Part shown: piece by piece, positions 1-64,000 of the stretch
Position numbering within the stretch: position 1 is the stretch's first letter
Layout: every line of letters begins with the position of its first letter
Origin: Sminthopsis crassicaudata
Lineage: Eukaryota
Assembly: GCF_048593235.1 (NCBI RefSeq)
Contig: NC_133619.1
Location: 517,603,644-517,667,643 of the forward strand
Length of the DNA stretch: 64,000 bases
Reading direction: 5' to 3'
Position numbers and translations under genes: made by a program
Notes under the pieces: generated by a model
What the model saw: the letters and a program-made list of their open reading frames with translations, nothing else
Told to the model about the DNA's origin: nothing
Databases searched by the model: none

Positions 1-411
1 CTATGCTATTACTGTAAGCAAAAGATGAAGTCACAACCCACAAGGAACTAAAGTTGAAAGGACAAAATTTATACCAAACATGAAACAGTAAGAGAATATT
101 AACAAAACAATATGAATTGGTACAAGCTAATAAATGGTTTTTGCAGATTAGGAAAATGCAAAGTTAAACCCAAGTGGGGCTTAACATAAAGATTTCTTAG
201 AGGAGATGAATTAACAGTAAGAATAAAAGCAAAAGAATAACTAAAGGAGGAAAATTCTTTCCTTTCAAATTCTGTTTGACAATCTCACAAAGTGTATGAA
301 CCTGTCCATTAAGACCAAGAGTAGTCATCAGAAGAACATTAAACTTCTCCCAAGAATTCAGCAAATATTTTCAAGTACCCATTTGCAACTTTCCAACTAC
401 CCACACATTAC

Positions 412-521
412 CTGAGACCATCAGGGAGACCTTCCTCTGTGTTAGAACCACAGGAGGCAGAAGCAGTTTCTTGAGAAGCAAGAGCAGAGGCCGAATCACT
501 GCTTAGCTCAGAAGCCATCAT
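412..521 (-). CDS. RNF214: RNF214 first coding exon (MMASELSSDSASALASQETASASCGSNTEEGLPDGL...); gene continues off the left edge
   Basis: Acceptor tgcag|AGAGCATGATGGCT (exon starts 526), donor CTCAG|gtaatg at 412/411. EGLPDGL matches the RNF214 N-terminus; 107 nt from the second ATG; syntenic head-to-head with PCSK7. Confidence 0.9.
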
Positions 522-2349
522 GCTCTCTGCATTCAGAAACAAATCCCAGGCTGCAAGTATCAAAGCATTGAAACAAATTTATCTCTCCCGTTCAGAATGT
601 TCACAAATTAATAAAATCTCAGAGAAAATGGAGGAAAGATGCCTTAATTCTAAAAGATACTTCTATTTCAGAATATTATTAGTCACTGGATCAATTACAG
701 TGAATACCTAATCTTAAGTAGTTGCCATATTTATATCAGAAATATAGGACTCTTTATAGTAATTTTATAAAAAACAGCAAAATGCATTACTAATTTAAAG
801 CAATGGTTCTCAAAATGTAGTCCCCTCCTGTCTAGTTTACTGGCCCAATCGCTTGTATTCAACATTGTTAATAATTAAAATCCAGTAGTTTTCAATCTGA
901 AGGAAATTATAGACTTATACATGTGTATCTTTATGTGCACATCTACATATCTACATATCACATCACAAATTACTTTGCAAACATATATTACATACATACA
1001 CCCTCCCATGCATATATAAAAGATTTAAGCTATATGGATGTGCAAATAATGTATGATTATTTTATCAAAAGTGGTTCCATCTTTTCATTAATTCCAGGGA
1101 GGTTTTTTTGTTTTGGGCGGATTTTTTTTTTTGGGGGGGGGAACAATGTCAAATAGCACAGTGTGGCATTTTAGACACTCACTAAGACTCCCCAATGACC
1201 ACAACAGTAGCAACGGCCACTGTATCATGAAAATAATAAATACACTTTTATGTAGCACCTACTACATGTCAGGCAACGGTGCTGTATTATTTAACAAATA
1301 ACCCAAATGAAAACGCACTAACACTACTTCCAGAGAGATGTGGGAACTACAGGCCGGAAAGACATTTAACTTTTCCTTCATCCCTCAGATTCCTCGTAGT
1401 CTCAGACAAAGATGGGAACAGAATACATGCAGGGTATAGGACAGAAGAGTTTTGGTCTGACAAAGGTGCTTGGGCCTCCCTGGTCCCTGATAAGAAAGGA
1501 TGATAATCATTACGTCTCTAAGGGTCGGAGGTCTATGTTCTCTCCTTGTCAATGTTTGCTCCCTGCCTCAGTTTCCCTTATTATACAAGTGAGAACATCA
1601 CCCCTTCCCGGGGAGCGCTTTGTGCAGCTCCTCGCCACAATCGAAAGGGTAACTCACCAGAGCAAAGATTATAGCTAGAAAAGAGACTGAGCATCCATAG
1701 ACAAAACAGTTGGGAGTGAGGCAAACCCGAGGACCCCTGAGCTGGTCCAGGAAGGCCCCAAGCCCAGGTAAACCAAACTGGGAGAGGAGGAAGGGAGAGG
1801 AAGGGGGAATTGACCCACCTGGGGGCCGGGGACCGGCCAGGGCCAGGTTTGCATGCCCCGCCCCTCCCCACCCTTCGGAATGTGTCCCCGAGGGGAGACG
1901 CTGCAGAAGTTGGGGTGCAGAGGGAAGGAGACAAAGGAGCCTGATGGAACACTGCGCACAGACTCAAGACTAATGGGAGTCTGCTCCCCCAGCCCCCCTT
2001 TGCTTCCCCACCCCCATCCCTACAGCCCGCTGCTCACGACGTGCAAGGCGGCCCCACCACCACCGCGGCCCCGGGCCGGGCCTTCCGCGGAGCGTCCATC
2101 CTGGTCCAGGCCTCCACCTCCCAGACTCGGCTTTCTCCCTGGCCCCCGGCCTGGGCCCCCTTCAGTCCCGATAGAACCCCTCCCGCCCTACCCGAGAGCC
2201 CCCTTCCCACTGTGTGCCCTCCCCCCGTCCAGCTTCCCACCGCGCGTTCTCTCCCAGAGCCGGCCGCGCGGCCAAGGAGACGGGGCAGGGTTGGGGTCGG
2301 GGGGGAGGGGAAAAGGTCTGGGTTCTAGAGCAGGGGGCTAGGGACGCAC

Positions 2350-2460
2350 CTGAGCGGGTGGAGCGCGCGACCGGGGGGGAGGGGGAGGGGGTCCCAAGGA
2401 AAGGGGAGGGGGAGGGGTCGGCAGCCGGGCCGCGCGCGGCACCTCCCACTTCCGGCGACG
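2350..2460 (-). other. RNF214: Probable RNF214 non-coding exon 1 (TSS approximate)
   Basis: ETS motif (ACTTCCGG on + at 2448-2455) and donor CTCAG|gtgcgt at 2350/2349 inside the CpG island. Confidence 0.6.
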
Positions 2461-2989
2461 GGGAGCGGAGGGGGCGAGACCCTGGGAGGAGAGGGGAAAA
2501 GAGAGGCCCGCCGGCTAGAAGAAAGCGCCGTGCCTCCCCAGACAGCGCCCCCTGCCGGCCACAGCCGGAAGCCTGGCGTACAACCTAGGGGCACTTAAAC
2601 CGTGCAGAATGGGGAGTCAGTCTCTCGCGCTGGAATTGAAATCCTCCTTTTTACAGGAGGCAACAAAGACGGGGAAAGGGAGGAGGAGAGGGGAGAAATC
2701 ATCATTTATATGGCGCCCGCTATGGCAGGCATTATATGTTACGCGCTTTTTAAAAAACAAATATCCTCTTATTTGATAATAAGATAATTTCTTCTTTAAG
2801 AAAAGGAAAAGAGAACCTAATAAAGGGAGGACTCAGGAGTGCCCGAGGAAACAGCGGAACTTTGTTCATGCTCGCTCCAGCTAGAGGAAAAACTAACTCC
2901 TCCCCACTCTCCGCTCACGCCTGCCCAGCCCCTTCTTCCCCGCCCCCTTCCGCGGGATCGAGGTGTGATTGGCTGGCCCCCGAAGCCGG

Positions 2990-3069
2990 AAGTGGCGATA
3001 CTGTCACCGGCTGCCCCGGCTCGCTGGAAGTCGGAGTTTCCGCAGCACCCACAGGCTGCTGCTGGACAG
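2990..3069 (+). other. PCSK7: Probable PCSK7 non-coding exon 1 (TSS approximate)
   Basis: Follows the ETS/CCAAT core; donor ACAG|gtaccg at 3069/3070; no ATG. Confidence 0.6.
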
Positions 3070-5108
3070 GTACCGCGGACCGGGAAGCTAAGGGCTGTAA
3101 GTGAGAGGTTCTGGGGCAGTCGAGGGGCCAGAGTAAGTGGAACACTAGGGACCCCGAGAAGGGAAGGCGGGGCGCGCGCACTCCGAGCGCTCGGAGCTCC
3201 TGAGGTGGGAGCGGCCAGGAGTGACAGAGCGTGGGATACCGCGTGGGTGGGGGAGGGGGCGGCGGGAGGCGCGCGCTGCCGCGGCCCTGGAGCACTGGTG
3301 CGTGTTCCGCGGGGGACAGAGGCAGGGGACCTCTGCACTTGTGTCCGCCTTTAAGCACTGGCGCTTCCTTTCCCCCTCAGAGGGTGAGGCTGCGCGGCTC
3401 CGGGAAAGGAAGTAAAGTGGGCTGGGATCTGTTTGCAGAGGATCCTGTTTCTCTCGCCCAAGTCCAGAGAGCAAAGGGCCAAGTTACCGCTGGTACCCTG
3501 ACCGTGAACCGCAGCGGCCTCTCCCACGTGACCTCGGGACTACCCCGCTTTTACTTGAAACTCCTCTGACATTGCTTAAACTCCTGTGTTCGCGTGACTT
3601 GGCGAAAATGAAACTGCGGAACTCTCGGCTACCTGGGCTCGGTATCCCTGGCACGCCCCCGCCTCGGGCTGCGTCCTCGCCCTGACCTCGCCAGGTCTTT
3701 GGAGTTCCTAGTTGTGTTTAGGAAGCCAAATGGGAACCAGTTCTGCCTCTCCTGCTCTCCCTGTCCCGTAACAGCCTGACAGTTACTGACCCTTTCTGTG
3801 CCGCTGCTTCTCTCACCTCAGCGGGATTGCTTAGTCTTCTAGCGCTCCTCCCTCCCCTCCCCCCCCACTGGGCTCTCACTTATAGGGAACTATCTCGGAG
3901 CTCTTCCAGTCACGCTCCTGGAATTCTTTGAAATCTGGAGATACAAAAAATCGAAAAAGCAGTCCCTGCCCTCTCTGTCTAATTGAGAGGGTCACACTTT
4001 AAAAGCTGAAAAGGTGGGGGAGGGTACCAGAGGACAAAGAGGCCCGGAAATCTAGTGGCACTATTATATAGACTTATATTATTGTTATTGCATAGACTAA
4101 GATGCTTCATTTTGGAACATCGGCATTTCTTCTGGATCTTTAAAAAAGTATTGAGAAGTGGAAAGGCTTGAAGGATATGGATGAGATGGCCGAAGAGGGT
4201 AGTCTTCATACTAGAGGCCAGTGAACTTGCTTTTGATTTCTTGTCAAATTCTAGAATACCTTAAAAAGGAAATATGTGGCCATTTGCAAAGGAAAGTGGC
4301 TAATCACTAAGAGCTTATATTTCATCAAAAATTAGTCATGACAAATTAAGTTCACTTTTTTTTTTTGGATAGAGTTACTAGACTAAACTGCCAAGCATTG
4401 CAGTTCTACTGCAGAGAGCACAATTCCTTTGGGCTGACCACATTGTTTGAATGCCAAATTTACGAGTGATTAAAAAAAAAAATTATGGAGAACTCACACA
4501 GGGCAAGTGCCACAGTGATCAGACAAAGTGATACAAAGATACTTTCAAAGTATTTCTTAAGAATTCTAGAATTGATTGTATGACATAGGAAACACTGGCA
4601 CAGGATGGCTCAGCATGGCGTGCACTCATCAGAAAAGGTGCCATGCCCAAAGAGCAAAGTAGAATTTAATTAGCCCAGAAGAAATGCCAGATGTGCAGAG
4701 TAAGAGGTTCCACCCCAAATGTTCACATGCACTACCTGTGGCAAAGCTCTTCAAGATCAGACACACTCACTACCTGATTCTAACATAGTGATGTCATTTT
4801 GGTTCTCTTCAAGAACAAAGGATAATAACCCACCTATCCTAAGGGAATGGTATGAGCATAGCATGCTTGGATTTCAGCATGATATTTGACAAAATCTTAC
4901 ATTCATCTTGTAGACAAGATAGAGAAATATGGGGTAGATGTTTGTATTGTTAGGTGGATTTGGAACTGATTGAATGACTAGATCCAAATTCCATGAATAG
5001 ATCAGAGTCTACTTGGAGGGAGAGATCAGCATGTGCTGCAAGTGTCTGATCTTGGCCCACTACTCTTTAACATTTTTAGCAATGACTTGGATGAAAGTGT
5101 GCATGTCA

Positions 5109-5281
5109 TTTAACATGTATTGGACTACCTGCCATCTGGGGGAAGGGATGGGGAGAAGGAGGGGAAAAACTGGAACAAAAGGTTTTGCAATTGTCAATGC
5201 TGAAAAATTACCCATGCATATATCCGGTAAATAAAAAGCTATTTTTAAAAAATGAATAAAGTTAATGCAAAAAAAAAAAAA
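5109..5281 (+). mobile_element. 5'-truncated marsupial L1 3' end with poly(A) tail and 15-bp TSD
   Basis: G-rich L1 3'UTR, aataaaaagct, A-tail; TSD aaagtgtgcatgtca at 5094-5108 and 5282-5296. Confidence 0.85.
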
Positions 5282-5740
5282 AAAGTGTGCATGTCACACT
5301 TCTCAGATTTACTGTTGTTATGGAGAATAATTGACAACGGATGGCAGAGTTATCCAAAAAAGAACTAGATAGACTAAAATAATGGGTTATAAATAATTAA
5401 GAGGAAATTTAATTCAGTAAATGTAGAGTAGTGCGCTTGAGTTCAAAGAATTGATAATGCAAATAGAGGATAGGAGAGATGTCCCTATATACAGTTGTTC
5501 ATGTGAGGAGGATTGAGAGGTTTTAGTGGACCTGGAGTTGCATATGAAGAAAGTTAGATATTTACTATTTCTTTGTCACTTTAATGTTGTATGATAGCCC
5601 CCCCCCCAAAAAAAAAGTGTCTTTCTAGTTTGCATTAAGAAATATAGAGTAGTGACTGGAGAATAAGTCCCCTATATTCTACTCTAGTCAGACATCTGGC
5701 CTATGATGTTTAATTCTTGGAATCTTCTTTTAGCAAGAAC

Positions 5741-6390
5741 TGTAATGTTCTCTCTAAAATGTAACATTCTCTGTTGAGGTTTTCTTGGGAACTCTGGAGG
5801 CAGCCTTCGTTTCAGTTCAGTAATCACCACAACTGCAGCCAGGTATTAAAGTCCAAATCCTTTATTGCCTCTTTCCATGTCTTGTCTCCTTTCCTGGGGC
5901 CTGGTTAACTTGCTTATAGTCCAGATTCTTTATTATCTCCTTCCTGGGGCTGGGCAGCTTTCTGGAGAGCCTTTCAGTCTGGCCTTGGTCTTAGTGGGGG
6001 AAGTGCAGGACTCCAGACCAGCCACCAGGAAGATCGAAGATCGAATTGAATTTCTTCCCTCAGCTCTGAAAGCTTAAGCTCCTGCTGCCAGTCCTTTGCC
6101 TTCTCTCTGAATCTCCCTGGCTGAGGCTTCTAGCTTATATGCTCTACACTGAGTACAAACCAATCATTACATCACTAGGAAACCATTATTTGTTGTAGGA
6201 TTAAATCAGTGCTAAACTAGATATAACCATTGTCTCCTCAATTCCCCTCAGGACCTTATTTCAAGTTCTGGCCCATAACATCTCCTTGTAGGATTAAATC
6301 AATCATACTGAACTAATGCTAAATTAGATAACTGTTGTCTCTATCAATTCCACTGACTTAGTACCTTGTAAGAATTGTTTGTTTCAGAAG
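5741..6390 (-). mobile_element. Solo LTR-like element (marsupial ERV), one end eroded
   Basis: Begins TGT at 5741; minus-strand AATAAA (~5860) and TATA-like tract (~6135); internal duplicated tgtaggattaaatc...tcaattcc block; ggcccataaca motif. Confidence 0.55.
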
Positions 6391-7057
6391 AGGATGACTA
6401 AAAGGGGCTGAATAGATAGGATCAGTTGAAGAAAGTAGCTTCCCTAGACTGAAGAAAATTGAGGGGTATGATAGCTCTATTGAATATTACAAATTGCTCT
6501 CTATCATATGGAAGAAAAATTAGACTTGCTGTGCTTACTATCAACCCCCAATCAATTTTAGTTCTAAAGCAAAAGTGGAAACTGCAGAAATAACAGATTT
6601 CAGTCAAGATATGGAAAAAATAAGGGTTAAAGCTGGCCAAACACTGAACTGCCTGGGATAATGCTGACTTCTCTTTCTTATGAACTCTTCAAGGGGAGAA
6701 CGGGTGACATCTTGTCAGAAATGCTGTAGTGGGCATTCTCATCTGGTAGGGGTTGAGAAAACAGTTCTAAATCTCAGCTTCTTTCACCACCTGGTACCTG
6801 CATTGGTACCACTGGCTTTTTGTCACTTCTGGAAAAGGTTAAAGGAACCACATCAAAACATTTTCCAGAGCTTTCCATTGGCTCCTAAGAGAATAGAATG
6901 CTCTGGTGACCAGAATAATAAACAGGATTTTGAGTTGTGATTGTGGCCTGGCCTTACAGCACCAGTTGCTTCCCCAGTCTGGGTCTCATTTTAGCTCCCT
7001 GAAAATGAGCCAGCAGCCTTAAGAATGATTCTTACCTCTGCTTATCCCCGCCCCCAG

Positions 7058-7228
7058 GATTCAGGGAGGATACAGAAGATGCCATCTCTCCTGTTGTTGC
7101 CTACAGATATGCAGCCATAGTCCTGAATCTCCATTGCCCACAGAAAAAGTGATGCTGCTTCTGTTTAGGCACAAGATGAGCCTGATGTGGCCGACTTGCC
7201 TGGGAGTACAGCCCCACAAGGAGACCAG
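7058..7228 (+). other. PCSK7: Candidate PCSK7 non-coding exon 2 (171 nt, contains upstream ATGs)
   Basis: Acceptor ccccgcccccag|GAT, donor CCAG|gtggga; human PCSK7 has two 5' non-coding exons. Confidence 0.5.
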
Positions 7229-7741
7229 GTGGGAATGGATGGAAGAACAGGAACCATCATAATGATTCCCAATGGTTTAGCTGAGAGAATTGAATAGAAA
7301 CATGCTTTATTCCTTTTCTCTCTCCCCCTCCCCCCTCATCCCCAACATCCAAAAGAAGGAAAGGGCTAGGATGGATATTTGTCTCCTGGCTGATGAGAAC
7401 AACCTGTACTTTGTTTGTGCTTCAGATGGGGGAAATGGAGTGGGGAAAAATAGCAACATGCCTGCCAGAGGTATAGAAACTAGAGTAGTGGTCTCATGGG
7501 GATTTTCCCCATCTGCTAAGGAGAAATCACCCAACTCTTGTTGGATCTGACCTGACGCCCTTCCCCCACCCCACTCCTATACAAATCCTGTGGTATAAGT
7601 GTTTGTGACAGTAAAAGACCAAAAATCTTATCTATGTGAGAGGACATTGCTAGTCCACCACCACCTCTCTCCTCTCAACTGTTCTAGGCCCAGCTCTTCC
7701 CTTCTCTGATGCCTTTGTTCTGTCTGCAGCCCACCGCTCTG

Positions 7742-8227
7742 ATGCCGAAGGGGAGGCACAAAGTGCAACCATGGAGTGCTGTCCTGGAGCCCTCCCTGAG
7801 CCAGCCTGCCTGCCTCTGGCTGATAGGAACTGGCTTCTTCTTGTTGGTTCCCCTGGTCATGGCCCTAGAACTAACAGAGACAATTGGGCCTGAGGTCCAG
7901 AGTCCTAGGGGGCTGAGCTGGGCTGTGCTCCTGGACAGATTGGAGGGTGAGGGCAAGCAAGAGAGTGAGGAGCAACAGGCAGACACCCTGGCCCAGGCTG
8001 CAGGCCTGCTGAATGCCGGACGCATTGGGGAACTTCAGGGGCACTATCTCTTCATCCAGCCTCCTGGCAACCTTGGAGTCCAGCAAGAGGAGGTTGCCCG
8101 AAGACAGGCCGAGGCAGTGTTATCTGGGCACGAAGCTGTGCGCTGGCATTCAGAACAGCGGTTATTGAAGCGTGCCAAACGGAGCGTGCTCTTCAATGAC
8201 CCCAAGTACCCCCAACAATGGCATCTG
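7742..8227 (+). CDS. PCSK7: PCSK7 exon 3 (signal peptide + prodomain, MPKGRHKV...[19 protein letters not shown])
   Basis: Acceptor ctgcag|7730; donor CTG|gtgagt. Confidence 0.96.
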
Positions 8228-10734
8228 GTGAGTTTGGCCCTTTCCTACTGTGCACTTTGGATAGATACCCTCTAGGTATTTCCTAGGTTCTGGCTCTGTG
8301 TGAATGGACTCTTCTGCAGACTTCTAGATAAAGTAGTTTTTACATAATGTCCATTTGCCTACAGCCATAGAGGAGGGCCCAACATGGTTCTTGTGGTGCC
8401 GAGGACAAAGAAGAAAGAACAGGAGGAGGAACAAAGGGGCCAAGGCTAATCACATGGGGGGAGAGGGCAGGGAACAGACATGAAGTATATGAGAGAGTAC
8501 ATATAGAAGGCAGACATGTGGGACCAGATGGGTGAGTAGGGCTTGCAGAGGTCCCAAGCCCTGACTCCAATAAGATGATGGTAGTGTTGAGCTCTCTGTG
8601 ATTCCGTTCTTCTGCTTTTATTTGGAGGGTATTTTTTTTTTTTTGGGGGGGAGTGTAGAGTGCTGAGCTGAGGGGCTAGAGAAGAAAGAGCACTGTATTG
8701 TAAATAAAGTTAGCATAGTTTTTTGTTTGTTTTTTCTGGAATGGGGATTTCTTTCAAAATTTGCATAATGCACATTTAAAGCGAATTCTGTACCTTTAAA
8801 TAGCTGATAAAAGCATCACTGTTCTGTTGCTGTTTATCTCAAAGAAGTATTTCTGTGGCTTGGAACTAAACCTGTTCTTATGGAATAGAAAGAATTAAGA
8901 TCTTTTGGCATAGCTCTCCCTCTGCTCACCCCTTTTATCCAGCTCAATAGGGTAACACTAAACTTTTCAGGAAACTTGTTCGTTAGCAAAATCCACACTT
9001 GCTGTACCCTCTTTTTAGACTTTCTTGAGAGCTATTGATCCATATCCTTTCTCTGACTTTTGAGTTGGCATGGGGTGGCAGACTGGGGAGAATCTTCCCC
9101 TTCCCTTCATCTTTTCAATTCATCTACATCCACAATGAGCTTTCGAACATTGCTGTCTTATTACTGAATCCTTGTGCCTTAGAAACAGCCTCTCATGTAG
9201 CCTCTTCCCACAGAATAACCGGCGAATCCGTGGCAGAGACATCAACGTGACAGGTGTTTGGGAGCGTAATGTGACAGGACGAGGGGTGACAGTGGTGGTG
9301 GTGGACGATGGGGTGGAGCACACCATCCAGGACATTGAACCTAACTATGTGAGTATCCTGGGGTTTCATAGTTACCATATTTTATACTACATCATTTCCA
9401 CCTCACTTCTCCCAGAAGAATCCTTTCATCCCTTTACTCCTTAAAGATTCTTGGGACCTGGAATCATCATTCCCTTTCCCCAACTTGCTCTAGGGTCAAT
9501 TCCAACCATTATCAACACATTCTGGTCCCTGGTCCTCTCTGCTGCAGCAAGTAGGGAAAATCAGCATAAGCAGTTTCCCTGTCCCCAGGGCTGTATGGTA
9601 GGGAGAGTGTCCTCCTATGAAAACCTATTCTGTAAGTAGTTCCACCAATAACCAAAGGACACGTAGATCTTTTTCATTTTTCCATTTCAGGAAGGTAGGA
9701 ACTCATCTAGGAGAGAGGACCCTAGGATACCCCTCAAGAGCCCAAACTTAGTTGCATCTTCCTTGTTCCTATGCTCTAACCTTACCACAGAGTTCTCTCT
9801 GGCTAACAGTAACAGTGAAAGACTGTCCAATCCAAGCTCTGTACACTGCTGTGGAGAAAAGGAGCCCAAAAATGCAGGATGACCTTGTTAATCCAAAAGT
9901 AGATGGTGCCTTTCTTTCTCTTCTCTCTAAGCTGAGTGAAATATGCCTAGCCTCAAAGCTTTAGTGAGCTACCCTTTTGCCTGAAACCATTGGTTCACTA
10001 AAGTAATCCATTCCTCCACCCTTTACCCCAAACCAGGGAGTAACTTGTAACTTACACCCCTTTCCTTCCCCACTGTATTCTGTTTCAGAGCCCTGAAGGC
10101 AGCTATGACCTCAACTCTAACGACCCTGACCCCATGCCACACCCAGATGTGGAGAATGGCAATCATCATGGCACTCGATGTGCTGGCGAGATTGCTGCAG
10201 TGCCCAACAACAGCTTCTGTGCAGTGGGGGTGGCGTATGGGAGCAGAATTGCAGGTAGCATCATCGCTTCTCTCTCTAGCCTCCATATTTTCTGCATAAC
10301 TTTAGTTTTATCTTCCACTGCTTTGATTCCCTTATGACACTTAGAACAATCCAAATTGAAGCCAAATTCAATCTTAGCCCACCCAATACGATTCATTGGT
10401 TCCATCAAATGTAACTTTAGACAGAATTGGGAGAAGGGCGGAAAAAAGTTTGATAGGAACAATGTAAATAGGAGATATGTTTTCAGGGATTGGAGAGTGG
10501 CAGAGTTGGTGGGATAGCTGGAGAAAAAGAAGAGAGAAGAAGGCATGAGGGGAACCCCGTGGAACCAAATTGTGGTCATGCTGGCCTTAGGAGTGTGGGA
10601 GTTAAATGTAGTAGATAGGTTATAACCCTAGGCACAGAGGAGCAATTTGGGGAGGGAGAGCTGGAAGTAGTGGAGTAAATCCCAAGTCTTCAGGGAGGGG
10701 GAAAGGAGGGAGAGATCTTAACACAGCAGGAAGG

Positions 10735-10785
<51 letters not shown>

Positions 10786-13700
10786 TATGTCTGCACTCTA
10801 GACATTTTCCTTGGTTGGTTAACAAATGAATGATCAAGGAATCTTTCTTCCTCTAACAATTCCTGAGTAAGACAAAGCTTCAAAGTGTTCTATCTCCTCT
10901 GATTGGATAAGGCTCCTCTTGTACCATTTTCCTCTTCTGGTTCCTACTCTGATAGTAAAAGGATAAGCTTTGTGTGCAAACCAACAAAAACAATAATAAC
11001 AATACCTAGCATTTTAAAGAGTGCTCTAAAATTTGCAAAGTGCTATGTATATATAAAATCTTATTTAAGCCTCATAATAATGCTGTGAAGTAGATACTGT
11101 GGGTATTATTATCCTCATTTTACAGATGAGGGAATTAAAGGTCATACATTGTTTTCATGGTCAGACAGTTAATAAGGATTTGAACTCACTCTGCCTGATA
11201 TCAGGCTGTCTAGTACACCATGACACACTTTGTCTTTCCAGGGTTACCTGGGCGGTTCTGTCTTGCACATAAAGGCCTTCCATAACTCCCCAGTTTCATC
11301 TTAATCCTTATCTATTTAACCAAGGTTAATTCTTCAGTATAATAAATGCTTACCTCCTTAGTACTTTTGTTTTTCTCCTGTTTTCCAGCAGAGGGCGGTA
11401 TCCTTTTGCAACTGAGGCAATTTCTAGTTACAGAAAGGGAGAGATCAAACTATTTTTTCCCAATGCTCAGGTATTCGGGTGCTGGATGGACCTTTGACTG
11501 ACAGCCTGGAGGCTGTGGCCTTCAACAAGCACTATCAGATCAATGACATCTACAGCTGCAGGTAAGAGAGTCATCAGTTCCATTCCAGTGGGAAGAATTG
11601 AAAGACTTGGAGCAGAAACTTGTGCACCAGGGCTAGGCTTGGCAAGTTCCCAGGAAAGTCTCATGACATTTCATCCACTGTGGAGTACCAAATACATGGT
11701 AGACTCAAACCGTGCAGCTCAAAGAAACCATAAAGATCATGAGAAAACCGAGTCCTGGTGGGTTCAAGGGACTTAGCCAGGGTCACACAAGTACTAAATG
11801 GCAGAAGTGGGACTCAGACCCAAAGTGGGATTCAGCTAGTGAGTAGCAGAACTGAAACCAGAACCCAGACCTTCATAGTTTAAATTTAGTGTTGTTCCCA
11901 CCACAACATACCACTTCATTTTCTTATTCTCCTAAGCCATAGTCACATAAATCACCATCCAAGCCCAATCCTTAGATTAATGGACTACCTTAATAAAAAC
12001 AGTCTACTAATCTAAGGAATTCTCAGAAAAGAGAAACGTTTTCTCCTCTAACCACAGGACAAAAGCAGTCTGGTATCACATCCTTATCTTTTACACACAC
12101 ACACACACTCTCATAGTCACTTCCTCTGCCTTAGCTTAGCATGGATTGTCAAAGAGGAACTAGAGTTAGATTATACCCATGGGATCAATTGAACTTGTCA
12201 CCCAGATTGGACTAGGACAGTATCAACAAGGACATATATTTCCTTTTTTTTTTTTTTCTTTTTACTGAGAGGCAATTGGGGTTAGTGACTTACTCAGGGT
12301 CACACAGTCAAGAAGTGTTAAGTATCTGAGGCCAGATTTGAACTCTGATCCTTTTGACTTCAAGGCTGGTGCTCTATCCACTACACCAACTAGCTACCCC
12401 TCATATGTTTCCTTTTGAAAAAAGAACAGAGAGCTCCCCTGCTCCATACTCAGGGCTTCCATGCCCAAAAATTCTGCCCTCTGGCCAAAAGCTAGGATTA
12501 CCCAGGAAAGATGGAGAGCTATGTTCTCCCATATCCTCCTACTTCCATTATCCTCTGTCTTTGTCAGGACCTGATTAGATTTGTTTTTCAGTACACTAAG
12601 CCTAAGAAAGTCATTTATTTTAAGGGAAACTTAAAGCTCTCCAAATTTGGAGGGTTTAATGCTGAGGAGAAAGAACTTTAAATCATATTAACCATTTATA
12701 TACCATTTTTTCCCATCTGTAAAATAGAAGGCATTGATCTTGAATACCCAGGAAGAGCCTGGGAGTCTTCCAATATCCCTATCCTTTCAGATAGTTCGAA
12801 TGTTCTAAAGTCTGAAGGGGACAAAAAAATTTGAAGGAATGGATGGCCAGCTGGGTCTGAGAGGTCTGAGGGCTAGCTCTGCAAGGAACTTTTCACTGCT
12901 GTCTCTCAACAGCTGGGGACCAGATGATGATGGAAAGACAGTTGATGGCCCCCACCAACTTGGAAAGGTAACAAGGAGCTGAAGTCCAAATCTTTGGTAA
13001 CATCATTCTCATTGCTCTAGAGCATTACTACCATGAATCAGTGCCAGACGTTTACCTTCTGCTCTAGGAATTCCTTTCATGAGGGGAAAAAACAACCTTG
13101 TTCTGGTTTTGATGAGAACTGGGCCTAGAGCAAGGAGAGCTGGAAATGGTTGGAGGATTTTTTTATTCTTATCTTAATTGCTCTTCTTATACAAAACAGC
13201 AAAGAACATCCACAGAATTCCTCTTCTTGGTCCTAACTTTTAGTCATACTTGCTTGCCAGGTCCTCCTTGAATTTTGAACTTAGGAAGTAAGAAATCATT
13301 CAGGGAAAACAGTTAGAACTTTTTATGCTGAAGCTCCAGTATTTCTGCTTTTTAGGCTGCCTTGCAACATGGAGTGATTGCTGGTCGCCGAGGCTTTGGG
13401 AGTATCTTTGTGGTAGCCAGTGGCAACGGGGGTCAGCACAATGACAACTGCAACTACGATGGATATGCCAACTCTATCTATACAGTTACCATAGGTAGCA
13501 CATGAATGTTCTGTGCCTGTGTCTAGGCAGTTTTCTGTGTTTCAGGGGGGTAGGGTTTGGGTGGGGGTGGCTTTTTAGGTTTTCAGTGCCTCATAGTTAA
13601 ATCTTTGGGTGTGTCACTTGCTATCTCTGTAAGGAATGACACTGCAGTACAGTGACATGAAGACTGGACTTGGAGCCAGAGGGCCTCAGCTCAGAAACTT

Positions 13701-16700
13701 CACTTTTCTACTTCTTAGCTGTATAACACTGGCCAAGTAACAGCCTTTTTGAGCTTCATTTGTAAAATTAAGACATTAGACTAGATGAGCATTAAGCTCC
13801 CTTCCTACCTCTTGATCTATGATCCTGTGAAGAGAGTGCTTCCCATAAGCTTTCAAGACCTCTGTAGAAGTCTTAGTGATCAGAAATTTCTTTTAACCAT
13901 TGTCTCAAGTCCCTTATTCTCTAAATCTGTATTTCAGCTTATCTTTCCATAGGTCTTCTGCCATGAGAATGACTGGCTTATGACTAACCTACTTTTTTTA
14001 TTCAAATCCTAGTGTGTTAATGGCAATTCCCTTGAGTTAATAAAACTGTGAATTTCAGTAATGGGATGCCTGAGATTGCTATTCTAAGTAAGGTTCTTTG
14101 GCACTCATATGTTTATGGGTTGAGGACTCTCTTGGCTCAGTTCAGGCATAATACTCTGCACCACAGTGGATGACTTTATAGCCTAAAAGGATACCAAGGA
14201 CAGAGTTAACCTTTGATCTTAATTTCCTGTTTTTCTCTACTTTGCCCAGGTGCCGTAGATGAGGAGGGACGTATGCCATTCTATGCAGAGGAATGTGCCT
14301 CCATGCTGGCTGTCACCTTCAGTGGTGGGGACAAATTGCTTCGAAGTATTGTAAGTAGCTAGCTTTCTGTCTTTACTCTGCCTTGCTTCCCTTTTAACTT
14401 TTTCCTTAAACTAGCTGCCTTCATTTTCCTGTCTTTTTCCCTTCTCTATTCTCACCCTCAGCTATTTTTCCTAACAGATAATTGCCTCTGGGCTCCACTT
14501 TTTCTTGGGGAACAATGCTTGGAAATTCTTTGATGCTTCTGTCTTGGTACATGAAGGATGGAAATTTCAAGTGAATCTCAGAACTTTAGGATTAGAAAGT
14601 CCCTCAAAGGTCATCAGTCCAATTTGTACCTGAATTGGAAACCCCTCTCGTCCTCTTCTCCACAAGATTTTCACCAACAGGGAATGCATATTGATATCTT
14701 TGCCTCTTCCACTTATTATTCCTTCTGAGATCAAACAAAATGAGTGTGATTTCTTATCTATCTGATAACCTTTCAAATACTTGAAGATCACTAATATATT
14801 TTTCCTTAAGTCCTTTCTCCAAGCAGAACATCCTCAGTTGCTTTGACAGTATTATAACATTAAGGTTTCCAATTCTCATATTCTCTGTCATTTTCTTGGA
14901 CATGACTCAGTTTTGCAATATCCATCTTGAAATTGGGGTTCCACCACTGAAAATAACTGTCCATACATGGATGACTGCTGTCATTCTGCTAACTTGTAAA
15001 GGAGTGCTGTGTTCCATATTTTTTCATTTGAACGGTTATCTAACCATCCTTCTGCTGGAAGCTTTGATTGAATGAATCTTCTGTATTTTATAACAGGTAT
15101 TCTTAACCTTTTGATGCATAGGCCTCATTGGCAGTCTTTTGAATTCTTTAAATTTCTCAAAATAATGTTTCTTAAATGGATAAAATAAAACATATGAGTA
15201 CAAAGAAAACTCGTTACATTGAAATAGTTATCAAAATATTTTCCTTGGTTAAGAACTCCTGATTTATAGAGAGGCTAGAGCTAAAGTATTGAAGTATAGT
15301 TTGAAATCTATAATCCTGTGATTTTATCTTTAGTTGTTAGCCCAAGAGAGATTTCCATGTGCTCCTCCATATGGAGCCATAATAAGCAGGGATTAGAGGC
15401 AAAAAAAGCAGAGCCTTCCTAAGCCATGCTGTCCAAGCCCCAAATATCTATCAGAGGGCTCCAAGCCTATTCCCTAAAACATATTGAGCTCTAATTCAAC
15501 CCTAGCAAGCTTAAATTAGGCCTCCCGACTAAAGCTACAGTTTTAGAACTTTCTGTTTGCCCCTTTTGCCCATTATAAGGACAAGAGGAGGTTGAGGTCC
15601 AAGGGTCTCCATCTAGAGCCAAACAGTGTACAGTTTCTCCAGTGCTCTTGTCTCAGTGTGGCCTCTGGGATCTGGACCACTTTGTCTCCATATCAGATTC
15701 ATTTTCCAAAACTTTATTTTTTATTAATGCTAAAAAATTACTTCTGACCAACACAGTGTTCCAGGGTTCTGTGCCAACTAACCTCCCGAGGGAGGGAAGG
15801 GAATTAAATGAAATAAGGCCACCAAACAGGATTCCGTTGAACAAGCCAGACGCTGTGAATAGAAAGACAACCATTATACCAAAGGCAGGCCAAATTAGCA
15901 GCCTCAAGAGCATTCCTTCTATCCCAAACTCCTCCCTGTTTTCCTCTAGAATAAGGAGATAAGCACAGCACCATCCTGTTACTTAAGAACATCCCAAAGT
16001 AGGGTTTGGCATTTCTGTTTCATTTTACTCCCACTCTAGAATACAGTACCCACCTTCCACAGACCTGGCTGTGACTGCCCCTAAGACTCAGCATCCCATC
16101 GCTAATAGCTCTGCCTTTAAGATCAGAACATTTCAAGCAAGGAGGGAACCTTAGAGATCCTCTCATCTACCTCCCCTCACTTTATATATGGAAACACAAA
16201 TGGGTTAAGTGACTTTGTCAAGGTCAGACAGGTAACAAGTGGCAATAGGAAGTCTTCTGACTTCTAATCCTCTTTGCCTGATTTATTCAGAAATGAAAGG
16301 AAGGTTCATTCAGTGAGAGCTTCCATCTTCAGAAGATTTCTTATCCTGGGAACTCTGCCAGTTTGAATTCATCACTGGTGTCCATCTAGTGACATAAGGC
16401 ATCAAGTGGAGCTACCAGTCTGGGTATAGAGGTGGATATCCTTTGTGTTCCTTAACTACTATTTGATCTTTCCCTCTCCTACCTACACTGCCTCCGGGAG
16501 CCATTTAGTTGCTGGAGCAGCCACAGGAGAGTTCGTGGACTTAATAGTTAAGGGATCCAGACTGTCACTAAAAGATTGTTTCCTTAAGAGGAAAAAATTA
16601 ATCTCTTTCCTGGCATAGATGGGGCTTCTCAGTTTTATCAAGGCTGTGACTTGGAGAGTTTTTCCTTCTCTTCTGGGAGTGCACAGTGTTTTAGTACAGT

Positions 16701-19700
16701 TCACAGCTGTTGGAAGCTGCTATAACAGCTGGAAAAGAAACAGCAAATACAAAGAGCAGGGGGTAGTTGTTGGCAGGGGCCAGTGTTATAGTGTCTGACC
16801 CAAAGGGAAGCCTGAAAGAGGGAAAGATCCTGGCACGAGCTTTTAAGATCCAGTCACCCAGCTGGTCTACTCCCACCTCTCTGCCAGATAGCCAGGGAAA
16901 CTGAGGCAGCATCCAGCAAGGCCTGAGAACATAGAGTTAAAAAAAAAAAAAAAGCCGAGGTTTGATTCCAGGACAGGTGACTTTAAACAATTCTCTCAAC
17001 TCCAAGTGTTTTTCTTGCTTCCACCTTGCTAGCCTTAGTAGGGGAAAGATGAGTCAGGAGAAAAGGATAGCAAGGATATCTCTTGGATAACAGAATCATT
17101 GAGGCCCTAAGCCAGTGGTCCTCAAACTTTTTAAATAGGAGGTCAGTTCACTATCCCTCAGACTGTTGGAGGGCCAGACTATAGTAAAAACAAAAGCTCA
17201 CTCTGTCTCCACCCCTCAGCCTATTTGCCACAACCCAGCAGGCCGCATCAATGTCCTCAGCAGGGCCTCATCTGGCCCGAGGGCTGTAGTTTGAGAACCC
17301 TTGCCCTAAGCACTTTATCAGAGGACTTCTATGAGGCCAGAGAAGAAGCCAAGGGGGTGGCAAGACCCCAGCCTCAGGCTGAGCTCAAGAGGCAGCTCTT
17401 GCTCCCTCAGAACAAACTCTCTTTGTTCCCACTGATGTCACACTAGTCCCCACAGCTGGGCTGCCAAGATGTTTTTGTTTTTTTGTTTTTGAGGTGCTGT
17501 CATTATTGTCCATGCTCCAGCTAAGTTCCCATGGACATTTCTTCTATTTTGTTTGTTGGGGAAGCAGGGTGTAAAAAGCATGTATGATTCCTGGCACACA
17601 TGCTAAGTGCTTTTTTACCTATATGATCTCATTTGGGGGTTAAAAGACATCAGTTTTCACTGAGTTGCTAGAGAAATGTAGATGTTCTTTTAGCTGAGAA
17701 ACTCCTGATTAGAGAAGGCTGGGCTCTTAAGTCCAGCCCATAGAGCTGGTCATATCCCTATTACCTCTTCCCCACTGAGGCCCCTTTTCCTTTCTCTGAT
17801 TCCTTTCTAGGTGACCACTGACTGGGACCTGCAAAAGGGCACAGGCTGCACCGAAGGGCACACAGGGACCTCTGCAGCAGCCCCCTTGGCAGCTGGCATG
17901 ATTGCCTTGATGCTGCAGGTGAGGCCATGCCTCACCTGGCGTGATGTCCAGCACATCATTGTCTTCACAGCTACCCGGGTAAGACACTAGTGCATAGGCA
18001 AAAAAATGCCAACCCAGCTTAGAGCTAAATGGTTACAGAGACTGGTTTCTGTTATCCTTTTGTTCTCAGCACCCATGGTTGCCAAGTAGCCATAGGTACT
18101 AAGTTGTGTCTAGGCTTTAGTGCCTTTATCATATAGCAGAATAGGAAAAAAACACCACTTTTGGAGTCAGGAGACTTGGATCCAAATTCTGATTCTGCCA
18201 CTTACTTGCTGTGTGACTTAGCATAAGTTTAGGATTCCTTTCTCAACTTCAGATTCCTCCTCTATTACTTAGATAAATAAGAGGATTGGTCTTGAATGCT
18301 CATTTCTTAGAGGCATGCAAATGATACTAGTTAGGATGTTGTGTTTTAGATCTAGAGTGGGTATAAGAAATCCAGTCTTCCTCTCTGAGTCAAAAATTCA
18401 TCCATATCTGTCCCTGATTGGCTAGACAAGTAGAACTTAGGCTAGATTCCTTGTCTGTGGTACCTGTGTATTCTTGTTCCAAAAAAGTTTGTTCTAAATT
18501 CCCATTCTAGAAAGTCCGTTCTTTATGACCTTCTGAGAGGGCTGGGTGATGATGGCTGTGATACAGAGAGAGTTAAATTCCTCTCCAGGTTCTCACTAGG
18601 TCTGGATTCTTTTCAGTACGAAGATCGCCGTGCAGTCTGGAACACCAATGAGGCTGGCTTCAGCCACAGTCACCAGCATGGCTTTGGTTTGCTCAATGCT
18701 TGGAGGCTTGTCAATGCTGCCAAAGTGAGTATGAGAGATATCTTGTCCAAAATCCCCTAAGTCCAAAAAAGAGAAAAATAGAGTAGACCTATAGGTACCC
18801 TTTGTATATACCTACAGATATGGACCGTAAGAAAAACCCTAAAAATACATTAGAGAAATATATCCTAAATGCTTTATTATGATGAAAATAAAAGAGAATT
18901 ACCGGGGTAATGAAAAGTGAAGGAGAGGACACACTCTTCATTTATTAGCCCTTATGTGAATTTAGATACTCATAAACATTCAACCCAGCTATAGTCCATT
19001 TTAGAGATAGAAAAATTAGTCTAATTCTAGGTAGCCTAAGCTAGCAGTAGCAGGACTCTTATCAAAAGCTTCCTTAGTCTCAGTGTGTTCTGTTTCTCAT
19101 CTTTGATCCAGTACCTAACTTTCACCTCCTATCAATTAGCCGGGAGTCATAGGGAGTATTTTAGGGATGTCAATGAAACACTCTTGGCAATTTGTGAAGG
19201 GTATAAGAGGAAGTGTAGCAAAAGGGGAAAAGCAGAGATCCTTCTAAATACCAATTCAGGTATTTGAGAGCTGTATTCTATAGGGCAGTGATGTTAAATA
19301 GAGTGTCTGTTGACCTGTGTTTATTCCCTACTTTCTCTGTGCTTTCCTTTAATAGATCTGGACATCGGTCCCTTACTTAGCTTCATACATAAGTCCCATA
19401 TTAAAAGAGAACAAAAGAATCCCAGTGTCCCCCCACTCCCTGGAAGTCCTATGGAATGGTAAGTAACCAGCAGAGAAAGGGTTAATATTAATCTTGAGCT
19501 TGAAATTTGGGGCGGGTGGTGTGGAAGTTAAGCCAGTTTCCCCTCCCCCATTGGGATAGCTGAGACCCAGCCAAACCTGTGCAGTTTTCTTTGACCATTT
19601 TAGGACATGTTGCTGCTTCTGAGTTGGCTGGCCCTTTGCTGCTTAAACAAGACCTTTCTCTTTAGTTGCTACTAGTGGAAAGGGAGTAGCTGAGCAGACT

Positions 19701-22700
19701 ATTGGAAAGGCTGCTAGGAGGGGTGAAATTATGGCAGGAAAAGATTAGACAGAATTTAGGGATAGTTCCCTTGAAATCCCTAAGGTCCTTTGCCTTGGCT
19801 TCCCAGGCCAGGAGTTGTTTGTCCTCTCCTTAATTTGTGGTCTATCCTTTAGGTTAGATTAATGAAAAAGCTTTCTGTTTGGTATTGTTTTTTTTTTTCT
19901 TTGACTTAGGAAGACTACAGAGTTTTCTTTTGTTGGGAAATAGTATAGAGGAGGCTAATGAGGTCTCTCTGAACTGAGTCTCCCCACTTAACTTCAGAGG
20001 ATCATGTCATAGATCTGGATTGTATGGGACCTTAGTGCCCATATAGTCTGAGCCCTTTATTTTACAGATGAGAAAATAGAGGCATACAGATTAAGGGATT
20101 TATCCAAGGCTATAAAAGTAGTAAATGTTAGAGTACTCAAGATAAGAAGCAAGAGCATTTTCCAAATAGGAGAAAGGAAAGAGAGCACATAGTAATTAAG
20201 CTGCCCACTATGTGCCAGGCACTATGGGAAATGTTTTACAAATAATATTTCATTTGATCTTCAAAACAAGCCTGTGACATAGAAGCTGTTAACATCCCCA
20301 TTTTGCAGTTGAGGCAATTCAGGCAGACTGTTGTTAAGTGACTTGCCCAGCATTATATGACTAATAGGCATCCAAAACCCAGTACTTCATCCTCTATGCC
20401 ATCCCTCTGCCTAAAATGGGACTAGGAAGATACAGCCCTTAAACAGTGATAAAGCTGACACTAATTCCTATGGGAAAGGACTGCTGGACTATTCTTCCAG
20501 ATCTTAGTTCCAATACTGATTGCTACACACTGCTGTTTGTATGACCACTGGCAAGTCAGTTAACCTTGCAGCCTCAAGTTCTTCATTGGTAAAAAGGAGA
20601 TGATAATATTTACCTTACCTTAGAAGGTTGTTGTGAGGGAAATGCTTTTGAAAAATTACTATAGATTTGTTAACACAATTCAACAGAGACCACATGACAA
20701 AGTCAATAGAGAGCCAGTCTCAAAGTCAGGTGGTTCAAGGTTTAAGTATGTGACACATCCTTTTGTAGGATTTTGGACAAATCACTTGGCTTTTCTGTAC
20801 TCTAGGCAACTCTCTATAACAGCAAGTTAAAAATGTGCATCGCTGAAGGAAATTTGTATTAGGGATTCCCTAAGAGAATGAAATCAAATCTGAGCCAAAA
20901 AAACTTAGAACTCAGCCAGAGTTTATAAGAAAGGAGAAAGATAAAAGATATGATCAGAGTAGGATTAATTTGGGGAAAACAGAAGTGAACTAAAAAGTGA
21001 GAATGGGCCATTCTCCATTTTAGAAGCTTTTCATGGAAGCAACTGGGTCTTTCTGTCTCCCTCAGCCATCTTTGTATTCTGTTTTTCACTACATAGAAGA
21101 AAAAGTAAGGGTGTGCTTAATTTAATTTCTCACAAAAGGAATCCTAACTTGGAATGTTTAGAAAGCAACTGCTTAGAGCAGAGAAGTGAATGTTCTTGGG
21201 AATTTGACCAATTGGAGCCCCTTGACATTGGGCTCAGGCATTTTTGAACTTTTCACCCTAAGTTTCCTCCTCTGTAACATGAAAGGGTTGAAATAGATGA
21301 GCCTTAACATCTCTTCCAGTCTCAGGTTTTATGATTCACAGTGAACAAGAGCTCTTCCCCCATGCCATTTATCCAATTATTAATTGGACTAATTAATTAC
21401 ATATAAATTTATCCAGATTCTTCTAGGTCTAAGCTTGTTTTTGTCATTAGAGAATATCATATCTAAGTAGAAAAATGAGAGGAGAGGAGGGGACTCATAG
21501 AGCTCTTTTTGGAGAACAAAGAATCTAAATTTGGGGCTCCCTTCCCTGTTGAATGAATGCTTTCCCTTGGATACTACCTGTAGTTCCCTCCAAATAGGAA
21601 CCCAGCCAGCCAACAAGTTGCAAACCCCTAGAAGGAAGAATAGGATATGGCAGTGTTGTGATCCTGTCTAGAGCTGGAAGGAAGTGTAGAGGAGTCTCAT
21701 CTTGTTCTTTGTCACCCTGACCAGGAACTCCTTAGGCTCTTTGTGATTCTGTTGGCTCTCAGCCTTCTTTTTCCCTCAGATCTGCTCAGTGGCCAATCTA
21801 CTTTCCCTGAGTCGTGATGATTCATTGTCTGAAAGGAAAGGCTACATTTAGTCCTGTTAATGGGAATAGAGAGAATTGAACTCTTGAGATAAAAGGGAAG
21901 TATTAAGAACCAGAAACTGGGGCTAACTGGACGTTGTGAGGGAATGGGGAGGGGGGAATTTTCCACATACACTTTACTTTTTTTTATTACAACCTACTCC
22001 TGATGTCCCTACAATTTGTCTAATGTCATTACCACTAACATAAACTGCTCCAAGTTCATCAGTGTCTACCTAATGGCCAAATCAAATGATTTTTTTTTTT
22101 TTTTAACTTAAAAGTACTATAGAACTGTTAACATAGCTCAACAGAGATGGCATCACAGAATAAATAGAAGACCAGTCTTAAGTCAGGTAGATCTAAGTTT
22201 AAGTACATATGTGTTATGACACATACATGATAAATAGGCTTCTCAGTATGCTAGTAACCTCTCTAGTACCCATGAGCTTTAATATCTCTTCTAGTTGTCA
22301 GGAACAAGAACTTTTTCCCTATAAAATCCAACAAATTTATCCAGATCATTGTAGAGCTAAGTAGCTACTTGTTTTTTTGTCATTAACCTTTAAGTATTTG
22401 TCTTTCTTAACCTTCCTGCTACATTTGACTTCCATCTTTCTTTGAAACCTCCTCTTCTCTGATTGTGACACCTGACTATTCAGGGGGCTATTTCTCTAAC
22501 AGATTTCTTTGTCTCTTCTGCTTGCTACTCTTTCTTCTCCCCAACTCTGGATATTTTTTTCAAGGTCTTGCGCCATTTGCCAATGACATATGGTGTCACT
22601 GAATCAATCAGTGAATTGATAAATTCACATTGGGATGTATATTCATAAGTATATTAGCACATAGCTGCTTTCTGGGTTCTTTGCTGCTCCACAGCAGGCC

Positions 22701-32976: not shown

Positions 32977-35363
32977 ATGATCTCCAAATCTTGAACTGTG
33001 CTCTGCTTCTCCTGTGCAGTAGAGCAGTGCCCCAGTTGATCTCTAAAATCTACCTCTAAAATGCAATGATTCTGTGAAGACTCGACAATACTCACCTTTA
33101 CCTATACAAAGACATTTCATCAGCACTCAGAACCCCCATCAATATCAGTAGATCTGAAAAGCTGACAGATTTGCCCACCTCCCAATGGAACCAAACAAGG
33201 CAGCTCTACCTATTTTCCTTTTTCTATCTCCCCATGCAACTCCTAGAAAACCAGAAATCAAGAGGTAAGGTAGAGCTAGAGTCAAAAGATAGAAATCAGT
33301 GCTATAGAATTTAAGGCTGCCTTCCAGGTCTAGGCCCTTCTTTTTTCCCCATTAATTTTGAAACTGATACTTAGTTGAAAATCTAGGACCAAACCCAGGG
33401 TATTCATTCAGTTGAAATATGGGAAGTTCATAGAACCTTGGCCCTTATCAGCTTTTTCTCCTTCCCACCTATGATGAGTTTTTGCATTTCAAAACTAAAG
33501 CATATGCTTTCCCCTATATTGTGCAGCCTTCTCTTTCCCCACAAAGCCCCTACTACCATTCAGTACATATTGATTGTCAGACTATGCAAAGGTGTCCCAG
33601 TCACTAAGGAAGAAGATATAACCCTATCCTTTAGAAGATAAACAGGAACTAAGAGAAAGCCTGTGCACTGTGATGGGCAGCCCTGATAAATGCACACACC
33701 TGTAGAGCTATACTGGGGACTGAAGGGACAAGGGAGAAAGAGAAAGCACCGGTTAGAGGAAGGAAGTGTTCCAACCATTTCTCCTTCCTCTATTTCTCCC
33801 TTCTCCCCAGGGATTATAGATGCAGATTCCCAAGAAATCTAAAGTCTGTTCTTCCAGCTACGTTTGTATATCTGACTATTCTAGGTCTACTACTAATCTT
33901 ATTCCTGAGTTCTAGAATAAGTACGAACCTGGGGAGAATCAGTAGCCAAAGAGCAGGAGACTAAGAGTTTCTGTTTGCTTCCCCCACTCTTAACCAAAGG
34001 AATTATTTTTTCCTTTATTGATATTCCTTTGTTGTTTTCCTTTGATATTCCTTTATGTTGTTTCTTTATGTTAATCTAAGGAATTGAGAAGGGACCAGAT
34101 TGACCCAAACGGAGGTTGGAGGGGGGATTTTTCTCCTTGATCTATGGGGAGCCCCGTAGGAGATGAACCCCTGGATCACTCTGTACTGTCTGGGCACTAA
34201 ATAGTCTTCAGTCCGGCGCCATGAGCCCATCCAGAAGAGAGCGGCTCATCTGAGCACATCTGATAGGGGGTCCAGTGAAGCAGACAAACACGTCTGGATC
34301 CAAAGGACCACCCAGGGCGGAATTTTCCAGGTCCGCGCCCCGACGCCTTTTCCATAGTTACCAGCAGAGGGAGAAGCAAGAAGACTTGGGGAAGCTGCTC
34401 TAGGCCCCACCCTGCCCAGCCCCTTCCAGGAGAGTCCCGCCCCAAGCATCTAAACCCCACCTCTGCCTCCCGAGCTGTAGCGCCTGAAATTGGGGTTCCG
34501 TCACTGCCCCGGGTCTGGCTGTGATCCCCAGTTGGGGTTTGCTCAGCAAAGATACGGAGCGGTTTGCCATTTCCTTCTCCAGTTCCTTTTACAGATGGAG
34601 AAACTGAGGCACAGTCAAGTGACTTGCCAGTAAATGTCTGAGCTCACAAAGACTGTCTTTCTGACTCTCTAACTGCTGTACCCAGGCTAGTGCCCAGCCT
34701 CCCGCAGACGGGCTGCGTAAAGCTCCGGGGGGAGGGAGCTGTCCCAGGGGGTGCGCGGGGAGCCCAGTCCCGCCCCCTCAGGGTCTGCACCTGGCCACGC
34801 CGCCCGCCTCCAGAGGCCACCCCTTCAGCCCGGCTCATTCTATCCCCGGGCCTCTAGCGAAACTTTCACGCGGGGACTCCCACAGACAGCTCCTCGGGAA
34901 ATCAGCCCCTCATTCCCTCGCCCTCTCCCCGGCCAGGACGCCCCGCAGAGACGGCCTCCCGGTCCCCACCGCTCGGTAACTCAGTTTGCCAAGTTCTCCC
35001 GAACTCCGCCATCCGTCCCCGGAACCTCCACGAGAGCCGGGCTCCAGGTGACAGCGCGGGCTCCGTCAGACTCGGGAGGGGAACGCTGCGGGGCCGTGGG
35101 GGTCCCTCCGGCTCTCCCACTCCTCGGGAGGGAAGGAGCTCCTTCCCGGAACTTGTTTTACTGGAAACACTCCTGCCTAGACTAAGTAAGGGGTGTGGTC
35201 CTTCCCCGAGCTGCGGGAGAGAGGGGATCACCTTACGGGCCCCGACCACCGCCGTCGCGGTCAGCCCGCGGCCTCCCCCTTCCGCGAACCTCCGTCTCCC
35301 CTCCCAGGGGCGCTCTTCTGGGTCCGGCCCAGCTCCCTCCATCCCCAGGACAAGCGCGCTTAC

Positions 35364-35422
35364 CGGGACTTCTCAGAGATCGAAGAGGATGCTTTCTGGC
35401 CCGAGACACCGACGGACAGGAC
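35364..35422 (-). other. TAGLN: TAGLN non-coding exon 1 (TSS approximate)
   Basis: Donor CCG|gtaagc at 35364/35363; lies ~28 nt downstream of the TTTTAAA box; resembles SM22 exon 1 (cccagccagcgccc). Confidence 0.8.
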
Positions 35423-35445
35423 AGGGCGCTGGCTGGGCCGGGGGG

Positions 35446-35705
35446 TTTAAAAGGTCGGTGGTGGCCCAATGATGTCAATCCCCTCCCCCCGCCGCCCCCC
35501 CAGACAGCCCGCCCCGCTGGGAGAGAACCAGCCCCTTCCCCACACCCCCGGTGACTCTCCTCACAGGCTCCATATTTGGGGAAAGACACCAAGACCGAGC
35601 AATCTGCCGGGGGCTGCCCGAGACATTCCCTGCGTGCTTGAGAGATGGAGCTGGGAAGGGGCGGAGCCGGGCTGATGACAGAGAGCCGGGGAAAGCCTTT
35701 TATAG
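35446..35705 (-). promoter_or_regulatory. TAGLN: SM22-alpha smooth-muscle promoter
   Basis: TATA-like TTTTAAA 35452-35446; perfect proximal CArG CCAAATATGG 35579-35570; distal CArG-like CTATAAAAGG 35705-35696; KLF CACCC 35540-35547; CAGAC Smad-type site ~35501; GC boxes. Confidence 0.9.
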
Positions 35706-36829
35706 ACAGGACTCTGCAGGCTTCCCCCGCTCGGGATGTTGGGGCTCCCTCCCCCCGCTTTGTTTACTTTCTCTGCTGTCCCCTTGGTATTGGCAGGGGG
35801 AGGGAGGCGAGAATCTGAGGGGAGCAGAGGGGTCTAACTTCTCCAAGGGTCAGCAAACCTCCGGAACTGTCCCCGGGCTATTCCATTTCTGTCTGGGGGA
35901 GTGGGCCGTGGGGAGCCGGCAAGGAGCCAGGTGGAGTGCAGTTTGGGAGTTAGGGTAGGTATCAGGGCCGGCTCCACTCTCCTTTGGGAGTTTTTAATGG
36001 AGATATGCCCTCCATACAGGGGGGAAAGATGAGGGGGCTGGAATTTAGGAGCTCCACAGTTATTGGACCAGTCCTCTGCTCCCCGGGACTCTTGCTCTGC
36101 CGCCTTGTCCCGGGCCACCTGAAGTCCTCCCCTGAGACTCCATCCTCGAAGGGATATGAAGTTGCGCCTGTAACGCTCCCAAACTCATATCCCTACTTCC
36201 TCACCCAGGACCCAACGGGGAGTCCATTCCCCAGGAAGATCCACCACCATTTCTGAGGACTCCCTTGGTCCTGGCCTCTGGAGTGCTTGGTGAGGCGGAT
36301 GGGTAGCTCTGGTCTGGAGTGAAACTTTCTGGTGGGGGTCATATTCTGTTTCCTCCATGGAACTCCACAGTTCCCCCACCACCACCTTGCTTCTTCCCTG
36401 GCACTAATAACCTCTCACTGGGCCCAGGCCATGGGACCATAAGGAAATGAATTTAGACTGCCTGGGATAATGGAGTCCAAGAACTCTGGACCTTGGCAAT
36501 CTCCTTCCAGGAGCTCTTTTTTCCCCTCTCGGCACTTCCTCCCTCAGGGAGTCCACTGCCTAATTCATGCATGGGAAGCAGCCCTGCCTGCCAAGCCGAA
36601 CTGGTGAGCACATTAAGAGTGACAGCAGCCGGTCACTGGGACTTCATGCTGGGGTAGGACCAGGAGAGGGATGGAGGAGATGCGGGGAGAGCATCTGGGA
36701 AGTTATTTGTTCTCGGCCCCCTTCCCTTTCTCATTCCTGTCTCAGGATCACAGCTCTCAGGGATGGAGCCCAACTTCCTTATTTTAGAGTAGTTGTTCTG
36801 GGAAATTCTTTGTTCTCCAAGAGGACCTG

Positions 36830-37272
36830 AATGTCTGGGAGGGGATGCCATGAATTGGATTTAGGTGAGGGAGGGCTGGGCAAGGTCCCCTGCCTCACTT
36901 TCCCAACTCCAGAACCTTCTGGGTCCAATGGCCAGATAAGAGACCTGATCTCTTTCAGCTATAGAAGATGGGAGCTGGGCCTGGATGCAGTGGAAGACCC
37001 TGGCCTTTTTAAGCTAAGGTCTCTAACAAGTCTCAGTTTGACTGAGGCTGTCCCAACTCAGTGATTAAGGCTAGGGAGCAATGGAGGCAAAGAATCTCCT
37101 CTTTCACCTAGTCCAAAAAAAAAAAAAAAAAAAAATCTGTTTAAATCTGGAAGGGACTCTGAGGGTTTCTAGCCAAAGCAGAAATGCTGCTGACCTTCAA
37201 TCTGAGTCATTCAGGATCCAAACAATGACCAAAAGAGGCTTGGCCTGGGGCCTATTGTTGGCCAATCCCTAA
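36830..37272. mobile_element. RTE-associated marsupial SINE (WALLSI-type); second copy at ~46495-47050
   Basis: The two copies share gaattggatttaag.gagggaggg...gtctcagtttgactgaggc...ttggcct.ggacctat; family name from memory. Confidence 0.65.
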
Positions 37273-37287
37273 GAATCAGAGTAGATG

Positions 37288-37720
37288 GGGTCTGTATCCC
37301 AAAGAGACATAAAAAGAGAAAGGGACCCAGGTACAAAAATGTGCATAGCACCCCTTTTGTGTTGGCCAGAAACTGGAAACTGAGTGGATGCCCATCAGTT
37401 GGAGAATGGCTGAATAAATTGTGGTATATGAATAGTACGGAAATTATTGTTCTGTAAGAAATGGCCAATGATTTCAGAGAGGCCTGGAGAGACTTACATG
37501 AATTGATGCTGAATGAAATGAGCAGGACCAGGAGATCGTTGTACTCAGAAACAAGATTTAGTGATGGTCAATTCTGATGGACGTGGCTCTTTTCAATAGC
37601 GAGGTGATTTAGGCTAATTCCAAAACTTGTGATAAAGAGAGCCAACTGCATCCAGAAAGAGGACCATGGGGACTGAATATGGATCTCAACATAGTATTTC
37701 CACCTTTTTGGGTTTTTTTT
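37288..37720 (+). mobile_element. Marsupial L1 ORF2 C-terminus / 3'UTR fragment
   Basis: gatgcccatcagttggagaatggctgaataaattgtggtatatg, characteristic of the L1 ORF2 end. Confidence 0.85.
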
Positions 37721-39021
37721 CAGTTGTCCTACTGAACCAGGAGCACCCTTGGTCAGGGGCTTCCCAGCCTGATGTATATAAGCAATCTACTAGCCAATTG
37801 CCAGGAGCTTACCAAACAAACTGACTTAAAGGGAGGATTAGGGGGTGGGTCACTGTCTGGGGGGGGGTCTCTTTAGAGCTCTGCCAGAAAAGGGACTTTT
37901 AAAACATCCCTCAGAAGCACAAATTGGAGGCATCCCGGGGAGGCCAGCCAGCACGGTCAGAGACTAGAGATCATACCATAAGAAGATTGGTTGGGAGGAG
38001 TAGTTGCCATACCAATAAAATTGTGGAACCTTCCAGAACGGATGCTGGGCCTGTGGTTAAAGATTCCCTGGGAATCTGGGCAGAAGTTTGCAAATGGACG
38101 GATTCTAGCTAACTTCACAGGGAAAAACTGCCCAAAGTTTAGAGGAGCAGATTCTGAATCACAAAAGGAAAACTCCTTAAAAAGGAGGAGTCCCAAAGTT
38201 GGATGAGCAGGCTGCTCAGGTGGAGGCTGTCCCTGGTACTGCAGGAGGAATTTATGGATGGGTAAGATTTAGACGTCGGACACTAAAAACTGTGGCTCAC
38301 CACTCTAATGGGACCTTGTAACTGAATGTGGGGGTTGCAAACTCATAACTTATGAATAAATATTTGATTTCTATCCATTTATATGTCTATATACCCAGGG
38401 TCATGTAAAATTTCTTTAGCAAAAAGGGATCAAGAGAGGAGAAAGTTTAAGTCTCTGGACTAAAGACTTCTGAGGTACTCCCAGCAAGCATTACTAAGAG
38501 TATGTGAATTTTGGGGCTAAGGAGGAAGCTGATAAGAAAAACAAAAAAGAAATCAGAGAACTTAAAAATATATTCCCCTACAATCAACACCAACCCAAAA
38601 CAGTTGAGGACTGGATGCAATGGGTATCTTTTGTCTGCTGTTCCATCCTGACTCTTTGTGAGCACATTTGGACTTTTCTTGGCAAAAGATACGGGAGTGC
38701 TTTGCCATTTCCTTCTCCAGCTCGTTTTACAGATGGGGAAACTGAGGTAGAGTGAGGTGACAGTTGTTAAATGTCTGAGGCCAGATTTTGGGCTCAGGTG
38801 GTCCTGACTCCAGGCCTGGCCCCGGTACCATCCAGCTGCCCACAGTGACTCTGGGGCCACCATCACCAGGTGATTCTCCTTCCCTTGGGGAAGACCTTGT
38901 CAGTGGTTTTCAAGCTGGCTTCTTCTTCCAGACCGGCCCCTCTAGCTTCTACCCAACTTCCCACTAGATCCAGTCCTGGACGGGCAAGCAAAAAAAGCCA
39001 GGAAGTGAATCTGCTCATTCC

Positions 39022-39027
39022 TTTAAT
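39022..39027 (-). terminator. SIDT2: SIDT2 polyadenylation signal ATTAAA (3'UTR ~39000-40296)
   Basis: First canonical-type hexamer I found on - after the stop; context ttttctatgaatgactgattgcattcaATTAAA resembles the SIDT2 3' end as I recall it. Confidence 0.65.
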
Positions 39028-39097
39028 TGAATGCAATCAGTCATTCATAGAAAACAGAGATTCCATCGTGATGTGGAAAATAGACATAAAACAGAGT

Positions 39098-39135
<38 letters not shown>

Positions 39136-39331
39136 ACCTCCAATGACTTCCCTGGGAAAACTGTAAGAACAAAGTTGGGAATCCTACATCATGAGGCCTA
39201 GCCCCTTTCTCTGTCTCTCTTCTCCCACAATGGCACCTGGATCAGGGAGGAAGGGCAACTGGGAGACAGCCAAGGCCAGTGGGAGGACCTGGCCCCGGCC
39301 GGAGTGTGAGCTAGACTCACTGTAAACGCCA

Positions 39332-39333
<2 letters not shown>

Positions 39334-39373
<40 letters not shown>
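39334..39373. repeat. (GT)20 microsatellite in the SIDT2 3'UTR
   Basis: Direct reading. Confidence 0.95.
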
Positions 39374-39374
<1 letters not shown>

Positions 39375-40296
39375 TGTCTGTGTCACATCCCCCCAAATAA
39401 AAGCCTGGAAGCCAGGCTCCAGATCCTACCTTGTGGGCCAAGAGCAAGCCCGTCCTTGCCCTGACTGCCCTAGGCACTGCAGGAGGCTGGAATGGCTCCT
39501 ATTCTTTGTAATCCTCCTGTCCCTGACCCTTGGTCTTGGGGCAAGCAATGGCACTGAGGGAAGCCCCCCTGGGAGTCGGCAGGCACAAGGGCACCAGGGG
39601 ATGGAAACTGAGGGAAGAGATAGCCTGAGAGATGCTTGATACTCAGTTCCAGGAGGCAGAGGCTATGCATCCAAGCTTTCTTCTTCATTTAAAAACAAAA
39701 AATCCCAACCCGCATAAGCAATCATCTCCCATGGAGCTGGTGGCAGGGAAATTGCTCTTAAGGGCCACGCCCCTTTCTTTACCCTCAGATGCCAGCCTCT
39801 CAGTTCTTCCCTCCACCCCCTTCAAGCAGATAAGCCCAGCTCAGGACAGCAGCTTGGAGGACCTGACCCTGGTTCACACACACACATATTAAAAGAACTG
39901 GAGCTGGACGGAAAATCAAGCCCTGACCCTCACCCAGAACTGCAGCAAAAAGGAGGATTTGGGGTTCCCAAACAGAGGGCTCCCCACAGGAGAAGGGAAG
40001 ATACTGTTCCTTCCCTTCCCCCATAGACAGGCTCTTTGAGAGGCCCAAACACTGAAGAGGAAGCAGCAAGTTTGGCCAAAGTTCAAATGGGCCTTGATGG
40101 CCCAGTCCCCCTTTTCCCCAGGTACAGCTACAAGGAGAACATGACTGTCCCCCAGAAATGTCCCAATGCCTTCCCAGGAAACCAGGCAAAAAAGGATGCT
40201 GTCGCCCTGAGGCACTGGGCAGCAGGTCCCCAACAGCCAGCCCCCCGCCCAGCCAGGCTCCTTCCAGGGCCCACAGGGAGGGGGTGCAGCCGCCCA

Positions 40297-40359
40297 CTAG
40301 AAGACGTAGATCTTGTCCCGCTGTACAGTATCTAAGTCATCATCCAGGGTCAGCAGCAC
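40297..40359 (-). CDS. SIDT2: SIDT2 exon 26 coding part ([20 protein letters not shown])
   Basis: tccag|; TAG 40299-40297. Confidence 0.95.
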
Positions 40360-43300
40360 CTGGAGGAAAAGCGAGAGAAGCTGGGCCAGAGCTCCAGCCC
40401 CAGGCCCACCCCTCTAGTCCCTACCACAGCCTCACAGAAACCAGGGGCAGACACTAAGGGGCAGACCCAGCCTGCTGAGCCGCAGCCACGGAGCTCAAAC
40501 CCACCATCCTCAAACTTGACCCCGACGATCCCTTCCCATTCCTTCAGAAAGGGGTAAACAATTACCAAGAAGGACCCAAACATGGCAATGGAGGAGAGGA
40601 AGTGCCAGATGTCATGGTCATCAAAGAAATTGAGCAGGATGCAGTCCCGATTGTGCTCTCTTGACTCGGCAGGAGTTTTCTGGGGAAGAAGGATAAAGAT
40701 GGGGAGAATCACCTACTGCCCTCTGCCCACAACTCTCTAGGCAGGGATTTCCTCCCATTTCAGTCAGCATTCTTCTAATTACCCAGGCTGGAAACCTTCG
40801 AACCAGACTCCTTCTCCCTCATTTTTCGTAGCCTATTCTTCTACAAGTATCAGATTCTTCTTCCCACCCCACACAGCATTCTTTCATGTTTACATTTTCA
40901 GTTTACTTATATGGATACATGCTGTTTTGTTCCCAAGAGAATGCATGCCCTGGCTTCTGCCATCTTCGTCTGTGTATTTAACTAGTGCTCCGAGTAATTA
41001 TTTTTGGTTTGGTCAATGGTTTCCCTGGTTAAGGTAAACACTGCTGACCAATGAGATCTACAGCTGGTTTTGTTCTGAACCCTGGAGCAGGAGTTGCCTG
41101 GGCCACTGCAAGACTATGTTGTGCCCAAAGTGGCAGAACCCGTATATGTCAGAGACAGGATGTGAGCCCAAGGTTTGCCCAGTCTGCCATGACGGATCTT
41201 TCCCACAAAGACCCAGAGATGAAGGAACTTTAAGAGTCCTTGAATTTGGCCTCCTTATTTTATTTACAGATGAGGAAACTGAGGTCCAAAATCATGCCCA
41301 GTATCATACAGCTAGTATCTGTGGTAGGATTTGAATCTGGATCTTCCTGATTCATTATACCATGACACCCTTTATCCATCAATCAATGAATAAATAGGTA
41401 TTTATTAAATTCCTATTATGTGGCAGGCATTGTGCTAGGTAAAGTAAAAGAATGGAACAATCCCTCCTCCCAATAACTTTACATTTTTTGTTTGTTTTGA
41501 AGGCAATCAGGGTTAAGTGTTTTGCTCTATCATTCTAATGAGAGAGACAAATACATATAAAAATATGTTCTACGTGAAGTTGAGAAACACACAGACACAA
41601 AGTCACAAATATTAGACAGCTTGAGAGGGAGACTCTTAGGAAGAATCATAAAAAGCTTCATGAAGAAGGTGCCTGAAATTCATCTTAAAGGAACAGACAG
41701 ATTCTCTGAGGCAGGGAGGCAGGAAGGAATGGAGGGAATCAAGACAAAGGAAGAGATATGGAAGATGGAGTGCCCCAAGGAAGGAACAGAGATATAAGAG
41801 ATGTAAGGTGCATTGGACAATGGGAAGATTGATTGAGGCTAAGTTTAAAGAAGGAGAGTTTACATTTTATGAGAGATAATAAATAGGAACTGAAATTAAT
41901 GGGAGGGAGGAGAGGAGTCACATGGTTAGATTGGTACTTAAAAAATTACTTTGGCCACAGCTTGGAGATGGACTAGAGTGGCAAAAGACCTGAAGTGACC
42001 AGTAAGGAAACTGTTGGAATAATCTGGCTGAGGGATGATGAGGATCTAAATTAAGGGGAGGATTGAGGGAGAACAATAATGAGTTCAAATCCACGCCACC
42101 GAGTCTAAGATGTCTCTAGGACAACCAGAATTGTGAAATGTCCAACAGTTGATTGGTGATATAAAAGTGAACTTAGGAGGGAAGGCCCTGACATTCAGGA
42201 AGAATCAGAAAAGGATCCACAAAGAAGTTGGCACCTAAAATTTATCTTCAAGGAACCAGCTGTGATCAGACTGGTGAAAGGAACATCAGGAGACAGGAGT
42301 GTGGAGAAAAGCCAGAGATAAGGGAGGAGAGGGGAGGTTAATAGGGTCAAGGGCAGCAAAGAGCTCGAGAAGGATTCGGATGAGAAGATACCGTCAGATT
42401 TAGCACAGAAGGTATTCCTGGGAATTTCAGGGTTACAGCTGACTGATTAAGTTCAGAAGCCAAGAGGAGACATGAGTGAGAGCACAAGAAGTAGAGGCAG
42501 AAAATCTGGATAGCTTTTTCAAGAAGTTTGGCTCAGAAAGGGAAGAGATTTGCAAGGAAATAGCTTGAAGGGATGGTAGGACCTAGTGAAGAATTTTTTT
42601 AATGGATGGGGTAGACTTGGATATGTTTGAAGGCAGCAAAGAAGGAACCAGTCGACAAGAGGTTGAAGATTTGAAAGATGAATAAGGATACAACTAGTGG
42701 AGAAGACAGGAAGGGATGGAACAGGAAATCAGCACGCTCTGTAGCTTGATAAATGCTTGGGTTACATTGAACACTTTTTCAATGTTTCTTTCCCATTCCA
42801 AATAAGATAAAACAAGAAAAAGAGATAAATTAAACATGGCTCCTACCCTCAAGAAGCCTAGGATGAGAGATGAAAAATGTACATAAATATATAAGATAGA
42901 ATAAAAATGCTCACTTGACCTCCTTGGCTTGAAGTAACATTTTTCTTTCTCTTTAAAATATACATTTTTTTCCAAAAATCTTTAGACATAATAAGCATGT
43001 TCCATTACTTTGTAGAAGTAAAATTTTCTAGTCCAGAGGAGTTTCTCTCCTCTGAGCTCCTCTGGTTCTTAAGGATCTAACCCTGACATCTGTTTGCCCT
43101 TAATATACACTGCCTTCCATTATGATATTTTTTCCTGGTGGAGACCCATTTTCTCTAGTTACCCTGAGGACGGGGACCATATCTAATCCCCCACATTCAT
43201 TCATTTACCCATTCAACACATTTAATATATAGTAAGCATCTACTATACAACAGGCATTATGCTAAGTGCTAAAGACAAAGATTTTCTGGTCCATGTCTCC

Positions 43301-46300
43301 AAGGATTTTACATTCTAATTGGGAATTCAACATGTACATGCAAATACATGCAAAATATATTGGCGATGGGGACAAATCAGTAAAGACCTCGAAGTAAAGG
43401 AATTGGAACTTGAAGTCAGAGATTCTAAGTATTAACAGTGAAGTGGAAAGCATTCCAGGCACAAGGTAGAGTCTTGGGTAAATGTGTGAGAATAGGAGAT
43501 AGAAAACTGCATAGAGGGAATAGCCAATAGGCCAATTTGACAGTGTTAGGCATCTAGTAAATGTACAGGGATACTGAGAATTACAGAACTGTAGACTTCT
43601 AGAGCTAGAAGAGCTCTTAGGGTTTAGCTTGTCCAATTCCTTCATGTTATAGAATCCCGGACTCGGGAAAACCCATGCTCAAATCTTTCCTCGGACCTGA
43701 GCAAGTCACCTAACCACCCAGCCTCAGTTTCCCCATCTGTAAAATTAAAATAATAAGGATTAAAGGAGATAATATATGTGAAGAATTTCACAAATATCAA
43801 ACTGCTGGAAACTGTTGTTGTTTGCTATTATAAACATGGACATGTATTCTAAAACAATAGACATATTAATATAGGTATGGGTGAGAAAAGACTGTTTACT
43901 CTTGTCTTTGATTAGCCTGATCAAGGTGTAAGGCTAATCAAAGACAAGAGTAAACACCAGAGCCCACATCTTGTTACTTGCTCCCTACTCCTAACTAACT
44001 CTTCATTCACTCACCTGCCAGGTACTGAGTCCCTGGAAAAAGAAGAAAAGGGCAAAACCCCACACCACAGAGGTACAGATGATGCAGAGGAGAGGGATGA
44101 GTTTGATCCTTTCCCCACTCCGGAGCTGAAGAGAAAAGCAATAGGAACAAAGTTGAGAGCAGTACCCACTTGAGCACCCAGGAGTCTGTGATCTAACCTT
44201 TTTGGCCCCTCTCCCAGAGTCCCTGTTTTTTGCACTCTTCCCTCTGAGCTTTCATCGAATAGTTTTTCCACATCTAGCAAAACCTGGCCCTTCGTTGTCC
44301 TTTTACAGCTCAGTTCCACATCTTATCTCCCCCAGAAAGCCCACACATTCACTCTCCCTTGTGTTCCCATGCCACGTGTCAACAGTATTCCTTGTTTCCA
44401 ACACTGGCCCCCATCTCCCCATCAGTTAACAACAAATCCTCCAAAAATAGGGACCATAGCTGATGAGGATCCTTCCACATCATCAGTGCTTAATTAAGAT
44501 CCTCAAACTCTCTCCTCACCACCTCCCACTCCTAGGCATTTAATGCGATGGAAGTTCCTCCAGGTAAGCCGGACTCCTACCTACAGCCAGGCCTTCAGGC
44601 TTCAGAACTAAGCTCCCAATACTGGACTTACTGATCTCTTCCTCCTCTGAACTCCTACTCCAATAACTATTTGTACCACTTAACTGGCACTTAGCATAGA
44701 TTGTCTTAACCTTAAATATTCTATGAATATTAAACCATGGTCCAAGAGACTAGAAGCCCTGATAGTCAGAGATCTTTTCTTAGCTTGCAGCTCTATCTTC
44801 CCACCAAACCTGTTGCAATTATGAATATAGAGGAATTAAAACACTAGGAAGGACTGGCATACAAGGGGCACCCATCACTCCTTCTCTCTCCCACCCTGCT
44901 GCACTACCTCAATGACCAGTTCAGGGCCTGCAATCTTGGTCCATTTTTATGTCAAAGTATTAAGAGATACACAATAATTAAGAGGAAGGAAATTCACTCC
45001 CTCATCCCTCCCACCCTTGACTTACCTTCATGATGATATAGAAAGCAAAGTAAAGAAGAAGGTTGCAGATGCCAATGGCTAGCAGGTAGGAAGCAAAATC
45101 ATTGGGACGCATGATGAGCCCATAGGCAGCACTGCAGGGAGAAAAGAGGGCTGAGAAGGCAGGGATCCACATCCATGCATCCAAACACCTGCTGTCTCCT
45201 TAGAATGTGGGACTGAGACAGGGTCACTGCTTAGCCCCCATGACTGATTGCCTCAAAACAGGAGGCAGCCAGGAGGATTTCAGAATGTCTGGTCTCTATC
45301 CATTTACAGGAGGGGAAGGAGCCCCTCTTCCCTGGGACCCAGGATGGAGGGAGTACAGTGCTCAGAGTGGAATAAGGGACCTTCTATCACTCCCCTAAGA
45401 AATCAGGAGAACAGGAAGAAGAGAGGTCCTGTTCTCTTCCTGGTTGCCACCTGCCCCCAGCCCTGAAAACTGCATATCGACTCACAGTGACCAGTTGATG
45501 ATGTTGCCCATAACCAGTAGCACCATTCGGTCCTAGAGAGAAGTAAACCCAGGGACAATGAGACAGAGTAAACCCAGGGATTACTTTAGTAGATAAAGAG
45601 CCTGTTCCTGCCTCAGACACTAGTTACGTGACTAATCATTTAACTTCTTTCTCAATTTTAGTTTCCTCGTCTGTAAAATGGGGGTAATGATAGCAATTAT
45701 CTGAATGAATGTAGGGATCAAATACGATAATGTAAAAGAGCTTTGGCAAATTTTAAAGCATACAGGTTGACTCAAAAGTACTTGTGCTTTTTAAAATAAT
45801 CTTTATTAGAACTTTAAATGGTACTAAGACTTTTGGAATACCTGTTAGCTATGGTTATTGTAATAATAATATTAACAACAACAACACGGATGGATAGAGA
45901 GAGGGGAAATGGGAAATAGAAGGCCCCAATTATCCAATCCTAACAAGTGCCCCCAAAGAGGCAGATATAAGGACAGAGGAGAGAAAAGGAAAGTAGAGCC
46001 TTAGTACATACCACGTACAGGGGCCCACTGCACTGCCGGATACAGTCTGTGTAAACCACATGAAGAATCCGGCGGAAGATCCCAGAATCTGCAAGAAGGG
46101 ACAAAATTTGTGTTGAAAGCAAGAAATTTGAAGCTGCAGAGCTGTATCCCTCCTCATACTCAAAGCCTATAACCTAAGTCCACAGTTAGGAGTCCCAACA
46201 GGCTCAGCCAATATTAAGACTTCCTGAGCAGTGGGGGCCAGGAAGGACAATAACAGTAACAATTTGTCTAATAATTTACATGGTACTTTGAGAGGCAGTG

Positions 46301-49300
46301 TAGTATGGTGGATAGAGAGCCCAGCTTGGAGTCAGGAGGACCCAGTTTCAAGAACACATACAGACCAGGTGACTCTCTAAATCTGTCTGCAAGTTGCAAA
46401 AAACAGTTGCTAATCTGCATTGATAGAATTTCCTTACAAGAAATCCTCTACTCTATGTGTAAAATATTAACATATTTTGTATTGTCATTTTTTGCTGTTA
46501 TTAGTCCTTTGTTCTCTAAGAAGACTCTGACAACAGGAAGGTGATACCATGACATGCACCTGAATTGGATTTAAGGGAGGGAGGATATGGAAGGTCACCT
46601 GCCTCACTTTGTCCTCCAGACAAATATATAGATCTGGACCACAGGAGATAGCTCTGGATGCATAGCCTTTTTAAGTTAAAGTCTTAACAGGTCTCAGTTT
46701 GACTGAGGCCACACCCATTCAGTGTTTAATTGCACTGAATTAATGCAATTGCTCAGACAGCAATTGAGACACAAAATTTTCTCTTTCACCTAATTTAAAA
46801 AAAAAAAATCTAAATAAATAAATCTGGGAGGAAGACGCTGAGGGGTCTTCTGAGGGTTTCCAGCCAAAGTAGAAATAGCAGCTATTTACATTCAAACTGA
46901 ATCAATCAGGACCCACGATGAAATGGGGTTTGGCCTAGGACCTATAGGTGGTGCAGCAAGGAGAATTCAGAGTGGTTTTGGTTTAGGCTTGGTCCTTAAG
47001 AAAGAAATCTAGACAGTGAGCCCCAAGATATCTTGAAAAGGTTCAGAGATCCAAAAGAAGAAGAAGAAGAAGAAAGCTTTTAAGAGCATCTGTAAGGATT
47101 TTTAAAATTATAACATGTACAAAACAGAAAAAGAGCAGACACTAACTAAGATTTCTACTATAGCCTGAGATCATTCTGTCCGTTTTTGTCTCATACACCC
47201 TTCTTTATCCACTCTGGTCTGTCCCACTCTCTACCGCCAGAGACAATGTCTTACCATCATCACAATTCTCACCCTGGGCAATTTTCTTACCCAACTTCCA
47301 GCGGCCCATATAGTAGAGCTGGGTACTAAGTAGGAGCGTAGCAATGATGTGGATGACCGAGAAGACAATCCAGAATGCCATGTTCCCTTTGCCAAATACC
47401 TATTTGAGGAAGGTTGGGAGGAAGTGAGGAATAATGTGTATATGAGACAGAGATAAAGGAGGAAAAGGAGAGAAAAAGAAAGAGAAGGGAGAGATGGAGA
47501 GGGAAGGAAGAAACACACACAGAAGAATATATGACAAAGGACAGACGGAAGGTCCACATTCAGGATACCTGTGTACAGGGGGCAAGGCCCAGCCAGGAGG
47601 GGAATGATCATGTCTGAGTGGCCCCAAGAGAGGGAGCTTGGGAGTGTTCTTCACTTCTGGGCTGGGGAAGTAATAAGGGAAGGAACCTGGTCTCCAGGGA
47701 CGGGGGCAGGCAGGACAGTGGCCCTCGGAGGTAAGGAGGGGAAGGAGGTCAGATTAGGTAGGAGTAAGGGGAACTCACCACCCCCAGCACAGAAAAGAAA
47801 ATGACAACGGCGAGACAGGCATAAGCACTGTAGGCACTGGCGTTGATGTCGGGGTGCCGCTTCTGATACAGCTTCAGCATGCAGAGCCCGGCGATCATGT
47901 ACATGAACGATGTGTCTGTAGAAATAGGAGCTTTTGAAACTCCAAAACCTGGGGCCTGGCCAAGCCCATGACCCTTAAGCTAAGGTCTCTTTGCTCCCTA
48001 CAAAGTCACCCATTTAGCAATCACTGCATGGGAAGGCTATGTTGGGAGCCCCTTGGCGAGTCTCTACACAAACTCCCCAAGAACTGACTCCTCTTGGGCA
48101 TCATTCAGAAAAGCAACTGGCTCTACCATCTAGTACCTGTGTTATCTTTAGCAAATCACTACCTTGTGTGGACCTCAGTTTCCCCATCTGTAGAATGAGG
48201 GGGTTTGACTAGGTGATCTCCAAGCCTTAAATCCTAAGATCCTATGAGAAGGGAGAATAGTCCCTAACCAGATCTGGGGGGCTGTTCTCTGTGCAGCAAG
48301 AGTTCCCCTAAAAGGCTGAATCTTGAGGGCTCCTACCTAAGGGATGGGTACTTTTTTTTTTTAAGGCAAAACTAAGAGAGACATAGATGTATAGGCAAGT
48401 TCTCTGGGAATGAAAAGGAGGTTTTACCAAACTGAAAATTTGTATAGTTGGGGCAAACATGGTAGCATGCACTGAGTAGTCCCTCCATCATCAAGGCTGT
48501 ACCCATGGCGTAGAAAAGCCCAAAGTGCTTTGGGATTCCACATTCCTATTCCAAAGAAAGAAACCAGAGTTGGAGATCAAACAGAAAGATGGAGATACAA
48601 CAATACCCATTTATTAATAGCCTACCACATGGGGAGGGTTCTGTGCTGGCAATGGGGGGGTGGTTAAATGGTCCCTGTATCCAGGAGCTTACAACCGACA
48701 GAGATATCAGAACACAAACACATGCAGCAGCATTCCACAATGGGGGCACTGAGACTCTGAAGTCTAGGGGCTGAGGAGGATGAGGGAAAGCTGCATTTAG
48801 AAGATGAATGGCTAATTAAGGATGCCTTTCAGTGACCTGACAGAGAGCCTGGTGGAAAGGAGGAGCTGAGAATGAGGTGGGGAGGAAGGGAAGGGCCCCA
48901 ATCCAGCTGGTGACAAGGAGGGTTTTCTCTTTCACTACGGGGAAAGGGTGAGGTCCCAGGGGGTCTCCGAGGAAGGGCTGGGAGGGCCCAGTTCTTACCA
49001 GGGCATAAAGGTCATTTCGCATGAGGGCCCGGTTGTAATTGATTTCTCGTTGCAGGATGATGAGGAGGAAGAGCAGCCCCAGCAGGATGTAACCCAGGTT
49101 ACTGAGAATATTATTGAAAGCACTGGGACAGAAATCAAGGAGCATTACCCAGAGGAGCTGCCTCAGTCTCCCCCCCAGCTTTCCGTGGGTTCCCACCATC
49201 GTTCTCCTTCCCTGGGCACTTCCCCATACCCCCTACCTGAGGTTGCCCAGGGGGTGGGCGCAGAGGAAGTTGTAGTAGCAGATGTCCTGATTCCCTGTGA

Positions 49301-52300
49301 CATTCACCACCTGCAGCACTCCCAGAGAGCAAGAAAGAGAGGGATGATTGATGACTGAGATTTAGCTCAGGCTAGCCCAGAGGGTGGCCCAGCCCCCCCC
49401 TTCCCCACTTCTGACTCTTGTGTCAAAAGGAGACCATGAGGCATCTATCAGGAGGGCCCCATCTCTGGGGGACAGCCGAGGAAGAAAAGAGGCCTAGAAT
49501 TTGGGGGCAGGCAGACTCTGCCCCTCTTACCGTCTGGTAGGTGATCACCAACTGTACCACTGGGAGGGCATAGAAAACGGCAATGGTGGCGATGTTCCTG
49601 TGCAGGGAAGGATGGATGATGAACGAAAAAGACTGGAAGAGGATCCAGCCCTTGCCCCTTCCCCACACCCCCTCCCAAAAGCCAAACCGGACCCCTTCCG
49701 CTCACCAGAAGTAAATCTGGTACTTCTTTCGAAGGACCCGTTTGTCCTTCCGGGCTAGGTCTGCTACATACAGGTATTGCTGTGGGGGAACAAGAGAACA
49801 TGACTGAGGGAACAGCAGGAGGTCAGCTTTGCCCAGGGCCTTGGGAAAGTCCTTGAGAACAAGAACAAAGGTTGGACCCCCTTTACGGACGGACCACGGC
49901 CCAAGAACAAACTCTTAAATGAGTGACCACACTGGCTCCAGGTGTCCCTCCCCGGAGGAGCCAGCCTCAAACTGGATGGTGTACCCCGGGCTGGGCCCCT
50001 GCCCTCGGCCTCCTCTGAGGCTCTGGGCCAGAGACGCATAGGGCAGCCCCGGACCTTGGTGCGGATGACGTTTTTGTCCGACTCGATGTCCGTCAGTGTG
50101 TCGTAGTCGTCCTCCTCCACAGAGCTCAGGGAGTCCAGCCGAGGCCGGCTGCCCACGGGGTCTAGGGGGGGAAGGAAGGTGAGAGCCGCTCACACTGTGG
50201 CAGGACCCCTGGGAAGCTGGCCCCTGCTCACCTGGGGCAATTGTGGAGATTACAGAATGGGGAGGGGCTTATTGGGGGGTTAGGATGGGGAGAGACCGAG
50301 GGGAGCTCAGTGTCCAGGGAAACCACATGTCCTTTCCCCTTGTGGTACATGAGGAGTGAAGGGGACAGATGGTCAGGCGGATTATTCCCCTGCCCCATCT
50401 TCTCCCTTAGAGAGCGGGACACACCGAACCCGCAACACTGAGCCCACCTCAGGCTTAAGGCAAGGGGATGATTTCCAGGGGCTTCATGCAGATTAGAGGT
50501 GCCACCATCTCCGTGTGTTCTGAGAGGGCAGGGCTGTGGCACCCGGGGAGCTAAAGGTCCAGTGCCCTCTGGGGTGCCACGGGTGGAGACCACCACCCAT
50601 CAGCCCACTTTAAAACCTAACCCTGACACCCAGCCCAGCAAGGGCCCCACAGCGGTAAGAGAGCATCATTAGTGGGATCCTCTCTAGTCCGGCCCCAATT
50701 CCCTCCGCAGCCAGAGGGAAGCTGATGGGTCATGGGTCAGTGCTTCACCATGTGGCAAGGTCAGCCCAGAAACCCCTCGTAGGAGAGTCCTGAGGAGGAA
50801 CGGAGGGGGATGGGAAAGGCCTGGATGTGGGCACCCACCCGCTAACGCTGTAACCGACAAGGAAAAGCGCCAGCCTCTCTCAAAAGACACGGAGGATCAG
50901 TTATCACAAATATTACATGATAACATATGCGGACAGGGCATCTATTGAGCATCTTCCCAAGCCCCAAGGACAGGGCAGCCCCAAGCCAGGCCACGGCTTC
51001 AGCCAGCCCCAGTGCCCACCACAGGCAGGAGCTGGTTGGCAAAGCGAGTGCTCTCCCCACATCTACCCATGGCAATGCACAGCTGCCGCATCTGGCCAGA
51101 GGGGAGACGTCGCTTGAACTGGTCATGTCCTTCAAAGGAAAGGGAGAGTTACTGGGAGGGCGTCCAGGGAAAGTGGGGGGACCAGGCCAAGGAGGGAACG
51201 TGGAGAACTAGAGGTCCGGCCCCGATGCCATTGCTTGTAGAGAAGGGGAAGAGGAAGGGACCTCCTCGAACAGACACACACTACCTCTGGCCCAGCCAAC
51301 ACCAGCCCTGGCACGTTTCTGCCCTGCCTCTGCCTGGCACTCACCCGAGTAGCTGTAGGAGACGTCCACAGAGCCAGTGCTGTCCACTGCTCCGTCAGCA
51401 GAGCTGGAGCCATTCTCTGTGGAGACCAAGAGACCGATGAGGGGAGGCAGGTGGGGTCTGGCCAGGAAGATACAAGTCTAAAAAGTGCCAGAGATGGGGC
51501 AGCAGGGGACTTCCCTGGGGGTCTTTACATTGGATAGTGATGGAGATTAAATGGCAGCGGGCAGTTTCACCTACTCATTTGGGAAGACAAGATGATCACG
51601 TGATCTGGTGGGTCTTAACCTTTTCTGGTGAAGTCCACAGACCCCTTCCCAAAATAATGTTTCCAAATGCGTGAAATAAAGCATGTGGGATTACAAAGGG
51701 ACCAGATCATATTGAAATCGTTTTTGCAAAAATAAATGAATAAATAAGGAATAAAGAAAGGAAAGATTCACCAACCCCAGATTAAGAACTCTTGTCCCCT
51801 AGGAGAGGCCGGCTTAAAATGGCCCCAAAACAGCTAGGTTGTGGGGGTGGGTCAGAGGAGGAGTCTTCAAGGAGCACCTACCAAAGGAGCCATAACTGTA
51901 ACCTTCATAAGGGGCAGAGCCAGGGAACGATTCAGCCAGGACTCGAGGGTGACCTGCAAAGGAGAAATCAGAGCCTGATCAACACCTTAGGCAGTCACAG
52001 GCCTGGACCTGACGATATAAGACAGAAGGGGCTGGGGACAGGCAGACTAAGCCTGGAGATAGAGGCTTGGAGCTTCAGGGAAAAATAATTACACAGCCAA
52101 CCAAAACCACTTGTGTTCCCTCTCCCCTTTTCCCTCATCAGATACCCTGTTAACCTAAATAGGGTAAAAACATCCTGCCAATAGAGGAATGGACACCAGG
52201 ACCCCTCAGATCCCACCTGGCCATAGTTCATGTGTTCAAGTGCACTTAATGAGTACAAGTGATATGCGAGGCCTGGTGCTTCCCTCCCCCACTGTCTCAT

Positions 52301-55300
52301 CCTGTCCCCTGAGAGCCCAAGGCCCTAATCCCACCCAGCACCTGTAGCTTACCAAGCAAAGAGGCTGGAAGAGAAGGTCACAAACAGGAGAGATTGTTGG
52401 GCGCAGGGGGGAGAGAGAGAGAGAGAGAAAGGTTACGCTCTTGTGAAATGGGACAGGCTGGAAGACAGAAGGCCAGCAGGATTAAAAGAAGAATAAAGCA
52501 AGGAGCAGCTATGTTTTTCAAGAGGCAGATGGGAAGTGGAGGAGACATAACCTCCGACCCTCATCCTCACCCCTTGGGTCTTAATCTATGGAAACCTCAG
52601 CCAATTGCCTTTGGCCAGAAGACTCTGGCCTCTCAGGCCCAGGACCATAAGGCCCAGAGACTCTGCCCCTCTCCCCCCAAGCCTGCCAGGACAGTGCCCT
52701 GAGAGGTACCGCTTTCTGAGCAGGGACGGTCCATTGCCACCAACAGGGTCTTCTTCCGTTGCCTGTGAGAAAGGATGAAGGGGTTACAGGGTGGGGTCTA
52801 GGCTCTGGATCCCTGCTACCTTCTGTCCACCCTCTCCCTCCCCGCTGCTGATCACCAAGTCCTTTTCCTTCTCCCAAACCCAGCCTTCTCTAGGCTGAAG
52901 GTACAGGGCTCAGAGGAATGGCTGGGAGAGTGAAGCTTCCATTTTCTCTATCGGGGGAATTGTGGACTATGGGCAACAGAGCATCCGGCAACCGGTTCTC
53001 CTCCTCATCCCATTCAGTTTGTCTTAGGGGAGTTTGGGGGGTGGGGGGGTGTCCCCCTGGGCAGGAACAGCAGAGCAGGGGAAGTAAAAGGGAACAGGGG
53101 AAATCTCCCTGACCAAGCCCACAGGTCGGCTGGACTGGCATCCAAAGGCCGAGAAGGCCCGGCCCGATCCGCCCCGGCTCACCTCCAATTCTCCCAGCAG
53201 GCCAGCAGCACGGTCAGCAGATAGAAGGACAGGAAAATGCCCAGGCAGAAGAGCATGCCCCCGACATATGCCTCGGCTGGGGACAAAAGGAGGGGGGCAG
53301 AGGTGGGAGAGGGGGATCAGCACAGGGCTCCCGGACAGCTCAGGGGGGCCGCAGGGACACAGGGGCCAGCGCCCCGCCTCTCGATGGGCTGGAACAGCCG
53401 AGGAGCGCCCGGCAGGCCCGGGGCAGTAACTTGCCGTGTCCCTCGGAGGAGGCCCCAGGCCCATCCCCAGAGCCCCTCCCCGCCGGCTGGCCACACTCAC
53501 ACGTGACTGCTGGAGACACCACAACGCTCAGGGTTTTCTGGTGATGCCCTTGATCCACCGGTTCATCTGGACGTAAAAGTCAAGTCAGTGCGGGAGGCCT
53601 GGAGTGTGGCCTGAGGCTTGAGGGACCAGGCAGGAGAGAGGCTGACACCCCCACCGTCCTGAGCCCCGCTGCACGCCCCGGCCGGCCTCCCACGGCTCCT
53701 GCGCCCTGCGCAGCCCAGCCCGGAGCCCAGCCCCTACCTTCCCCATAGGGGTAATAGGGCAGGGAGCCCCCGCAGGCCTGGTCCTCGGTCTTCACCACCA
53801 CCACCACGTAGAAGCTGTTGCTGGGAAAGTCCTTCCGCTACGGAGCACACAAGAGAACCGGCCTCCCTCAGAGCCCGGCCGTCTGCGGACTCACACCACA
53901 AGGGACGGGGAAAAGAGAGGCGGGGCCGGGGCCTTCACACCCCAACAAAGGGGCCCAGGGAAGGACCGGGCAGACCAGAAGAGACAGCACACGGGCCGAC
54001 AATGCAGAAGAAAAAGGGAGGAGGGGACAAGGTCCCGGGGACGGCCACAGCCCTTCAGCGTCCAGGGGCCGGCCTACCTGCACAGTGATGGCTGCCTTCT
54101 TCGTCATGGTCTGGTACATGCCGATGAAAGCCACGTTGTTGTCCAGATCATAGACGGGGCACTACGACAGGGGGTGGGGGTGGGAGGAGCGTATGAAGGA
54201 CTGAGCCTTATTATCCCTTTAGGGAAGCCTTGCCCCCGCTCTAAGGGAAGCAGGTTCGGGCCCACTTACCAGGATGTCCTGGATGGAAATGACTGAGCAG
54301 GGGAAAGCCTTGCTGGAAGTCACTTTGACAATCACCGAGTCTACTCCTTCTGGGAACTCATACTTGAAGTACTAAAGAACAGAGGGGCAGACGGCCTTCT
54401 CTCAGAGTAGGCTCCTCTCCGGAACGGCACTACCTATGAGCTTTTGGGGGTGGGGCCCGCAGGAGGCAGCACGCCCAGCAGAGCTGTTGCCTTTTCTGAG
54501 CTGATCTCTTTGCCGGGTTTGTGCCGATCTGAAGGCCGAGTCTCTGTACCCTCAGCCCCCCAAGGCTTGGCACTCAGTGTACCACAGGCAGGACTGCCGG
54601 CATGAGTTTACCTGAGGCTGCGCTGCAGTGGTGTTAAAGCTGAACTGTTCACCGGTCCTGTGGGGCAGAGAGAGAGGAGCGTCACTCTCAGGAAGGCGTC
54701 CCCTCGGGCCGCCCCTTCCTCTCCCAGCAGTCCCAGCCCTGGCTCAAACCTGAGCACGAAGTTGTCCATGTGGCTGACCCGCAGCCGGTAAGTGGTGTTG
54801 AGCAGCGACAGGGTGGACACGTCCACGTAGAAGAACTGGACCTCAGCCTCACTCTTGGTGGGCGGCTGGCAGAGAGTGCGCGCCACATCCTGGTACCGGT
54901 ACTTACGCTGGTAGCTGTGGCCCAAGGCGGGGAGTCAGCGGGAAGCTGCTCTTTCCTCCCCTAACCACCTCCGCCCCCCCAAGGTAAGTCTGGCCCAGAG
55001 GGCCTGGGTCCGGAGGAAGGGCAAGTTGGCAGGAAAACTTGGTGGGGCCTTTCCCCGGATCTGGTTACTCTGCCCCACCAGCTCCGGGCCTGGGCCCACA
55101 AACACTCTCCTCCAGGTGCACTTAATATGTGACTGAGTGCCTGGATTTAGGGCAAGAAAGTGCTTTAGCCTTGGTGGGAGGGAGCTCTCCGAGAAGTGCG
55201 GACAGTTTCCTAGCTGTGTTCCTAGGGGAGGTGGGGATGAGGGCCCGTCCCCCCCAGCAGCTCCCACATGGTACTCACAGCCCCCGGAGAATCAGCGGCA

Positions 55301-57627
55301 CCTGGAAGGATACCACGGCCTCCTTCTGTCGGACCACAAACAGCACGGGGGCCTTGTTCTGCTTGTTCAGGACGTTCACAGACACCCGCACGCCCTCGGT
55401 CTGGGGGACAGGCGTTTAGTCAGCCCAACTCTCCCGCCTCGTTTTCCTAACATGACCCCCTCCCGGCCAACATGGCTATTCTTCTCCAGTGCCGGGAGGG
55501 GGCAGGACTCAGGGGTCAAGGCCCAGGGTCCGTGCTCCCTGCCTACACCCGAGCCAGCAAGTCAGCGGGGGCTTCCGCCGGGGCTGTCCTCACTGATGCA
55601 GCGGCAGCTTCGGGAGAGACGCCGCGGACTCAGTCGGGAGCCCTCACTACCTCCATGAGCCTGAATAAGTCACTCAATTTCATCCCTTGGTCTTCCGTGT
55701 CACCGGGCTGGCCGCACCGCACAGGCCCGTGGGTAAGCGTGCAGTGAGACAGAGGCCACCAGGCGCTCCGTGACTGACTGAAGCGCTGCACAAAGGCCAG
55801 ATGTCATCCGGCGGGAGACCGGGCCCTCGGCCTCGGAGGGCGAACGAGAGTGCCGCGGAACCACGAGGGCCCGTCCTGGGTGAGGGAGTCTCCTCCCTGG
55901 AAACCAAAGTGCCAGAAGGGCGGCTCCTATCTAACAACGAGCCGCGGAGGATACCCCATTTCTGACCCCAACTCCGCCGGCTTTAGACCAGGTGAGTCTA
56001 ACCCGGAAGTTTAAGCCTCGGTTTATCCATCTGTGAAATGGGCAGACCGTCTCTCAGTGATACAGAGGAAGAAAGCTCATGGGCTTTATGAAGGAGAGAA
56101 TGGTGATAACTATCAGGGGTTACTAGAGATAAGGACCCCCTCTCCCCCCCCCAGGAAGAATCTACATGTCCCAGGGGGTAGGATCCAGAGCCCCGCCCCC
56201 AGACCCAAAGCGAGCTCCAGGTTGGAAGAGAAATAAGGCCCCAGTCTGAATAGAGAAAAGCTACAAAAGGTCAGAGTTCAAAGAACAATCTTCCAGCAAC
56301 GAGAGCCAGCCAGCAGCAGAGACTAAGCTGTTCCTTTTCCCACCAGAAAAACAAAAAGGTAACAGGTGTCTCCAAAGTTCTCAATGGGGGGGGGGGCTAC
56401 TTTACACTGTGGAAGGTTGTTCAGGACTCCTCCTCCGTGGCTTTTACTTATGTAGTGTAACAATTAACACTGGCACACCAGAAAATTAAAGGACCCCTAT
56501 CATTGCGGAACGTTTCGGCCTCGCAGACCCTTCGGAGACTTGGAGACCGCACCTGGAGACCGAGTAGTCTCTCACGGCTCAGACACCGAAGGGCTCTCGG
56601 GGAAAGCCCGCTCTGGATGACCTCTGGCCCCGAGGCCGCAAAGTTCCCAAGTGGCTCGGGCCCACACCCGGACGTCTCTCAGACCCCACCAGGGCAGACC
56701 TTATCAGGCCCTCCTCAGGAACGCCTTAAAATCACGCAACAAGGTAGCTCTGAGGGTGCGGGTGAGTGGGGGGGGAGCAGGGCTTCCGGCCCAGACCCCT
56801 TCTCCTCTGATGGAGCCCCCCCCTTCCCCGCAGAGCCGGGGAGCTCTCGGGAGAGCCGCCCGGCGGCCCGGCCTGCGCCAGCGGGGAGGTGGGAAGTAAC
56901 TTTTCTAATCTCGCACCGTCGGTGACCTTTCAGCCCCGGGCCCGGCGCAGCCCCTCGGGCGGCTCCGCACAGGGCGGGGTGGGGCCCCGAGCCCGGGCCA
57001 GCGGGAGGGGGGGGGGGGGCCGGACGCCAGAACGTGGGCAACAGCTGGGAGCAGCAGGTCCAGGCCCACCCAAGCCCCGCGTGGGGCCCCGGAAGGAAGG
57101 AAGACCGCGAGAAGGGAAAAGAGAAGGAAGAAACTTCGGGACTCCCCGCACTCCAGCTCCGGAAAAGAAACAAATAAAGCCGAAAACAAAACCAGACAGA
57201 GCGGGGGAGGAGAGGGGGAAAAGGGAGGGGGGGAGGGGAAGGGATTAAGCAAGAAGTCCCTGGGGCCCGGAGCTCCGGCCCGAGGAGTCGGGCCGACGGC
57301 AGCGGCCCGAAGGGGGGCGGAGGGAGCAAGGCTGGGGGGCGGCCCAGCAGCTGCATCGCCTGCACACGGGGGTACGCGCCCCACACCAACGACCCCCCAA
57401 ACCGCGCGCGGGCCAGAGCGCGCTCACGGCGCCCGAGCGCTCACCCGGTTTCGGGTCACGGTGTGGTTGAACGTGTAGATGTTGACCAGCTCGCTGTTGA
57501 CCTCATCCTCGTAGACTCGCTCAAACTCGGCCTCCTTCTGGGACACGTTCTTGGGTCCCGGGGCCCCCGGGGCGCCCTCGGCCGCGGCCAGCAGGAGCAG
57601 CAGGAAGGGCAAACCCACGGCGAACAT
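40297..57627 (-). CDS. SIDT2: SID1 transmembrane family member 2, complete; 26 core exons = 2487 nt / 828 aa, 853 aa with both optional exons
   Basis: All exons GT-AG and phase-consistent; [12 protein letters not shown]... to ...[11 protein letters not shown]; YGSF/YDTL tyrosine motifs and YHVCP / DHDIWH Zn ligands present. Confidence 0.97.
40566..40679 (-). CDS. SIDT2: SIDT2 exon 25 ([13 protein letters not shown]...DDHDIWHF...GSFL)
   Basis: cccag| and |gtaatt. Confidence 0.95.
41370..42780 (-). mobile_element. L2 LINE fragment(s) in SIDT2 intron 24 (another L2 3' end at ~43195-43600)
   Basis: L2 3' tail (tgaataaataggtatttattaaattcctattatgtggcaggcattgtgctagg) followed by purine-rich antisense ORF2 remnants. 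Confidence 0.65.
43893..43956. repeat. Perfect 26-bp inverted repeat with a 12-nt loop
   Basis: tgtttactcttgtctttgattagcct (43893-43918) / aggctaatcaaagacaagagtaaaca (43931-43956). Confidence 0.95.
44015..44125 (-). CDS. SIDT2: SIDT2 exon 24 (LRSGERIKL...GLSTWQ)
   Basis: ttcag| and |gtgagt. Confidence 0.95.
45026..45131 (-). CDS. SIDT2: SIDT2 exon 23 ([12 protein letters not shown]...FYIIMK)
   Basis: tgcag| and |gtaagt. Confidence 0.95.
45486..45532 (-). CDS. SIDT2: SIDT2 exon 22 ([15 protein letters not shown])
   Basis: tctag| and |gtgagt. Confidence 0.95.
46012..46088 (-). CDS. SIDT2: SIDT2 exon 21 ([25 protein letters not shown])
   Basis: tgcag| and |gtatgt. Confidence 0.95.
46495..47050. 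mobile_element. RTE-associated marsupial SINE (WALLSI-type), second copy
   Basis: Collinear similarity to 36830-37272. Confidence 0.65.
47291..47399 (-). CDS. SIDT2: SIDT2 exon 20 ([10 protein letters not shown]...GRWKL)
   Basis: aatag| and |gtaaga. Confidence 0.95.
47779..47915 (-). CDS. SIDT2: SIDT2 exon 19 ([10 protein letters not shown]...FSVLGV)
   Basis: tacag| and |gtgagt. Confidence 0.95.
48428..48545 (-). CDS. SIDT2: SIDT2 exon 18 (ECGIPKHFG...[12 protein letters not shown])
   Basis: aatag| and |gtaaaa. Confidence 0.95.
48999..49122 (-). CDS. SIDT2: SIDT2 exon 17 ([11 protein letters not shown]...NDLYAL)
   Basis: cccag| and |gtaaga. Confidence 0.95.
49237..49310 (-). CDS. SIDT2: SIDT2 exon 16 ([24 protein letters not shown])
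   Basis: tgcag| and |gtaggg. Confidence 0.95.
49531..49597 (-). CDS. SIDT2: SIDT2 exon 15 ([22 protein letters not shown])
   Basis: cacag| and |gtaaga. Confidence 0.95.
49706..49779 (-). CDS. SIDT2: SIDT2 exon 14 ([24 protein letters not shown])
   Basis: cacag| and |gtgagc. Confidence 0.95.
50055..50161 (-). CDS. SIDT2: SIDT2 exon 13 ([22 protein letters not shown]...IRTK)
   Basis: cctag| and |gtccgg. Confidence 0.93.
51067..51129 (-). CDS. SIDT2: SIDT2 optional 63-nt cassette exon ([21 protein letters not shown])
   Basis: cctttgaag|GACAT...CATGG|gtagat; phase 1-1; matches my recollection of the longer eutherian SIDT2 isoform. Confidence 0.85.
51345..51416 (-). CDS. SIDT2: SIDT2 exon 12 ([23 protein letters not shown])
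   Basis: cacag| and |gtgagt. Confidence 0.93.
51606..51794. mobile_element. Old hAT/Charlie-type MITE, same family as 15094-15261
   Basis: Shared cttaacctttt...aaaataatgtt...attgaaat...gattaagaactc. Confidence 0.6.
51882..51953 (-). CDS. SIDT2: SIDT2 exon 11 ([23 protein letters not shown])
   Basis: tgcag| and |gtaggt. Confidence 0.95.
52353..52364 (-). CDS. SIDT2: SIDT2 optional 12-nt microexon (adds ASLL)
   Basis: cttctcttccag|CCTCTTTGCTTG|gtaagc; phase 1-1, frame-preserving; long AG-free pyrimidine tract upstream. Confidence 0.8.
52710..52762 (-). CDS. SIDT2: SIDT2 exon 10 ([17 protein letters not shown])
   Basis: cacag| and |gtacct. Confidence 0.93.
53183..53276 (-). CDS. SIDT2: SIDT2 exon 9 (TM1: [12 protein letters not shown]...CWENW)
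   Basis: cccag| and |gtgagc. Confidence 0.95.
53501..53566 (-). CDS. SIDT2: SIDT2 exon 8 ([21 protein letters not shown])
   Basis: tccag| and |gtgagt. Confidence 0.95.
53738..53837 (-). CDS. SIDT2: SIDT2 exon 7 ([10 protein letters not shown]...YYPYGE)
   Basis: cgtag| and |gtaggg. Confidence 0.95.
54078..54161 (-). CDS. SIDT2: SIDT2 exon 6 (CPVYDLDNN...AITVQ)
   Basis: cgtag| and |gtaggc. Confidence 0.95.
54270..54371 (-). CDS. SIDT2: SIDT2 exon 5 (YFKYEFPEG...IQDIL)
   Basis: tttag| and |gtaagt. Confidence 0.95.
54612..54657 (-). CDS. SIDT2: SIDT2 exon 4 ([15 protein letters not shown])
   Basis: cacag| and |gtaaac. Confidence 0.95.
54750..54914 (-). CDS. SIDT2: SIDT2 exon 3 (YQRKYRYQ...DNFVL)
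   Basis: cacag| and |gtttga. Confidence 0.95.
55279..55400 (-). CDS. SIDT2: SIDT2 exon 2 ([11 protein letters not shown]...LILRG)
   Basis: cccag| and |gtgagt. Confidence 0.95.
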
Positions 57628-58250
57628 GGCCCCGGCTGGGCGGCGGCGGCGGCAGCGGCGGCGGCGGGGAGCGCAGCACCTCGGAGGGGCGATGAGCTTC
57701 TGGCTGCAGCCTCCAGCATCTCACCGGGACCAGAACTTTAACCCCGGCCTGAGATTAGAAGATGCCCCCTCCCTGAAGAAGCGGAGACGCTCCCAGGGGC
57801 CCCCGGCGGGGACAGAAGGGGAGGGGGGCAGAACTCCGGGGAAGGGGCACCGGCCTGGGCTCAGCACTCGGGAGGGGCTCCCCGACCCCACCGCGCTCCG
57901 CACACCCGGCGGAACGAGAGCAGAGCCGGCAGCGAGGAGCCGGGCCGGGGAGGGGGAGGAGACAAGCACCGCCGCTGGCGGAGAGCCCGAAGGCACTCGA
58001 GGAGGGGGTGGGGCCGGGGGCGAGGGCGAGAAAAGGTAGAAGGGGGTGGGCGGTTTCCTTGGGGGTGCGGCCCCTTTAAGGCCGGGAGGACGCGGCAGTC
58101 TCCAGCATTCAGAACTCCAGAAAGTAACCAGCTCGGCCCGGGCTGTAAACACCAGTGCGGCCGGCAGGCTGACGTCAGGGGAAACTGACACAGATTTAAA
58201 GGGACAGGAACCTGGCAGAGCCTTAAAGGGACCGCCGCCAACTAGTCTTG
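56450..58250 (-). promoter_or_regulatory. SIDT2: SIDT2 CpG-island promoter / exon 1 region
   Basis: Dense CpG; full CRE TGACGTCA 58170-58177; forkhead TGTAAACA 58144-58151; GC boxes; (GCG)n run in the 5'UTR near the ATG. Confidence 0.8.
57445..57627 (-). CDS. SIDT2: SIDT2 exon 1 coding part
   Basis: ATG 57627; donor CGG|gtgagc. Confidence 0.96.
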
Positions 58251-60589
58251 AGGATGAAAATGTGATGCTTCCCCTTTCCCATTTCTGCACTCGTGCTTCT
58301 GCTCTCTTCAAGCCCCCTGACCCACTCCGAATGGATTAAAATAGGCAGATAATTTGAAGAAGACTCGCCAAGCATCCCGTTAATGAACTCTGTCCTACCT
58401 GAAATGGACACACTTTCCCTTTCCACTTTTCCCCTGGCTACGTTCCAAATGGGGGGTGGGTGTGGGTAATAAGGCTCAATTGAATGACCTCTGCAGGAGG
58501 GAAGAGGAAGAGAAACTCAAAGTAAGGGGCAGATGAGGGGCAGGGAGTGAGGCAGTGCGTCATCTCTCAGCTAGGCCCCCTCTCTCCCAAGTAACCTGCT
58601 GCAGATTGGTGACAGCCTCTATTCACAAACATTTGTTAGATTTGCTAAGGCTAAAATGCCAAGATAAACAATGCAGAGTTCCAGCTCCTAAGGAGCTTAC
58701 AGTTTTGCCCTTTACACGTCCTCCTTCTAAAGGAGAAAACACTTAACCATTTTTGGGGGGAAAAGCCCTGAAACATCCCATAAAGAGAGCACCCCCAGGC
58801 CCCTTTTGTGTGGACTGCATTGGCAGTTAGGGTCTTTTGAATCTCCAAAATTTCCAGATTTCAGACAGGCCCCATTTCTTCTCCCAGTTTGATTCTTCCA
58901 GAGGAAAAATCTGAAACTGTGGAAGGCATTTCCTCTATTTTCACACACACATACACAATCTAACTACATAACAGCTAAAAGCTGGGATTTGAATTTATGA
59001 CTGAATTGTGGATAAAGTCTGCTCCAAATCTTTTAGGTAGGAAATAAACTGTCATCTGTAGCTTGCAGGAAAAAACATATAAACACAATACAGTGTGTTT
59101 CCAAATACTTTGCAAACTAGGGAGTGCAACTATTGTCCTCATAACACAGGTTCAGCACCAGACTTAAACTGGTTTCTTGATTCCCAATTCAGTTCTTTTC
59201 TTGATTTCTCAAGAAGTAGCATTTTTTTAATTGTGTTTTGTTAGAGATTAGATCATGTAAATTTATAGCTAAAAAAGGTCATGGAATTTAATAATAGCAT
59301 TTACATTAGAACTTTAAGTTTGCACACTAATTTGATCCTCACAACAACGCTGTGAGTTGGGTGTTATTTTTTACATTTTATAGTATGAGGAAACAGACTG
59401 AGAGAAATTAAGCCCAGAATCTCATTGCTAAGAAGTATCTGGGATGTCATTTTAGAGCAGGAAGGTACTCCTCTGGGATCATCTAGTCCCAAGCCCAAGA
59501 CATTTTTCCTACAAGGAAACTAAAAAAGGCCACAGAGGTAATAAGTAGAGCTAATATTTAAACTCAGTTTCTGAATTTAAAACCAAGGTTTTATTTCCAA
59601 CCCCTTCCTTTCCCTCCTTTTTACATTAAAAAAAAAGAAAAAAAAAAAAAAGCCTAGAGAGATAAAGTGACTTCCTGTAGACAAAATAGCTAGAGTGTGG
59701 GAGAGCTGGGGAGCTGGGTCTCTAAACAGAGCCCTTGTATTTTGTGATTTACTACAGTGGTGTCTTCTGGAAGAATTAGGAGAAAGACCTATACTCATAC
59801 ACACAAATATTTTCATAGGATCACAAGTCATCTTCTGCCATATTTCCCAATATTGTTATTTTAAGATCTTAGAAACTTGGGCATGAATACTCTGATGGTT
59901 TAGGCCAAAAGACAGCTTCCTTAGACAGGGAGTCCTGTTGTTTTCCTATAACTTCCTTTGGCAGCTGCTATTCCTACTCTGAAAAGCTTCCTCCCTGTTC
60001 TATAAAAGGGAATGACAGGCCCTTGTTCTGAATTAGAGCTTTCTAGGGTCAGGCTCCTAGAAATGATAGAAAAGATCCCTTTGTGGCAGCTTTCAACCTT
60101 GAGAGTGAAAGGATAGAGCCAGGGGGCTGGATGTTGTGGTGGAAGAGCAAGATTCTGAAATTAAGGAGATATGAACCCGAGAAGGACAGAAGGGGAAGTG
60201 GCGGGCTGGCTAATCCTAGTAAAAAGCTCTCATTTAGTCTGTGCTGGGGGAGAAGCCAGTTAAGTCACAACATTTTGTCAGTTCCTCCATAAAGTATCTC
60301 TAGGTGATTTCTTTCTTGTGGGGTCAGTTATCTCAATCTTAAACTTAAAGTTATCTCAAACTTAAGACTTTTCTCATCTCCATCTGAAAAAAAAAAGTTG
60401 CAAAGACACAAAATGTGTGAGATGATTCTCTGCCCTTCAGGAATGTCTTTCTTTTTCTAGGCGAAGAATGTCCCCTGAAGAAGGGCTGCTAGGGTCAGGC
60501 CAGGAATTTTCCTTCTGCCCCCAAAGCAACCACTTCTATTTCTGCACCAGGCAATTTTCTCCTCCTGCTGCCAGTCCGGTTTTGCAAAT

Positions 60590-61285
60590 GAAATGTGGAG
60601 AACCTCAGGTGCCTATCCTTTGAAGAAGAATGGCACCCTCCACTCGATGAGGATCTCATACTTGATCATATCCTTCACATCCCAGTGATTCTGAACTCCT
60701 GTAGATCATCATCCAAACCCCATTTCACATCCCTTACCAACCAATTCCTTGTCCTTATCTCCCTCACTCCAATTATTTCAACCTAATTCTACCCAGCCCT
60801 TCCACTGTGCTCTCTGGGATGCCTGTTCAATGGGCAACAGACTTCCCTTCATCTTCTCTTGTCCTTCTCCCTGTCTTGTTCAACTTTTTCTTGTCCCACT
60901 ATTCCCATCTACTAGCTCTTCCTAAAACCTGGCTTCCACTGATAACACAGCTTTTACTAGTGGCTGCCCCTTTACTTATTTTCTTCAATTTGTTCCATGT
61001 AGGTGGAGAAATTTGAATGGTCTCTCCTCTCCACGACCACTTTCAATTTTTCCTAGTCTTTTCATCACTCAGTAACCACTCTTTCTTTGAGGTTCATGCT
61101 ATTCACATCCACCACCCAATCAAAATCCAGGTTGCTGTTGTTCATAGACCCATGACCCCTAGTCATTTCCCTTTCTTCCTCAGTAAGTTTGATACCTGGC
61201 TCACAATTTTTCTCTTCTTCCCAACTCGTGCTCTTATACTAGGGGATTTTAACATACATATTCTCTCTTAAATACTCTTAACCAC
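60590..61285 (+). mobile_element. L2 LINE 5' ORF2 fragment with endonuclease remnant
   Basis: ORF 61017-61271 contains VAVVHRP...LILGDFNIH (APE-type endonuclease motifs). Confidence 0.7.
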
Positions 61286-61286
61286 T

Positions 61287-61425
61287 CATATATTGGATCA
61301 TTACCGTATAGGGGAGGGGGGGAGGGAAGAGGGAGAAAAAAAAAATTGGAACACAAGGTTTTGCAAGGGTGAATGTTGAAAACTATTTATACATGTTTTG
61401 AAAATAAAAAGCTTTAATAAGAAAA
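61287..61425 (+). mobile_element. Marsupial L1 3' end
   Basis: gggagggaagagggagaaaaa...ggaacacaaggttttgcaagggtgaatgttgaaaact...aataaaaagct. Confidence 0.8.
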
Positions 61426-64000
61426 TAGCTGCTAGTCATGCCCTTCACCCCCCCCCCCCACCCCTTCAATTCCATTAAGAAACACCTTAAATTAGTTCAA
61501 AGACAAGATTAAAGATAGCTTTACTTTTCACCATCAGGCATACTTCCTTTTTCCAAGGTCATGCAGAATGTACCAAATGCCCTGCACTAACTAAATCATA
61601 TGAAACCCAGATTTATCCCCCTCCCCCCCCCTCTGCTTTTGTAAATTGGGTAATCTATTATATCAGAGCCAGCCACTTTCAATTGGGACTTGTTTTAAAC
61701 ACCAGTTTGGAACTTGGTCACAAATTTGTTTCATGGGCTTTTGAAATTGTTTCCCATGTTCTTATGGCCATCCCTACCTCATTTTCAATTCGAGCCAAAG
61801 GGGTTGATCAATGATGTAGTAAACCAAAATGTTGATTTGGAGAAGAAAAGGAAACCATAAGCGATTATTCAAATGCCCCAAGTCAGTGTTTTTCTGTGTG
61901 TGTGTGTTTTTTTCTATTTTGTTGTGGTGGTTTCTTGTGGTAACTGGTTACAAGCCCATGTAAGTATGTAAGTATGCCCCTCACCTCACCCCATATTCCG
62001 ACTCTTCTCTCTAGGGAACTGGAGAGCTTGTATTTCATATGTTGATCTTAGGGGCATCCAGGGCTCAGGAAAGAAAAGCAAAGAAAACTAGCATTTACCA
62101 AGTAATTGGTGCTAAGTACCAATAGGATTCAGACAAAAGCCTCACTTCCTAAAATCAGGCCTTTTGCCACTTTAATTGGGAAATGTAGATGGGGCACTCA
62201 GGCCTGCTATTCATTTAGCTGGGTCAATGTGATAGTATTAGCCCAAGAGCTTTCCAGGAAAAGTTGTTGGTCATCAAGTTGCTGGAAACAAGTAGATGAA
62301 TAATTGATTGGCACAAATCTCTGCTTCTTAAATATCACTGATAAAAAGGGGCCAGCTATCCTCCGGTTTCAAGAAATCTTGGGCCTCTAGCTAGGAAGGT
62401 TACCAGAATAAGGTTTTGAGAGCAGAAGATGGATCCTATAGGTGTGAAGAACCATTTGTTTGGCTCTGGTTGTTATATCTAAACATGGCATGCTGTTATC
62501 CGACCTCTAATGGTCTATCAGGTCTCCTGTTACATCCTGGCTCAGATGTCTTCCACCCAGTAAGCCTGCCTGGCTGAAACTGAGTGGTGCATTTTCTGCC
62601 TCCATCTTCATAAAGGTTATTGTCTCTCTCTGAATACCCTCCCCCCCCCCCCCCCACTTCTAAATCCATCCACAGAACCTTCTAAAGACTAACTGCACCT
62701 CTCTGGTTATTCTAATCTTTGACTTAACCTTCTAGAGTGGGATCTGTATACTACTATTAATGGAATTACTATGTAACTCCTTCACATGAGATACAGAACT
62801 GATTTACTGCCATTAATTATGTAGCTTTATGTCACTTTTTAATATTTTAAACTTTTGGCCAAAGGAGTCTTTTGTTTCTCGCATTTAACTTTCTAATCAA
62901 TAACATAGCTTGATCTGCTAATGGACAGGAAGAAGGCTTGCTTTGAGTATGGTCCTGAGAAGTCAGTTTCAAAATGAAACAAGTCAGCAGGTAAGATCAA
63001 GATCTTGATGGATAAAGAGGCAAATTGGAATGGGTACATCCTGTCACATGGCCTCTGCCTGCCACAGAGTATAGATGGCAGAGAAGTAAGCTGCAGGGAC
63101 TTGGATCTCCTAAAAATAGCAGCCAGGAGAAAGTCATAAGTAGACATACTCTCCTGGAAATGAAAATAATCTGGCTTTCACCCTGCTTTTGTAAAAATTG
63201 TAAACCAGGATCTCACATGTTAACATTTCAAACCAATTCTTCTCAAGAGGGGAACTTTCATCCTGCAGGAAGAAGGAACCTGGAATCCCTGAACTAAGCT
63301 TTCACTAACCTCTGTCCAGTTTAAAAGGCAATGTTATCTACTAAGGCATTCAATAAAAATGTTCTTTTTGCATATCCTGGTGGGCTTTGAGGGTTAATTA
63401 ATTTGGAGGGTAGGTTCCCTGATAATCTTCCTAAGTGTTTCATGTCATGTCAGGGACCAAAGTTGGGAACTTTTTTACTAGACTCATCTAAGCAGCATCA
63501 CATTTTAAGTATTGAAAGTATCAAAAGTCACCTCAGGTCTACCTTCTCCATTCTATTTCTACCAACTTGTCACAGGCTAAATGCTCAGCCTCAGCTATTA
63601 CACCAAGGACTCTTTACTGCTTAGTCTAATTGCCACACAATGGGACTTTCACCCCCTGCACCTCATCACTTACTAATATTGCTATTTAATGATCAAGAAT
63701 TCTGAAATATCTTTATCTGACCCTTACGTGATCTCACTTTACCTCTCATGTCTCATTTTTGGTCTTTACTGATTTCCTCTTACTTCTTGGTACTTTACCA
63801 TATTTGTCAACCTGCTTTCCCACCCCAATCTTGAATCAATACTTAGTTCAGTGTTAATCGATCAACTGCCAATACACTGTGCCCTTACACTAGAGCCCAC
63901 CTATGGCAACCTGAGCCTGGATTTACTTTCATCACCTCCTCATTTTCTGTATTTCACCAAGCAACATTGTCAGATTTGTTACTGGGCACTCACTGAAGCA

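What the first reader, a model, noticed from the sequence alone, without database searches (positions are those of the whole stretch)
52353..52364. 12-nt SIDT2 microexon whose inclusion creates an acidic dileucine sorting signal (ESASLL)
Seen: intron 10 holds cttctcttccag|CCTCTTTGCTTG|gtaagc, phase 1-1, after an AG-free zone of ~70 nt with a (CT)n tract and a branch-like cgTAAC (52437-52432). Exon 10 ends ...C-S-E-S-G. With the microexon the loop reads CSESASLLGHPRV; without it, CSESGHPRV. Known: E-x-x-x-L-L is the canonical [DE]XXXL[LI] motif bound by AP-1/AP-2/AP-3. SIDT2 is a lysosomal membrane nucleic-acid transporter, and this loop after TM1 is cytosolic and already carries YxxPhi signals (YGSF, YDTL). 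Inference: the motif exists only across the exon 10/microexon junction, so splicing would act as an on/off switch for an extra trafficking signal. I recall an ASLL insert in some eutherian predicted isoforms (unverified), but not this sorting interpretation.
Basis: partly seen in the sequence, partly recalled or inferred. Interest (0 to 1): 0.82.

Follow-up and report, generated by a model that had tools for sequence, protein, structure and literature searches.

The report
Ancient neural SIDT2 microexon adding ASLL
This is a real, already catalogued 12-base alternative exon of the lysosomal nucleic-acid transporter gene SIDT2; it is conserved from fish to mammals, is switched on in human neurons, and adds four residues (ASLL) that complete a textbook adaptor-binding "acidic dileucine" motif, though I found no test of whether it changes where the protein goes.

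Summary
On the minus strand, ttctcttccag|CCTCTTTGCTTG|gtaagc sits at 52364..52353 in the 756-nt intron between SIDT2 exon 10 (ends CSES) and exon 11 (starts GHPRV). It is phase 1-1 and adds A-S-L-L.

It is not a chance match. It is the only good acceptor/donor pair in the intron and the only hit to a strict pattern in 64 kb. The same microexon, with its splice sites, is present in the genomes of another marsupial, platypus, camel, pigeon, a sea turtle and a teleost, and differs almost only at synonymous sites. Predicted isoforms with and without the insert are annotated in many mammals, birds, reptiles and fishes.

In human it is VastDB event HsaEX0058272 (12 nt; matched by gene and length). 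Published tables give PSI 13% in neural precursors against 72% in mature neurons, and 16-22% rising to 49-57% when SRRM4 is expressed. So the exon itself is already known.

The sorting reading is plausible but untested. The acidic residue at -4 (E or D, in the constitutive exon) and the LL never vary. The loop is cytoplasmic and flexible. Only YxxPhi signals are described for SIDT2 in the papers I could search.

The parts
52710..52762 (-). SIDT2 exon 10 (constitutive). Encodes [17 protein letters not shown] plus the first base of a split codon. It supplies the Glu at position -4 of the motif. Its donor GCG|gtacct is weak.
52367..52437 (-). 71-nt AG-free zone upstream of the microexon. It holds the branch-like cgtaac (52437-52432), the (CT)n/C-rich tract (about 52430-52405) and the polypyrimidine tract ttgtgaccttctcttcc.
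   Evidence: a CT-rich tract upstream is present in all five species aligned
52365..52366 (-). Acceptor AG of the microexon
   Evidence: CAG invariant in 5 species
52353..52364 (-). 12-nt microexon CCTCTTTGCTTG, phase 1-1. It inserts Ala-Ser-Leu-Leu and rebuilds the following Gly codon.
   Evidence: orthologous exons found; protein isoforms
52347..52352 (-). Donor gtaagc of the microexon
51882..51953 (-). SIDT2 exon 11. Encodes (G)[23 protein letters not shown] and includes the YGSF YxxPhi signal.
   Evidence: Y359GSF binds AP-1/AP-2 according to the literature quoted
53182..53292 (-). Exon 9, which encodes transmembrane helix 1 ([31 protein letters not shown]). The first Leu of the inserted LL lies about 24 residues after its cytoplasmic end.
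   Evidence: approximate bounds from tblastn

Best explanation
Shown:
- The 12-mer is a bona fide, frame-preserving alternative microexon of SIDT2 in a marsupial genome.
- It is orthologous to an exon present in teleosts, turtles, crocodilians, birds, monotremes, marsupials and eutherians.
- It inserts ASLL about 24 residues after transmembrane helix 1, in the flexible cytoplasmic domain between TM1 and TM2.
- The peptide, not just the RNA, is under purifying selection.

Shown for the human orthologue only, from published tables:
- Inclusion is low in non-neuronal cells and neural precursors and high in mature neurons.
- Inclusion rises when the neural splicing factor SRRM4 is expressed.

Inferred:
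- With the conserved acidic residue encoded two codons before the end of exon 10, the insert completes a [DE]XXXL[LI] acidic dileucine motif: E-S-A-S-L-L here, D-T-A-S-L-L in birds and turtles, E-T-A-S-L-L in fish.
- This motif would give the neuron-enriched isoform an extra contact with the sigma/large-subunit hemicomplex of AP-1, AP-2 or AP-3, on top of the known YxxPhi-mu contacts.
- That extra contact would alter how fast or by which route SIDT2 is endocytosed and delivered to late endosomes and lysosomes.

My confidence that the exon is real and conserved is about 0.97. My confidence that it works as an AP-binding dileucine signal is about 0.4-0.45. The figure given below is for the whole statement, mechanism included.
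For: Sequence and splice signals.

Orthologous genomic microexons, each with AG and GT:
- Dromiciops: identical 12-mer.
- Platypus: ACTCTCTCCTTG (DSLL).
- Camel: CTTCTCTCCTTG.
- Pigeon: CATCTCTCCTGG.
- Flatback turtle: CGTCTTTACTGG.
- Trachinotus (teleost): CCTCTCTGCTTG, extended to 27 nt.
Ala uses all four codons and the Leu codons vary, so the changes are synonymous.

Local conservation: the bin holding the microexon is the most conserved of the intron between the window and Dromiciops, at 0.93 against 0.40-0.85 in the other bins. The microexon and its splice sites are the invariant island in the 5-species alignment A1.

Isoform pairs with and without the insert occur in many species. The wombat form reads ...DRPCSES-ASLL-GHPRV, with an upstream peptide identical to the window's. 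Several full-length proteins with the insert, from a turtle and from fishes, come only from Logan assemblies of sequencing runs, on contigs of 3.8-5.1 kb (transcript-sized). The 836-aa hamster form is also held by Logan.

Conservation of the motif, from an unbiased MAFFT alignment of 234 unique loop segments: position -4 is E in 149 and D in 77 of 228. Both Leu columns are L in all 99 sequences that carry the microexon. The four residues before the acidic one are highly variable. The only insert variants seen are DSLL, ESLL and APLL, so they fall at X positions.

Human HsaEX0058272, 12 nt (PMC7935315 S6, S9 and S11 Data):
- MCF7: PSI 22.5 to 49.0.
- MDA-MB-231: 15.9 to 57.2, SRRM4 wild type against the inactive mutant.
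- Xenografts: 0 to 32.5.
- Neural precursors 12.7 against day-50 neurons 72.4.

Topology and precedent: the domain between TM1 and TM2 is cytoplasmic and unresolved in cryo-EM because it is flexible (PMC10272179). SIDT2 is sorted by cytosolic YxxPhi motifs that bind AP-1 and AP-2.
Against: - No binding or trafficking data exist for the ASLL isoform in anything I could search.
- Ala (96 of the 99 microexon-bearing sequences) and Ser (98 of 99) are nearly as invariant as LL. [DE]XXXL[LI] does not require this, so a more specific partner or an added RNA-level constraint is possible. The Ser codon is TCT in all seven genomes.
- The regular expression is short: about 1 match per 500 random residues by my estimate.
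- The LL lies about 24 residues from the membrane. From memory, that is further than the 6-11 residues typical of dedicated lysosomal dileucine signals.
- The 832-aa isoform without ASLL already reaches lysosomes through YxxPhi motifs, so the insert is not needed for basic targeting.
- HsaEX0058272 is equated with this exon by gene name and 12-nt length only; I saw no coordinates.
- The UGC element typical of SRRM4-dependent microexons is not close to the acceptor here. The nearest TGC is about 40 nt upstream.
Confidence: 0.45

Rival explanations
1. The microexon is real and its peptide is selected, but ASLL is a short linear motif or structural element for something other than AP complexes. 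Candidates are a neuron-specific partner, a phospho-regulated S-x-S-x-S-L-L element, or a modulator of the nearby nucleic-acid-binding cytoplasmic domain or of YxxPhi accessibility.
For: All four inserted residues are nearly invariant, not only LL. A second conserved acidic residue sits at -9 (D in 215 of 234). The cytoplasmic domain also binds RNA/DNA through an arginine-rich motif (Hase 2020, cited). Neural microexons often tune protein-protein interactions of many kinds; this last point is from general knowledge.
Against: The three positions that define the dileucine motif are exactly the ones that never change across more than 400 My. The rare substitutions (A>D, A>E, S>P) fall at X positions, and APLL and DSLL remain canonical. 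The protein is a known AP-1/AP-2 client. No alternative motif class that I checked by eye (clathrin box, DXXLL, LIR) fits.
Confidence: 0.3
2. The conservation reflects RNA-level constraints on a tiny exon (splicing enhancers, exon definition). The four residues would then be a tolerated by-product, and the biological point of the event would be something other than the peptide.
For: Microexons generally have strongly conserved sequence and flanks. The Ser codon TCT is identical in all seven genomes, and CAG/C.TCT.T.CT.GG.A.G is invariant.
Against: The Ala codon uses GCC, GCT, GCA and GCG, and the Leu codons use TTG, CTC, TTA, CTG and CTT, while the amino acids stay fixed. That is the signature of selection on the protein. 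The exon is frame-preserving, with no stop, in every lineage.
Confidence: 0.07
3. A chance AG...GT pair in an intron, or an annotation artefact carried between genomes by homology-based gene prediction.
For: Many of the isoforms are automatic predictions. No reads were laid on this genome.
Against: The pattern is unique in the window and in the intron. It is conserved at the DNA level, with its splice sites, in seven genomes. Insert-bearing proteins also come from Logan assemblies of sequencing runs. Human RNA-seq PSI values show regulated inclusion.
Confidence: 0.02

Closest known systems
Human SIDT2 microexon, VastDB event HsaEX0058272 (12 nt), listed in Head et al. 2021, PLoS Biol, PMC7935315, S6/S9/S11 Data
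   Same: Same gene and same 12-nt length. Rodent, bat, camel and whale isoforms place the ASLL insert at the identical position, CPES-ASLL-GH. It is an alternative cassette regulated by SRRM4 and by neuronal differentiation.
   Different: The window is a marsupial orthologue (CSES-ASLL-GHPRV). The published tables give only PSI values and no functional reading. I equate the two by gene and length, not by coordinates.
YxxPhi sorting signals of SIDT2 (Contu et al. 2017, J Cell Sci 130:2843; cited in PMC12684396 and PMC10402054)
   Same: Same cytoplasmic TM1-TM2 domain and the same proposed effectors (AP-1, AP-2). The YGSF and YDTL motifs are encoded in this window 22 or more residues downstream of the insert.
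   Different: Those are tyrosine-based, constitutive, bind the mu subunit and have been tested experimentally. ESASLL is leucine-based, depends on splicing, would bind the sigma/large-subunit hemicomplex, and is untested.
Canonical [DE]XXXL[LI] acidic dileucine signals of endolysosomal membrane proteins, for example LIMP-II DERAPLI and tyrosinase EEKQPLL (from memory; Bonifacino and Traub 2003)
   Same: An acidic residue at -4 and LL at 0/+1, in a disordered cytosolic segment of a lysosomal membrane protein. The gecko variant DTAPLL even has the Pro at -1 seen in LIMP-II and tyrosinase.
   Different: About 24 residues from the membrane rather than 6-11. It is split across an exon junction and so conditional on splicing. 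No binding data exist.
Vertebrate neural microexon programme (SRRM4/SRRM3-dependent exons of 3-27 nt)
   Same: Size, frame preservation, deep vertebrate conservation, a location in a disordered region next to interaction motifs, neuronal up-regulation and an SRRM4 response in human.
   Different: Baseline inclusion outside neurons is appreciable (13-22%). No UGC lies close to the acceptor in this window. A long CU-rich tract and a distal branch-like site suggest additional regulators such as PTBP, which is untested. In teleosts the exon is 27 nt (ASLLGKNGD).

Membership tests
Vertebrate neural (SRRM4-responsive) microexons | Cassette exon of 3-27 nt that preserves the reading frame | tested here: met
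   12 nt, phase 1-1, no stop
Vertebrate neural (SRRM4-responsive) microexons | Deep conservation of the exon and its splice sites across vertebrates | tested here: met
   Found with AG/GT in Dromiciops, platypus, camel, pigeon, turtle and a teleost. Isoform pairs occur in many species.
Vertebrate neural (SRRM4-responsive) microexons | Higher inclusion in neurons and increased inclusion when SRRM4 is expressed | tested here: met
   Human orthologue only, from published tables: neural precursors 12.7 against neurons 72.4; SRRM4 inactive mutant against wild type 22.5 to 49.0 and 15.9 to 57.2.
Vertebrate neural (SRRM4-responsive) microexons | UGC motif within about 20 nt upstream of the acceptor | tested here: not met
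   In the window the nearest TGC is about 40 nt upstream. Camel has one at about -21. Pigeon and the teleost have none within 40 nt.
[DE]XXXL[LI] acidic dileucine sorting signals | Sequence pattern: acidic residue at -4, Leu at 0, Leu or Ile at +1 | tested here: met
   E-S-A-S-L-L across the exon 10/microexon junction
[DE]XXXL[LI] acidic dileucine sorting signals | Located in a cytosolic, accessible (unstructured) segment of a membrane protein | tested here: met
   From the literature: the domain between TM1 and TM2 is cytoplasmic and invisible in cryo-EM because it is flexible (PMC10272179). The insert lies about 24 residues after TM1.
[DE]XXXL[LI] acidic dileucine sorting signals | Motif-defining positions conserved while X positions may vary | tested here: inconclusive
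   Position -4 is always E or D (226 of 228) and LL is invariant (99 of 99). The variants DSLL, ESLL and APLL fall at X positions. However, the X positions Ala and Ser are themselves about 97-99% conserved.
[DE]XXXL[LI] acidic dileucine sorting signals | Direct binding to AP-1, AP-2 or AP-3 sigma/large-subunit hemicomplexes that depends on LL and on the acidic residue | not testable with these tools
   No experiment found. Needs yeast three-hybrid or pull-down.
[DE]XXXL[LI] acidic dileucine sorting signals | Mutating LL changes endocytosis or lysosomal delivery | not testable with these tools
   No data found. Published sorting work used the 832-aa isoform that lacks the insert.

The most novel reading that the evidence does not exclude
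Neuron-specific, SRRM4-driven inclusion of the ASLL microexon switches on a second, leucine-based adaptor-binding signal in SIDT2. The neuronal isoform would then be routed or internalised differently from the ubiquitous isoform, for example through AP-3 or through faster AP-2 endocytosis. Nucleic-acid uptake into lysosomes, or dsRNA handling, would be tuned by splicing. The junction-spanning motif has been kept for more than 400 million years for this purpose.
Probability: 0.35. Interest if true: 0.6.

Novelty: new member of a known kind. Interest (0 to 1): 0.4.

Why it matters
SIDT2 is studied as the lysosomal importer or receptor for RNA and DNA (RNautophagy, dsRNA innate immunity) and in lipid and glucose metabolism. 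According to the papers I could read, structural and sorting studies describe the 832-residue protein without this insert. The data assembled here say that the form made in mature human neurons (about 72% inclusion) carries four extra residues that have been kept since before fish and mammals diverged.

If those residues are an adaptor-binding dileucine, neuronal SIDT2 would have a different trafficking itinerary from the one characterised so far. It would also be a clean example of a sorting signal assembled across a regulated exon junction. Even if the dileucine reading is wrong, the conservation shows that the insert has some function worth testing.

The exon itself is not a discovery: it is in gene annotations and in VastDB.

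Tried and rejected
1. Read-level test in this organism. The look-up of sequencing runs gave 23 runs. It still counted as the call, so I have no junction evidence here.

2. The look-up of encoding contigs failed for isoforms that are not the longest product of their gene: wombat X3, naked mole-rat X5 and beluga X1. I switched to longest isoforms, which worked.

3. Supplements of PMC12714141 (the A1CF beta-cell splicing paper, which names SIDT2 among mis-spliced genes), PMC6014294 (mouse liver cell types, with an RT-PCR-validated Sidt2 isoform switch) and PMC4387716 are not held. I cannot say which SIDT2 exon those papers refer to.

4. Sidt2 is absent from the held supplements of MicroExonator (PMC7821500) and of the zebrafish neuronal microexon study (PMC12626424).

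5. Contu et al. 2017 is not held. Its content is taken from two citing papers.

6. Searches for SIDT2 with dileucine or di-leucine returned only papers where the two words occur in unrelated contexts.

7. A broad six-term search found no paper linking SIDT2 to SRRM4, SRRM3 or PTBP1 in its main text.

8. My first conservation table was circular, because the regular expression itself required [DE][ST]..LL. I redid it with an unbiased MAFFT alignment.

9. Motif classes I considered and rejected by eye: DXXLL (GGA type; the acidic residue is at -4, not -3), the clathrin box and LIR.
Full report
**1. The observation**

SIDT2 lies on the minus strand of the window. The start codon is near 57627 and the last coding exons lie near 44-45 kb. 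Searches show ...gaccttctcttccag|CCTCTTTGCTTG|gtaagc with the 12-mer at 52364..52353, exactly as reported.

- The upstream exon (52762..52710, the tenth coding exon by tblastn) encodes [17 protein letters not shown] and ends with the first base of a split codon. Its donor, GCG|gtacct, is weak.
- The downstream exon (51953..51882) begins GT-CAC-CCT-CGA.
- Skipping the 12-mer therefore gives CSES-G-HPRV, and including it gives CSES-A-S-L-L-G-HPRV. Phase 1-1 is correct.
- The AG-free zone is 71 nt (52437..52367). The CT repeat and the cgtaac at 52437-52432 are also as described.

Two quick controls argue against chance:
- Among all 140 AG..GT pairs 3-51 nt apart in the 756-nt intron, this is the only one whose crude acceptor and donor scores both reach 5 (10.2 and 7.5).
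- A strict pattern (eight pyrimidines, N, CAG, 12 N, GTRAGY) matches once in the whole 64-kb window on both strands, against 0.05 expected from shuffles.

**2. What it is**

I obtained full-length SIDT2 proteins by searching one conserved exon of the window against the representative library. I then ran three homologue searches and one cluster look-up.

The window's own peptides are closest to marsupial SIDT2. Wombat and Dromiciops have the identical [17 protein letters not shown].

Isoform pairs that differ by exactly this insert are annotated widely:

| Group | Junction and insert | Examples |
|---|---|---|
| Eutherians | CPES-ASLL-GH | mouse 857 aa, Mus pahari 836/857, hamster 836, naked mole-rat, beluga, camel, cattle hybrid, bats, jaguar |
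| Marsupials | CSES-ASLL-GHPRV | wombat, Dromiciops |
| Platypus | CSES-DSLL-GHH | seven annotated isoforms, with and without the insert |
| Birds | SLDT-ASLL-GH | 846 against 850 aa in the same species; rhea has ESLL |
| Turtles and crocodilians | TDT-ASLL-GH | |
| A gecko | TDT-APLL-GH | |
| Teleosts | PAET-ASLLGKNGD-GK (9 residues) | 846 against 855 aa; one species shows ASLL alone |

Several insert-bearing proteins, from a turtle and from fishes, come only from Logan assemblies of sequencing runs, on contigs of 3.8-5.1 kb (transcript-sized). The 836-aa hamster form is also held by Logan.

I then fetched genomic loci for six species and found the exon in the orthologous intron of each:

| Species | Microexon with flanks |
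|---|---|
| Dromiciops | ag\|CCTCTTTGCTTG\|gtaagc (identical to the window) |
| Platypus | ag\|ACTCTCTCCTTG\|gtaagc |
| Camel | ag\|CTTCTCTCCTTG\|gtaagc |
| Pigeon | ag\|CATCTCTCCTGG\|gtaggt |
| Flatback turtle | ag\|CGTCTTTACTGG\|gtaagc |
| Trachinotus (teleost) | ag\|CCTCTCTGCTTG-GGAAGAACGGAGATG\|gtatag |

In the fish the 12-nt donor position reads GG and the exon runs on to 27 nt.

The Ala codon appears as GCC, GCT, GCA and GCG, and the Leu codons as TTG, CTC, TTA, CTG and CTT, while the amino acids stay the same. That is selection on the peptide.

In the five-species alignment the invariant columns are the acceptor CAG, most of the exon and the donor, preceded in every species by a CT-rich tract. 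Between the window and Dromiciops, the 40-nt bin that holds the microexon is the most conserved of the intron, at 0.93 against 0.40-0.85 in the other bins.

**3. Regulation, from the literature**

The supplementary tables of Head et al. 2021 (PMC7935315) list "SIDT2 HsaEX0058272, length 12".

- Expressing wild-type SRRM4, compared with an inactive deletion mutant, raised its PSI from 22.5 to 49.0 in MCF7 and from 15.9 to 57.2 in MDA-MB-231. The event occurs five times in the file listing exons with a PSI change of 25 or more across six cell lines.
- In xenografts PSI went from 0 to a mean of 32.5.
- In the neuronal differentiation data set they reuse, PSI is 12.7 in neural precursors and 72.4 in day-50 neurons.

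I equate this event with the ASLL exon because it is the only 12-nt (4-residue) difference among the SIDT2 isoforms I collected. I did not see coordinates.

So the exon is a catalogued, neuron-enriched, SRRM4-responsive microexon with graded inclusion, not all-or-none.

One typical feature of SRRM4 targets, a UGC close to the acceptor, is not present in the window; the nearest is about 40 nt upstream. The long CU tract and the distal branch-like site suggest further regulators, which I did not test.

**4. How it most likely works**

The cytoplasmic domain between TM1 and TM2 is unresolved in cryo-EM because it is flexible (PMC10272179). It carries the three YxxPhi motifs that target SIDT2 to lysosomes. 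Y359GSF binds AP-1 and AP-2 (Contu 2017, as quoted). The window encodes YGSF and YDTL.

The insert places LL four residues after a glutamate of exon 10, giving E-S-A-S-L-L. This fits the [DE]XXXL[LI] class that binds the sigma/large-subunit hemicomplex of AP-1, AP-2 and AP-3 (established knowledge, recalled from memory).

An unbiased alignment of 234 unique loop segments gives the test that sequence can offer:
- The residue at -4 is E (149) or D (77) in 226 of 228 sequences.
- The four residues before it vary freely.
- Both Leu columns are L in all 99 sequences that carry the microexon.
- The only insert variants (DSLL, ESLL, APLL) change X positions and stay canonical.

This is the pattern expected of a functional acidic dileucine whose acidic half sits in a constitutive exon.

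Against it:
- Ala and Ser are almost equally invariant, and an aspartate at -9 is also conserved. The real ligand may therefore read more than the minimal motif.
- The signal is about 24 residues from the membrane.
- The isoform without the insert already reaches lysosomes.
- No binding or trafficking experiment exists in what I could search.

I put the AP-binding reading at about 0.4-0.45. A different peptide-level function comes in at about 0.3. RNA-only constraint or artefact is well below 0.1.

**5. Comparison with what is known, and novelty**

As a sequence feature this is already known. It is in RefSeq-type gene models of dozens of species and in VastDB, and its SRRM4 and neuronal regulation sits in published supplementary tables.

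Three things appear to be new, relative to the papers I could search:
- The explicit reading that inclusion completes a junction-spanning acidic dileucine motif.
- The demonstration that the motif-defining positions are invariant from teleosts to mammals.
- The marsupial and monotreme instances.

It is therefore a new, untested member of a known kind: alternatively spliced short linear motifs, here a sorting signal. It is not a new kind of system.

**6. Limits**

- No reads were laid on this genome.
- Amphibians, lungfish, coelacanth and cartilaginous fishes were not sampled.
- Most squamate isoforms returned lacked the insert, which may reflect sampling.
- Many isoforms are automatic predictions.
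- My splice-site scores are crude matrices written from general knowledge, not MaxEnt.

Noticed in passing
window 51067-51129 (minus strand): A second alternative cassette in the same cytoplasmic domain. It is a 63-nt, phase 1-1 exon (ag|GACATGACC...GCCATGG|gtagat) encoding (G)[20 protein letters not shown]. It accounts for the 21-residue difference between the 832/836-aa and 853/857-aa isoforms (mouse NP_001276597 carries it) and is basic and arginine-rich. The stretch 51061-51109, which tripped the read laying filter, lies inside it.
   Followed up: partly
window 52676-52709 (minus strand), just after exon 10: The bilby isoform X2 reads through the weak exon 10 donor for 33 nt ([21 protein letters not shown]). 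The window has the corresponding in-frame sequence ([12 protein letters not shown]) but no GT donor at the matching place, so this alternative donor does not seem to be shared.
   Followed up: no
L004:5825-5851 (Trachinotus) and proteins P0176/P0211, P0237: In teleosts the orthologous exon is 27 nt (ASLLGKNGD), because the position of the tetrapod donor reads GG and the donor lies 15 nt further on. One fish (Centroberyx, P0237) has an annotated form with ASLL only, so both donors may be used in some fishes.
   Followed up: partly
proteins P0272, P0274, P0276, P0278, P0284, P0302, P0348; window exons at about 53182-53292 and 52710-52762: Several mammals, a marsupial and one bird have annotated isoforms that skip both the TM1 exon and exon 10 (…AVT-CHPRV…, 779-815 aa; the bird reads …ITW-HARSIP…). 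These would remove transmembrane helix 1 and the acidic half of the motif. I did not check whether they are real or annotation noise.
   Followed up: no
papers PMC6014294 and PMC12714141: Mouse liver hepatocytes and non-parenchymal cells show an RT-PCR-validated Sidt2 isoform switch. SIDT2 is also among the genes mis-spliced in HNF1A- or A1CF-deficient human beta cells. The tables are not held, so I could not tell whether the ASLL exon or the 63-nt exon is meant.
   Followed up: partly
protein P0041 (Fukomys damarensis, 730 aa): A database protein named DENN domain-containing protein 3 is a fusion of a DENND3-like N-terminus with a degraded-looking SIDT2 C-terminal half. It is probably a retrocopy or a gene-model artefact. 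I used it only as a search handle.
   Followed up: no
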